A stretch of 62,140 nt of DNA, counting the filler, from Guillardia theta CCMP2712 (lineage: Eukaryota > Protista > Cryptophyta): assembly GCF_000315625.1 (NCBI RefSeq). It is 6 parts of 6 records of this genome, joined end to end, with 100 filler letters (N's around TTAATTAATTAA, not from the genome) between each part and the next. Parts side by side here need not be neighbours in the genome. Positions count along the whole stretch, not along the records: positions 57,204 to 59,693 come from NW_005434453.1; 5 more parts are not named here. The stretch is one strand, 5' to 3'. The notes under the pieces were generated by a model. The model was not told the DNA's origin. It did not search any database and worked only from the letters and a program-made list of their open reading frames with translations. Positions 1 through 62,140 of the stretch are shown here, in pieces. The position numbers and the translations under genes are program-made. Every line of letters begins with the position of its first letter. The first letter of the stretch is position 1.

Positions 1-44
1 TTCCATTTCTCTCTCTGCCTCTCTCTCTCTCTCTCTCTCTCTCG

Positions 45-510
45 TCACGAGGCCAATCCAGAGTGACCAGAGCTGCTTCTGGACCACACTGACCCGCCGA
101 CGCCGTTGGAGCCGATGTAGTTGAGGATGATAGAGCCGGAGTCGTTGGTGGTGACGACAGAAAGGACCATGGCGATGAGTGAGATTACAATCATGAAGTT
201 GCCGATGTTGGAGTACTGAGATATCACATCGAACCACATCTCGTCGATGGTCCTCGTCGACAGCTGCCGGATGTCTGAGCAGTTTCTGATAGTAGACGGG
301 ACCATCTCGAAGTAGCCGACCCTGGCGGTGCTGGAGGCCAGGCTGTTGCCGTAGAGGGCGGAGGAGCAGTAGTCGGAGGAGAAGGCGACGTTGTCCTTCA
401 CGATCTTGCAGCGAGCGAAACATCCGTCACGGATGGCGAGCCTCTCCATTCTCAGCCCTGCTCCCCCGAACACTGCGAACCAAACCTGTTGAACAGTTTC
501 AGATGCGGGT

Positions 511-561
<51 letters not shown>

Positions 562-2625
562 CTGATGATGATGGTAATCAGGATATGTAGCAATGTGTCA
601 AGTCATAAAGATCACCAAGAGCAGCCAAACAGACATGTTGACAACTGAATGCCAGACAGCCAAATCAGACGAAAACGCCGCTCAGAACTATCCCCTTCAC
701 AGCACATGCTCGTACACAATAGAAAACAACTCTCAGATCACCTTGACAAGTCATCAAAGACACAGGGAATCATGCAAAGGACCAAACACCAACATCCTGG
801 CCAGCACAGGCAACTTACCATCGTGAACAGGACAGGTCCTGTCAAAGAAGCATTGATAACCTCCTTGATAGTCCTCCCCTTGGAGATCCTCGCAATGAAC
901 ATTCCCACAAATGGCGACCAGGATACCCACCAGCTCCAGTAGAAGATAGTCCACCAGTCCATCCAGATCTGCGGGCCGGACTTCTTGTCGACGGAGATCC
1001 CGAGCTGGGCAAAGGCGTCTGTGTGGGAACCCAGCACGATGAAGGTGTGGATGTGGTGGCCGATAGACTGGAAGAAGAGGTTGAGGAGGTACTTGGTGTC
1101 GTCGGCGAGCAGGGCCATGAAGAGAAGGCTGAGCATCACACAGAAGGAGATAATAGAGAGGACCCTCACTCCCCTCCGGAGCCCCGCGTGTGCTGAGATG
1201 CCGCCAAGGACGGTCATGAGCGCGATCAGGATCACCTTGACTCCCGTGCTCTGATTCACGTTGAACAGCATGTTCAGACCCGTATTGATCTGGATTGCTC
1301 CAACCCCCATGCTGATGCAGATTGCAAAGAGAGTTGTGAATACAGACAGAGTGTCGACTACATCTCCGAACCAGCCAAACACCATCTTCCCGAAGATCGG
1401 GAAGAAACACGAGCGGATAGTGAGCGGAAGCCCAAGGCGATAGGCCGCGACTCCCGTAGACAGGCCGACGATGGTGTAGCACATCCATGCCTGCCAAGGA
1501 GAGCAGGGTGAGCACAAGGAACCAGGACAAGGCACTGGTCGTTACGTGGATCCCCCAGTGATAGTACGCCAGGTTGATTGACGTCTGCGAGATCTCGTCG
1601 AAGGTCAGGTATCCCCGAGCTACGTATCTATTGTATCCCAGATGCAGAATGGGCTCCCCAACACCGTAATATACAAGGCCAGTTCCTTGATCAGCAACTC
1701 AGCACACAACGGATAGGAAATAAAGAGCCTTGTCCAGTACCTGTTCCCGCCGTTCCGAACATCATCATAAACCAGGTGACGGTGTTGTAATCAGGTTTGG
1801 TGTCCTCGTGCCCAAGCTTCATCGATCCATACTTGGGGCTTTGCGAAAGCAAGATAGTCAAGAGAATTTTGCAGAGCAAAAAGAGAGCAGAGGATATCAA
1901 GTACAAAGGTTCAAGCAACAAGGTCAAGGCAAGAGCGATCTTTGCAAAGAGGGAGGGAGGGAGGAGGAGGAGGAGGGAGGGAGGAAGGGAGGGAGGGGAG
2001 GGAGGGAGGGAGGGAGGGAGGGAGGGAGGGAGGGGAGGGAGGGAGGGAGAGCAGAGCTTGAAGGATCAGGTCATTCGCTTACATGAGCCAGATGTACGCT
2101 ATGAACAAGACCCAGATGTTCTGCGCGCCGATAAACAGCCAGGTGAAGTTATTCGTGATCCACCTACATCCAGCATGAGCGCAGATCAAACAAACAGACT
2201 TGTCGAAGGACTCTGAGGGTAGACATACCTCTTGGTGATCACCGTATGCGAGAAAAATTCATCCTTCTTCGCAACGGCTATAATGACAAGTATGAGAGTT
2301 CCCAGCTGCAAGACGTACGTCATCGAAGCAACACTCTCCTGCAGAGCAAGAGCATGCAGGCAGAGCTCACCAGCGACAGACCGATCACGACAGGGTTCCC
2401 TCGGAAGCCGGAGACTTGGAAATCGTTCATGTGCAACAACCTCGGCAAATCCACCTTGTTGGCATCATCGGAGTTGGCAAAGATCGCGCTGTCAGTAGCC
2501 CCTGAGATTCCTCTCCTCGTCGTTCTGATTCTCTTCAAGCTCGTAGTGGGGGCGATTGACTCCACGGCGTCTGATTCCGACGCTCCCTCGGGGCTACTCT
2601 CCTCTACCTCGGACGAGGAGGACAT
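45..2625 (-). CDS. BCCT-family (betaine/choline/carnitine) transporter, multi-exon, 3' end probably outside the window
   Basis: Spliced exons give BetT-like motifs: TWFMMMFGTAG, GLVYYGVGEP, YHWGIHAW, GLPLTIRSCFFPIFG, WTIFYWSWWVSWSPFVGMFIARISKGRTIKE, WFAVFGG, TTNDSGS. GT-AG introns lie between them. There is an apparent 1-bp frameshift near 90-95. Confidence 0.9.
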
Positions 2626-3032
2626 AATTTCAACGAGACCCTGACGAGAGACACATCGTCATGTGGAGAGTTTTCCGAATGATGAACGCTCATGTGAGGA
2701 TCATCCTTTTCTATACATCTTGCATGAATACATAACCATCACCTGCCTGTTTGCATGCATTCCGGCCTGCTTTCCCTCATCTCCTCCATCTCGCCAGCTA
2801 TGTTATCTTATATGCGAAACTTATGCACCAGAATATCAAGTGACGCTGCTTCTCCTACTTTTCTCTCCTCCTTTCCTTCCTACTCCTCCTCCGCTCGCCC
2901 ACATTCGCTATCTCCAGCTCTTTACTGCGTCGTTACTTCTTTTTCCTGCTCCGCCTGTTTCTATATCATCAAAATCCTGCTCGTTTTCTCGAGTATGCTG
3001 CTCTCCTCCTCATCCTTGTCATCCTCAGAAGT

Positions 3033-3068
<36 letters not shown>

Positions 3069-5063
3069 TACCTCGTCTTCACGCCGCTGTTCCTACTGTC
3101 GCCATTTTGTCTTTCATGCAGGAGTCGGTATTATTACTCCAGGGCATTCCGAAACACAGCAGGAACCACCGAGGGGTGGGGGTAGTAAAGAAAGATATGC
3201 CCAATACGGGTGGGGTACTTTTATTACCCCCAAAGGACAAAAGATTTTGGGATAAATAGTGGGTAGGGTACTACAATATATCCATTTGGTGACCACCAGG
3301 GGTACTCCATGATCGTCGAAATGGGGTACTCACATCTGTATTTGGGGGTCTCATTCCTCCCGTACTAGGGGTCCTAGGACCGCCTATGATTTCCTTGGAC
3401 TAATCAAGCCTATGATTCCTAGTACCCTATAGGGCGTACTCGCTTACTACGTTGGTGCTAGCAAATGGGTACCAACCAAGCCTAACGTTTCTATTTTTGT
3501 TGAAAACATTTGAAATTTGACAGGGGTAATTTCGAATTTAAAAAAGGATATTGAAAGCTACAAAGTTTTTGGAGGCCAAAGAAACAACACAAATTCAAAT
3601 TATTTCAGACATTTCGAAATTTTAGATACACAATCCGGAACATTCCCTCAAAATTTGATGAAATGAGGCGGGCCTGAACAAACTCATGGGCCCATGCTAG
3701 TACTGCTCTGTTCGTCAGACCCTCCGAAGTTCTCCTCCTCTCCCAGCCTCCTACTCACACTCCTCAGTCCTTAGCTTCTTCGTCGTCCTTCTCCTCCTCT
3801 CCCATCCTCCTCCTTCGTTGTAATCCTTCTCCTCTCGAGCCTACTCCTCGTCATTCACGTCCTCTCTCAGCCTCCTACCTGGCACACTCTTCCGTCCTCA
3901 GCTTCTTCATTCATGTCAACCACAGAGCCTGCACCACTTTGTACACATCATCGCCTTCATAATCCTTCATGCTACCCTCAATCCCCTCCGACCTGGATCA
4001 ACTTTTGCCAATTATTGTTTTCCGACTTACTTGCACTATGTGTGCATATATCCCTGCTGTTGTAGTAGTTGAGTTTATTGGAAGTCTAGAGTAGACTTCC
4101 CGGGTAACATCCCGGCCCATTCTTGTCTACAGCGGATAACACTTGGAAGAGCGGCCCATCTTGGATAGCCACTAGTGTGCCCTGCTGCCTTGAAGTAGTT
4201 TCGTAGATAGATTGTTGTAAGTATACGTCCCTTTCTCATGCACTTGGCCCCTCATCCTGACAAGCATCGTGCAATGCACTCTCCTGGTTCTCTCGCGGGA
4301 TGTAGAGACCCGCACGTGTACCGTGACGTGTACCTAGAAGACTGATGTACACAAAACCTTCGGGATTCCGATGCGATCAGAACTGTCTCTCTAGCGATGA
4401 TGGGAGGGCTGTTATAGGCCTGAACGTGCTCTACCGCCACGGGAGCCCGGGATGCTGCCTCTCTCAACTGCGGTGAAGAAACATTGTTCTTCTCCTGCTT
4501 CTGCCGCTATGTCCGATTGCTCTGTCTGGCTGAATTCATCTATACGTTCTCTGCTGAGTTTGACCACGACTGCTACGATTTCCTGCAGGCGGAAATCCTT
4601 GTTTCTTCCCGGACATGTCGATTTGTTTCGATAAATGTTTTTGAGGATTGAAACTGAACCAACTTGCTACCAGATGTTGTACACACAACCGGGAAGGAGG
4701 GAGAGCACTACAACAATCACTGCTGTGTTCACTCGAACACAACGAGTACCACAGTCTACTGCTGTCGGCTAGGACATGAACCTATTTCCCTACACGTGCG
4801 GTGCACGGTGTGGGGTATGAGTCTTTGGTCCAGTGTACCACAACAGTAGCCTGTCGTGTTCGTTGTGTTCTAATAAGGGGACAGATGGTCAGTGACAGGA
4901 AGACAGGCATGGAGCAGAGAACGACGAGGTGCAGTAGGAGAGTGTTTTATTGTATTATAGCGTTTCCATCTCACAGACTCTCGTTCACAAACATCTACAT
5001 CTTCGTCATCAAAACATCTCAGAACACCTCACTCGATTATTGTATCTTTCTGCTCGAGCTGCT

Positions 5064-6531
5064 TCATTTCAACCATCTTCCGTTGGCGTGTCTTCTGGAG
5101 TAACAGTCTCTCCTCATATGGCCTCGCTTACCACAACGCCAGCAGGTATCGTCGTCGGACTCGTCGGACTCGTCGGACTCGTCGGACTCGGAATCCGAAT
5201 CCTCCGACTCTTCTCTGTACCAGCAGTCGCGCTGCATGTGTCCAAACTTGTTGCAGCACCAGCACTGGACGGGAACGAAAGGGGCTGGGCTCCTGTTCCT
5301 GTTCCTGTTCCTGTTCCTGTTCCTGTTCCTGTTCCTGTTCCTGTTCCTGTTCCTGTTCCTGGGAGGAGGAGGAGGAGATGGGCTCCTCACCTTCACAGGC
5401 GACGGATATCTCCTCGGCGGCTCCACTGAGGGAAAGGAAAGAGCCGTCAGGGGGGTCATCCCACAAGTTCGAGCAGCAGCTGTAAAACCTTTCGGGGCAG
5501 CTTGCGCCACTTGCGGCTCAGCTTCCTTGACCTGAGGCTAACCATCCATGTGAGAGGAGGGGCAGAGCATCTCACATAGAGCAAGTTGTTGAAAGATATG
5601 CAGAATGTCATTGCACACCTCTGGTGGTTTGAAGTAAGAATCCAAGAGACTCTTGACTTGTTCAACATCGAGCGGCGCTGGCGCCACCTCCAACGACGCG
5701 TTCATCCCGCTGGAACGTTCGAGTATATCTTCAAGACTGTCCTGACTTTCTGTCTCCTGCACCATTGAGACACGTGAATCAGGAGCGAGAGGAGAACTCT
5801 GTTTTTACCTCCACACTTCTGTCGCAATCATTGTTCATCGCATTGAAGACATCTTGGTTTGGAAGTTGATTTGCCATCTGTTGACTCACTTGGAGCGTTG
5901 AGCCAGTGAAGGTAAAGTCGTTGATCTTGCCAAACTCAAAGACGGTGCAGACCTGATAGGATGATTGTATGTCAGAAACTTCAGGAAGAAGAGGAGGAGA
6001 CAGCGACCGAGCTGTCAGGCCTCAGAGGAGGAGAATCGTTCTCTGACCATCCTTGATCACATAACATCATCCATACAACAATCACCTTCACGACAGAAGC
6101 ATACCGTTGTCACTGCTCCCTCTCCTGTCGCAAACAAACGTTGAGTTTGCCGACAGGTTGCTTGCGTCAAAAGTCTCATCCGAAGACGAGCTGTGATAGC
6201 CTGACTTGCTTTCGCTGAAGACAAATACGTCCTGTTGTGCAAGATCTGAAGCAGGATATGCGGTGTTGCCTTCTCCTTCCCATGGCTCGCTGACGAAGGT
6301 TCTTTCGATCCCCGTGCCCTCATCGCTGTCCTCTCCGCCTTCCTCCTCCCTTCCTCCTCCCTCTTCGCTCCACCATCCCTCCTCTTGAGGGACTGGACCC
6401 TCACCCATGTTGAACGGAAAGGGGAGCGAAGACCGAAACGCCGCCATGGCTTCCTGCGAGGTACCTGGAGGAAAGTTGAAGCTGAAGATGATGTCTGCTC
6501 CAAGAAATTGAGCGAGATGCACACTCGACAT
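5064..6531 (-). CDS. Spliced protein with two CCHC zinc knuckles and an RN-dipeptide repeat
   Basis: ORF 5064-5510 has CWCCNKFGHMQRDC and CWRCGKRGHMRRDC (CX2CX4HX4C). Upstream ORF pieces are separated by short GT-AG introns, so the 5' extent is uncertain. Confidence 0.55.
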
Positions 6532-6647
6532 GCTGTTTGCTCAGAGTTGTGCAGCGAGTTGCCAGGAGATGCAGTACAAACAGGCTTGCGAGAAAAAGCA
6601 GCGGGAAAAGCAGATAGGAGCAGGTGAAGGAGCAAGGAGCACAAAGA

Positions 6648-6727
<80 letters not shown>

Positions 6728-8142
6728 AGGGGTTGCTGTGAGGAGACAAGTACAATTCGGGCAGCTGGGAGCCTTGGGAGCACCGGAGAGGGGGTCACAA
6801 AGGGACCGGGTGGTGGGTCCTACCCCTTCTTCATGGAAACCCACCCCTTATTTTTCCCTTTCAAGTCATTCTCAAGTAGGGGTACAATGATCGGACCCCA
6901 CTGGTACCTTGGCATAAGATTGCCGGTCACCGTGGCACCAGTACCGGGTGACCGTCACGGACCCCGCGCCGCCGCCCCCCCCCTCCCCCCCCCGCCTGAG
7001 CCTGGGTGGTGTATCAAGTTGCTGTAGCAGTCACGGGGGCCGCCGGTGACTGCGGCCGGGTGCTGGAGTCCGACCGGCGCCCCGGGCCGCCCGGGCCGCC
7101 CGGGCCGGCTGGCCGCCCCGCGCTCAGTGCAGCCTAGTATTGACTCCGGGCTGCCCGGCCCCCCCGGCGGGGACTCAGCCCCGGCATGCCGCTGACTCCG
7201 GCGCCTTCACATGGGGCTTTGAGCAAAAGACTGAGGGACTGGCTGGCACCCGGCGAGCGGCACCCACCCGGTCCGCCGGGCCGTCGGGCCGGGCCGCGAG
7301 TTAACTTAAAGGCTCCGGTTGTCCGGTCCCGTGATGACTCACTCAGTAGATTCGTGAGAACTCAATGACCCTTCCGTAAGGCACCAACGGCTCCTAGGAT
7401 AGGGGGGTAGGGTACTTGCAGACCTCATAAAAGCAAATCCTGTAGCTGAATGATCTTATAGGGGGTGGGGTCCATCGATTGGGTGGGTGGGGTAGTCAGG
7501 GTTTCGCTGTTTCTTCAAGTCGACGTAGAGGCTGCTGGTCAAATTCTAGGGGTGGGGGTGATAAGATTTGGGGGTGGGGTAGTCAAGAAGGGGTCTAGAA
7601 TCCAGGATTGAGGGTGGTCGGAGAATTGAACATTCAGATATTGAGATGTACGGGTAGGGTCGTTAGTGTCTCTGGGGGTCATTGGGGCTTTCTAAGGGGG
7701 GTAGGGGTAGTCGTTTCAAGGGTACCGCTGCTGGAGTTGTACTATCACCCCAAGATGTGTGTACCACCTATGAAGATACACCTACCCTTAATTCATCAGT
7801 ACCCACCCTCATACATATACACCCACTAGTTTTGTAATTGAAGTACCCACATTTAGCCTTCTACATTCTATATACATTTTGATAAACCCCTCCTCATTGT
7901 ACCCTGACCCCATATGACTGCAATGACCCCTACCCTTCTGTGACCTTATCCACTTCCAACCACCCCCCTTCATCCATGTTTTAAACAGTAGTGCAATCAT
8001 CTACCCCTCCTTTTCCATTGTATCACCCCACCCCATCAGCTTATATAGGCTACCCCTAGAGCACAGTACAACTACCCCCTCTCCTCCCACCCCTACAGGC
8101 GCCTGCAGCGTCAGCTCATGCTTCATGCTCATGCACGAATAT

Positions 8143-8603
<461 letters not shown>

Positions 8604-8953
8604 CTCCTTTTCTTTTGTTCTCACTCCTGTCCGTTCCTCCTGCTGTCTGTCCCTGTCCCTGTCTTCGTCCTGGTGCTTCTCACCTCCTCAAAGTCAAGCT
8701 CTTCCTTCTTCTCCCTCCCCCATCCTGTATCCTTGGTTCGCAGAGCCTTTGTTTGAGTGCATTCTGCCATGCTCAGCCTAGTTGTCGACTTTGCCCTGAT
8801 CTCCTTTCGTTGCTTTTGTATGTTGTCTTGGATAACCTCGGACTTTCCTGCCCTTCCCAGACGATAGATGGCTGAATCTTCCCTTGAACAGGTCTAATAG
8901 CACAGACAGACACCATGGTAGACCTTGAAAGCGTCAAGAAGCTGCCTGGAGCC

Positions 8954-11900
8954 ATGGAAACGGTCAGTGGACCAACAGGAGGAGGATGACGATGCGGAGG
9001 TTGGTGACGGTGGGCGATAGGTCGAAGACGCGAAGCAGATTCTCACCAAGTTCAGGATGCAGAGTGGGAACAGAGTGAGTCCATGACGAGAGCACGAGAG
9101 ATAGCCTGGTGACGTGCATACCATCGAGCAGACGTGCTTCGATTGTAACGCCAAGAACCCGACATGGGCCAGTGCGACTTATGGAATTTTCATGTGCCTG
9201 GTGATGAGCTCCATGGTGGGGAGCGGGTCCGTGTGACTGAAGATGTTTGTTGCAGGATTGTTCCGGTATTCATCGCTCTCTCGGTGTGCACTTGACGTTT
9301 GTAAGGAGCGCGGAGATGGACAAATGTGCGTAGCGAGCTGTGCCGTGGTGGGTTTGTTGACAGCCGATGGCAGGGAAGCGGCATGAGCTGGTGGCGATGC
9401 TTGTTGGGGGGTAATGCGATGACACTTGAGAGGATTGATGGTTTGTTGACGGCTGGACAACTCGTTTGTCGAACAGGAATCAGAAGGCAAGGGATTTCTT
9501 CATCAAGCACAAACAACAGCTGGATGGAAAAATCCCTGAGAAGTACAATTCACGGGCTGCTATGTTGTACCGCCAGGTAGGTTGTTCATCCTATATTGAT
9601 AATCGGTTGTACGACAGTGATGAAGACTTGATGTCTCCCTTGCTGTCCTCATCGTCTCACTTCCTTGGCAGGAGCTGCTCAAACTCATCTACGATGATCT
9701 GCAGAAGAACAGCAAGTTGTACGTGCCTGTGGAGAAGCCCGCAGATCCTCAAGTAGCAGTCGAACATGCTCGATCTCGGCGCATGGTTGAAGCGTGTACA
9801 GGCGTCGAAGGCTGCACCTTCGAAGTCGAACAAGCTGGAGGATGACTGGGATTGGGGTGAAACCACTCCCAAGGGAAGGTGAGAACTTCGTTGCGGTGCC
9901 GTTACGACGGGCCAGTTGACATTTTTGTTTCCTCATTCTCCAGCTCCAAGTCGTCGGGCGAGACTGAAGCCCAGCAGAGCAGCAAGAGGGCGACGTCGAC
10001 TTATTCCTCCTCCTTGAGCAGCGGTCGGTGTAGTCGTCGCGTGTCGATGAAAGCCTGACGGTCCTCGTCGCCTGCGCAGGTTCTACTCCCGCCCGATCGT
10101 CGAAGCTCGGAGTTGCCAAGGTGAAGGGAGCAGCTGCAGACAAGGATGACGGCTGGGACCAAAGCTCCTCCTCCAACAACAACAGAGGTCCGGAGCAGCC
10201 TGTCCTTGCTCATTGCGTAGAGGTGACGTGGCAGTTGACTGTGCGGCAGACGAGAAGCCCAAGTCAAAGACTGCACTCGAGACGTGGGATGCCGACTCGT
10301 GAGACGTGGTGGATGGAGAGGCGAAGGTGGTGACAGGTGGGCTGCAGGTGGGGGAACGACTGGGAGTACGACGACAAGAAGCCAAGTAGGGGAGGAAGCA
10401 AGGGCTCTGCCCCGGTGGTGAACGAGACGGCGGAGGAAGACTGGGACGACTGGGGCAATCAGGGCAGCAAGCAGACCAAAGGCGATGCTGGAGGCTCCAA
10501 CAAGAACAAGGACGACTGGGAGTGGGGAGAGGAGTCCTTTGCATCCTCGGCATCGTCAAAGTCGAAGACGAGCTCCCTCTCTCTCGGGCAGAAGAAGCAG
10601 GAGGAGAGGTCGAGCTCGAGGCCCAAGGCTTCCACCCGCGTGCTGAGCGGAGGAGGACCGTACGCCAGCTCCTCGACGCTCTCGAGCGGGTCAGACTCCT
10701 ACCTCAAGTCGTCCTCGTTCAGCGGGGCGGAGGGCCAGGGTGCCGCAGCTGACGTGACGAGGTTCCAAGGACAGAGTGGGTTCGGGTCAGCCGACCTGTA
10801 TGGGAATGGCGAAGACAACAGCAGGAGCAGCGGGTTCTTTGATGCAAGGTGAGGAGAGAAGGCAGGAGTAGATGCTTGACTGCTCGTTGTGATCCTCCCA
10901 CGTGACATGTTCGTTGTTGATTGATGAATGTGAATGTGAGAACTGGAGCTGTATAGTGGTTGATGATGAATGTGAATGTGAGAACTGGAGCTGTAGAGTG
11001 TTTGATGTGGAGGCAGAGTGGTGAGCGGTCGATGTTGAAGTTGATGTCACTGGTTGATATGAAGAAGAGGTGGTACCTTAAGAGCAGTAGGTGGTACCAT
11101 TCGTGGTGATGTTGGTACCTTAAGTGGTGGCAGTGGTACCTTAAGAGATTGTTTTCCCAGCGCTTACTTTGTTTGTTCCCCCAGCTCCTCCTCAGAAGCA
11201 GCAGCAATCGCAGCTGCTAAAGCAAGAGAAGCAGCTTCTGCTGCCCTGTCCCAGGTATACACCCTGTACCTCCTTCCTCCTTCCTCCTTCCTCCTTCCTC
11301 CTTCCCCTCCTCCTCCTCCCTCCTCCCTTCCTCTCTCTCTCTCCTCCTCCTCCCTCCTTCCTTCCTCTCTCTCCTTCTCCTCCTTCTGAATCTCCTTCCC
11401 CCTTCCCCCTTCCCCCTTCCTCCAACCTCGTCCTCCTCCTTTTTTCCTCCTCGTCCTTGAAAATCGCCCTCCTTCTTCAGTCTCCTCCTACTTCCTGATC
11501 CTCCTGAATCTCCTGCTCCTCGTCCTGAATCTCCTGTTCCCCTGCCATATATCGCCTGTCGGCCTCGTCCTGAACTACCTCGTGTGGTGCGCAGGCATCG
11601 TCAGCCCTGGGATTCCTCAAGAGCTCCGTGGCAGGGTCGTCGATCGGCAGCAAGCTCGGGGGGGTGCTGGGCAACTTGGGCGTTGACATCGGGAAGATGG
11701 GAGGATCGGTGGGCAACAGCTTCAACATGGCGAGCGAGCAGGAGGAGGGAGAGCAGCAGAGGTTCGGGGGCTTCGATCGCTTCCGCAAGACCGAGCCGAG
11801 CGAGGAGGGGATGGGAAATTTGAGCCTCAACAGCAACGGCAAGTCAGCAGCGAACAAGGCGAACCCCAGCAGGGGGAGGTCAGGAGGCTTCGGTGATGAC

Positions 11901-12668
11901 TGGGACGACTGGGGAGAGTCTGGTGGGAGCTTTTCCTCCTCCGCCTCCTCCTCCTCCTCCTCCTCCTCCTCCTCTCTCCCTTCCTCCTCCTCTCTCCCTT
12001 CCTACTCCTTTTTCCCTCCCTCCCTCTCCCCTTTCCACTCGTTTTCTCCTTCTCCCATTTCTCACTTCATGTCTCCACCATTCTATTCCCCTCCTCCCTC
12101 ACTCCATGTCTCCTGCCCATGCTTGTTCGCCTTTTCTTGACCTGGCCAGCAGGTGGCAGCAAGGCTCGTGGTAATGACGACGACGACTGGGGGACGCAGG
12201 TCAGTCCCAGCTCCACCCCACCTCTGCCGCTGACTCACCGCAGAACTCGAAGAGCTCCAGAGCTGAGAAGAAGGAGACGAAGTCGAGGGACAGTTGGGGA
12301 TGGGAGGAGGAGGAGGAGTCCAGACCGAAGGGTGAGGGAGGAGGAGGAGGGAGGAGGGAGTGCAAGGAGGAGGGGGTAGGAGCGATGACGTCATCGCAGG
12401 GAACGGTAGGAAGGCAGCTGAGGACGACTGGGGCTGGGACTCTGCTGGAGGTGAGCTGGAAGAGGCAGGTGGGCTCGGAATCCCTAAGTGTGCACTGTCA
12501 GGTCGTGGAGGAAAGCCGCAGAAACCCGCGAAGGAGGAGGAGGACGACTGGGGCAATGCAGACTGGGGCGAGCCTACGAAGTCGAAGACTGGAGGAGGAG
12601 GAGGAGGAGGAGGAGGAGGGAAGGGAAAGGCGGCGGGCAAGGCGGATGGATGGGACGAAGACTGGTAG
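8954..12668 (+). CDS. ADP-ribosylation factor GTPase-activating protein (ArfGAP2/3/Glo3-like), multi-exon
   Basis: Spliced N-terminus [68 protein letters not shown]...[10 protein letters not shown]...[11 protein letters not shown] is the ArfGAP C4 zinc finger. The tail has many DDWG/DDWD motifs and ends ...GWDEDW*. Confidence 0.93.
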
Positions 12669-12909
12669 AGGAGGGAAAGGAGCGGAGCAGAGTGTATGAA
12701 TATGTCAACCCGCAAGGAGACGGCTAATTGCTGCTGGCGGCAAGAAAGGAATTATTCCGATTGAGTAGCAGATTGTTTCATGACTTTGTTGTCCTCCCTN
12801 NNNNNNNNNNNNNNNNNNNNNNNNNNNNNNNNNNNNNNNNNNNTTAATTAATTAANNNNNNNNNNNNNNNNNNNNNNNNNNNNNNNNNNNNNNNNNNNNC
12901 CACGTTATG

Positions 12910-14045
12910 CTATAGTGACCAGTCCTCCTCGCACGCTCCGTTCGTTACCACCACGTCCTCCTCCCTCCCTCCCTCCCTCCCTCCCACCACCACGTCCTCC
13001 CTCCTCCTCCTCCTCCTCCTCCTCCCCCTCCTCCTCGTCTCCACTCCTACCTCAAGCACGTAGTAGTCCAACGGCTTTCCTACTCCTGCCTCCGGGTCGC
13101 AGAACAGCTGAATCCTCACGTCCCTTGCTACTCCTCCTGGGCACTGCTCCCCATCGAAGTAGTAGAGCTCTACCCCAGCTGCCGGCTCCGTCTCGTCGAT
13201 CAGCTCCCACTCCCTGCTCGCCGTCAGCATCGATCTGACCGACCGCAACAGGTCCTCACATTCCCCTCATCTGGCCAAGCCAGAAACAGTCCCCTTCCTT
13301 GCTCACCTACAGCGTCTTCGTGTCAGCATCATCCCCATCCTCCTCCTCCTCCTGCTCCTGCTCCTGCTCCTCTTCCTGCTCCCGCTCCCTCCTTCCCTTC
13401 CCTTCCTTCCCCTGCTCCTCCTCCTGCTTCTCCTCTCCCTCCCCCTGCCCTGCCCTCTCCTCCTCTTCCTCGGGCCTCTACCTCGTACGCTGGAGCGCTG
13501 ATGGATTTCCTGAGGGAGACACATGCCTCGGGGACATTGTTGGCATCCCCGCAGATGTTGAAGTAGTACCTAGCAGGTGAGATGAGCAACAATACATCTC
13601 CCTCCAAGCATGAGCTCAGACTGACATGTTTCCATTCCTGTCGTCGGCATACCAGTCTCGCTCGCTGCGAGAACCAGCGTCAGCTACGTCGGACATGGCA
13701 TGTGGCAGGGAGGGGAGGGGAGGAAAGGGAGAGGTCGTTCCTACCCTGGTGGCCTCCGCAACCCTGACAGGTCGAAGGAGTATCCGCTCGGGAATGTGTG
13801 ACTGAAATCGACGTGTTAGGGCACCATCCCCAGCAACCTCCTCTCCTCTCTCCTCTCCCCTCCCCTCCTCCCCGCTCGCCGCTCGCCGCTCACGGTCTCT
13901 CCTCTGCCCTTCCTCCCCCGCCCTCTCCCTTCTTGTCCGCATGCACAGCCTGCCAACAGTCCACTCCTTCTCACCTGCAGGTCTGTGTCCTCACGAGGGT
14001 GGAAGCCTCCAAGACGAGCAGCACAAGCAGCCCACACCTGACCAT
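12910..14045 (-). CDS. Signal-peptide protein with a mannose-6-phosphate receptor homology (MRH) domain, M6PR/ATG27/MRL1-like; runs into a gap
   Basis: Leader MVRCGLLVLLVLEASTLV. Exons YYFNICGDANNVPEAC and GVELYYFDGEQCPGGVARDVRIQLFCDP match MRH motifs (YxxNxC, YxxGxxC, RxxxIxxxCD). Confidence 0.75.
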
Positions 14046-14285
14046 GGTCTAGCTGACAGAGCTGAGAACAAGGAGGAGTAAGAACAAGGAGGAGAAAGAA
14101 CAAGGAGGAGTAAGAACAAGGAGAAATAAGGCTGTTTGTCAGGTGCCAACTACTGTGCTCTACTGGTGATGATTAAAGCCATAATTCTTCCGACTCAAAA
14201 CTGCTTGGTACGCTGGATACAATTACTCCTGCTCCTGCAGATATATTCCTGCTCCTGTTCCTTCTCCTACTGATCCTTGTCATAT

Positions 14286-14350
<65 letters not shown>

Positions 14351-15456
14351 ATCCACCTCTGACTTCGCCATTTCCCTCCCATAATATCACACATATCCAT
14401 CTAGCCCGTTTACCCTCACCCTACCCCTCTTCTAATTTTTCTACCCCTACTCAAGAGCATGAAAATAGTACAAATGAGGGGTACTATGAGTATCATTCAA
14501 CTGAGGGGTAGGGTTCAACACTCCTTCCAGGCTTCGTTGATGAGTCATCTTCCTGCATATTTGGACTTTTGATCTGGATAATTTAAAATATTAGGTCATC
14601 TTTTGAAATTTATGGATTAATTTGCGGCCCGGTTCCGGGGTGGCCTTGGCTCGGATTGAAACACTAAAAGACTCTGAAGGCTCATCCCCCCTCAGGCCCA
14701 GAAAGGTCCTAGGCGGAATCTTAGGTCCTCTCAAGTCAGCCATATCAGCCTATGTCTTCCTAGGACCTTACTCCACCCCACCCTCCATCTTTTTCTCTAC
14801 CCTACCCCATCCAAGAAACAAATTTGACGTAGATTAGGGGGTAGTACAAGGATTCCAATTACCCCCACCCACGGAGGTTCTTTCTTCATTTACCTTCCCC
14901 GAAATAGAACAGCCAACACCTCACCATGGTACATGCAGTGCTGTTCCTATGTCGCCGCGCTTGCGCTTGCTCTGCTCCCCCTCCCTTCTGCTGATTTTCT
15001 CTCCGTACTTTTGAGAACATGGTCGATGCTTTTAAAGACGACTGTCGCTGTTCATGCTCAATTTCTGTTGTTTGTCAAGTTCCCGTCTGCCGTCCTTGCC
15101 GCAACCGTTGTTAGTGTTGTTGTTTCCCTGCAACGTCCTTCCATGTTTGAATTGATTTCCTGCATGTTGTCCTCCTCTCGTATCCCCCTTCACTCTTACT
15201 GGTCGTCTCTTCAATGACTTGGATCCCTAGTTCGAGACCTTGTACGGAAAGAAGGCTGCCGCCCTTTACACTCAGGTACGGATCACGGCCGCTCCCGCTG
15301 ATGCTGGGATTGTATGCTGATTCTTCGTGAACAGGCTGGTGACTACCAGAAGACTGCTCGCTTCTACTACAAGAAGGCCGAGGACACCTACTACCAGGCC
15401 AACAACTGGGCTGCCTACGACGACTGGAGGCGCGCTCGCGACCAGTGGGACTACTT

Positions 15457-18001
15457 CTACTCCCGCAACCGGTAAGAGGAGGCTTGGAGGAGCAACAGCA
15501 GCAGGAGCTGACTCTGATGGTAAGGTAAATGCATTGCGGGACAAAAGACAGTAAACCTTCTCCTGGTTGCGATCCTTTTTAGTTCCAGGGAGGAAAGTAA
15601 GATAACTTGTGGATATTTATTACCAGAGATCAGGAAACATCTTGTAACCATGGCAAGAGATTCACTCAGAGTCGAGAACATGCATCTTTTACCACATAGC
15701 ATGGATCTTGAATGCTAAAATCTGGCCCATGTGTGCGTTAGAGAAAGTCCCTGCAGTCCTCAGTAGCTGCGCAGAGGTCAACGGCCGCCAGGGATACGAG
15801 GCGATATACCTCGTTGGACTCGCTCGTCTTCCCTTCCTTCTTGAGATGCCTTGCACGAAGATAGAGAGCAAAGGCCTTGTAGTGTCCTGTAGAGATGTTC
15901 TCCTCTGCACAATCACCTTTCACTCGAGAACCCCAGCAAGCGCATGGTGGTACCGTTAGATATGTCGTCCATGCATACAAGCTCGTCGAAGGCAACCTTA
16001 CTCTCGTCTATGCGTCCAGACAAGAGATGTATGGCACTGAGGGTGGACAGGGACCTTGCTCGCTCCCATCCCTCCTTCTGCCCCGCTGTCGCCATCTCCA
16101 ACGCACGCTGCAGGAGTGTGTCCGAGAGGCATCGCATACGATCGTAGACAACGAGCAACTCTAGGAAGGCTGCTGCTGCCTCCTCCCTGGCGTCGGACAA
16201 CCAGCAACGTGAGCAGGAGGGAGCAAGAGCTGGCAGGTTGTCACCTCGTGGCACGCTTGAGGAGCCGACCAGCCATTTCGTGTGCGTATCGCTCAGGTCC
16301 CCACACTTGCAGTTTCTCCTTGCCAGCGGCGTTGTCGAGATGCTTCTCGACCTCTTCGAGCATCCTCTTCCCCTTCTCCTGCACATCGATCAGCTCAGCG
16401 GTGATGCTCGCCGAGCCCAGCAACCTCCGAGCTGCTCAGTAGTAGACAGAGTCCAGCTTGATACGAGTACAGTGAGTTCCAACACTGTGCATCCTTGTTC
16501 GCCTGGATCAGCGCTTCCAGGCTCTCAGCTGCACTCTGAGTATAATGTGAGTGAGGAGCCGCCGGGCTAGTTGGTCATAGCACCTGCCACTCAAACGCCT
16601 CCATATGCGCCCAGGCAATGTCGTACGAGATGTAGGTTTGCAGAGCAGGAAGCTCCTGCGCGTTCCCCCTAGCCTGGCACGAAGGCGAAGGTCACAGGAG
16701 GGAGTCAACCAGAGCTCTTCCTGACCTTGTTCAAGATGCTGATCCCCTCCGTTGGATTTCTCTGGTGCAGCATTTCGCTGGTACCCCGCATCCATTGAAA
16801 CAGCGCGGAACCCTCATGCTTTCTTGCTACTTCACTGCCCAGGATCTCCTCGACCTCGGACTTGTTCTGGTCATCAAGTTGCATTGCAACATTGTCAGCC
16901 GAGCGATTGCGCGGGGCACAACCACTGAACACCTGCGAGACTTCCAACCCGATGTTGGGTACAAGCTGGGTGTGGTAGAAGAGGAGGAGGAGGCAGGAAA
17001 AGGGCGACCAGTCCTGATTGTCATCAGCCTGCACCTTGGAAACCTCTACCACTACCTGATTCATCTCGTATGAGCGCTTCAACCGAAGCTTTGCATGGTC
17101 TATGTTCCCGTCGTACCTGAATGCTGACGTGTCACAACACGGGCAGGGAACAGAACAAGCGCAAGTCGCACAACCCGGCGAGCTCAGCGATGGTGAGCAG
17201 CGTAGAAGGAAGCATGGAGACGATGAGGTTGAACATGCCGATCCCAAAGTCGATGATGCACTTGATCGCATCGGATACTTGGTCGGGATGCGATTCCATG
17301 CCATGGGCTGCCTTATGGTACAAGTTCCACCCCGCCCTGAAGTTCCACCCCGCCCTCAGGTAACGGCCGAGTATCAGCTGCATCATCGCACCCATCAGAT
17401 GTGCATCAGCACGGATCAGGATCCGGTTCAGCTCCTCATCGTGATCCACGCCTCCCTTGTCTGTGCCCACCATGCCCAGGAGCGAACCAAACACGCCTGA
17501 CGCGCTCGTCATGTCGTTGACTTGCTTGTCGGCATCCCAGCATCTCGTCAGGGCCTCCTCTGCATCCCCTGTGTCCAAGGACAAGATGGACCTGGCGAAC
17601 GCGATCTGAGCATACAGGAGGGTCGCTCGTGCAACCCGCTGGGTATCCTGCTCAGTGACCTAAGTGTGCTCCAAGGAAGCAAAACACAACCCCCGCACCC
17701 CCTCCCCTCTCGCTCTGCCGAGATTCTTGGTTGGAGCAGTCGAACCAGTTTCACCCAATGTCCTCGTTCTATGCCGGTTTTCGTCCTCCCTTCCCTTCCT
17801 TGCTCTGGAAGCAACAAAGTACTGAATTTGCCCACTCTCGGATCTCGCCTACGTGCAACAGGCTGTTCTTGCAGCTCACTCCCTCCTCCCTCCCCTGAAT
17901 TCCTCTCTACCACCCTCCTCTTCGCGCTCCTCTCAGCTCACCTTGCCCAGCTCCTCCTCCACCTGCGCGAACTCATTCTGGAGCAGCCTCACCACTGCCA
18001 T
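15457..18001 (-). CDS. TTC39/Iml2-like TPR protein, multi-exon (3' end approximate)
   Basis: Segments LIRADAHLMGAMMQL...YLRAGWNFRAGWNLY, DFGIGMFNLIVSMLPSTLLTIAELAG and SALFQWMRG resemble the Iml2/TTC39 family. Start MAVVRLLQNEFAQVEEEL. Confidence 0.7.
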
Positions 18002-18548
18002 GGCGACAGGCTCGCGTCGGGCCAACCACACACAAGGACCTCGTCGTTATAAAACGTTACAAAACGTTATGCAGAGAGTTTCCAGAAAAAAAACGGCGCC
18101 ACGCGCACTTGTCCCCGGGGGGTAGGGGTACAAATCACAATTGAGGGCGATGGATTCAAAAATTCATAATTTACAATATTTATACAAAAATTTGAAGTTT
18201 TAGGTAACAATTTGAAACAATATTTTAACATTTGGTCACTAAATTGACAAAGGATGGTGGGGGGTGAGGAAATTTGTGGCTGTACGAGGGGTGGGGTGTC
18301 CTGCAATGATGCCGCTCATGAATTTGGGAATGGCAACGCGGGGAGGGGAGAGAAGGAGGACGAGGACGAGCAAGGGGAGGAAGCAGAGGAAGAGGAGCGA
18401 GGGACCATGACTGGGAGACTTCAGAGAGGAAGGGAGAGAGAAAGGCAGAGGAAGGTCGATTGAAGGAGACCAGAGGGGATGCGAAGGGATAGGTTCATGA
18501 ATGCTGCAGTGCTGCTGATGTGTGGCGATGGAAGCTTGGTAGTCCGGA

Positions 18549-21500
18549 ATGGAACATTCGGTGAAGATAATGAGAAGGACGATGGTGCAATGCTATCCAG
18601 AGAAGGAAGAACAGAGAAGTAGTGAAGGGGCTCTAGAGGCCCGTTGTGCTGCAGTCATCTTTTGTATCAGCAGCAGTCCCCTGTTAGCATGGGGGGATCA
18701 GCGATCAGGATCTTGTTTATCATGGAGATTCTGCGATGATTTGTTCTGATTTCCTTTCAGTGGATTTGCTATGGCAAGACAAGGCGGAATGACTTCGAAG
18801 GTACACTTGTTGCGTTCTGACCCCGTAGGGGTCTCGGCGGTCTTGTGATGTGCATGTCGTCCGCAGGAAGTGGGGCAACACTCGTTAGATCTGAGTGGAG
18901 CGAGTGACGTTGACAGGAATGGACTTGACTCGCCAAGGTGAGATCGAGAGGGGAAGGGAGGGGGGGATGAAAGAGGAGGAGAGGGGAGGGAAGGTGTGGA
19001 AGGGGAGGGATGGGATGGGATTGGCAATAGCGAGTTCAAGCCTTCGTGTTGTGACGGGTCGGGATGTGACGTCTACTGATCAGGCAACTCGTCTACTCAA
19101 AGGAGGAGCTCATGGCATTGCGGCCAAGGACTTCGCGAGGTGCTCGCTTCAAGGGCGAGGGACTACCCCACGGCTTCTACAGCAAGGATGCGCTGCAGCC
19201 AGTCGTCCTGTCCGGCCCGATGCCTCCTCTTCGGAACGTGCATCCTCCAGCTCGCAAAGACCCGCAGCTGAAACCCTTCGGGAGGGGAAGACGCGAGGAC
19301 ATGGAGGGGTTCGGAGGGCCAGTGCCAGCGGCGTACAGGCAGCAAGGGCCCTTTGGGGGAGGGTTTGCAGGTCGAGGAGGGCCGATGGGCTATGGAGGAG
19401 GACGAGGGGGTCCTATCGGCCCCCCATGGGGGAGGGGTTACCCGGCGGCGAGCTTGCAGCAGGTCGAATGCTGGTATTACAAGGTAACCCCGCGCCATGC
19501 CCGATGCCAGCTGACCTGACTGCACGTAGGATGCTATTGGCAACGTCCAGGGGCCCTGCAACGTCGTGAAGCTGTTGGAGTGGCACAAGGCAGGACTGTT
19601 CACGGCCAACATGCAGGTACGATACCTCCCTGACTGCGACCTCCCGAGAGCAGACGGGATCGGTGAGCTCCCGCCGCAGGTTAGGCACGTGGACAGCAGC
19701 GAGTACATCGCTCTGTGTGACGCGGTGGACCTGAGGACGGGTGAAGTGAAGGTTGTGCCGGTCAGGAGGATGCAGCAAGACAACGACAGCCTTGAGATGG
19801 CCCCTCCCACCTCCAAGGAGCAGTTGGACCCCCTTGCCTCGCTCTCCAGAGACACAGCGCAGCTGGAGCGGCTGGTAGAGGAGGAGAGGCTTCGACTAAG
19901 GCAGCAGCGGAGCATGCCGGACGCTGCACCTGATAGGAGGCCTCCCCCGATTATCAACGAGCCGACCAAGATGTCGGCACCGGACCCCAAAAGGACGACA
20001 GGTACCTGAAGTTCCTGTGCTCTCAACGAGCTGAAGGCTCAGCAGACGCCAACGGTCCCATGCCCATGTTGCCCTTTGGGGGTGAGGCAGAGAGGATGGG
20101 AGGTCAGTTCCAGGGGCTCAGGGTAAGCACCGGCCCCTCCGCTCCCTCAGCTCCTTCCCCTGCTCCTGCTCCGTCTCCAGTCTCAGCACCTGGCCAAGTC
20201 CCAGCAGCATCTACAGCTGTGTCTGCTCCTGCACCCACCCTCCAGGCTCAGCAGAACTCCTTCTCCTCCCTCCCCGGAGCCGGGCGAGGCTTCGGACGAG
20301 GTGAGACAGACCGACGGCTGCCCTGCTCCTGCTTGACTCGCCGTACAGGCATCCCCAGGAGCGCCCCCGGAGCCCCTCCCGCTGGGCGACCCCAGGACTC
20401 GATGGCATTCCCTATGATGGCTCCTGGTAAGTTTCTTCCCTCCTCTGACCCTCCTGCTGAATTCTCCCCCCAAGGTCCTGGGATCCTGACCGCCAGCGAC
20501 GCCCTCCCCCCCTCCTCCTCCTTGCCTCCAGCTCCCAGCGACCTGGGCCAGGATAGAGATCCAGCCATCGTAGGGATGGGCAACCAGATCAATGTCGCTG
20601 GCTCCTTCGGGCTCATGGGACTTCCTCCCCCAGAGTCTCTTGGACTTCCCCCTGACACTCCGCCCGACATTGTCAAGGCAGCCATCGTCGCCGGCATGCG
20701 GCCCGTACAGCCGGTCATGCCCCCCAAGACTGCCGGAGTCTCGATGGGCCCTTCCGCACCCGGGGGTGTGAAGGAGATGCCGCAGCCTCCCGTCAACTTC
20801 GCATGGCAGATGCCGACGGCAGGGGCGACCCGCATGGTGGCTGTGCCGAGCAAGCAGCTGGAGCTGGTGGACATCGACCCGATGAAAGAGTTCTCGTCCC
20901 CTGTCGACAAAGTTGCCCAGGGCGACGCGATGGCTGCCTGGCCTAAGGTGAAGGTGAGGAGGGTCGGGGGTGCGGGGCTGACGGCCTGATGCAGCTCAAC
21001 ATGCGCAACGAGGAGGCGAAGCAGTTGGAGGAGAGGAGGTTAGCGGAGGAATCGTCACGACGAGAGGAGATGCGGAGGTTTGAGGAGGCCCAGCGGGCGG
21101 AGAGGATGATGGAAGAGAGGCGGGCCGAGGAGGCCCGAGCTCGAATGGAGGCTCAGAGACGTGAGGAGGAGGCGAAGAGGACGGCGCAGCAGGAGAGCGA
21201 GCGGGAGATGATGAGGCAGAAGGTGAGCATCCCCACTAGCTCTGTGCTCCCTGCTCACTCCCCTCCTAGCAGCAGCGAGAGCTTGAGAGGCAAGCCCCAG
21301 CCGTGGGGAGGGGGAGGGGAAGAGGTTTCGCCCCTCCTGCCGAAGGAAACTCGGTCCATGCTCAGACGGCAAGGCTCAAAGCGCTGGCAGAAGCGAAGGC
21401 ACTGGCGGCGCTGGAGGCTGAGGCTCAGATGAAAGTTGAAGTCACAGCCAAGACGACCGACATGAGCGGGAAGGGGAGCGCTCCTGCCCCGTCACAAGCC

Positions 21501-23397
21501 CCCTGGGCTGCGGCACAGCAGGCGCAAAAGCAGGTCAAGTCCATGCAGGAAGTCATGGAGGAGGAGGAGAGGGAGGCGAGGAGGAGGATGCAGGAGGAAG
21601 AGAGACAGAGGAAGCTCCAGGCTGAGTCCAGGAAGAACGAGCCCGAGCTCGGAGCAGGGGGGGCGTGGGGAGGGGCTGTAAAGCCTCCGTCGCTGCAGGA
21701 GGTCATGGAGGAGGAGGAGAGGGAGGCGAGGAGGAGGAAGGAGGAGCAGGAGAGACAGCGCAAACTTCAAGCTCAGGCAAGGAAGAACGAGCCCGAGCTC
21801 GGAGCAGGAGGACCGTGGGGAGGGGCTGTAAAGCCTCCGTCGCTGCAGGAGGTCATGGAGGAGGAGGCGAGGGCAGCGGCCAAGCAGCAAGTAGACAAAG
21901 GCGCGAGTAAAGTGACTCCCAACAGCGAATTCCCCAGCCTGGGATCGTCATGGGCAACCGGCACTTCTGCTCCGCAGGAGAAGGCGAAGGGAGGAGCGAG
22001 AGGAGGAGGAGCGATGGCGAGGACCGAGCAAGCGGCGGCAGCGGCAGACCTCTCACAGAGCAACTCGGCCCATGCGCAGGTTGCGAGGATGCGAGCACAA
22101 GCAGACGCGAAGGCGTTGGAGGAGGTGATGCGAGCACAGGAGGAGGAGAAGCAGAGGGCTTTGAAGGCGAAGAAGCAGCAGGAGGCAGCGGAGAGCTCGC
22201 GAGGTCAGTGGCCTAAGGAGCAGTCAGCAGGATGGAGCAAGGGAGGGCCAGGGGGAAAGAACAGGCCGCTGTCGCTAGCAGAGATCCAGGAGCAGGAGAT
22301 GAGGGAGAAGCAGGAGAAGATGGCAAGGAAGCAGGCAGAGGTGCAGGAGGGGCTCCGCTCGCAGCCCATCAGCGCTCAGGCTGCTGCGTCTGGCGCGTGG
22401 GGGAAGGGAGCGATGCCGGTGAAGTCGCTGGCGCAAATCCAGGAGGAGGAGGCAGCCCGAGCACAGAGGGAGGCAGAGCTGCAGAGGAAGAGGAGGGAGG
22501 AGGAGTCGATGGGCAGCGGCAGCTCTTCGCTCCCGTCGGGAGCATGGGCGAGCAAGGCGGCAGCGCGGCCGGCAGGGCTGGATGCTCCTCCTCAGGTGGA
22601 GCAGGCGGGCGGTGGAGGAGGCGTGTGGAGCAACAAGGCAGGAGGTGTCAAGCCCAGCGTGCCTCCTCCTGCCGCTCCCGCAGTGAGCAGCTCACAGGGG
22701 GCAGGTAGGCAGGAAGACGAGGACGAGGACGACCTCTTCTGGGACTTCAAGGGGAAGCCGGACAAGGCGGCGGCGACGTCGGCGACGAGCAAGGACACGG
22801 GGAAGGAGGGGGGAAAGGGGAAGGGAGGGAAGGGGAAGGAAGGGGATAGCTTCTCCAAGTGGTGCTTCAAGGAGCTCGAGAAGCTGACCGGGAGTGACGA
22901 CACGACGCTGGGAGAATTTCTCATGTCCCTCCACTCGTCGTCTGACGTCCAGGAGTACGTCGAAGAATACCTCGGGCCCAAGGGCAGGTAAATCGCTGCT
23001 CCTCCCCTCCTCTGCCAGCCAGCTTCTGCCCTCCTTTGCTCCTCCCATCATCCTCCTCCCCTCCTCTCCCCCACTTGCACTCCAGTTCCCCCCCCTCTGC
23101 TCTTCCTCCGTCCTCCCCCCTCTTCTCTTCACTCCAATCTGCTCTCCTCCCTCCTCTCTCGCCCTTCATCCCTTCACCCCGCCTTCTCTCCTCCCCGCCG
23201 CTCTCCTCTTCCTTCCTCCTGCACTCTCTGCACGCCACGTGCTGACGAAGCGCCAGGTCGTTTGCGGAAGAGTTTGTGCTGAGAAAGCAGATGGACAGCG
23301 TGGAGGTTGTGAGCTCGCGGGGAGGCAGCAAGGAGGAGGCGAACTTGCAGGTGAAGACAAGGCAGAGGAAGGAAGTGGGAGAGAGAGGGGAGATTGA
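18549..23397 (+). CDS. GIGYF/Smy2-like GYF-domain protein, multi-exon (5' end approximate)
   Basis: YSKEELM eIF4E-family binding motif at ~19094. GYF domain WYYKD..GNVQGPC...LEWHKAGLF. Coiled-coil with SLxEIQxEE motifs. C-terminal FSKWCFKELEKLTGSDDTTLGEFLMSL...YVEEYLG...FAEEF. Confidence 0.85.
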
Positions 23398-24723
23398 GGA
23401 GGATGGGAGAGGAGGGAGGAGGAAGATGGGAGAGGAGGGAGGAGGAGGATGGGAGAGGAGGGAGGAGGAGGATGGGAGAGGAGGGAGGAGGAGGATGGGA
23501 GAGGAGGGAGGAGGAGGATAGGAGAGGGAGGGGGAAGTGGAGGGAGGAGCGTATGTGTGTGTTTGTGTTTGTTTGAGTGCAAGGGGGAGGAGGAGAGATA
23601 TGTGAACGAGGGGGATGAGTGTTGTTATATGGGAGGGAATGACGAGAGGCTGCAGGCGAAGAAGAAGAAGAAGTGAAGGAGAAGCTCATCGNNNNNNNNN
23701 NNNNNNNNNNNNNNNNNNNNNNNNNNNNNNNNNNNNNNNNNNNNNNNNNNNNNNNNNNNNNNNNNNNNNNNNNNNNNNNNNNNNNNNNNNNNNNNNNNNN
23801 NNNNNNNNNNNNNNNNNNNNNNNNNNNNNNNNNNNNNNNNNNNNNNNNNNNNNNNNNNNNNNNNNNNNNNNNNNNNNNNNNNNNNNNNNNNNNNNNNNNN
23901 NNCTCCAGTCCCCTGAAGCTCCAAATCAGCACTCCTTCACCTTATGACCTCTTCCTCCTCTCGTCCTCCTGCCTCCCTCTCCCTTCCAATAACCTTTTCG
24001 CTGCCCTCCCTCCCTCTACCTCCCTCCCTCCCTCCCTCCCCCCTCTTCCTGTTCTCTTCATCTCACGGACCTGCACCATCTTGAACGACCCGATCACCGC
24101 TGGCTCTCCTGCCCAGCCCACGATAATGCTTCCTGTTCCCAACATCATTCCACTCCTCCATCCCAGCCTGCGTGCCAGACACACGTTTCCTCCTCCTCCT
24201 CCTCCTCCCTGCACCCTCCCTATCCCGTATCCTCCTCTTCCTCCTCAACTATCTACCTTCCCTCCTCTCACCTCCAAGCTTGTAGCGTCTCGGCTTCCCT
24301 TTGGTGAAGATGCCACGGTCCTCGAGCGAAAGATAAAAACTCCTGCACACTTGTCATGAACGCCTCCTCCACCGTACTGTCCTCCTCCTCCTCCCCCCTC
24401 CCCCTACACTCCACCTTTCCCTCTCCTCCTCCTCCTCCTATCCTCAACTCACTCGCTTTCCGTCGAGTTCTCTGCTCCCTCCAGCTTCGACTTCTGCCAC
24501 TGCAGAGTCTCCTCAATCTCCTGCCGACCAAGGTCAAGGGGCTCATTAATGCTGAACCTCCTCCTCCGACCTTCCACGTATCGACCACATCGATGTCTCC
24601 TATCAGCAGCATGTCTACAAGTGTGTTGCATCAGGAGAAGTAGGAGGAGAGAGATGGAGAGAAAAAACGGGGAGGGCGAGAGGAAAGGGTTGAACATCAT
24701 CAACAGAAAAAAAAGGAGGGAGG

Positions 24724-24770
<47 letters not shown>

Positions 24771-25639
24771 GAGAAGCAAGGAGAGGGAGGATGAGAGGGG
24801 AGGAGGATGAGGAGAGAGGGGGAGGCAGAGATGGCAGCTACCTGATCCGAGGTTCACCCGCGAGCACTTCAGTCGGAGGATCTGACGATGCTAATTCTTC
24901 AGCTGATTTGCCTCCACCTCCACCTCCACCTCCTCCTGCTCCTCCTCCTCTGCTGCTGCTGCTGCTGCTCCACCTCACTCCCCCTCTTCCTTCTCCTCCT
25001 TCTCCCTCCTTTTTTTCCTCTTCCTGCATCGTGTGCTTCATCACCTGCATCCAAAATTTGTCCTTCCCAGCCTCCTCCGAGTAGTACACATTCCAACGTC
25101 CACGAAGCGTTCCATCCATCTTCGAGGANNNNNNNNNNNNNNNNNNNNNNNNNNNNNNNNNNNNNNNNNNNNNNNNNNNNNNNNNNNNNNNNNNNNNNNN
25201 NNNNNNNNNNNNNNNNNNNNNNNNNNNNAAGACAGAAAATGTCAACGTCGACGGTAGCAGACCAGGTAAGAAGAGAAGAGAGAGATGAGGAGATAGTTTG
25301 GATTAACTGGTCCATGGCAGAATTGCAGAAGAATGCTTTTCCAACTCACAGCAGGCAAGTCATAATGCAGCAGGTTTGTACTCCCAATGTGATTCCTAGC
25401 AGCTTCCTGAGACAATCTGCTCAGGCTTGCCAATCTAGTCCCAACTGGCAAGCTATGTTTGCTACACTAGCGGTTGTGGTGATACCGTTCAATTGATGAC
25501 TAGGTATGAAACTGTTTGCTCTCAGAGCAAGGGAACAAGGATAAAGACTCGTCTAATTATGCAGTCAATCAAGTCAACGACTCGGGACACTGGGAAAAGT
25601 GTTGTTGTCTAGGAGAAAGCGTCATAAGTTGTTAAACGG

Positions 25640-26123
25640 TTGATCGTAGGGGAGGGTTAGTCGGTAGCTCCATTATTCGTAACAAGGTCAGGGGGATCCT
25701 TGTGCTCTTTCCCTCAAGCCTTTTTTCCCAGGATACCTCGTGCTCGCAAACAAACATCCCATTATTGAAAATTTCCCCAGGCCCGGTCAACCCCTCCTCC
25801 CCCCCCCCCCCCCAGCCCCTCCTCCTTGTCCTCCTCCGTCTGCTTATACTCCTGCTTGACCCCCCCCCCCTCACTTCTCCGCAGTGCATCTTCCAACACA
25901 TCCTTCCACACCCTCCTCCCTGCTCACCGAAGGTACATGAGATTCGTGTGCTGTCCATGTTGATGTTCGCCTCCCACGGACCGCAAAATCGCTTCAGCAC
26001 TTTCTGAGGAGCAACAGACGTCAGCGGCCGCCGAACCTCCTCACTGATACACATCGCTCCTCCGAACCCACACACTATGGCATCACTTGCACGGCAACAA
26101 ACTCCTCCCATCAGTACATCCTA

Positions 26124-26155
<32 letters not shown>

Positions 26156-26237
26156 CATTTATGATAACCACCACCATCACAATCACCACTATCTCAATCT
26201 CCACCACCACCTCCTCCTTCTCCTGCTCCTTCTCCTT

Positions 26238-26298
<61 letters not shown>

Positions 26299-27125
26299 AT
26301 GAGCAGCTGCTGCTTCTGCGATATCACCTGGTCCGACCGTCCTCCGAGCGCAAACCCCTGAGACGCCCTGCTCTCTACCTTGGGTGCCTCCCCTGGCCCC
26401 ATCCCAACACTCGCCTGCTCGTCGTTCATCCTGTCTTCATCCTCCTCCACCATCCTCCCTCTCACCTTCCCCAGCAGCTGCTCCAACCTGAACTTTCCCA
26501 ACCACACCGGATCTGTAGGAGAGGTAAGGATCAGCGCGCAGCAGCAACCGAGACTTTCCTGATTCTCCATCAAGTACGTTCCCCTGCACCAGGCTGCATG
26601 CTAGCGTGAGATCTTGGGAGGCAGCACCTTCACCATCGAGATGCTCGCCTGCCGTACGGATGGTCGTTGTCGCTTGCTATGGATCCGCTGAACACGATCA
26701 TCGAGCAGCCGTACTTGCGCTGACCTTCCGAAGACAGTCACTCCCACCTTCCTCCTTGCCCAATCGCAGGCATCACCCGCGTGACGCGTGATGAAGATGT
26801 TGATGTCCTCTCCCTTCAGTTTCCACTCCCCGAACAGCATGTTCGACCCCTGCTTCGCCTCCTCGTCACACTCCCAGCATCGTCAAGCTCCCCCACCTCA
26901 TCCGACTCCCTCGGTGGCGCGCAGGTCCCGTCCTGCTTCAGCACGATGACCGCTTCCCTCCTCTTGTTGTCCTGCGTCCACTTGATCTTCCAGCTCCCAG
27001 CCATCGCGTCCACAAGGATCTCCGTCCCTGCACCATTCTCACCAGAGACCTCCCTCCTCCTCTCCAGCAACCTCCTTTGAGATCGTATCTCCGCTCCTCC
27101 CATCCCGGCGCTCGCTCTGATATCA
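25640..27125 (-). CDS. Hypothetical spliced protein
   Basis: Successive protein-like ORF segments (MAGSWKIKWTQD..., MLFGEWKLKGED..., DPVWLGKFRLEQLL, KRFCGPWEANINMDSTRISCTF) bounded by GT-AG introns. No family recognised. Confidence 0.45.
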
Positions 27126-28927
27126 TGTGATGAGCAGTGCGGGGCTGGCGCTGAACGTGAGCAATGGATCAGCCATCAGCAGCACACAGCCGCAACACAC
27201 ACCGAACGCGCTGCCCCAGGGTGTCCAAGTGCATGCTTGCTAACGGCTGATAGGGGTCGAAGGAGGTGGAGGGGAGTGGAGGTTGCGGAGAAGGCGCAGA
27301 CAAGACTGGTCGAAGTTCTTGGAGGAGACGCAAGGGAGATAAGAACGACCAGCAAGGCTAAGGAACGACTCGGAAGAACCTGGAAGAACAAGCACTTCAA
27401 TTCGATATCATCATACCATGGCAGGTGGCAGCGTCTGGGCCCTCTAAGCTGTCTCTTCGCTGCCATGATCCTCTACTTGTTTGTCGCAAACATCAAGAAA
27501 TATGGCCCTAACAGGATGAATTTTGTCCATCTGGCTACCTCTTGGCAATCTAGAACTACTCTCAGTAGCTGATGACAACGAAGACACTTTCCAGCAACTC
27601 GATGATTTTCGTCCAACATTCTTCACGTCCAACATACTCCCACCATCCGTGTACTTGAAGACGATACTAACATCAATATTCTGGAATCCCACAACCCAAC
27701 GTATCCTTCCCTATTGACGCACCATCGCACATCCGACACTGCGAGCTTCTTCGGTTTCCATCCCACCATTGCAAGTTCAATCCCAGGCTCTTGAACAGAC
27801 ACAGCTACTTCATTTCATCCATCGCACACCTCTCTCCTCTCACACACAGCATCTCGAGTTGGTTGCTCGCTTGCATCTTTCACTTTCCTCTCCTCCTCTC
27901 CTCCTCTCGCTCGCGTCCTATGTTCGCACCTTTGCCATGGCCCGTAGAGTCCTGTGACCCATGACCTACCCCATTTGCTTATCTCGACTCAATTCAATTT
28001 GATCCACCCCTTGTCTAGACGATATACCCCCTGACATGGTACCTGTACCCATATCTATCTGTCACCCTACCCACATACAATACTTGAAATACCCACCCGA
28101 AGATCATATCATATACCCACCCCAAAATTTTGAATCATGACCCTACCATAGACTTTTTGGCTGATTTGAATCTCCACCCTCTACTTTCATTCCATACCCC
28201 CTCTATCGACCAAAGTTACCCCACTGGAGTACCACCCCCACCCCCTCAACTCCGTTTCTTTACTACCATCAGCTGCAACAAGTACCCACAACCCCACTTG
28301 TCCCATCTTCAACCCTACCCTTCGATACATTTGCAACCCCCGATATAACCCGTACAATTTACCTGAAAGGACCCACCTTTAGAGAAATTATTCACACCCT
28401 ACCCTACTCAAACGATCAAAATTTGAACCCCACCCCTTGAATGCACACCTTGGATTCTGATGCGACCCTTCCATTTTTTTATGCTCAGACATATCTGGAC
28501 TGCAATGATATTTTATAGTTTATAGCAAACTTCAGCGATAATATTGAGGGTGTACTATAAAGGAACAGTTCTTTGAGACATAAGTCATAAAACTGTTCCT
28601 CCGTTCTCATCGGGCATTTTGTCAAGATAGATGTGCCGGGTGAGGATGCAGCGTGAAAATCGGCGAGATGATCGGACAATGAAGCCGCGGAAAGCGGTTC
28701 CTGTGGCAGATGTTGAATGGTTATTGTTGATGATATGTTGTAACGCTTAGTATGATGCCCTCCTGACCTCTACTAGGCTAGCCTAGCAACGGTCCCGCTG
28801 AACGATCATGGCGAGTGATCCGAAATCATTACTTGTATGGTTTAATGAAAACACAATGAAGTAAAACAAAGCTATGTACAGGTCCTTCATACAAACAGAA
28901 ATCAAACTCTCCCTCTCGCCCCGCTCA

Positions 28928-29953
28928 CTACGCCCCAGCCTTGTTTCTAGCGTATCCCTCAGTAGAGCGTCCAAACGCTTGCCTGATCTTCAGCTTGGAG
29001 TCTTCAGACAGAGATTGGGGGAACAGCACTTCGAACTCAATGATCAGGTCTCCTCTCTTGCCTGGCTCCTTGGATACAGGCATTCCCTCCCCCCGGATCA
29101 CCCTCCTGTAGTTGGGCGACACGACATCCTTGACCTCGATCTCCAGCGTCCTCTTGTCAAGAGTCTGCAGGTTGAACTTGAACCCTGTCAGCGCATCTAC
29201 GAGCGGAACGGCCTTTTTCCTGTAGATCAGGTTTGACCCGCTGCGTGTGAAGATATCATGGGGCTTCTCCTTCACCACAAACACCACGTCCTGCGCCTGC
29301 CCAGCAGCCTCTTCATCCCCCTCCCCCTCGAAGGTGATCTTCGTCCCTGCCTTCCACCCGGGCCTCACGTTGATGTCGAAGATGTTCTGTGCGGATCGCC
29401 CGGGAGTCTTAGTCTTCCTCGATATCCTGAGCTTTTTGGTGATGCCGGTGTACAGCTCCTCCAGCGAGAGGTTCAGGTCGACCACGTGCGGCCGCTTCTT
29501 CGATTCCCCTCCCATGGGAAACGAGGAATGTGCTCCGCTCCTGTGCGGGAAGAACTTTGGGCCACCCCCGAACTCAAAGGACGAGAACACATCGTCTCCT
29601 CCAAAGCCGAATCCTCCGAACCCGCTGTTCCCAAAAAAGTTCTTGAAGATCTCGTTAGGGTCCCCGCGGAACTCATAGCGAGTGAAGCCGCCAGGCATTC
29701 CCTCTGCATTTCCCGCTGGTATTCCTCCCTTCAGCCCTTCCTCGCCGTACTGATCATAGACCTTCCTTTTCTCTGGGTCGGACAGCACATCGTACGCCTC
29801 CGCGATCTCCTTGAACTTCTTCTCAGCCTCCTCCTGCCTGTCTCTGTTCTTGTCTGGATGCCATCTCATCGCCGCCTTCTTGTACGCCTTCTTCACCTCC
29901 TCCTCCGTTGCCTCCTTCCTGATCCCCAGCACCTCGTAGTAGTCTCTTGCCAT
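28928..29953 (-). CDS. Class B DnaJ/Hsp40 co-chaperone (DNAJB/Sis1-like), single exon
   Basis: [11 protein letters not shown]-domain with HPD motif, G/F-rich linker, and C-terminal domain ([32 protein letters not shown]). Confidence 0.97.
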
Positions 29954-30369
29954 GCTCTTGCCGGCGACTGAGGCTTCGTTTCGCCTTAAGTTGAGGAGGG
30001 GAAGGGGGCCGAACAATCCAGAAGGCCACCTGTTCTAAAAATAAACCACTTTTCCTAAAAATGACGAAAATGATGCTATTTTTACTTGCTCTCTCTCTCT
30101 CGAGCCCGCGCAGCCGCCATGAATCCCCTCAATTTTCAGTGGTTCCGGGCAGGCCCGGCTTCCCCCCGGGCCCGACATTGGCGGTAGGTATGAGGGGCGT
30201 AATTGGCTCTGAAATGCAAGCCTAAAACATGATGGGCAAATCACAAGGGAAGAGGATGTTGCGAGAAAGATCCTCCTCCTCCTCCTCCTCCTCCTCCTCC
30301 TCCTCCTCCTCCTCCTCCTCCCGCACCCGACACCTCATCAAGTGTTGTTTCCCTCTTCCCAGGGGAACA

Positions 30370-31708
30370 ATGCTGGTGTGCCTCGCTGCACTCACAGTGG
30401 TAGTTGAGGATTCACAGGCGATCACAGCAGGGTTCGTAGGGAATGCCATACATGTCAACCCCGATTCAAGAGGTGCTGGTCGAGCCCGACGTGTGCGAGA
30501 CTGGGCTGTTTGCTCTGCATGCAAGCTTTATGTTCTTCCAGGAGACCCTAGAGCGTCCCTCGCCGCGGAGAAGTTGCGGGATCAACTAGGCGAGTGCGAT
30601 GTAGTCTTCGATGCTCCAGCAACGTGCAACGAGGCCTCTGTGTTCTTCGGGGAAGATGGGCGTATGGAGCTTTTGAGAGAGAAGGAGAAAGCTGGAGCGG
30701 GATTTCGAAGCGATCTCCCAGATGTAATGCACCCATGCCATCACTTATGCCCTGCCTGCTCTCCTGGACCGGCGGATCTTGTTCGTGTGCATATGTTTCA
30801 CTCGTGTTGCAGGTTCTCCAGAATCTCTGCTCTTCTTCTACACTTCAGCGTGACCCCTTGGTCAAGTCCCTTGGGAAAAAGTTGTCAAACTCGCAGATAA
30901 TGCCAGCCATCACTGACTTTGATGTGTTGTAGCGTTGGACGGAGCTTGAGTATCGTGGATGCCACCGGGGGCTTTGGGCATGATTCATTGCGAATGGCGT
31001 GCTCAGGTTCAAACAGCAAGCTTTCTTCTTTCCTCTCTCAACCGTGACCGAGCAGGACATAACGTGACATGCTTGGAGCGGGACCCCGTGGTCTACTCGT
31101 TCCTTGCTGACAGTGTAGATCGGCTAAGACAGGACTGTCCTGACCTATGGCACGAGGCGAGACCTCAACCTACGACCCATTCTTTCCCCAGCTGATCCTT
31201 GCGTGACAGAGGATGGAAGCCAAGGGAGGGTCCCTTCACCTCCTCAACTCCGTGAGTGCTGCCTCCCCGTTGCCGTCCTCACCAGCCGTCAGGAGGCAAT
31301 GAGCTGGCTGCGAGCGGCTGTCGAGGAGGACGTGAAAGTCGACATCGTGTACTTGGACCCCATGTTCCCTTCCAGCAAGCACAAGTCTGCCCTCCCAAAG
31401 CGCCGGATGCAGTGGCTGAGGGAGTACTTGGGACCATCTGCAGCAGCCACTCCCCAGGCCGAGCAGGAGGAGCTTCAGCAGCTGCTCGATGCAGCCAAGA
31501 GGGTGGCAAAGAAGGTGACAGGAGGGGCCGTTCCGCGTGTTGCTGACATGATATGCAGGTGGTCATCAAGAGGGCAGACGACGGTCCGGTGGTATCAAAC
31601 CAGAAGCGCATATGATACGAGGCTGACGTTGAGATGCAGGTTGGACGGCCGAGCTCACAGATCGTATCCAGCAAAGTGGTTAGATATGATGTCTATGTCT
31701 CATCGTAG
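30370..31708 (+). CDS. rsmJ: RsmJ/YhiQ-like 16S rRNA m2G1516 methyltransferase, multi-exon, with possible plastid-targeting leader
   Basis: Motifs VDATGGFGHD, VTCLERDPVVYSFLAD, DIVYLDPMFP...KSALPKRRMQWL, AKKVVIKR and terminal RYDVY match bacterial RsmJ. Confidence 0.8.
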
Positions 31709-32683
31709 CAGCTGTGCCCCCGGTTTCTAACAAACCTTTATTCAATAAACCGAATCTGTTTCTGCCTTGCGAAGAGTGTCGCGACCCTGCAGAGAGATGA
31801 TCAGCTCTACATGCAAGAATTAATCCCGAGGCTATGCTATGCTAGGGAATAAGAAGATCGGCATTTCACACCACTTTTCAATTGGATGCAAGATGCATTC
31901 AGCACCCAAGGCGACGTGGTGCGTGCTTGTCTAAACGACGTGCATCGGGTGCTTTACGTCCGATGCACACATTTCTCTCGCGTCTTCTAGCGCCTCCAGC
32001 ACCATGGAAAGGTGTAGGAGGCGAGCTCATATGTAGACGCTGATAAACGAGAATCTCTCATACTGCAGTCTCACCTTCATTTCCCCTCTCACATCTAGCT
32101 GCACTAAATAACCAAGATTTCACATGTGCCTTGATCCCCTGGCTAACACCTCTCTTGCCGCTCATGGCCACCACCACCACCTCCTCCTCCTCCTCCTCCT
32201 CCTCCTCCTCCCTCGCCCCTTTCTTCTCTCTGTTCACCTGCCATTGGCGCTTCTCGTGCGATACAACGGCCCGCCTCAGTAAGTTTGACAAAAATGCAAT
32301 CGGCCACAGAATCGTTATTTTTCGGGGTGGGGGTGAAGGTGGGGGTTCAATGTAGGGTAGGGGGTACTATATATCCCTCCATTCCAACGGATAATAGATG
32401 GGATTGAAGGGGTGGATAGTGAGAAGAAGTAGGTAGGGGTACTAAAAATACAGCAGGTGTGGGTAGGGTGGGGTGAATTGGGCCACTCCACCACTCCCCC
32501 CGCCCCCCCCCCAAACCTTCCCCTTGTTCCCAGGTACCCTACCCCTTACATGAGCCCCTGTAACCCTACCCCCGCATATACTACCCCCACCCATGAATTT
32601 CCTTTTCATTTTACTTGTAAAATTGAGTGATTAAAACCCNNNNNNNNNNNNNNNNNNNNNNNNNNNNNNNNNNNNNNNNNNNN

Positions 32684-32695
32684 TTAATTAATTAA
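32684..32695. other. Artificial six-frame-stop scaffolding linker TTAATTAATTAA (also 12844, 49067, 57148, 59738)
   Basis: The identical 12-mer is centred in five N-runs. Confidence 0.95.
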
Positions 32696-32740
32696 NNNNN
32701 NNNNNNNNNNNNNNNNNNNNNNNNNNNNNNNNNNNNNNNA

Positions 32741-32953
32741 CGAGGCGGGCTCTGTCGGGGTCCAGATAGACAGATCTGAGAGCCTGCAGGGTCCTCCGCG
32801 TGATATATATGCTGAGGCGGGCCCGGTCGCGGGACTTAGCGTAGAAAAACGGCGTTTTTCCCCAGACAAACTCCCCTCCAGACCCCTTCCAGCGACCTTG
32901 TGAGGACGAGGCGGGCTCGGTCGGGGTCCAGATAGACAGATCTGAGAGCCTGC
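32741..32953. repeat. Satellite A, 166-bp unit (~1.3 copies, abuts gap)
   Basis: CGAGGCGGGCTC recurs at 32741 and 32907 (period 166). Confidence 0.9.
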
Positions 32954-33042
32954 GTATCTGTCCCTCCGCCACACGAACTTAAATACACGGTTATCCGCAC
33001 GGTTCACCCGTATAAAAGAGCCCGCGACGCCCGTACGGCAGG

Positions 33043-33744
33043 ATGCACGGCGCAGCAAACCACCTGCCGTCTGGATCTCACCCCGAAGAAGCCATCGATT
33101 ACGATGGAGTCCAGGTGGTGTTCCACTCGGCTTCTATTCCCAACAACGACTGCCATTCCGATGAAACGCCGACACCGTCCAAAGAAGAGATCGAGCAGGA
33201 GACCATGGACCTCCTCCACGAGTCCCTCGAGCAGCTCGCCGAGTGGGGCGAGCTCGCAGACCGCGACGACGGCGTCCTCCGCTTCCCCCCCAGCGTCCTC
33301 CGCGCCGCGGGGATCCAGGACGACGGGCTGTGGGAAGAGGCATACTACGACGAGGACATCCAGCATGAGTTCAATAATTATTTCGAGGAGGGGACCGGGG
33401 ATGGTTTGGCAGAGGACGGGGATGGCATGGCAGAGAACCGAGATGCATTCATCCCCGAGATCGGTGCGCCAGGGGAGGGGGCGGCCGCGGGAGAACCGTG
33501 GAAAAATCGGGGTTCTATCAGGATGTTAAAGAATTTGAAAGTACTGCCGAACACGATCGAAACCTCAATACGCGACCAAGGGAGTGCAACGCTCAAAGAT
33601 AAATTGGAATCTTATGCAAAGGAAGGCAACCTTCTCATATCACAGCTTCGCAAAGATCTTCCAGGCAATTTGACTAATATACATTACGATGAGTTCAGAA
33701 AAATGACGAAAAAATTGAGCCATGTTGAAAGGGATTTCTATACC
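33043..33744 (+). CDS. Intronless acidic orphan ORF, truncated by satellite A
   Basis: TATAAAA at 33011-33017 and ATG at 33043. The stop codon lies inside the satellite. GC content drops visibly near 33500. Confidence 0.5.
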
Positions 33745-33876
33745 CGGGCCCGGTCGCGGGACTTAGCGTAGAAAAACGGCGTTTTCCCCCAGACAAACTC
33801 CCCTCCAGACCCCTTCCAGCGACCTTGTGAGGACGAGGCGGGATCGGTCGGGGTCCAGATAGACAGATCTGAGAGC
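33745..33876. repeat. Satellite A partial copy
   Basis: Near-identical to ~32817-32949. Confidence 0.9.
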
Positions 33877-34047
33877 TCAGACATCAGGCGATATACGCTG
33901 CAATCTTGTCCTTGTTGGGTCTTGGATACGTCGCAATATCGTCCTTCCTCCCCCTACCCCCCCTTGACACTCTTGCACTTGTCGGAGCATATCTCAGCAA
34001 GCAGTGGTCAGCATATCTCAGCAAGCAGTGGAAACAGGTTATGAGCC
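33877..34047 (+). mobile_element. Orphan LTR 3' end followed by a Ty5/copia-type half-tRNA-iMet primer binding site
   Basis: ...GGAAACA|GGTTATGAGCC: an LTR-like terminal CA at 34035-34036, then GGTTATGAGCC, which is complementary to the initiator tRNA anticodon arm. Confidence 0.6.
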
Positions 34048-34784
34048 TCCCGACAAAATGCCAGTGTGGCGATTGAGCCTAGGGGTCGCGGGGAGGTATA
34101 AAATGATATGGGAGAGAAGCAGGGAAGAAAAAACTTGCAACGTACTTATACGTATAGGATTTTTTTCGAGGTCGAAAAACGGAGGGACAGATACTTTTAA
34201 AATCCGTACTTTTACTTTGGTTTGGCGTGGTGAGGTGTCCAAGCAACCAAATATAGGATTTTCTTCGAGGTCGAAACCGTCAACTGGAAATTGAGTTGAA
34301 AATCCAGGGTTTTTCTACCTATAAACCGGTTCACGTGATTATTTCTCTTTGCTTTGGATCGGCCTGATTGACATATTTTGCAAGGGAACGTTAGTGACTT
34401 CAGGTGTCTGATTGGCAAAATAGACCTTAGTGCACACTGGCAGGAGCATGGAGAGAAACCAAGGATATCTTCAAGCAGTGGAATGCTTGAAACTACTGAG
34501 GAAAGAAGCGAGGCAACAACGGACCTAGCAACTTGGAATCCACTACAATCGGTTCAAAGCAAAACACGGGCGACACACTAAGATAGGAAAGCGAAGGAGC
34601 GCTGCAAATTTGTTGCTTGCACCTTGCCCTTAAGTGTTCCCATGTTCGCATCTTGGATTACACTTGCAATGAAAGAAGAAAAATGTTAATTGTAGTTTCG
34701 ATTAGAAGTTGCTGCTCTGAAACTTTCGAAAATGAACTAAAGCGGCTCACACAGTCATATGCGTATCACCCATCCAATCATTTT

Positions 34785-36083
34785 TTAATCGAATTTTCGC
34801 ACTTTGTGTGATTTGTTAGAATATCGGTAACCAATCAATCGCTCAACCGTACCCAACAACTGTTCTTGATCGACAACGGCATCTAGACTTAAACCAAAAC
34901 GAAATCTCTTCATCGCATCGTATTTGGATGGATTTGCAATCATGTCTCTCTCCTCGATAGATAGCGTAACATTGAAGAACATGCTGGGAACTGAATCATA
35001 AAACATGCCAACATTACGCCACAAACGTTCGAAGTTCTTGCTCTTTCCTGGAACCAAGACATCCAGATAGATTGGTTTGATACGTACAATTATACAACCG
35101 ACATCCATGAAAACTCCGTTGAAAAGCCCCGTACCATCCAAACCAATCAGCAGACAAGCTGATCTCACTTGCTCAAGTTGCCCCATCAATGAAAGCCCCT
35201 CAAATGAGACAGAACTAAACTTCCATTCTGGTAGAATCTCAGCGCAGACGTTAAGTACACATTCGGGATTCAGTAACCTGCGTTTAGTTCTATTGACCAA
35301 CAAACTTCTCTTATCCAACCTAATCGCATTCAAGTGAAAAGATTGAATAATGAAGGCCCGGAACAAGCGCCAATCAATGGGAGAGGATCGATAATTATAA
35401 TGATCAAGTGAACTCGCATTCAATCCAAGAATAACATCTCGGAAGAAGATTGTCCGATGGTTCGAGAGAGCAAATAAGTGTCGAGCAGAAAAAAAATGAT
35501 TCTTGTCCACACCAAACAACGCAAACGCTTCGTAGACCATAGGATTCAAATCCAAGCGTACCAAAGACGAATTCTTTTTCAGAACACGTTCAAACTTGGC
35601 ATCCAAGAAGAGAAAAATATTTTTAACTTGCCCGACACACACAGAATGGAGGTGCAATATATCAAACATGTGAGATAAAGAATTGAACATGAAATGACCA
35701 TAGTGAAAATAGTTCAGGATCCCCATAATAAGTGATTTCTCGGAGATCACCTCCACATTACGCCTGAGATAGGTTTGTGTGAGATTGCCATATCTATTAA
35801 CTTTCAAATGTGGAATAAGATTCCTCCCCTTACAATACTTGGATCTTGCATGAAATATGAGGGTATTTTGCACAGAATCACAGAAAAAACTCCCGTGATA
35901 CAGATAGATTCCAGAAAAATAGCCTGATAACTTTTTTGACGATGTACAAGTCATTGTTCTGGTGTAAAGAACTTTACTACGTTCTGCACACCACCAAAAC
36001 ACAACTGAAGGCAAAATCAGAGTCACAACCACAAAAATGAAACGTAGGAAATGTTTCCTTCCTGTTCTTGATTGATTCAACAT
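34785..36083 (-). CDS. Glycosyltransferase family 61-like type II membrane protein, single exon, AT-rich
   Basis: N-terminal TM helix (FIFVVVTLILPSVVFWW). Motifs FHYGHFMFN, VNRTKRRLLN and FEGLSLMGQLEQVRSACLLIGLDGTGLFNGVFM (variant of GT61 GxHGAGLxN). Confidence 0.8.
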   Translation of the reverse strand: MLNQSRTGRKHFLRFIFVVVTLILPSVVFWWCAERSKVLYTRTMTCTSSKKLSGYFSGIYLYHGSFFCDSVQNTLIFHARSKYCKGRNLIPHLKVNRYGNLTQTYLRRNVEVISEKSLIMGILNYFHYGHFMFNSLSHMFDILHLHSVCVGQVKNIFLFLDAKFERVLKKNSSLVRLDLNPMVYEAFALFGVDKNHFFSARHLFALSNHRTIFFRDVILGLNASSLDHYNYRSSPIDWRLFRAFIIQSFHLNAIRLDKRSLLVNRTKRRLLNPECVLNVCAEILPEWKFSSVSFEGLSLMGQLEQVRSACLLIGLDGTGLFNGVFMDVGCIIVRIKPIYLDVLVPGKSKNFERLWRNVGMFYDSVPSMFFNVTLSIEERDMIANPSKYDAMKRFRFGLSLDAVVDQEQLLGTVERLIGYRYSNKSHKVRKFD

Positions 36084-36446
36084 TTCTACAATCGCTATCT
36101 GTTGCCAATGTTCACCTGCAGACACAGAAAGTCTACCATGGTCAACTGTAAGTGTATTTTGCAATTAGGGGGCTTTATGGGCGCCACAGACCTTAGAATC
36201 AGCTCCTGGTACAAATGTTTTAGTCAAAGGGACGCCCAGGGACCTTGTTGTGAGGGGCAATTAATGTTATTATCAACACTTTATGGAAACTCTCATATAT
36301 TGGGTAAGTTTTACAACTACTTTTAAGACAGCAACCCTGTTCCACTACCCCAGGGGTATGGTACCAAATAGACACCCCCCCGGGGTCAGATTTTTTCAAA
36401 GGCGCGCAAGTGAAGGTCACGTTACCGCATCACGTTACACACGGCC

Positions 36447-36596
36447 GTGACTTTGGAACCGTGACCTTGGTATCGTGACCTTGGTATCGTGACTTTCGGT
36501 ATCATGACCTTGGTATCGTGACTTTCGGTATCATGACCTTGGTATCGTGACTTTGGTATCATTACTTTTGTATCGTGACTACGGTATCGTGACTTT
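36447..36596. repeat. 14-15 bp tandem repeat (GTGACYTTGGTATC)n, ~10 copies
   Basis: Directly visible. Confidence 0.9.
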
Positions 36597-36600
36597 TGGT

Positions 36601-36938
36601 CTTAGCACCAAGCGCACGTGCTGGCCCTTCAAAAAAAAGACTTAGCACCAAGCACGTGCTGGCCCTTCAAAAAGTTCCTTCAAAAAAAGACTTTGCACCA
36701 AGCGCACATGATGACACTTCAAAAAAAAACTTAGCACCAAGCGCACGTGCTGATCCCCAAAAAAAAGACGACACTTCAAAAAAAACTTAGCACCAAGCGC
36801 ACGTGCTGATCCCCTAAAAAAAACTTAGCACCAAGCGCACGTGCTGGCGCTTTAAAAAGGTCGCTTCAAAAAAAAAGACTTAGCACCAAGCACACATGAC
36901 TCCAAAAAAAAACTTAGCACCAAGCGCACGTGCTGATC
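36601..36938. repeat. Array of 8 units CTTAGCACCAAGCGCACGTGCTG separated by A-tracts (spacing ~34-56 bp)
   Basis: Units start near 36601, 36641, 36691, 36730, 36786, 36824, 36879 and 36913. Confidence 0.9.
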
Positions 36939-37039
36939 CAGGTGAATCGGTTAAGGATAAGCTTATCGGTTTTTACCACAGGGGTGGGATCTATAAAACG
37001 GACCGCCGTTGCTACCGGACTCCCACCAGACCAGCGAAC

Positions 37040-38053
37040 ATGCTCGACTACCACACCTATGCCACCACCTCCTCCACCTCCTCCTTCCTTGCTCCCATCC
37101 CAACCATCCGTCGCAACCGCCGGCGCCCCGCGTATGGCAACACGATGCGGCGAGTCGTTGGCAATGGCATCAAGGGTGACCGCTTCCGCGATGCGCTGGG
37201 TGAGTTCATCGAGCTAGCCCTATCAAGGGCTGGGGATAGCGACAACTCTGCCATGCACCCATTTGCCCCGGTTGACCCGGACATGCTGGTGATGGGTCTC
37301 AATTCGGATCTCTTCCGCCCGCTGCAGGACGATGGGGTGTCGCCATGCGATGAGCAGCTGGTGGATGAAAAACGACTGAATGATATGATGGCGAGCCTTG
37401 ATGATGACATGTTCGGCATGGGGACCGAGATGAATGTACAGCCGTACGATGGGCAATTTGTTGGACTCAGTGCGGAGGAGGATGATCTCTTCAACGGACG
37501 GTATGATATGATGGAGTTCCTTCATGCTGACATGTTCGGCGCGGGGGCTGCGATCAATGTCCGGCCGTACAATGGGCAATTGGTGGATGTCAAGGCCGAG
37601 ATCAAGCTTGAGCCGTACGATGGGCAATTGGACTCCGACAGCCTCGAGTCACTGGCTGAGGATGCTGAACTAATGAATGATATGGATGTCAAGGCCGAGA
37701 TCAAGCCGCAGCCGTACGATGGGCAATTGGTGGATGTCAAGGCCGAGATCAAGCTTCAGCCGTACGATGGGCAATTGGTGGATGTCAAGGCCGAGATCAA
37801 GCTTCAGCCGTACGATGGGCAATTGGTGGATGTCAAGGCCGAGATCAAGCCGCAGCCGTACGATGGGCAATTGGACTCCGACATCCTCGAGTCACTGGCT
37901 AAGGGAAGTAACGAGTGGTCAAAAAGTACCCTAGCCCACATCTTACTATCCATGAAGGGGGTTCCGAGCCCAAATTTCGAATCATTGTTATTTGACCTGA
38001 ATCACTACCCCCTACCCCCAATCCAGATGAAATCGCTGGAAAAAATAAGGTAG
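37040..38053 (+). CDS. Intronless acidic orphan ORF with 16-aa repeats (VDVKAEIKLQPYDGQL)
   Basis: TATAAAA at 36992-36998 and ATG at 37040. 48-bp tandem units at ~37585-37875. The 3' part appears to run into unrelated intergenic-type sequence. Confidence 0.55.
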   Translation: MLDYHTYATTSSTSSFLAPIPTIRRNRRRPAYGNTMRRVVGNGIKGDRFRDALGEFIELALSRAGDSDNSAMHPFAPVDPDMLVMGLNSDLFRPLQDDGVSPCDEQLVDEKRLNDMMASLDDDMFGMGTEMNVQPYDGQFVGLSAEEDDLFNGRYDMMEFLHADMFGAGAAINVRPYNGQLVDVKAEIKLEPYDGQLDSDSLESLAEDAELMNDMDVKAEIKPQPYDGQLVDVKAEIKLQPYDGQLVDVKAEIKLQPYDGQLVDVKAEIKPQPYDGQLDSDILESLAKGSNEWSKSTLAHILLSMKGVPSPNFESLLFDLNHYPLPPIQMKSLEKIR

Positions 38054-38059
38054 AGGTGG

Positions 38060-41000
38060 TCTTATTCCTCTACTCCACAGGGCGACACCACAGGCCAGGG
38101 CAAGAGGCGATGGGGAATGCACTGTTGAAGTAACCTTCTCTCCACAGACGGTGACACAGTGACAGTGACACCCGAAGTAGACAGTGATAGCACCGACTGC
38201 AAGTTTCTGTAGCAGTAAGAACTCGGATAAGTTCTTGGAGACGGCGAGAAGTTCAGGGTATTGCGTCTCATCGGTGGACGAAGCTCAGCGAGATGGAAGT
38301 GGGTTTCGACATAGGTCTGGAATTAAGGAATCGAGCCTGAGGGTCAGGCAGTGAAAAGGGGGTTAGGAGGACACGTGTCCCCAGCGCGCTGTGCATTGTA
38401 CTTGGTTGCAAGGGACTGAAGGGGAGGTGGCTGCTGTGAATAAAGGAAGTGTTGTGTGGTTCTTCTGAGAGTTCTATCATCATCAGTGAAGGTGTTAGAG
38501 ACTGCACAGCTGTGTATCGTTGAGGTGAATAAGGTTGGTGTAAGGATCTCAGGTGTACTGAGAGTTAGTCTTTGGTGGATCTTGGGTTAAATAGATTCTG
38601 GCCAGTGAGGTGGAGGTTGATTCGATTACAAAGAGAAAATTTTCTCTTTGTTCTCAGTTCTCATTTTTTACTGTTGTTGCGCAACTGTGATTTACCGTAC
38701 GGTCTGAACTGGAACAAAGAGTAAGTTCGGTTCATTGTTGTTACAGATTCACTGTTTGAGTCGGTGATTCGATTGTTTTTGGAATCGTTGTTTGGAAGTT
38801 GGACTCGATTTTTTTGCATTTTTTCGCTTGTGCTTGGAAGTTGCCAGTTTGGAAGGTCACTGTTTGAGTCGGTGATTCGATTGTTTTTTTTGGACTCGTT
38901 GTTTGGAAGTTGGACTCGATTTTTTGTGCATTTTTTTCGCTTGTGCTTGGAAGCTGTTTGGAAGGTCGGAGTCGATTCTTTTGTGGAACGTTGCTACTGA
39001 TTTTTCGACATTGCTTTTACCATGGGAGGAGGAAAATTGGACCTCAGTGAAGAATTGATCAAGACTCATCCTGAGTTACAGATGGACACATTCCTCAAAG
39101 GATCTGTGACGTCACAGGAGGAATTGGATGAACTTCTGCTTCCGATTCAAAATGCAATGAATCGATATCGGACAGGATTGGGCATGTGTTTGTTCCCGTT
39201 GATACGAGAGTTTCCACTCGATCAACTCGGTAATTTTGGTGGTGAGTTTCATACTGTATGGGAAAAGAACAAGAGTGTGAATGTGGATGGCGAGTTGACG
39301 GAGGAATGGAAAAGGCAGGTCGTTTTGCTTTTCCTGAATGCCAAATTTTGTTGGAGGAAGAGCGGGCAGATTCGAGATTATGTGGAGCAGTTGCAAAGTT
39401 TGTCCAAGACTGTCGGATCATGGTAGTCCCGTTGATGACGGTGATTCCGGCAACCCAGTGAGTGCTTCTGGCAAGAAGAAAAGAAGGGGGTAAGCCGAAG
39501 GGATTCTGATGGCAAGGAGATGGATGCTGCGATGATTAACGTGTTGTATGAGGACATTGAATATTTTCTTCTGGAGCTGGACCAGTACTTTCGGTCGTAT
39601 CTTAAACCATTGTTTCCTGTGCCATGGGCTATGTCGGGAGGACCAAAGTCCAAGTTGGCTCCGATCAAAGCTCTCGCGTACATGATATGGGAAGTCAGAA
39701 AGCGCAGTGAGAATCTCCATGCCACTCCGGACAAAACGCGGATGGAGCTTCTGACGCTGGCAAAGTCGAAATTGCCTGACATATCCACCTTCCACAGTGT
39801 TATGGTTCAGATGAAAATTCTGCTCAATAAGTTGGAGGATGTAGCAGGAGAGGAGTCGGTCAAAGCTTTGGAAATGATTTTGGTGGAGGAGTTGGTCAGG
39901 CAGTGTTATCTTTCGGAATGTGCTGATATCCGAGATGTTGCACGGCACCATAAGCGATCCAAGTCGTCATTCGAATTGACTTGGGAGAAGGTGTACTCTT
40001 GGGCTGTAAATTTGAACGATGAACAGGCACTTCTTACTGCTGGGGGTGAGAAAACACAGTCGGGGACTGCGTCAGTTAATGTAGTAGCCTCGGATGTGCA
40101 AGCTACGGTTAGTCAACCGAATGCAGACAAGCCATCTGAAAGTGGAGGACAGGGTGGTAAGGAAAAGGAAGACACGAGTGGCAGCAATGAGTCGCCTGTG
40201 GATAACACATCCGGCGGTCAGGATGACGGGAGCACGTGGGTCGCGAGGGATAGTACGCGAGGCCGAGGTGAGCATCCGAGTCAGGGAATGCGGCGCAGGG
40301 GCGCCTACCATGTTGATGGGTCTCGTGGCGGCTACGGTCGTGGAGGCTCCGCTGGTGCCGGGTCGAATGATTTTCGAAATCACCAAGGAAGAGCCGGTGG
40401 TTTTCAGGGGAACAATTTTCGGGGAAGAGGCTCAGGCTTTCGAGGTCATCATCAGCAGCGGGGGAAGCCGTATGATCGTCCGGCTGGTAGAGGGATGCGC
40501 GGACGGGGTAGAGGGGAGCATTGGACGACGCATAACTACAATCCACGCAGAGGCGAGTCTGATGGTTTCTCAAGAGGTGATCGTTCGGGAGGATATCATG
40601 AGCGGCGAAACAATGTGCATGAATTTTCTCCTCAGGCTCTCGGCGAGGCTGTACTTCGATTGGCCAGGGAAATCCAGGGGGGAAGGAGGTCAGGCGCAGA
40701 CAGTGAGCAGCCGGTTGGACCATGGCTGGAAACGTTTGAGCATAATCATCGGGGACGCGGCCGTGGTCAGGTTTCGGACAATCCTTTTGAGAGGACGATC
40801 GAGCAAAATGTCAGAGAAAGCAATGCTCAGGCTGGGAGACGTCAAGCGGAGTGGCGATCTTTCTTTGCATTTCAGTTTGGCATTGATACGAGTTTGTCGA
40901 TTGCAGACATTCATGCAAGTGCTATGCAAAGTACCGTGGTCAATGACAATGCTGGAACAGTCGTTAATTTTTTGCTCGACTCAGGAGCAAACGTATCCAT

Positions 41001-43588
41001 GGTAGGTGATGAGAATTTGCTCTCTGATGTACAGTCTGGAGATGATTTCTTCGTTATGACTGCAGGAGGAAAGGTCAACTGTGCTAAGTATGGGAAGTTA
41101 CATTTGCAGATTGTCGATGATCAAGGCACAATTGCAAATACTATTGTCTTGGATCATGTTCGCGTTTGTCCTGTTCTGCCTGTTCCTCTTGTGAGTTTGG
41201 ATGATTTTCTGGGTGACAAGTATTATATTGTGGGTAGAGGTTCCAGAAATGCTGCCAAATCGTATGTGGCTTCAGAGGATGGAAAGGTTCATATTCCCTT
41301 GCTTCAGCGGGACAAGTTGTATATGTTATCCACAAGACGACAGATGAATCATGATGAGGCAAAAGACGGTACGCCGGTCTTCTGTGTGTCAGCGGAATCC
41401 AGAGGGACAGTGTGTTTGACGAAGGTATCTGGTGATCGTCATGCAACAGGGTCTTTGGCTAGCAAGCCTGCACAGTTATCTGATTCTTACTTATGGCATA
41501 TGAGGACCGGACACCCGGACAGTAAAGTGCAGAAACTACTTGCAGATACAGTAAGATATGTGACTTACAATCGACGCATTGTCGCGTCTCCTTGTCATAT
41601 CTGTCGAGTTGCTAAATTCGTGTCACGTCCTGTGCATAAGCAGTCGTCTTTTCGACAGGATTGAGCCGACGATGTCAATTCGCTTTGGCATGTCGATTTG
41701 AAAGACATGATAACGGTTTCAGAACCATCAGGATATAGGTATTTTCTCATAATAGTCGATGCGTTCTCGGGATTCATATACGTTCGTCCTATGAAACACA
41801 AAAGTCAAACAGCCGCTATTCTCATCGAGATGCTCAGGAAGGAAGAGAAGAATGTACGGCGACATGCAGTTCAACGAATAATCTCTGATAACGGGACTGA
41901 GTTTCTTTCGTCTGAAATGGAAACATTCATTGTCAAGATTTACAACGGCGAAATGTTTAATTTTCGTTCGTTACGAACCTTCGGATGTATGGTGTTTTTC
42001 AAGAACAGTGTACGGACATCCAAGGTAGACGATCCAGCCATGCAAGGGATACTCTTAGGCAACGCAAACGCCTTTCCTGGACACACGGTGGGATATCTGG
42101 TGTGGAATATCGAAGAAGATAAAATTTATCACACGAATAACTTGACATGTGATGAATTTTTCTTTCCCTTTCGTCGTGCGTGCAGAGTTAATTGGCAAGA
42201 GGATCCTGAGGAAATTGTCAAGCACAACATTTTACAAGACAGTTAACCATTGGGAGATACACTTGTTAAGGTGGATGAGCCTGATACGTCTGTGGTTCCA
42301 ACCAAGCAGCAAGGGGGAAGAAAGCGACCCAGGATGATCGATTCATCGGATGAGGAGGAAGTGCACGATTCTGTTCACGAGGATTCTGCTCACGAGGATT
42401 TTGTTCACGAGGATTCTGTTCACGAGGAGGCTTGGCACGATAGTGACGAGGATTATCAGCCAGATGTGCTGGTACAACGTAAAGTGGATACGGAGGATGG
42501 ATGTACTGCAGAGGCGCGTCCATGTCGGACTCGAAGAGACTTTCGTCAGCAGCGGCGAGAAGCAGAAACACGTTTCATCAATCGACGTGCGGAGGTTGTA
42601 ATGGATACAGGAGAGCTGAGGCAGGGGGTTGTTACTCATGTCATCTCAGTTGGTACCTGGAAAAGTCCTCAACGGCGGTGGAAAAGAGGTGTTCTTTGTG
42701 CTAGACGAGGGCAATCGGTCTGCTACTTCTCAACAATCTGCACGATGGATTCCTTTGAGACGAGAAAGGTGGAATGAACTTGTATCACTCACTGATCCAG
42801 GTGAAGACGTTGATGTGGCATATGATCCAGAGTGCATGGATCTTGGACCCAGTGAGTCAACAGAGTGTTTTCCAGACTCTCGAATGCTTGTCACCAACAT
42901 GGCGCTCGTGGTGCCAGTCTGGGAGGCTATAAAGTTGTCAGCAGCAATTTTGTCGCGAGCTTTGCCATCCCTGCAAGATTCGAATCACATGACAGTTGAT
43001 CCTAGGAATAGGAAAGAGATGTTGATGCGTCCAGATAGGGAGCTGTGGGAAGCGGCTGAACGAGCTGAAATTCACAAGATGGAGGAACGCAAGGTTTGGA
43101 CTATAGTTTCAAGGGATTCTGAAGAAACACGAGGGAAAATCATAGCACGCGGCATGTGGGTGTATACAACCAAGAAAGATTTACAAGGGAAAATTCTAAA
43201 ATACAAGGCGAGGCTGGTGGTAATGGGCAATCTCTTACCGACGTCGGAGGAGTTGTTTGCACCAACCACATCGATGGATAATATCCGCTTGCTACTAAGT
43301 ATCGCTGCGGGAAATAACTGGATTATCGTTTTTCGTGATATAGCGGCGGCTTTTCTCTACAGTGATCTGCTGGAACCAATGTACTTGTACCCACCTGCAA
43401 TCATGGGATTGCCGCCAGACGTTCTCCTTAAGGTCATGAAAGCAATATATGGGACCAGAACGGCACCGAGGCGATGGTGGGAGAAGTTTTCACGAGAACT
43501 TAAACTCTTGGGTGCAGAAGCAGTTGGACATGATGAAATCGTCTACAAATATGAACACAACGGTTCACGACTTCTTCTTACGACATAT
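38060..43588 (+). mobile_element. Degenerate, 3'-truncated Ty1/copia LTR retrotransposon (gag-PR-IN-RT)
   Basis: Protease FLLDSGANVSM. GAG-pre-integrase WHMRTGHP and CHIC. Integrase WHVDL, YFLIIVDAFSG, SDNGTEF and LRTFGC. RT KYKARLVVMG, FAPT, DIAAAFL and KAIYG. In-frame stops at 41662 and 42244, frameshifts, and an internal integrase deletion. A 108-bp duplication lies in the 5' UTR (38749/38857). The 5' LTR boundary is tentative. Confidence 0.93.
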
Positions 43589-44042
43589 CTGAGAGCCTGC
43601 AGGGTCCTCCGCGTGATACATATGCTGAGGCGGGCCCGGTCGCGGGACTTAGCGTAGAAAAACGGCGTTTTTCCCCAGACAAACTCCCCTCCAGACCCCT
43701 TCCAGCGACCTTGTGAGGACGAGGCGGGCTCGGTCGGGGTCCAGATAGACAGATCTGAGAGCCTGCAGGGTCCTCCGCGTGATATATATGCTGAGCGGGC
43801 CCGGTCGCGGGACTTAGCGTAGAAAAACGGCGTTTTCCCCGAGACAAACTCCTTTTTGGATCTGCGATATAAAAAAGTCTTGTCTCGGTCACGTGATGTG
43901 TCACGTGACCGGTCAGGTGAGCCTGTCAGCCGGGTCACGGCCCCCTCCGCGTGATATATATGCTGAGGCGGGCCCGGTCGCGGGACTTAGCGTAGAAAAA
44001 CGGCGTTTTCCCCCAGACAAACTCCCCTCCAGACCCCTTCCA
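43587..44042. repeat. Satellite A (~1.6 + 0.6 copies) with a ~92-bp piece of satellite B embedded at 43853-43944
   Basis: ATCTGAGAGC at 43587 and 43753 (period 166). The insert matches TTTTTGGATCTGCGATATAAAAAAG...GTCACGGCCCC of the 332-bp repeat. Confidence 0.92.
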
Positions 44043-44598
44043 CATTACGTTCGCTTATAGCTTTAGTTAATTCTCGATCCTGTCCTTCTGGTACTAATCA
44101 TGGACACGGCTCTAATTGCAATTTGTACCAGTCCTTCCCCCGCTGATGGCGCCTGGGGGTCTTCTGCCCTTGCCTGGAGTAGACCCCACCCTCACTCTCC
44201 CATGGGAAAAGAGTAGGTCGGGTGGGCGACTTGGCTGGGAAAAGGGTAGGTTGTGAACCTTTTATTCCAAGTATTTGCATGCAGAAATTTGTATCGGCGG
44301 CGTGCTATTCTTAGATTCAAACTGTACTGCATGACGACAATAAAATCAATTCTACACGCCTTCGTGGTACAAGAACAGTACCGAAAATCCTATCGACCCA
44401 CCCATGCTTTTCTCTGTTGGATACAGGAGGCATAACCCCTGGTCAGAGGCGTGTATTCAAAATTTGAACTTTAACGTAAGGTACCCACCCTTGCTCATGT
44501 GTCATAATTCCCTAAAACAGGAGGGTGATCGATACGGCACTCAATCTTGCGATCAGGGGGTGGGTGGAAAGGAATCCCCAACCCATCCCTCCCTCTCG

Positions 44599-45950
44599 AT
44601 GCATGATGAATGTTGCCCATCCAGCGACCATCAGGCTACTGAAAGATGCCAAGACCAACATGGTGACAAAGGTCAAACATGAGAATCATAGATGGTGTGT
44701 TTGAGTGGTATGCATGCTCACTTTGCAACTCTGATACTTTAGTGACAGATCCTGCTTCCCGGCGAGCAGTCATCGTGCATGGATCAGGATGCCCAAAGCT
44801 CTGCCCTTTTCAACGCTGCACTTGCACATATTACATGTGGTGATGCACTCAGGTTGGCATTGCTACTCTACATACAGGTTGATGACAGACGTTATATTGT
44901 CTAGATTGTTTAGAACCCCAATTCCAGCTTGAACAACATTGTTGAAGACGTGCAAACTGTTAGCGGCAATCTGTTTCTCAAAAACAGATCCCATCACGAA
45001 TCACGGTGAGGCTGAGATCAAGTGAAGATTGATCTTCTCATGTTTGTGTATCAGGTAAGTATCGTGCATCCACATGAACAAGCAACACAGCATTTTTTTC
45101 CTTGGCACCTTCCTTCCTAGCAGAACAATGAACACATGTAAGATATTACATGCTCGTGACGATATCGACAGCAGACAAGTTTTACGACAAAAGAACATTA
45201 TGTAGGGATGATCTAAGTGTATCGAATACTTGCTGTTGGTGCTCAACATGTGGAGAAAAGACGATTTGAATGAATTCATGAGAATTCATGACAGTGGATC
45301 ACTTCTGAAGCAACGTATCTCAATGTTGCATACATAGCTTAACTTCATATCCTTACATCGTGAGAGTTGACAACCTGTATGGAGTGAGCTTTTCTGCGTC
45401 ACATCATCATGCTGAGATCTGCATGCAACTTTCCAGCGCAGTTGCAGAGTCATGTGCACAGGAGTTCTCTTGCAAGTAAACTGATTCCAGATCATGCTTA
45501 ATGAAATGCGTACCGTCTGTTGATGCCTTGACCGAGAACAATCGTGTTACAGAGTATTGCTACTCGCTGCATGCGAAGCTGCTACTGTCTACAACACTCT
45601 AGAGTTCTGAACATCATATCAGTCCACAGCATGCAGGTTGCAAGGTTCCGAACGAACCACGCTTCAAAGCAGGGCCATGAGCTTTGAATCATGCTTGATA
45701 GAACACGTACACTCAGCTCAGTTCATGCTTTCGTGACCCTAGTTGGATGTTCATACACCTTGCCAATGCCCGTGAAACATGTTGCCTCTCCCATTCAAAT
45801 GTATACTGTAAATCTGAGGCACAAAATTTCTAACATCAAATATCTTGAACTATGCAAAATCAAAATCCTTGATTACACTATGATGAGGCAAGAGCAGGAT
45901 GCTCGTTGTCCCATCTTGTTTGTGAGGGCACGAGTGAAGGTTGAGCTGCT
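44599..45950 (+). pseudogene. Possible degraded spliced gene fragment, AT-rich
   Basis: Short coding-like blocks between GT..AG pairs (e.g. ILLPGEQSSCMDQDAQSSALFNAALAHI). No family recognised. Confidence 0.25.
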
Positions 45951-46258
45951 TTGACAAACAGCACTGGATATCTAGTGCAATACTTTACATCTCAAGCATT
46001 TGTTTATTGATAAAACATAACATTGTCGACTATGCGAATGAAAAATCATCACAGCAACACTTGGATGGTGCTTGATTCTGAACTTGCAAGATTAGATTAC
46101 GATAATGATGATTGTATTCACAAAAGCAACACAACGACCGTGCTATCAAGATATCTCATCGACATTAACTTCGAATCTTCATGGTCTATCCGTCTTCGTC
46201 ATTGATTAGCGTTGTGCATATCCCTGCACCATCGCGAGAGGGCTGAAGGGAGGGGGGA

Positions 46259-48056
46259 GGGGTCTGAGGCGGGGCTGAAGGCTGCAGTCGGTCTACTGAC
46301 CGGCCCGGCCGGCAGGATCCGTCGAGAAACAGGGGGGTCAAGGGAGGTTTTCTTCCCCCTGGGAGAAATGTCCTATGGGTTTTTGGATCTGCGATATAAA
46401 AAAGTCTTGTCTCGGTCACGTGATGTGTCACGTGACCGGTCAGGTGAGCCTGTCAGCCGGGTCACGGCCCCTGTCAGCCGGCTGACATGTCACGGGCCTG
46501 CTGACACGGTCCGCTGACCGGTCACGGCCGCCCGGAGAGATCAGGCCCCCGGCCAATCTCCGGACACTTAGCCTCCTGGCGGGCCTCCAGGGGGTCTGAG
46601 GCGGGGCTGAAGGCTGCAGTCGGTCTACTGACGGGCCCGGCCGGCAGGATCCGTCGAGAAACAGGGGGGTCAAGGGAGGTTTTCTTCCCCCTGGGAGAAA
46701 TGTCCTATGGGTTTTTGGATCTGCGATATAAAAAAGTCTTGTCTTGGTCACGTGATGTGTCACGTGACCGGTCAGGTGAGCCTGTCAGCCGGGTCACGGC
46801 CCCTGTCAGCCGGCTGACATGTCACGGGCCTGCTGACACGGTCCGCTGACCGGTCACGGCCGCCCGGAGAGATCAGGCCCCCGGCCAATCTCCGGACACT
46901 TAGCCTCCTGGCGGGCCTCCAGGGGGTCTGAGGCGGGGCTGAAGGCTGCAGTCGGTCTACTGACGGGCCCGGCCGGCAGGATCCGTCGAGAAACAGGGGG
47001 GTCAAGGGAGGTTTTCTTCCCCCTGGGAGAAATGTCCTATGGGTTTTTGGATCTGCGATATAAACAAGTCTTGTCTCGGTCACGTGATGTGTCACGTGAC
47101 CGGTCAGGTGAGCCTGTCAGCCGGGTCACGGCCCCTGTCAGCCGGCTGACATGTCACGGGCCTGCTGACACGGTCCGCTGACCGGTCACGGCCGCCCGGA
47201 GAGATCAGGCCCCCGGCCAATCTCCGGACACTTAGCCTCCGGGCGGGCCTCCAGGGGGTCTGAGGCGGGGCTGAAGGCTGCAGTCGGTCTACTGACGGGC
47301 CCGGCCGGCAGGATCCGTCGAGAAACAGGGGGGTCAAGGGAGGTTTTCTTCCCCCTGGGAGAAATGTCCTATGGGTTTTTGGATCTGCGATATAAAAAAG
47401 TCTTGTCTCGGTCACGTGATATGTCACGTGACCGGTCAGGTGAGCTGTCAGCCGGGTCACGGCCCTGTCAGCCGGCTGACATGTCACGGGCCTGCTGACA
47501 CGGTCCGCTGACCGGTCACGGCCGCCCGGGAGAGCTGAGGCCCCCGGCCAATCTCCGGACACTTAGCCTCCTGGCGGGCCTCCAGGGGGTCTGAGGCGGG
47601 GCTGAAGGCTGCAGTCGGTCTACTGACGGGCCCGGCCGGCAGGATCCGTCGAGAAACAGGGGGGTCAAGGGAGGTTTTCTTCCCCCTGGGAGAAATGTCC
47701 TATGGGTTTTTGGATCTGCGATATAAAAAAGTCTTGTCTCGGTCACGTGATATGTCACGTGACCGGTCAGGTGAGCCTGTCAGCCGGGTCACGGCCCCTG
47801 TCAGCCGGCTGACATGTCACGGGCCTGCTGACACGGTCCGCTGACCGGTCACGGCCGCCCGGAGAGATCAGGCCCCCGGCCAATCTCCGGACACTTAGCC
47901 TCCTGGCGGGCCTCCAGGGGGTCTGAGGCGGGGCTGAAGGCTGCAGTCGGTCTACTGACCGGCCCGGCCGGCAGGATCCGTCGAGAAACAGGGGGGTCAA
48001 GGGAGGTTTTCTTCCCCCTGGGAGAAATGTCCTATGGGTTTTTGGATCTGCGATAT
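46259..48056. repeat. Satellite B, 332-bp tandem repeat, ~5.4 near-identical copies
   Basis: GTCACGTGAT recurs at 46415, 46747, 47079, 47411 and 47742. Confidence 0.97.
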
Positions 48057-49617
48057 GGGAATCTCGTTCTTGGACGGTGACTCAAACAAACAACTCGGGC
48101 ATGGTATAAGACAAAAAGTAATCGAGAGTCATGTAGATGTTTACATTCTTTACACCAAGGATATCTTCAGACAACTGCAAGCCAATGTCTTGAGTGGAGT
48201 CGTTCAACTTAGCAATACCGTTGAACTTCACTGGCAATTGGAATTTAAACAATGGTTGCTGCAGCTGAGAGGAAAACCAAAGACTCGTTGTCTTGCTGCA
48301 GCAGAAGAAGCTCCTTTGAGATTGAATGTGGAGATACAGGATACGTGCAATGCTGTTTTGTTTCTATCTGAGATCATGCAAACTGATTGGGCCCAATAAA
48401 GGTAGTAGCCATTTCTAAGAACCTCTGTTGTGCAAATGTAATTGAACATACCCTTTCATGATTCACAAGTGCGCTTCGCGGCCACGAGTGGGCCATTGAC
48501 AATCAGCTTGTGAAGACAGAAACTGCCGCTAACGAGGTTGGATGGCTGATTTTCAGATTTGCCAAGATCTAGCGTTATGGCTAGACTGGAAAAAATATCT
48601 GGACCCAAATAGTTCCTGGTAAGCCGGCTTACCAAGGCCATTTCAGCTTACAAGCTCATCCGCGCCAAAGATAGCAAATAAAACTTTTAGGTTAAATTTA
48701 TGTATTCAAAATCATTTGTAATTCTCTTGCTTTGCCGCGGTTCCACATTGAGGGCCAACTCACCATGCTCAGCAAGTTTCTGGGGACGACTTCATCAACG
48801 GCTCATGTTTTCTTTCCTCTCTTCGACGTTTTCCTGAAACAAAATGGAAATGGTGACTTCAGTTGCCTTCTTAGGATTGCCAGTTGATAATGTCATTGTT
48901 GCACAGTCATAGCCTCCATTGATCGTGACCGTACAACAAGCCGTTGTGTTTCCCGTGAAGGTTGAAGATATCAATCCACTCTTCGTCTAATACGCTGGTC
49001 GGATACCGCGACCAGCGATAGANNNNNNNNNNNNNNNNNNNNNNNNNNNNNNNNNNNNNNNNNNNNTTAATTAATTAANNNNNNNNNNNNNNNNNNNNNN
49101 NNNNNNNNNNNNNNNNNNNNNNTGCGCTTTCGCAGAGTTGATACACGTCATGGAGAGCAAGAAATCAAGAATCAATTCTCACATCATCCAACTAGCCAAG
49201 GTGATAAGAGAATACATCAGCCTCCTGAGAATGTTTCTCCATGACATAGGTCGCAAGGTTCCCCCCTCCCCTCCAAGAGCCAATTCCCCCCCCTCCCTCA
49301 ATATAGATTGGAACACACCATCGTCGTGCTATGTCAAATGAAAGGGGGATTGTGTTTCTGAACGTGACTTTTCCTGTAGAGCATATCGAGGGCTGCAGGA
49401 GCAACAACAGGGCAGGAGATGACGTAAATGTTTCCTGCTTCCTCCTCCTCCTCCTCCTCCTCCTCCTCCTCCTTTTTCTTGCTTGTCTCGGTTCTCTTCA
49501 TCTTTCTCGCCCTCTTCTTTCTCTTCTTCTCAACTCATCAGCTCGCAGCCCTCAGGCCATGCGTGTGATGGTTCAGAGCGTGTCAAGCAACGAAGACCCC
49601 AGAGAGGAAAGTCGAAA

Positions 49618-49699
<82 letters not shown>

Positions 49700-50397
49700 G
49701 GAAGGAGCAAAAGAGGCTTAGGGTTTAGGGTGGGGGGAGGGGAAGGAGGAGGAGGAGGTTGATGACGTATTGATTCAGGTTTGGCAAAGAACCACTTTGT
49801 ACGACAAGGCGGACGAGGTGAGAGAAACGCTTTCGACATATCTGATCTCTTGATTCCTGTCCTGATGTCTTGTTGCTGGTGGTGGTGCTTGTCCTCCTCC
49901 TCATGTTCTTTCTGCTTCTGCTGATTCTTCTATGCTAAAGTCGCGCGTCCAAGCATCTCTCTGCGACTCATCGTAATTACGAAACCTTGAAACATAAATC
50001 TATTTCCTTCTTTCATTCTTCCAGCCTCATCCTCCCTCCCTCCCTTCCCTCCCTCCCTTTCTTCCCTCCCTCCCTCCCTCCCTCCCTTCCTCCCTCCCTC
50101 CCTCCCTCTCTCCTTGTCATTTCTAGTTCCTACCGTTGTGTTTCTTTTCATTTGTTGGTCCCCCACCTCCCCGTCCTTTCCCACCCTTAACCTGTGTCTC
50201 CCTGTGTGTCTCCCCTGCCTCCCCTGCTCCTGCTCGCTCCTCCTGCCCCCTCGGAGCTTCCTTCCTTCTTCCTCTCCTCTTCTTCCTGTGCTCCATCGCT
50301 CCTCTTGCCCTCCCCTACCTCTCTCCTTCTCTCATCTTGTTCATCTTTCCACTCTTTCCGTCCCTATCTCCTTCCTCCGTCTCCTCTTTCCCCTTCA

Positions 50398-50793
50398 GCA
50401 CATTGTTGACGTGCATGCCGGAGCGAAAGGAGGAAGAGCGCCAGGTAGTGTTGGTGGGGAGGAGGAGGCTGGAGGGAGACGTGGAGGTCTGGAGCTACAG
50501 CAAGAAAGCTCCTGTGGTTGTCCTGCAAGAGAGTGACAACTCTCTTCTCCTCTCCTCCATGATCTTTCCGCACGACTCTACCTTTGCTGCTGCCGGCACC
50601 TGGGACTCCACCATCCTCGTGTGGAGCTTGGCGAGCGGGAGGGTCGTGAGGAGGTGGAGGGCACATGATGCAGCTGTGCTGACGCTCGACTTCTCGCGTG
50701 AGAGAAGAATGCTCGTCAGTGGCAGGTTGGACCCTCCTCCTCATATCATTATCATCCTTCTCATTCTCCTCCTCCTCCTCCTCCTCCTCCTCC

Positions 50794-50836
<43 letters not shown>

Positions 50837-51645
50837 TCTCCTCCTCCTCCTCTTCCTTCTCTTGACTGCCTTGTGACAAGTCGACAGCGAGGACTCGATG
50901 ATTAGACTGTGGAACTTCGATACTTCTCTTGCCTCTTCCACCTCCAACCGCCTCCTCCTCCCGCTCGAGCGCGAGTACAAGGCAGACGTCTCAGCTGTCC
51001 GCCGCGTCAGCTTCTCTCCGGGCGGAGACTTCATAGCGAGGTACGGGAAGAGATGGAGAGGGAGGGGGACAGACAGCAGGGAGCAGGGAGCTGGTTCAGG
51101 AGGAGGAGGACCAGGAGGAAGAGGCAGAGGAGGAAGAGGTGTAGGTGGTGTAGGTGGTGGAGGAGAAGGAGTTGTTGGTGTTGGGCGAGTCTGATGAGAG
51201 TTGCTGCAGCGTCGGGGACGAGGGACGAGTCAAGGTGTGGAGGAGCAGGAGGGAGGATCTTCTCTGCTCCTCAGACCCTCTTGGCTCGCTGCTCCTGGAC
51301 GTTGCCTGGTCGCCGGACGGCAAGCTGCTCGTCGCCTCCTCCTTTACAGGCTCACTCTTCCTGTGGAACTTCGACGGGGAGAGAATGAGCGGCCAGCGCT
51401 TGCTAGGAGAGCACGAGACGTCTGTGAGCTGCGTCAAGTTCGATCCGATGAGAAAGGACGTCGTAGCGAGCGGAGGGTGGGACGGAGAGGTTGTCTTGTG
51501 GAATGTGGAGAAGGGAGAAGAGGAGGGACGATTCAGAGGGAGTTCGACAGGAGTCTCGAACATCTTCTTCGCTTCTTCGTCGCTTGTCTTGAGCGTGGAT
51601 GAGGAGTTTAATGTTTCAGAGCATACCAGAGCAGCGAGCAAGTGA
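50398..51645 (+). CDS. WD40-repeat protein (upstream exons probably from ~49.3 kb)
   Basis: AAGTWDSTILVW, AHDAAVLTLDFS, SGSEDSMIRLWN, VAWSPDGKLLVAS, EHETSVSCVKF and ASGGWDGEVVLWN. Confidence 0.88.
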
Positions 51646-51696
51646 GATAGTGGTGCATCCTCCTCCTCCTCCTCCTCCTCCTCCATCGTTGTCCCT

Positions 51697-53200
<1,504 letters not shown>

Positions 53201-54735
53201 GATGTCCGGGACTTGGGTCAAGAGGACCGACGATGCTCCAACAAGGGCTGCTGGGAGAGGGTCAGGAAGAGCTCGGAGCTCGCGGGCACTCATCCTCACT
53301 TGAGCTGACCAATACAAGGATTGAGACGAGACGACAGGACTTGAAAGATCTGCGGACTTCTCACATCATGAAATAACTCGCGAACTCTCAAGGGTGTTTG
53401 CTCCTTCCTCTCACTCAGCCCTCCACCTACAACTCTCAACTGATCCCTTTCGGCTATGATGGTCGTGATCTCTCGCTCGCTTGCTCGCTGCTCACTCCAT
53501 CCCTCATTGTCCTCCACTTTTCGTTCATCCACACGATCATTGCACCGAGATATCTCATTCCATCACTCCATTGAACAAACGTCAAGAAAACATCGAAGAA
53601 TCATGAGCCCCTGACATTGAACAACATCATGTGCTCTCGATATCTCATCTCATCTCTCTCATCTCTCCTTTACTCTCTCCTCTCTCCTCTCCTCCTCTCT
53701 CCTCTCCTCCTCTCTCCTCTCTCCTCTCTCCTCTCTCCTCTCTCCTCTCTCCTCTCTCCTCTCTCCTCTCTCCTCTCTCTTCTCTCNNNNNNNNNNNNNN
53801 NNNNNNNNNNNNNNNNNNNNNNNNNNNNNNNNNNNNNNNNNNNNNNNNNNNNNNNNNNNNNNNNNNNNNNNNNNNNNNNNNNNNNNNNNNNNNNNNNNNN
53901 NNNNNNNNNNNNNNNNNTCTCTTCTCTCATCTCTCATCTCTCATCTCTCATCTCTCATCTCTCATCTCTCATCTCTCATCTCTCATCTCTCTTCTCTCTC
54001 TCCCCCCCCCTCGCCCTCCCCCCCTCTCCTCCATCACCTCGTTATCTTGACTTCTCTCCGCTGCTTCCCGCCAAAAGAAAAACAATTATAAATGTTATTA
54101 CTTAACTAGGTCTGAGCGGGGATGTGGGTTGCATGGCCACACGAGCGCCGCGGTCGGAGTGACTGAGGCTCACTGCCGTAGTGAGGGCGGGGGCCCGGGG
54201 CCCGCCGGGCCGGCGAAACTGACTCGAACTTAACTGAACACACCAAGTAGCAGTTTCGGAGCCCCGGACGTTAAAATTGCCTCTCACCGGGAGTTGGACC
54301 TGCCAACCCGGTCACCGGACCGTTGAACTGTTCGGCCCGGTGCGCCACCGTGACGACGGTTCAATGGTTCGAGTCGCCGGGCCCACGGTTCGGGCCCAGG
54401 AAGTTCGGGCCATGCCAAGTTCGCCGGGGCCCGCTGCGGCGGGGCCCGCTGCGGGGCCCGGCGGTGCGAAGGGATATGAGGGGGATGAGTCAATGTTTGG
54501 GTATGAGGGAGATGAAGGGGATGAGGGGGGCGGAGGCCGCATGTCGAAACGAGGAGCGGGAGATAGCGAGGGAGGGGAGGGGAGGGGAGGAGGGGAGGAA
54601 GAGAGCGCTGAGACAGACTCTGAGCACGAGGAAGGCGACTGTGAAGGTTGGAGGAGAGGGGAAGGAGGAAGGCAAGGGAGCCATGCGGTTCTCAAAGGAT
54701 TGAAGAGAGGAGGGCTCGTTTTGGGTTCAAGGAAT

Positions 54736-55171
54736 GACTATGGGTGAAGTATGTTCACAAGAGAGGACTGGAGAGGATATTGAGATCATGCCATGGAGAT
54801 CCACCTAAAGTATCAAGCAAGGAAGCAAAGTTTCGTGGCGGGAGCAACTGTCCATGAACAGCAGCCGTATCATACGCTCATCGCCCCGTGCATCGTATCA
54901 ACGGGGTGAACCTTCTTTTCAGGTGACGTCGTCTCTTCGCATGAAGAAGGGGAGGATGGCCCATCGACTGCCTGAGATGAGTGTCCTCGCGTGCCTTCTT
55001 CTCTTCTGTGAGCCTTGCTGTCAGTATCTTCATCCTCCTTTCCTTACTTCTGCATTCAGCATTAGTGCTACTATCCTGTGCCGCGCCTGCATTCTCACAA
55101 TTCGATGACGACGCTAGCGCCTCCTACGACTACGATGGCACTCTCATCCTCAACAGGTCTTCTTCGTCCCT

Positions 55172-55215
<44 letters not shown>

Positions 55216-56156
55216 TTCTTTCCGCTTGTGCCCTTGGCCCCTGCCGTAGACACGCCTGACATGCTGGCAGCCGCAATTTCCGAGAGATGACAAGTCAGGG
55301 GGTGTGGGTCGTGATGTTCTACTCTTACAGGTGAGATGCAGAGCGCGTGGGCGAAGGAGGAGAAGGGAAGGGAGGAGGAAGAGGAGAAGGAGGAGAGGAG
55401 GGATGGGGGAGGAGGGCGAGGAGGGTTAGATCTGTTGCGTGGAAGGATGACTTGCCCGTCAGCGTCGTCATCAAGAGGACAGAGGAGGCGTACAACTGCA
55501 GGAGCTTCACGTGGTTGTGGGGAGATCTGGCGACTCGTTTCTCTGAGCTTGGAGGAGAGCCAAACTCTGGTGGGAAGAGGAAGAGGAAGGGGAGGGGAAA
55601 GGGAAAGGGAAAGGGAAAGGGGAGGGGGAGGGGGAGGGGGAGGGGGAGGGGGAAGGGGAAGGTGGGGAGGGGTAGATGGGGGCGAAGGAGGGCTGGAGTA
55701 CTGAGTGAGATCGTCAGGCCCAAGGCCGAGCATTCACATTGCCAAGTATGATACCTCCTCGGAGTCAGAGAGAAGGTTGGTGAAGCAAATCCATGTCCTG
55801 CCTGCCTCCCTGCCTGACTTCCTGCCTCCCTCCCTGCCTGCCTGCCTGACTGACTGACTGACTGACTGACTGACTGACTGACTGACTGACTGACTGACTG
55901 ACTGACTGACCAGGTTCGTGGCCTCCATCCTGCGATCGGAGAGGATCGAGGAGCTGCCTGCCGTCTTCATCTTCGAGGCGGACCAGGTGAGGTTCCAGCA
56001 GGCGGAGCGACGCTGATGGCTGAGCTCAGATGCGCAAACTTCCTCCAGTCAGCATGGAGAAGATTCTTGGCAACCTGCCGGATATTGACAGGTGAGGGAG
56101 GGGGATGAGACGAGGATGAGGGAGAGATGAAGAGGACGAGGACGAGGACGAGGAGC

Positions 56157-56197
<41 letters not shown>

Positions 56198-56362
56198 GGC
56201 AGCAGCAGCAGCAGCAGCAGCTGAAGCTGATGCTGATGATGAAGTGCTCTGTGTGGTGACTGCTGGTCTGAGTTGAGTCGCAGGCTTGAGGGCTACAGTA
56301 CCGAAATGACTTGTGACCCTCCGAGCGACTACTATGACGCACACGCACAGAATGAGGTGAAG

Positions 56363-56393
<31 letters not shown>

Positions 56394-56552
56394 CCTGTCG
56401 GCCTCTTCCTTGTTTTCGTTCCCATATTTCCGTCCTCCTTCGTGCCTTCGTCGTCTTCGTTTTCTTATTTCTCCTGTACCTCCTTTACTGTCCCTTCTCT
56501 TCCTGTCGACTCTCCTTGCTCCCCTCATCCCGAGTTTTACTCTCTTCTTTCT

Positions 56553-56583
<31 letters not shown>

Positions 56584-57064
56584 CCTCATTTGATCTTTTC
56601 CCCAGCAAAATTTATATACGCTAGTCGACTTCGTCTCGGAGTACCTGGCCGATACAAGGAGAGGTAGGAGGAGAGAGAAAGAGAGCAGAATAGATCAGCA
56701 GGCGAGGGTGGGGGGAGGAGAGGAGAGGAGAGGAGAGGAGAGGAGAGGAGAGGGGAGCACAACTGAATTGTTCACAGTTGGTCTGCATGTACCTCCGCAG
56801 CAGTACAAGGAGTACGACTCTGGGGTTGATGAGGACTTTGACTTCTTTGACCCAACAATTAAGGTGAAGTTGAGAATGAAGAAAACGACGACGAATTCTT
56901 CGATTGTTGTCTTGTGTGCTTGTCATGTGTGTGTTTGTTGTCTTCAACCTCTTGCGATGTTTGCTTGTTATGTTTGTGATTGTTGTCTTCAACCTGTTGC
57001 GCCTTGACTCTCCTTGCAGATTCTTGCGGCAGCTCGCGAGTCTGTCAAGACTGGCGACCGGTGA
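54736..57064 (+). CDS. Hypothetical spliced protein
   Basis: Coding blocks (SVAWKDDLPVSVVIKRTEEAYNCRSFTWLWGDLA; FVASILRSERIEELPAVFIFEADQ; QNLYTLVDFVSEYL) lie between microsatellite-filled GT-AG introns. Confidence 0.5.
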
Positions 57065-57204
57065 GTGAAAATGAGTGCAGGAGGAGGAGGAGGAGGGAGG
57101 AGGNNNNNNNNNNNNNNNNNNNNNNNNNNNNNNNNNNNNNNNNNNNNTTAATTAATTAANNNNNNNNNNNNNNNNNNNNNNNNNNNNNNNNNNNNNNNNN
57201 NNNA

Positions 57205-58692
57205 AGGAGGTCCGGTGGTCACCTGGCAGAACAAGAGCACGCGCGAGTGGTTGGCATGAAGTTTCTTCAGCAGCTGATCCAGCGCTTTCATCTTTCCCGC
57301 GTTGTCCACCAGGTGCTCCCCCTCGACATAGGGGGGTCCAGGTTCCTGCCCCTCGAAGAGGTAGGGGTGGTTGCAGGCTTTTCTCAGCTGCATGACGATG
57401 TTGAGCAGCTGGGAACGGTCGCCGCCCTTGCCGCTGATGGCTGAAAGGTCCTTCTTGAGGATGTGGCTGTACAGGTTGCGCTGCATGCTGGAGAGTGGAA
57501 TGTAGACGTTGATCTCTTGCTTCGGAAGCAAGCTTCTCTCCACATCCCTCTTGAGCCTTCTGAGCATGAACGGGCCCAGGATCCCCTGCAGGTTAACAGT
57601 GACGGCGGCAGCGTCAGTCGTACTGTCCAGCCTGAACAGGTTCTCGAAGTCCTGAGAGGAGTGGAACTCGTCTGGGAGGACGAAGTTCAGCAGGGCCCAT
57701 AGCTCGTGGACGTTGTTCTGCAGCGGAGTCCCGGTGATCAGCAGCCTCCCGCAAGTCTTCAGCTCCCTGGCCACCTGGGCCAGCTGAGAATCCTCGTTCT
57801 TGATCCTGTGCGCCTCGTCGATCGCCACGTACCTCCACCTGACCCTGCAGATCGCATGCTTGTGCCGCAGGAACACTTCGTAGCTCGTCAACAGGATGTC
57901 GAACCTCCCAGCTGCCATCTCCGACGAGATCAGCTCCTCCCTCTCCTGCGCCGTCCCCTGCAGGGCCAGCAGCCTGGCCGTTGGGATCCACTTCTGAACC
58001 TCCAGCTGCCAGTTCCCCATGGTCGACTTGGGGACTAGCAGGAGGAAAGGGCCGGACGTCCCACACTGCATCATCAGGCCCAGGAACGCCACAGTCTGCA
58101 CCGTCTTTCCCAGCCCCATCTCATCTGCCAGGATGCCTCCGATGCCGTTGCAGTACAGCGAGGCCAGCCAATTCAGCCCATCGAGCTGGTAGTCCCTGAG
58201 CTGACCTCCTCGCAGGATCTCGGGCTGAGAGTGGATAGGGAGAAGCTCGCTCATCCTCGCCGCGATCGACTCGATGTGCCTCGAGCCGTCGCTGAGCTTC
58301 GATGCCTGCTCCTTTAGCAGCGCCTCGTCCTCCTCCCTCTCCGTCAGCCTCCCCGGCCGTTGCCGGTCCTTGGATCTCGACTCCCTCCCCTTCTGCCGCA
58401 GGTACGTCCCGATCGACGTCTCAGTCTCGATGAAGAACTTCCTCCTTGCCGCCAAGTCCCGCTGCTCATGCAGGAACCCTATCTCTTGCTTGTGCGGATC
58501 CTGAGGGGATTTCCCTCCTCCCCGCAGCCGGATCGAGCCCTGGCAGATCGTTCTCCGCTCCCATCGCCTGCCCTGGCTGTTCCAGCATGCAGAGCAAGTT
58601 TCCTGCGCGGAGAGGCAAGGAGGAAGGTACTGCGCGATGAGCCTCGGCAGCACCACAAGAAACACGATCCCCAGCACCCGCCCTGCAGCCAT
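57205..58692 (-). CDS. ISWI-like SNF2-family chromatin-remodelling ATPase (N-terminal part; continues into gap)
   Basis: GGQLRDYQLDGLNWL, GILADEMGLGKT, IDEAHRIKNE, RLLITGTPLQNN..ELWALLNF, LLNIVMQLRKACNHPYLF and EPGPPY..GEHLV. Confidence 0.95.
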
Positions 58693-59793
58693 CCCCTCCA
58701 GCTAACAACGTCAGAGCCTCGTCTCTACGAGAGCCTCAGCACCTCCCCGTCATCAGCAGCTAACATCCACGTGTCTCACGGCACTTGCGATGTTCAGCGA
58801 CAGCAAGCTGCTCAGGAGAGGCTTCGTACTGGCTTTCATCGACTTGCTGTCCCCCCGTCCCAAGAACCCTGTCCTCAACTACTGGACAGAACCTAAGGCG
58901 CCAGCCCTCAATGGCCCGCCATGCTCGCAGAGCACGGACCGAAGTCAGAGATCTCGGCGACTTCCGACCTCTGGAGGATTTTTGATCATTCGAACAATCT
59001 GCAGGACAAATCATCCATCAAAACTTGGAATAACACAGTGGAACAGGCAGCAAATTTCAAACTGAACGCTCCTCTAGTTGTGGGCCTTTCACATCCTAGC
59101 ATCTCTTGAGACAGCTACGGCCCTTCTCAGCTCATCATATCTTATGCTTTCATACGGTACAAGATCTCTTCCTCTCCTCTCTCCTCAGCTCATCATATCT
59201 TGTGCCAACCCTTCTCCCCGCCATGTGACCAACGTATCCCGAAAAGTTCCATCCCTATCTCCTCGCTTCCATCCCTTCCTCATCCCGTCTCACTCTCTTC
59301 TTACTTAATCTGCATCCTCTGCCACACATCCATTCGCCTTCTTCTCACTCTCATAGATCGGCTCCCTACATCCATCTTCCCCCGCGTACCCTTCTTTCTC
59401 CTCGCTTCCTCTTTCCCCACTCTCCTCCTCATCCCCAACCTCCCCACTCATCTTACAAAACCCACTCATCTCCTTCATCATAGCTTCCCTCCCTTTCTTG
59501 CCCTCTCCTCCACCTCTCCTCTCCTCTCCTCTCCTCTCCTCTCCTCTCCTCTCCTCTCCTCTCCCCTCCCCTCCTCTCCTCCACCTCTCCTCTCCTCTCC
59601 TCTCCTCTCCTCCTCCTCTCCCCTCCTCTCCTCTCCTCTTCCCTCCTCGCCCCTTCCCTCCCCTCCTCCCTCCCTCTTTCGATGCATGCCGGANNNNNNN
59701 NNNNNNNNNNNNNNNNNNNNNNNNNNNNNNNNNNNNNTTAATTAATTAANNNNNNNNNNNNNNNNNNNNNNNNNNNNNNNNNNNNNNNNNNNN

Positions 59794-61695
59794 TGCCCTC
59801 CCTTCGCCAATCCTTCCCTCGTCCTCCTCCAACTTTGCTCCTCCCCTCTCCCTCTCCCTCTCCCTCTCCCTCTCCCTCTCCCCCTCCCTCTCCCTCTCCC
59901 TCTCCCTCTCCCTCTCCCTCTCCCTCTCCCTCTCCCTCTCCCTCTCCCTCTCCCTCTCCCTCTCCCTCTCCCTCTCCCTCTCCCTCTCCCTCTCCTCATC
60001 TTTTCGCATGTCGATTGAGTTGTGCTCTCTTCCCTGCTGGCTCTCATCAACTTTCGCTGGATCTTCTCTGCTCTTTCTCTCCGGCATCTTCAACCCATCG
60101 ACCTGAACCTCCCGGTCGAACTGTAAGAGGGCAGGCACTAGAGCCTCCTCCTCCTCCTCTTCCTCCTCCTCCTCGTTGCGTGGCCTTCTCTTTCCTCTTC
60201 GGCTCTGCTTCGTCTTCCTCCTTAATCCTGTCGGTGCTTGTCCCCAATGGACGTAACCTCGAGTCAGCGGGGACTGAGAGACAGAGGAGGAGGAGCCAGG
60301 CTTGGCAGACACTCGGGAAGCGATCGAAGACGAGAGGAGGGAGTTTTTCCCTAGGAACGTCCCAGCGATTCTCTTTGCCTTGAGCAGACTCTCCTTGGCT
60401 TCCTCTCGGCCCCACTGGAACATGGCGAGGTTGTGATGCCCCACCGCCGCCATGGCCTCCAGCGCCGTCACCCTCGCACTTCTCCCGGACGAGCCGCTTC
60501 CTCGCAGCGCCGCCTCGTTCCAGGCCTTGCGAGCCTCTGGCTCATGATCGGCGAGGAGGGAGAGAGCCGCGCGAGTGAAGGTAGAGGCGTCGAGAGGACG
60601 TTGATGGTGGAAGAGAATGAGCGACATGTTGAGCAGAGTCGCTGCCTCCATGACCTCCATGCCCTGCTTCTGCCGCACCACCTTCAGCGCTCTTTGAAGC
60701 ATCTTGAACCCCTGCTGCATCCTCCCCTGGCAACGGAGGAGGAGAGCGACGGAGTGAAAGGTAGCGCATCGCAACCCTCTCCTCACCGTCTCCGTCACCG
60801 TGCAATGCTGCAGCACCTTCTTCTTCGTCAGCTNNNNNNNNNNNNNNNNNNNNNNNNNNNNNNNNNNNNNNNNNNNNNNNNNNNNNNNNNNNNNNNNNNN
60901 NNNNNNNNNNNNNNNNNNNNNNNNNNNNNNNNNNNNNNNNNNNNNNNNNNNNNNNNNNNNNNNNNNNNNNNNNNNNNTCCTCACGTTCTCCTCCACTGGG
61001 TCGATCGCCGCCACGGATCTTCCCTCCTGCATGGCCTTCAATGCCGTTCTTTCGCACTCCCGGATCTTCGCCAGGCAGTGCTTCATCTGCGTCAGCTCCC
61101 TCCCTCTTCCTCGCGGTGGCGCCTGCGGAGACTCACAAGACGCCATGCTTGCTACCATGGTAGAGAGCGGCACCCAGATGGGCTTGAAGCGAGGCGGGAG
61201 CGAGGGGAGAGGCGAGGAGCATAGAAGCGTAGTCCCCTTGCTGGGATTCAGAGCACCAGCAATGGATGCAGCGAGTCCGAGCTGCTTGCGATTGAGCCAC
61301 CTCCTCTGACGGTCTGTGATCGTCTTCTCTCGCCTCATCACCTCCATCAGCTCTGGGTCGCTCTCTGCCAGGATTCTGTTGAGCTCCTCGTGGTTGGGCG
61401 GCGGGCGATGCGAGAGCAACGAGACGTGGGTGCCATCGTGTCGATGGAAAGGGGCGAGTGAGTCGGTGATTTCCTCTCCCTCCCCTCCTCTCTGGCTTGC
61501 AAGCACCTCTGGTGTTGTCTCAAGTGCCAACCCTGGGGCCGCAAATCGTCCTTGCCCGCTGCTCTCCAAGAGAAGCTTCTCTACGTCATCTGCAAAGTCT
61601 GCATCCTCCTGTGATGAATGTTTGTTCAAATCTGAACCTTGAATAGTCTCCTCATCCTCATCTTCCTCACTTTCACCCTCACCCTCCACCTCCTG

Positions 61696-61742
<47 letters not shown>

Positions 61743-61842
61743 TGCCCTCCTCCTGACCAATCTCCTCCTCCTCCTCCTCCTCCTGCTTCTCCTCCTGCTT
61801 CAGCTGGCAATGGTCTTCCATTTTTCGCATCTCCTCCCTCAT
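59794..61842 (-). CDS. Hypothetical protein with an acidic N-terminus and TPR-like helices (contains a gap)
   Basis: Long [32 protein letters not shown] and [10 protein letters not shown]...[10 protein letters not shown] resemble TPR repeats. Confidence 0.5.
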
Positions 61843-62140
61843 CCTCTTCGGCTTCTGCTCGCCTAGACCACCATGTTCTCAACGGCCGGTTTCATCCCCC
61901 TCCTTCCCGCCTGGGCGGGCCCACTGCTCTGTACTACGGTGGCCGGGCGGCGGCGGCCGGCCCGGCCACCGGCCGGGCCGATGGCCCGGGCCGGTATAAT
62001 ATGGCCCGCAGTGCGGACGGTGCCATCCGGGCCGGCGATGACCGTAGTACATTTACTATGTGGTCTGAGTAATAATAATGCTCCGCCGACAGGAGTGGGC
62101 TGGCAGTTTAGGGACCGGGAGTCTCAGAGTCTGGTTGCTC

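What the first reader, a model, noticed from the sequence alone, without database searches (positions are those of the whole stretch)
58516..58692. ISWI remodeller with a signal-peptide-like leader and ubiquitin-tail mimic IRLRGG: candidate nucleomorph-targeted chromatin factor
A normally nuclear SNF2/ISWI ATPase begins MAAGRVLGIVFLVVLPRLIA (hydrophobic), followed by an Arg-rich transit-like segment ending IRLRGG at 58516-58533, close to ubiquitin's C-terminal LRLRGG. Known: cryptophyte periplastid proteins use bipartite signal + transit leaders and the ubiquitin-dependent SELMA translocon. Inference: a host-encoded remodeller of the endosymbiont nucleus, with its leader possibly removed by a DUB-like protease after GG.
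Basis: partly seen in the sequence, partly recalled or inferred. Interest (0 to 1): 0.75.

Follow-up and report, generated by a model that had tools for sequence, protein, structure and literature searches.

The report
Likely nucleomorph-targeted ISWI chromatin remodeller
A second, fast-evolving ISWI chromatin-remodeller gene of the cryptophyte alga Guillardia theta starts with the same kind of leader (signal peptide, transit-like stretch, ubiquitin-tail-like RLRGG) that proven periplastid proteins of this alga carry, so it is probably sent to the relict endosymbiont nucleus.

Summary
The minus-strand ORF 58692..57223 is exon 1 of an ISWI ATPase. It begins with a strongly hydrophobic segment, and IRLRGG lies exactly at 58533..58516.

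The organism is Guillardia theta CCMP2712. The public gene model (GUITHDRAFT_158980) starts at Met147 and so lacks the leader.

The leader must be translated:
- The conserved ppHSA-like and AutoN motifs lie upstream of any internal in-frame Met.
- An in-frame stop sits four codons before Met1.
- An RNA-like contig runs colinear from about 58951 through the leader.

G. theta also has a canonical ISWI without a leader.

RLRGG is not chance. In the ASAFind 2 reference set, G. theta leaders that gave periplastid localisation as GFP fusions in a diatom (EF-1alpha, 14-3-3, RRM1, CyP), and the listed Cdc48 leader, end in the same xRLRGG just before the mature domain. A candidate first exon of the Baffinella orthologue also carries it, at the same spacing.

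Targeting to the periplastid compartment and nucleomorph is therefore well supported, but it was not tested experimentally. Cleavage after GG by a DUB-like enzyme remains inference, and cryptophytes lack the ptDUP clade. The paralogue groups with cryptophyte ISWIs, so red-algal origin is not shown. This is a new member of a known kind.

The parts
57223..58692 (-). Coding exon 1 of the divergent ISWI paralogue (490 codons, Met1 to Gln490)
   Evidence: ORF and translation. An in-frame TAG lies four codons upstream of Met1. The public model P0001 continues ...LLFCQ|MTRMLD, which fixes the exon end.
58633..58692 (-). Signal-peptide-like segment, residues 1-20. It has n-region MAAGR, an h-region of 11 hydrophobic residues, Pro16 and the c-region RLIA. 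A second possible cleavage site follows LSA29, at 58606.
   Evidence: KD(11) = 3.05, an outlier among 359 ISWI-family N-termini; Markov null P about 3e-4. No SignalP run was possible.
58516..58632 (-). Transit-peptide-like segment, residues 21-59. Residues 30-62 hold 7 Arg/Lys, 2 acidic residues and 6 Ser/Thr. Gln stands at +1 of both candidate signal-peptidase sites.
   Evidence: Composition. No relative of residues 1-54 in 1.84 billion representatives or among short proteins. GC3 is 0.73, against 0.57 in the 5' UTR and 0.83-0.88 in the core.
58516..58533 (-). IRLRGG, a motif like the C-terminal tail of ubiquitin, at the end of the leader and 21 residues before the ppHSA-like AARR
   Evidence: The same motif ends the leaders of G. 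theta PPC reference proteins and occurs in the candidate first exon of the Baffinella orthologue.
58399..58452 (-). ppHSA-like motif, residues 81-98 (AARRKFFIETETSIGTYL)
   Evidence: Read by eye against canonical ISWI N-termini. Conserved in Baffinella exon copies as AARRRFIREETEVLQNF.
58309..58365 (-). AutoN-like motif, residues 110-128 (RLTEREEDEALLKE)
   Evidence: Aligned to RRTEAEEDAELLKD of the ISWI structure 5jxr and to the ISW1 structure 6jyl.
57358..58191 (-). SNF2 ATPase lobe 1, with GLGKT, DEAH and LLITGTPLQNN intact
   Evidence: Pfam PF00176, residues 168-445, E 4e-91. Motifs read in the translation.
57204..57222 (-). Start of intron 1 (GTGACC...), cut off by an assembly gap
   Evidence: Sequence. 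In L001 a gap follows and the next exon starts at L001:14036.
58693..58951 (-). 5' untranslated leader of the mRNA, with upstream ATGs at 58922, 58839, 58766 and 58753
   Evidence: Run X1 has a 3461-nt contig at depth 93 that starts at 58951 and is colinear through 58050 with no joints. Depth is 0 at 59010-59345. uATG list.
58603..58677 (-). In-frame 75-nt GT...AG segment (codons 6-30) ending in a pyrimidine tract plus CAG. Splicing it out would delete exactly the hydrophobic core. It is not spliced in the contigs seen.
   Evidence: Sequence. The X1 contig is colinear, and an X2 contig reaches 58617, inside the segment.

Best explanation
The piece holds the first exon of a second ISWI chromatin-remodelling ATPase in the nuclear genome of Guillardia theta.

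Leader and proposed route (route inferred, by analogy with G. theta proteins whose leaders gave periplastid localisation as GFP fusions in a diatom):
- Residues 1-20 (or 1-29) act as a signal peptide. It takes the protein into the ER, which surrounds the complex plastid.
- Residues up to 59 act as a transit-peptide-like stretch with Gln at +1. That residue directs passage through the SELMA translocon and retention in the periplastid compartment, rather than import into the stroma.
- The stretch ends in IRLRGG, the motif that ends many PPC leaders of this alga.
- The leader is probably removed at or near this motif. That would leave a mature ISWI starting about 20 residues before its ppHSA motif.

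Proposed function (inferred): the mature enzyme enters the nucleomorph, the only chromatin in that compartment, and slides or spaces nucleosomes there. The canonical ISWI (GUITHDRAFT_83481), which has no leader, serves the host nucleus.

Shown here: gene identity, the necessity of translating the leader, the leader's features, the paralogy and the recurrence of the motif.

Inferred, not shown: the import route, the cleavage and the nucleomorph function.
For: 1. Identity. The ATPase is closest to ISWI. Helicase_C and SLIDE (E 2.6e-21) lie in downstream exons of the same locus L001.

2. The leader must be translated.
- There is no in-frame Met between Met1 and Met147, yet the conserved AutoN and ppHSA-like motifs lie at residues 81-128.
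- A stop sits four codons upstream of Met1.
- An RNA-like contig (depth 93 on the gene, 0 just upstream) is colinear from 58951 through the leader.
- Leader GC3 is 0.73, against 0.57 in the UTR.

3. The hydrophobic start is an outlier for the family and under a Markov null.

4. The published PPC criteria are met (PMC3101018; PMC12136025): an SP-like start, an N-terminal extension, +1 not aromatic or Leu, acidic residues tolerated, and a second copy. That copy is P0127, 57% identical and without a leader, like its orthologues in Hanusia, Cryptomonas and Hemiselmis.

5. Precedent. One of four G. theta H2A genes has such a leader, and its product was localised to the nucleomorph (PMC5443833).

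6. The motif recurs among G. theta PPC proteins of the ASAFind 2 set.
- Exact RLRGG sits at the leader/mature junction in EF-1alpha (RLRGG followed by GKEKHH, the normal EF-1alpha N-terminus), 14-3-3, RRM1, CyP, Cdc48 and two further SP-bearing proteins without an aromatic +1.
- xLRGG occurs in Ubc8 and ugg-t.
- The distance from SP site to GG is 13-48 residues in those proteins, and 30 or 39 here.

7. Baffinella frigidus orthologue locus. An upstream same-strand ORF has a hydrophobic start and contains CLRLRGG followed by RKS and a basic run. A GT donor in phase 0 follows. The ppHSA exon starts in phase 0 after CAG. The spacing from RLRGG to AARR is 20 residues, against 21 in G. theta.

8. 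The paralogue evolves about twice as fast as the canonical copy. The nucleomorph H2A is also reported to evolve fast.
Against: - No signal-peptide or targeting predictor could be run, and there are no localisation data.
- Run X1 is only guessed to be RNA. The one raw RNA run gave no reads, with 6% of it read, so it is no test.
- The 5' leader carries four upstream ATGs, which would depress use of Met1.
- A 75-nt in-frame GT..AG segment could remove the hydrophobic core in a minor isoform. Contigs cannot exclude this.
- Residues 1-54 have no detectable relatives.
- The Baffinella first exon is not shown to be joined to the ISWI gene. It has an open frame and another ATG 44 codons upstream, and it lies in a messy assembly with duplicated exons.
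- The paralogue is not of visibly red-algal origin.
- Cryptophytes lack the ptDUP clade, so the enzyme that would cut after GG is unknown.
Confidence: 0.72

Rival explanations
1. The leader is translated but is not a working targeting signal. The protein is a second host-nuclear ISWI with an odd, fast-evolving N-terminus, and RLRGG is incidental.
For: Residues 1-54 have no relatives. ISWI paralogues with different N-termini are common, and a third cryptophyte type without a leader exists (P0024, P0098). The paralogue derives from the cryptophyte ISWI clade.
Against: The hydrophobic start is an extreme outlier for the family. RLRGG occupies the same place in G. theta PPC reference leaders and in the Baffinella candidate exon. 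A hydrophobic N-terminus of this kind would commit a nuclear protein to the ER.
Confidence: 0.1
2. The protein made in the cell lacks the hydrophobic start. This could arise from a downstream transcription start, non-AUG initiation, or splicing of the in-frame 75-nt segment 58677-58603. Either form could also coexist with the full form, giving dual targeting to nucleus and nucleomorph.
For: The segment has GT, a long pyrimidine tract and CAG, and is a multiple of three. Four uATGs precede Met1. Contigs drop rare variants and cannot show RNA ends. The public model starts at Met147.
Against: Contigs of two studies (X1, X2) are colinear through or into the segment, with no joints. The donor GTGCTG is weaker than the two real donors seen in this gene (GTGACC, GTGAGG). 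No in-frame AUG exists before the conserved ppHSA and AutoN motifs other than Met1. The public model cuts off conserved motifs, so it is simply truncated.
Confidence: 0.1
3. The hydrophobic segment is a signal anchor or plain secretory signal. The protein would then end in the ER, nuclear envelope or secretory path, not behind the second plastid membrane.
For: Only hydrophobicity was measured. Arg17 interrupts the stretch, and a 19-residue window still averages KD 2.0.
Against: An ATP-dependent nucleosome remodeller has no substrate in the ER lumen. The h-region is 11 residues followed by Pro, which is signal-peptide-like and too short for a membrane span. The following segment and the RLRGG motif match PPC leaders.
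Confidence: 0.05

Closest known systems
[quoted passage not shown] 2017, PMC5443833)
   Same: One paralogue out of several carries an N-terminal extension read as signal peptide plus transit-like peptide without an aromatic +1 residue. The other copies have no leader and serve the host nucleus. It is a fast-evolving chromatin protein of the relict nucleus.
   Different: H2A was localised by antibody. The ISWI was not. H2A is a structural histone that the nucleomorph genome lacks, whereas this is an ATP-dependent remodeller. No paper in the library links ISWI with nucleomorphs.
G. theta periplastid proteins of the ASAFind 2 reference set (PMC12136025 supplement): EF-1alpha, 14-3-3, RRM1, CyP and Ubc8, whose leaders gave PPC localisation as GFP fusions in Phaeodactylum (Gould et al. 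2006), plus Cdc48
   Same: Signal peptide, transit-like stretch of 13-48 residues with a non-aromatic +1, and xRLRGG or xLRGG directly before the conserved mature domain. Here the stretch is 30 or 39 residues and ends in IRLRGG followed by GKS. EF-1alpha has LRLRGG followed by GKE.
   Different: Those are cytosol-type housekeeping proteins of the periplastid compartment. This one needs a further step into the nucleomorph. The motif itself is not discussed in any paper I could search. Gould 2006 is not held.
Canonical ISWI ATPases (yeast ISW1, human SNF2h, Myceliophthora ISWI; PDB 6jyl, 8v4y, 5jxr) and the canonical cryptophyte ISWI (GUITHDRAFT_83481)
   Same: ATPase core with intact motifs, an AutoN-like and a ppHSA-like motif, and Helicase_C and SLIDE downstream. 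It falls in one clade with all cryptophyte ISWIs, SH-aLRT 99.
   Different: It has 59 extra N-terminal residues that start hydrophobic, where the canonical proteins have an acidic N-terminus. It is 57% identical to the canonical copy and sits on a branch about twice as long.
Natural ubiquitin fusion precursors (polyubiquitin, ubiquitin-ribosomal fusions; the G. theta periplastid ubiquitin gt_155024)
   Same: A C-terminal ...RLRGG directly followed by the next protein. In ubiquitin fusions this is the site cut by deubiquitinating enzymes (established knowledge). gt_155024 has a leader, a ubiquitin-like domain ending CLRVRGG, then ubiquitin.
   Different: Only the tail is present here. The 30-39 residues before it are too short for a ubiquitin fold, and Pfam finds no ubiquitin domain. 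Most cellular DUBs need the fold. Cryptophytes lack the ptDUP clade.

Membership tests
ISWI subfamily of SNF2 ATPases | SNF2-type ATPase lobe 1 with Walker A (GLGKT) and DEAH | tested here: met
   PF00176 E 4e-91, residues 168-445. Motifs read in the translation.
ISWI subfamily of SNF2 ATPases | Closer to ISWI than to Snf2/Brg1, CHD1, DDM1 or INO80 | tested here: met
   PDB search: ISWI/ISW1/SNF2h at E 1e-118 to 1e-124, others at 1e-84 or weaker. The tree places it inside ISWI sequences.
ISWI subfamily of SNF2 ATPases | N-terminal regulatory motifs (ppHSA, AutoN) before the ATPase | tested here: met
   AutoN aligned to 5jxr and 6jyl. ppHSA-like motif read by eye and conserved in Baffinella exon copies.
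ISWI subfamily of SNF2 ATPases | C-terminal HAND-SANT-SLIDE module | tested here: met
   SLIDE E 2.6e-21 at L001:16589-16822, downstream in the same locus but outside the piece. The SANT-like exon is only weak (Myb E 0.037). HAND was not found because assembly gaps intervene.
Cryptophyte periplastid/nucleomorph-targeted proteins (bipartite leader) | N-terminal signal peptide | tested here: inconclusive
   Proxy only. One basic residue, then 11 hydrophobic residues (KD 3.05), Pro, and small residues at -1 with Leu at -3 (LIA|Q, LSA|Q). It is an outlier against 359 family members, and the Markov null gives P 3e-4. SignalP/TargetP were not available.
Cryptophyte periplastid/nucleomorph-targeted proteins (bipartite leader) | Transit-like extension between the signal peptide and the first conserved motif, with a +1 residue that is not aromatic or Leu | tested here: met
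   Residues 21/30-59 are non-conserved, Arg-rich and carry few acidic residues. Gln stands at +1 of both candidate sites. Criteria from PMC3101018 and PMC12136025.
Cryptophyte periplastid/nucleomorph-targeted proteins (bipartite leader) | A separate leaderless copy for the host compartment | tested here: met
   P0127 (GUITHDRAFT_83481) groups with canonical cryptophyte ISWIs that have acidic N-termini.
Cryptophyte periplastid/nucleomorph-targeted proteins (bipartite leader) | xRLRGG at the end of the leader (empirical feature of the G. theta reference set, not a published criterion) | tested here: met
   IRLRGG at residues 54-59. Same motif and place in EF-1alpha, 14-3-3, RRM1, CyP, Cdc48, a thioredoxin and an FBPase-like protein.
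Cryptophyte periplastid/nucleomorph-targeted proteins (bipartite leader) | Leader kept in orthologues of other cryptophytes | tested here: inconclusive
   Baffinella L002:1509-1871 is a candidate first exon with a hydrophobic start and CLRLRGG, phase-compatible and with matching spacing. Its link to the gene and its start codon are unproven. No other orthologue with an N-terminus was found.
Cryptophyte periplastid/nucleomorph-targeted proteins (bipartite leader) | Localisation behind the second plastid membrane or in the nucleomorph | not testable with these tools
   Needs GFP fusions, antibodies or organelle proteomics.
Genes of endosymbiont (red-algal) origin | Groups with red algae rather than with the host's own paralogue | tested here: inconclusive
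   All cryptophyte ISWIs, this one included, form one clade (SH-aLRT 99, 19 rows). They share GQEPGPP, where 224 other family members have GAEPG. No named red alga was in the sample, so only the paralogy is shown.
Ubiquitin / ubiquitin-like domains | A ubiquitin fold before the RLRGG tail | tested here: not met
   Pfam finds no ubiquitin family on the 496 residues or on the Baffinella exon. Only 30-39 residues precede the tail.

The most novel reading that the evidence does not exclude
Periplastid leaders of cryptophytes have three parts: a signal peptide, a transit-like stretch and a ubiquitin-tail-like xRLRGG. After SELMA passage, a ubiquitin-specific-type peptidase of the periplastid compartment cuts after GG and so acts as the missing presequence peptidase. 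This ISWI would mature at Gly60 and then enter the nucleomorph as its imported nucleosome-spacing enzyme. The motif would then also serve as a proteome-wide tag for finding the imported nucleomorph and periplastid proteome, which current predictors recover poorly.
Probability: 0.35. Interest if true: 0.85.

Novelty: new member of a known kind. Interest (0 to 1): 0.7.

Why it matters
Which host-encoded factors run the chromatin of the nucleomorph is an open question. Marinov and Lynch (PMC4822330) state that it is not known which proteins are imported and that in silico predictions are unreliable. This gene is a concrete, testable candidate for an imported remodeller. It was invisible to earlier screens because the public model is cut at Met147 by assembly gaps.

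The finding also led to a wider pattern. The same ubiquitin-tail-like motif ends many G. theta periplastid leaders, exactly at the junction with the mature protein. If that motif is a processing or recognition site, it links the ubiquitin machinery of SELMA to presequence maturation. It would also give a simple sequence tag for cataloguing the periplastid and nucleomorph proteome.

Tried and rejected
- The raw RNA run X14 gave no reads with 6% of it read, so it is no test.
- The search of 1.84 billion representatives found ISWIs only from query residue 55 onward and no closer orthologue, because clustering at 50% identity merges ISWIs.
- A word search with the first 160 residues found nothing.
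- A metagenome scan with paralogue-specific peptides returned one contig (L003, 70% identity). It starts 84 nt before the match, so it has no N-terminus.
- The first tree attempt timed out. It was redone on trimmed sequences.
- I considered that the leader is an unspliced intron or UTR read open by chance. I rejected this because the conserved motifs need an upstream start, Met1 is the only in-frame AUG, and the contigs are colinear.
- Until I took RLRGG for chance. I rejected this after finding it in the Baffinella exon and in the G. theta PPC reference leaders.
- I considered a degenerate ubiquitin domain in the leader. I rejected it because the leader is too short and has no Pfam hit.
- I summed the ASAFind 2 PPC matrix by hand for both candidate sites (about 2.7 and 2.5). 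No cut-off was found in the text and Ala at -1 dominates the score, so I draw nothing from it.
- To reach full-length relatives I used L001:9563-12832 (exon 1 read on into an assembly gap as X) as the query, with region 1-496, so that the length window would admit them.
G. theta and Baffinella exons were handled one by one by reference, and the joined step was left out.
Full report
**What is in the piece**

The piece (57204-59693) is a 2.5-kb contig between assembly gaps. Its minus strand carries an ORF from ATG 58692 to the edge. The translation has 496 codons.
- It matches Pfam SNF2-rel_dom at residues 168-445, E 4e-91.
- It is closest to solved ISWI enzymes (5jxr, ISW1 6jyl, SNF2h 8v4y; E about 1e-124). 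Snf2/Brg1, DDM1, CHD1 and INO80 score 1e-84 or weaker.
- The alignments start near residue 102 and include the AutoN motif: RLTEREEDEALLK here, RRTEAEEDAELLK in 5jxr.
- A ppHSA-like motif lies at residues 81-98.
- IRLRGG is at residues 54-59, which is 58533..58516.

**Organism and gene**

A 447-residue protein that is 100% identical is GUITHDRAFT_158980 of Guillardia theta CCMP2712. That model starts at Met147, so it lacks the leader, ppHSA and AutoN.

Its scaffold (JH993185.1, locus L001) shows the following.
- Exon 1 ends at ...LLFCQ followed by GTGACC, at window 57223/57222.
- A gap follows.
- Later exons encode Helicase_C (E 7e-15) and SLIDE (E 2.6e-21).

The gene is therefore a full ISWI, not a fragment.

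**Is the leader really made?**

There is no in-frame Met between Met1 and Met147. The conserved ppHSA-like and AutoN motifs lie at residues 81-128, in frame, and both recur at the Baffinella locus. A TAG sits four codons before Met1.

Run X1 is only guessed to be RNA. Its depth pattern fits RNA, though: 93 on the gene, 0 at 59010-59345 and about 3 further up.
- It holds a 3461-nt contig that starts at 58951 and is colinear to beyond 58050, with no joints.
- That length fits exon 1 plus the remaining coding sequence of an ISWI.
- An X2 contig from another study reaches 58617.

Leader GC3 is 0.73. That lies between the 5' UTR (0.57) and the core (0.83-0.88).

Met1 is thus the only AUG that can give a protein containing the conserved N-terminal motifs.

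Caveats:
- Four upstream ATGs lie in the roughly 260-nt leader.
- An in-frame 75-nt GT...AG segment (58677-58603) would delete exactly the hydrophobic core if it were spliced. It is not spliced in the contigs seen.
- The raw RNA run gave no reads, so it is no test.

**Leader features**

- Residues 6-16 average Kyte-Doolittle 3.05. They are preceded by Arg5 and followed by Pro16.
- Two sites obey the -3/-1 rule: LIA|Q after residue 20, and LSA|Q after residue 29.
- Among 359 ISWI-family models that start with Met, the median of this measure is 0.12, the 95th percentile is 1.32, and only one other protein reaches 3.05.
- A Markov null gives P about 3e-4. All ATG-ORFs of the repeat-rich locus give 6%.
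- Residues 30-62 hold 7 Arg/Lys, 2 acidic residues and 6 Ser/Thr.
- Residues 1-54 have no relative among 1.84 billion representatives or among short proteins. This is usual for targeting peptides.

**Paralogy**

G. theta has a second ISWI, GUITHDRAFT_83481 (P0127, 57% identical). It is nearly identical to the Hanusia protein and groups with Cryptomonas, Hemiselmis, Teleaulax and MMETSP proteins. The full-length members of this group have acidic, non-hydrophobic N-termini.

In a maximum-likelihood tree of 74 sequences and 338 columns:
- All cryptophyte ISWIs form one clade (SH-aLRT 99).
- Inside it, this gene pairs with a Baffinella frigidus protein (99; 63% identity).
- That pair stands apart from the canonical clade and from a third type (Rhodomonas P0024 with P0098).
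- Its branch is about twice as long as that of the canonical copy.
- The clade shares GQEPGPP, where 224 other family members have GAEPG.

The leader-bearing gene is therefore an old cryptophyte paralogue. A red-algal origin is not shown, and no named red alga was in the sample.

**The RLRGG motif is not chance**

I first rated the motif as chance: 0.08% of shuffles of residues 21-110 contain it. Two independent results changed that.

*First result: the Baffinella orthologue locus L002.* A same-strand upstream ORF (1509-1871) has these features.
- It has a hydrophobic start.
- It has a Ser/Ala/Gly/His-rich stretch.
- It contains CLRMRGG and CLRLRGG. The second is followed by RKS, a basic run and then a GT donor in phase 0.
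- The ppHSA exon copies begin in phase 0 after CAG.
- RLRGG to AARR is 20 residues, against 21 in G. theta.

The background for R[LIVM]RGG is 3-5e-5 per codon, so about 0.006 hits are expected in such an ORF.

This locus has limits. The assembly holds duplicated exons and gaps. The frame stays open for 80 codons upstream, with another ATG 44 codons before. No RNA evidence could be obtained.

*Second result: the ASAFind 2 supplement (PMC12136025).* It lists the G. theta periplastid reference proteins with full sequences. The table gives the residues around the motif, with | marking the junction to the mature part.

| Protein | Junction | Note |
|---|---|---|
| EF-1alpha | MLRLRGG\|GKEKHH | Leader tested as a GFP fusion in Phaeodactylum (Gould 2006); the mature part is the normal EF-1alpha N-terminus |
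| 14-3-3 | ALRLRGG\|VDGE | Leader tested as a GFP fusion in Phaeodactylum |
| RRM1 | PLRLRGG\|FRGD | Leader tested as a GFP fusion in Phaeodactylum |
| CyP | ALRLRGG\|GLPY | Leader tested as a GFP fusion in Phaeodactylum |
| Ubc8 | IPLRGG\|ANPT | Leader tested as a GFP fusion in Phaeodactylum; xLRGG form |
| Cdc48 | CMRLRGG\|NVAM | In the reference set |
| ugg-t | MSLRGG\|AGSD | In the reference set; xLRGG form |
| Thioredoxin XP_005829422 | FLRLRGG\|GGVQ | SP-bearing, +1 not aromatic |
| FBPase-like XP_005839318 | ALRLRGG\|SAAT | SP-bearing, +1 not aromatic |

- The motif always lies between the signal peptide and the conserved domain. It sits 13-48 residues after the predicted signal-peptidase site, and 30 or 39 here.
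- Other set members (sDTC, NTRC, GLRX2, hemE) lack it.
- With usual residue frequencies I expect about 0.001 RLRGG in some 1000 leader positions (my arithmetic). Five occur in the 15 leaders of the set.

No paper in the searchable library pairs RLRGG or LRGG with Guillardia, periplastid or transit peptide. Gould et al. 2006 is not held, so I cannot say that the motif was never noted.

**Mechanism**

Established knowledge:
- Periplastid proteins of cryptophytes and diatoms use a signal peptide plus a transit-like peptide whose +1 residue is not aromatic or Leu (PMC3101018; PMC12136025).
- Passage of the second membrane uses the ubiquitin-dependent SELMA machinery.
- One G. theta H2A paralogue with such a leader is in the nucleomorph (PMC5443833).

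By these criteria the ISWI qualifies. A chromatin remodeller has no substrate in that compartment except the nucleomorph, so I infer import and a nucleosome-spacing role there. The position of RLRGG at the leader/mature junction, most tellingly in EF-1alpha, suggests a processing site like that of ubiquitin fusions. That step is untested.
- The leader has no ubiquitin fold.
- Most DUBs need the fold (established knowledge).
- Cryptophytes lack the ptDUP clade found in other SELMA-bearing groups (PMC12412216).

**Verdict**

- Observation: confirmed.
- Interpretation: supported as a computational candidate, with confidence about 0.7 for periplastid/nucleomorph targeting and about 0.35 for cleavage after GG.
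- Novelty: a new member of a known kind, the nucleus-encoded nucleomorph-targeted chromatin proteins. It was missed so far because the public model is truncated.
- The recurrent ubiquitin-tail-like end of periplastid leaders is the more far-reaching lead and deserves a proteome-wide test.

Noticed in passing
not in the window: ASAFind 2 supplement (PMC12136025 files 16, 18, 19, 25): xRLRGG or xLRGG ends the leaders of many G. theta periplastid proteins directly before the mature domain: EF-1alpha, 14-3-3, RRM1, CyP, Cdc48, Ubc8, ugg-t, a thioredoxin and an FBPase-like protein. It is absent from sDTC, NTRC, GLRX2 and hemE. It is not discussed in any paper I could search.
   Followed up: partly
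not in the window: gt_155024 in PMC12136025 file 19: The periplastid ubiquitin of G. theta is encoded as signal peptide + transit-like stretch + a divergent ubiquitin-like domain ending CLRVRGG + one canonical ubiquitin. It is a possible evolutionary source of the RLRGG ends of other leaders.
   Followed up: no
window 58693-58989 (minus strand): Upstream ATGs at 58922, 58839, 58766 and 58753 (and 58989, probably before the transcript start) give short uORFs of 4-28 codons ahead of Met1. This suggests regulated or low translation.
   Followed up: partly
window 58603-58677 (minus strand): An in-frame 75-nt GT...pyrimidine tract...CAG segment equals codons 6-30, the hydrophobic core. If it were ever spliced, the protein would lose its signal peptide, which could give dual targeting. 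It is unspliced in the contigs of runs X1 and X2.
   Followed up: partly
window 59502-59677: (CCTCT) microsatellite, 35 copies, 85% matches, at the edge of the contig next to an assembly gap.
   Followed up: yes
L001 (JH993185.1), whole gene: The public model GUITHDRAFT_158980 (447 aa) starts at Met147, spans several assembly gaps and ends in a mis-spliced tail. The HAND-SANT-SLIDE part lies in unannotated exons (SLIDE at L001:16589-16822).
   Followed up: partly
L002 (Baffinella frigidus MU646411.1) 5400-21000: The exons of the orthologue occur as two to five slightly different tandem copies each (ppHSA exon x3, AutoN x3, and several ATPase exons). This is either an assembly artefact or real local duplication. 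The annotated model contains junk inserts.
   Followed up: no
proteins P0024 (Rhodomonas salina) and P0098 (JGI metagenome): A third cryptophyte ISWI type, sister to the canonical clade (SH-aLRT 95 for the join, 99 for the pair). Its N-termini are short and polar, with no leader.
   Followed up: partly
L003 (Ga0209550_10101914) 85-342: An environmental contig encodes a 70%-identical relative of the paralogue-specific region. It starts too close to the match to show an N-terminus.
   Followed up: no
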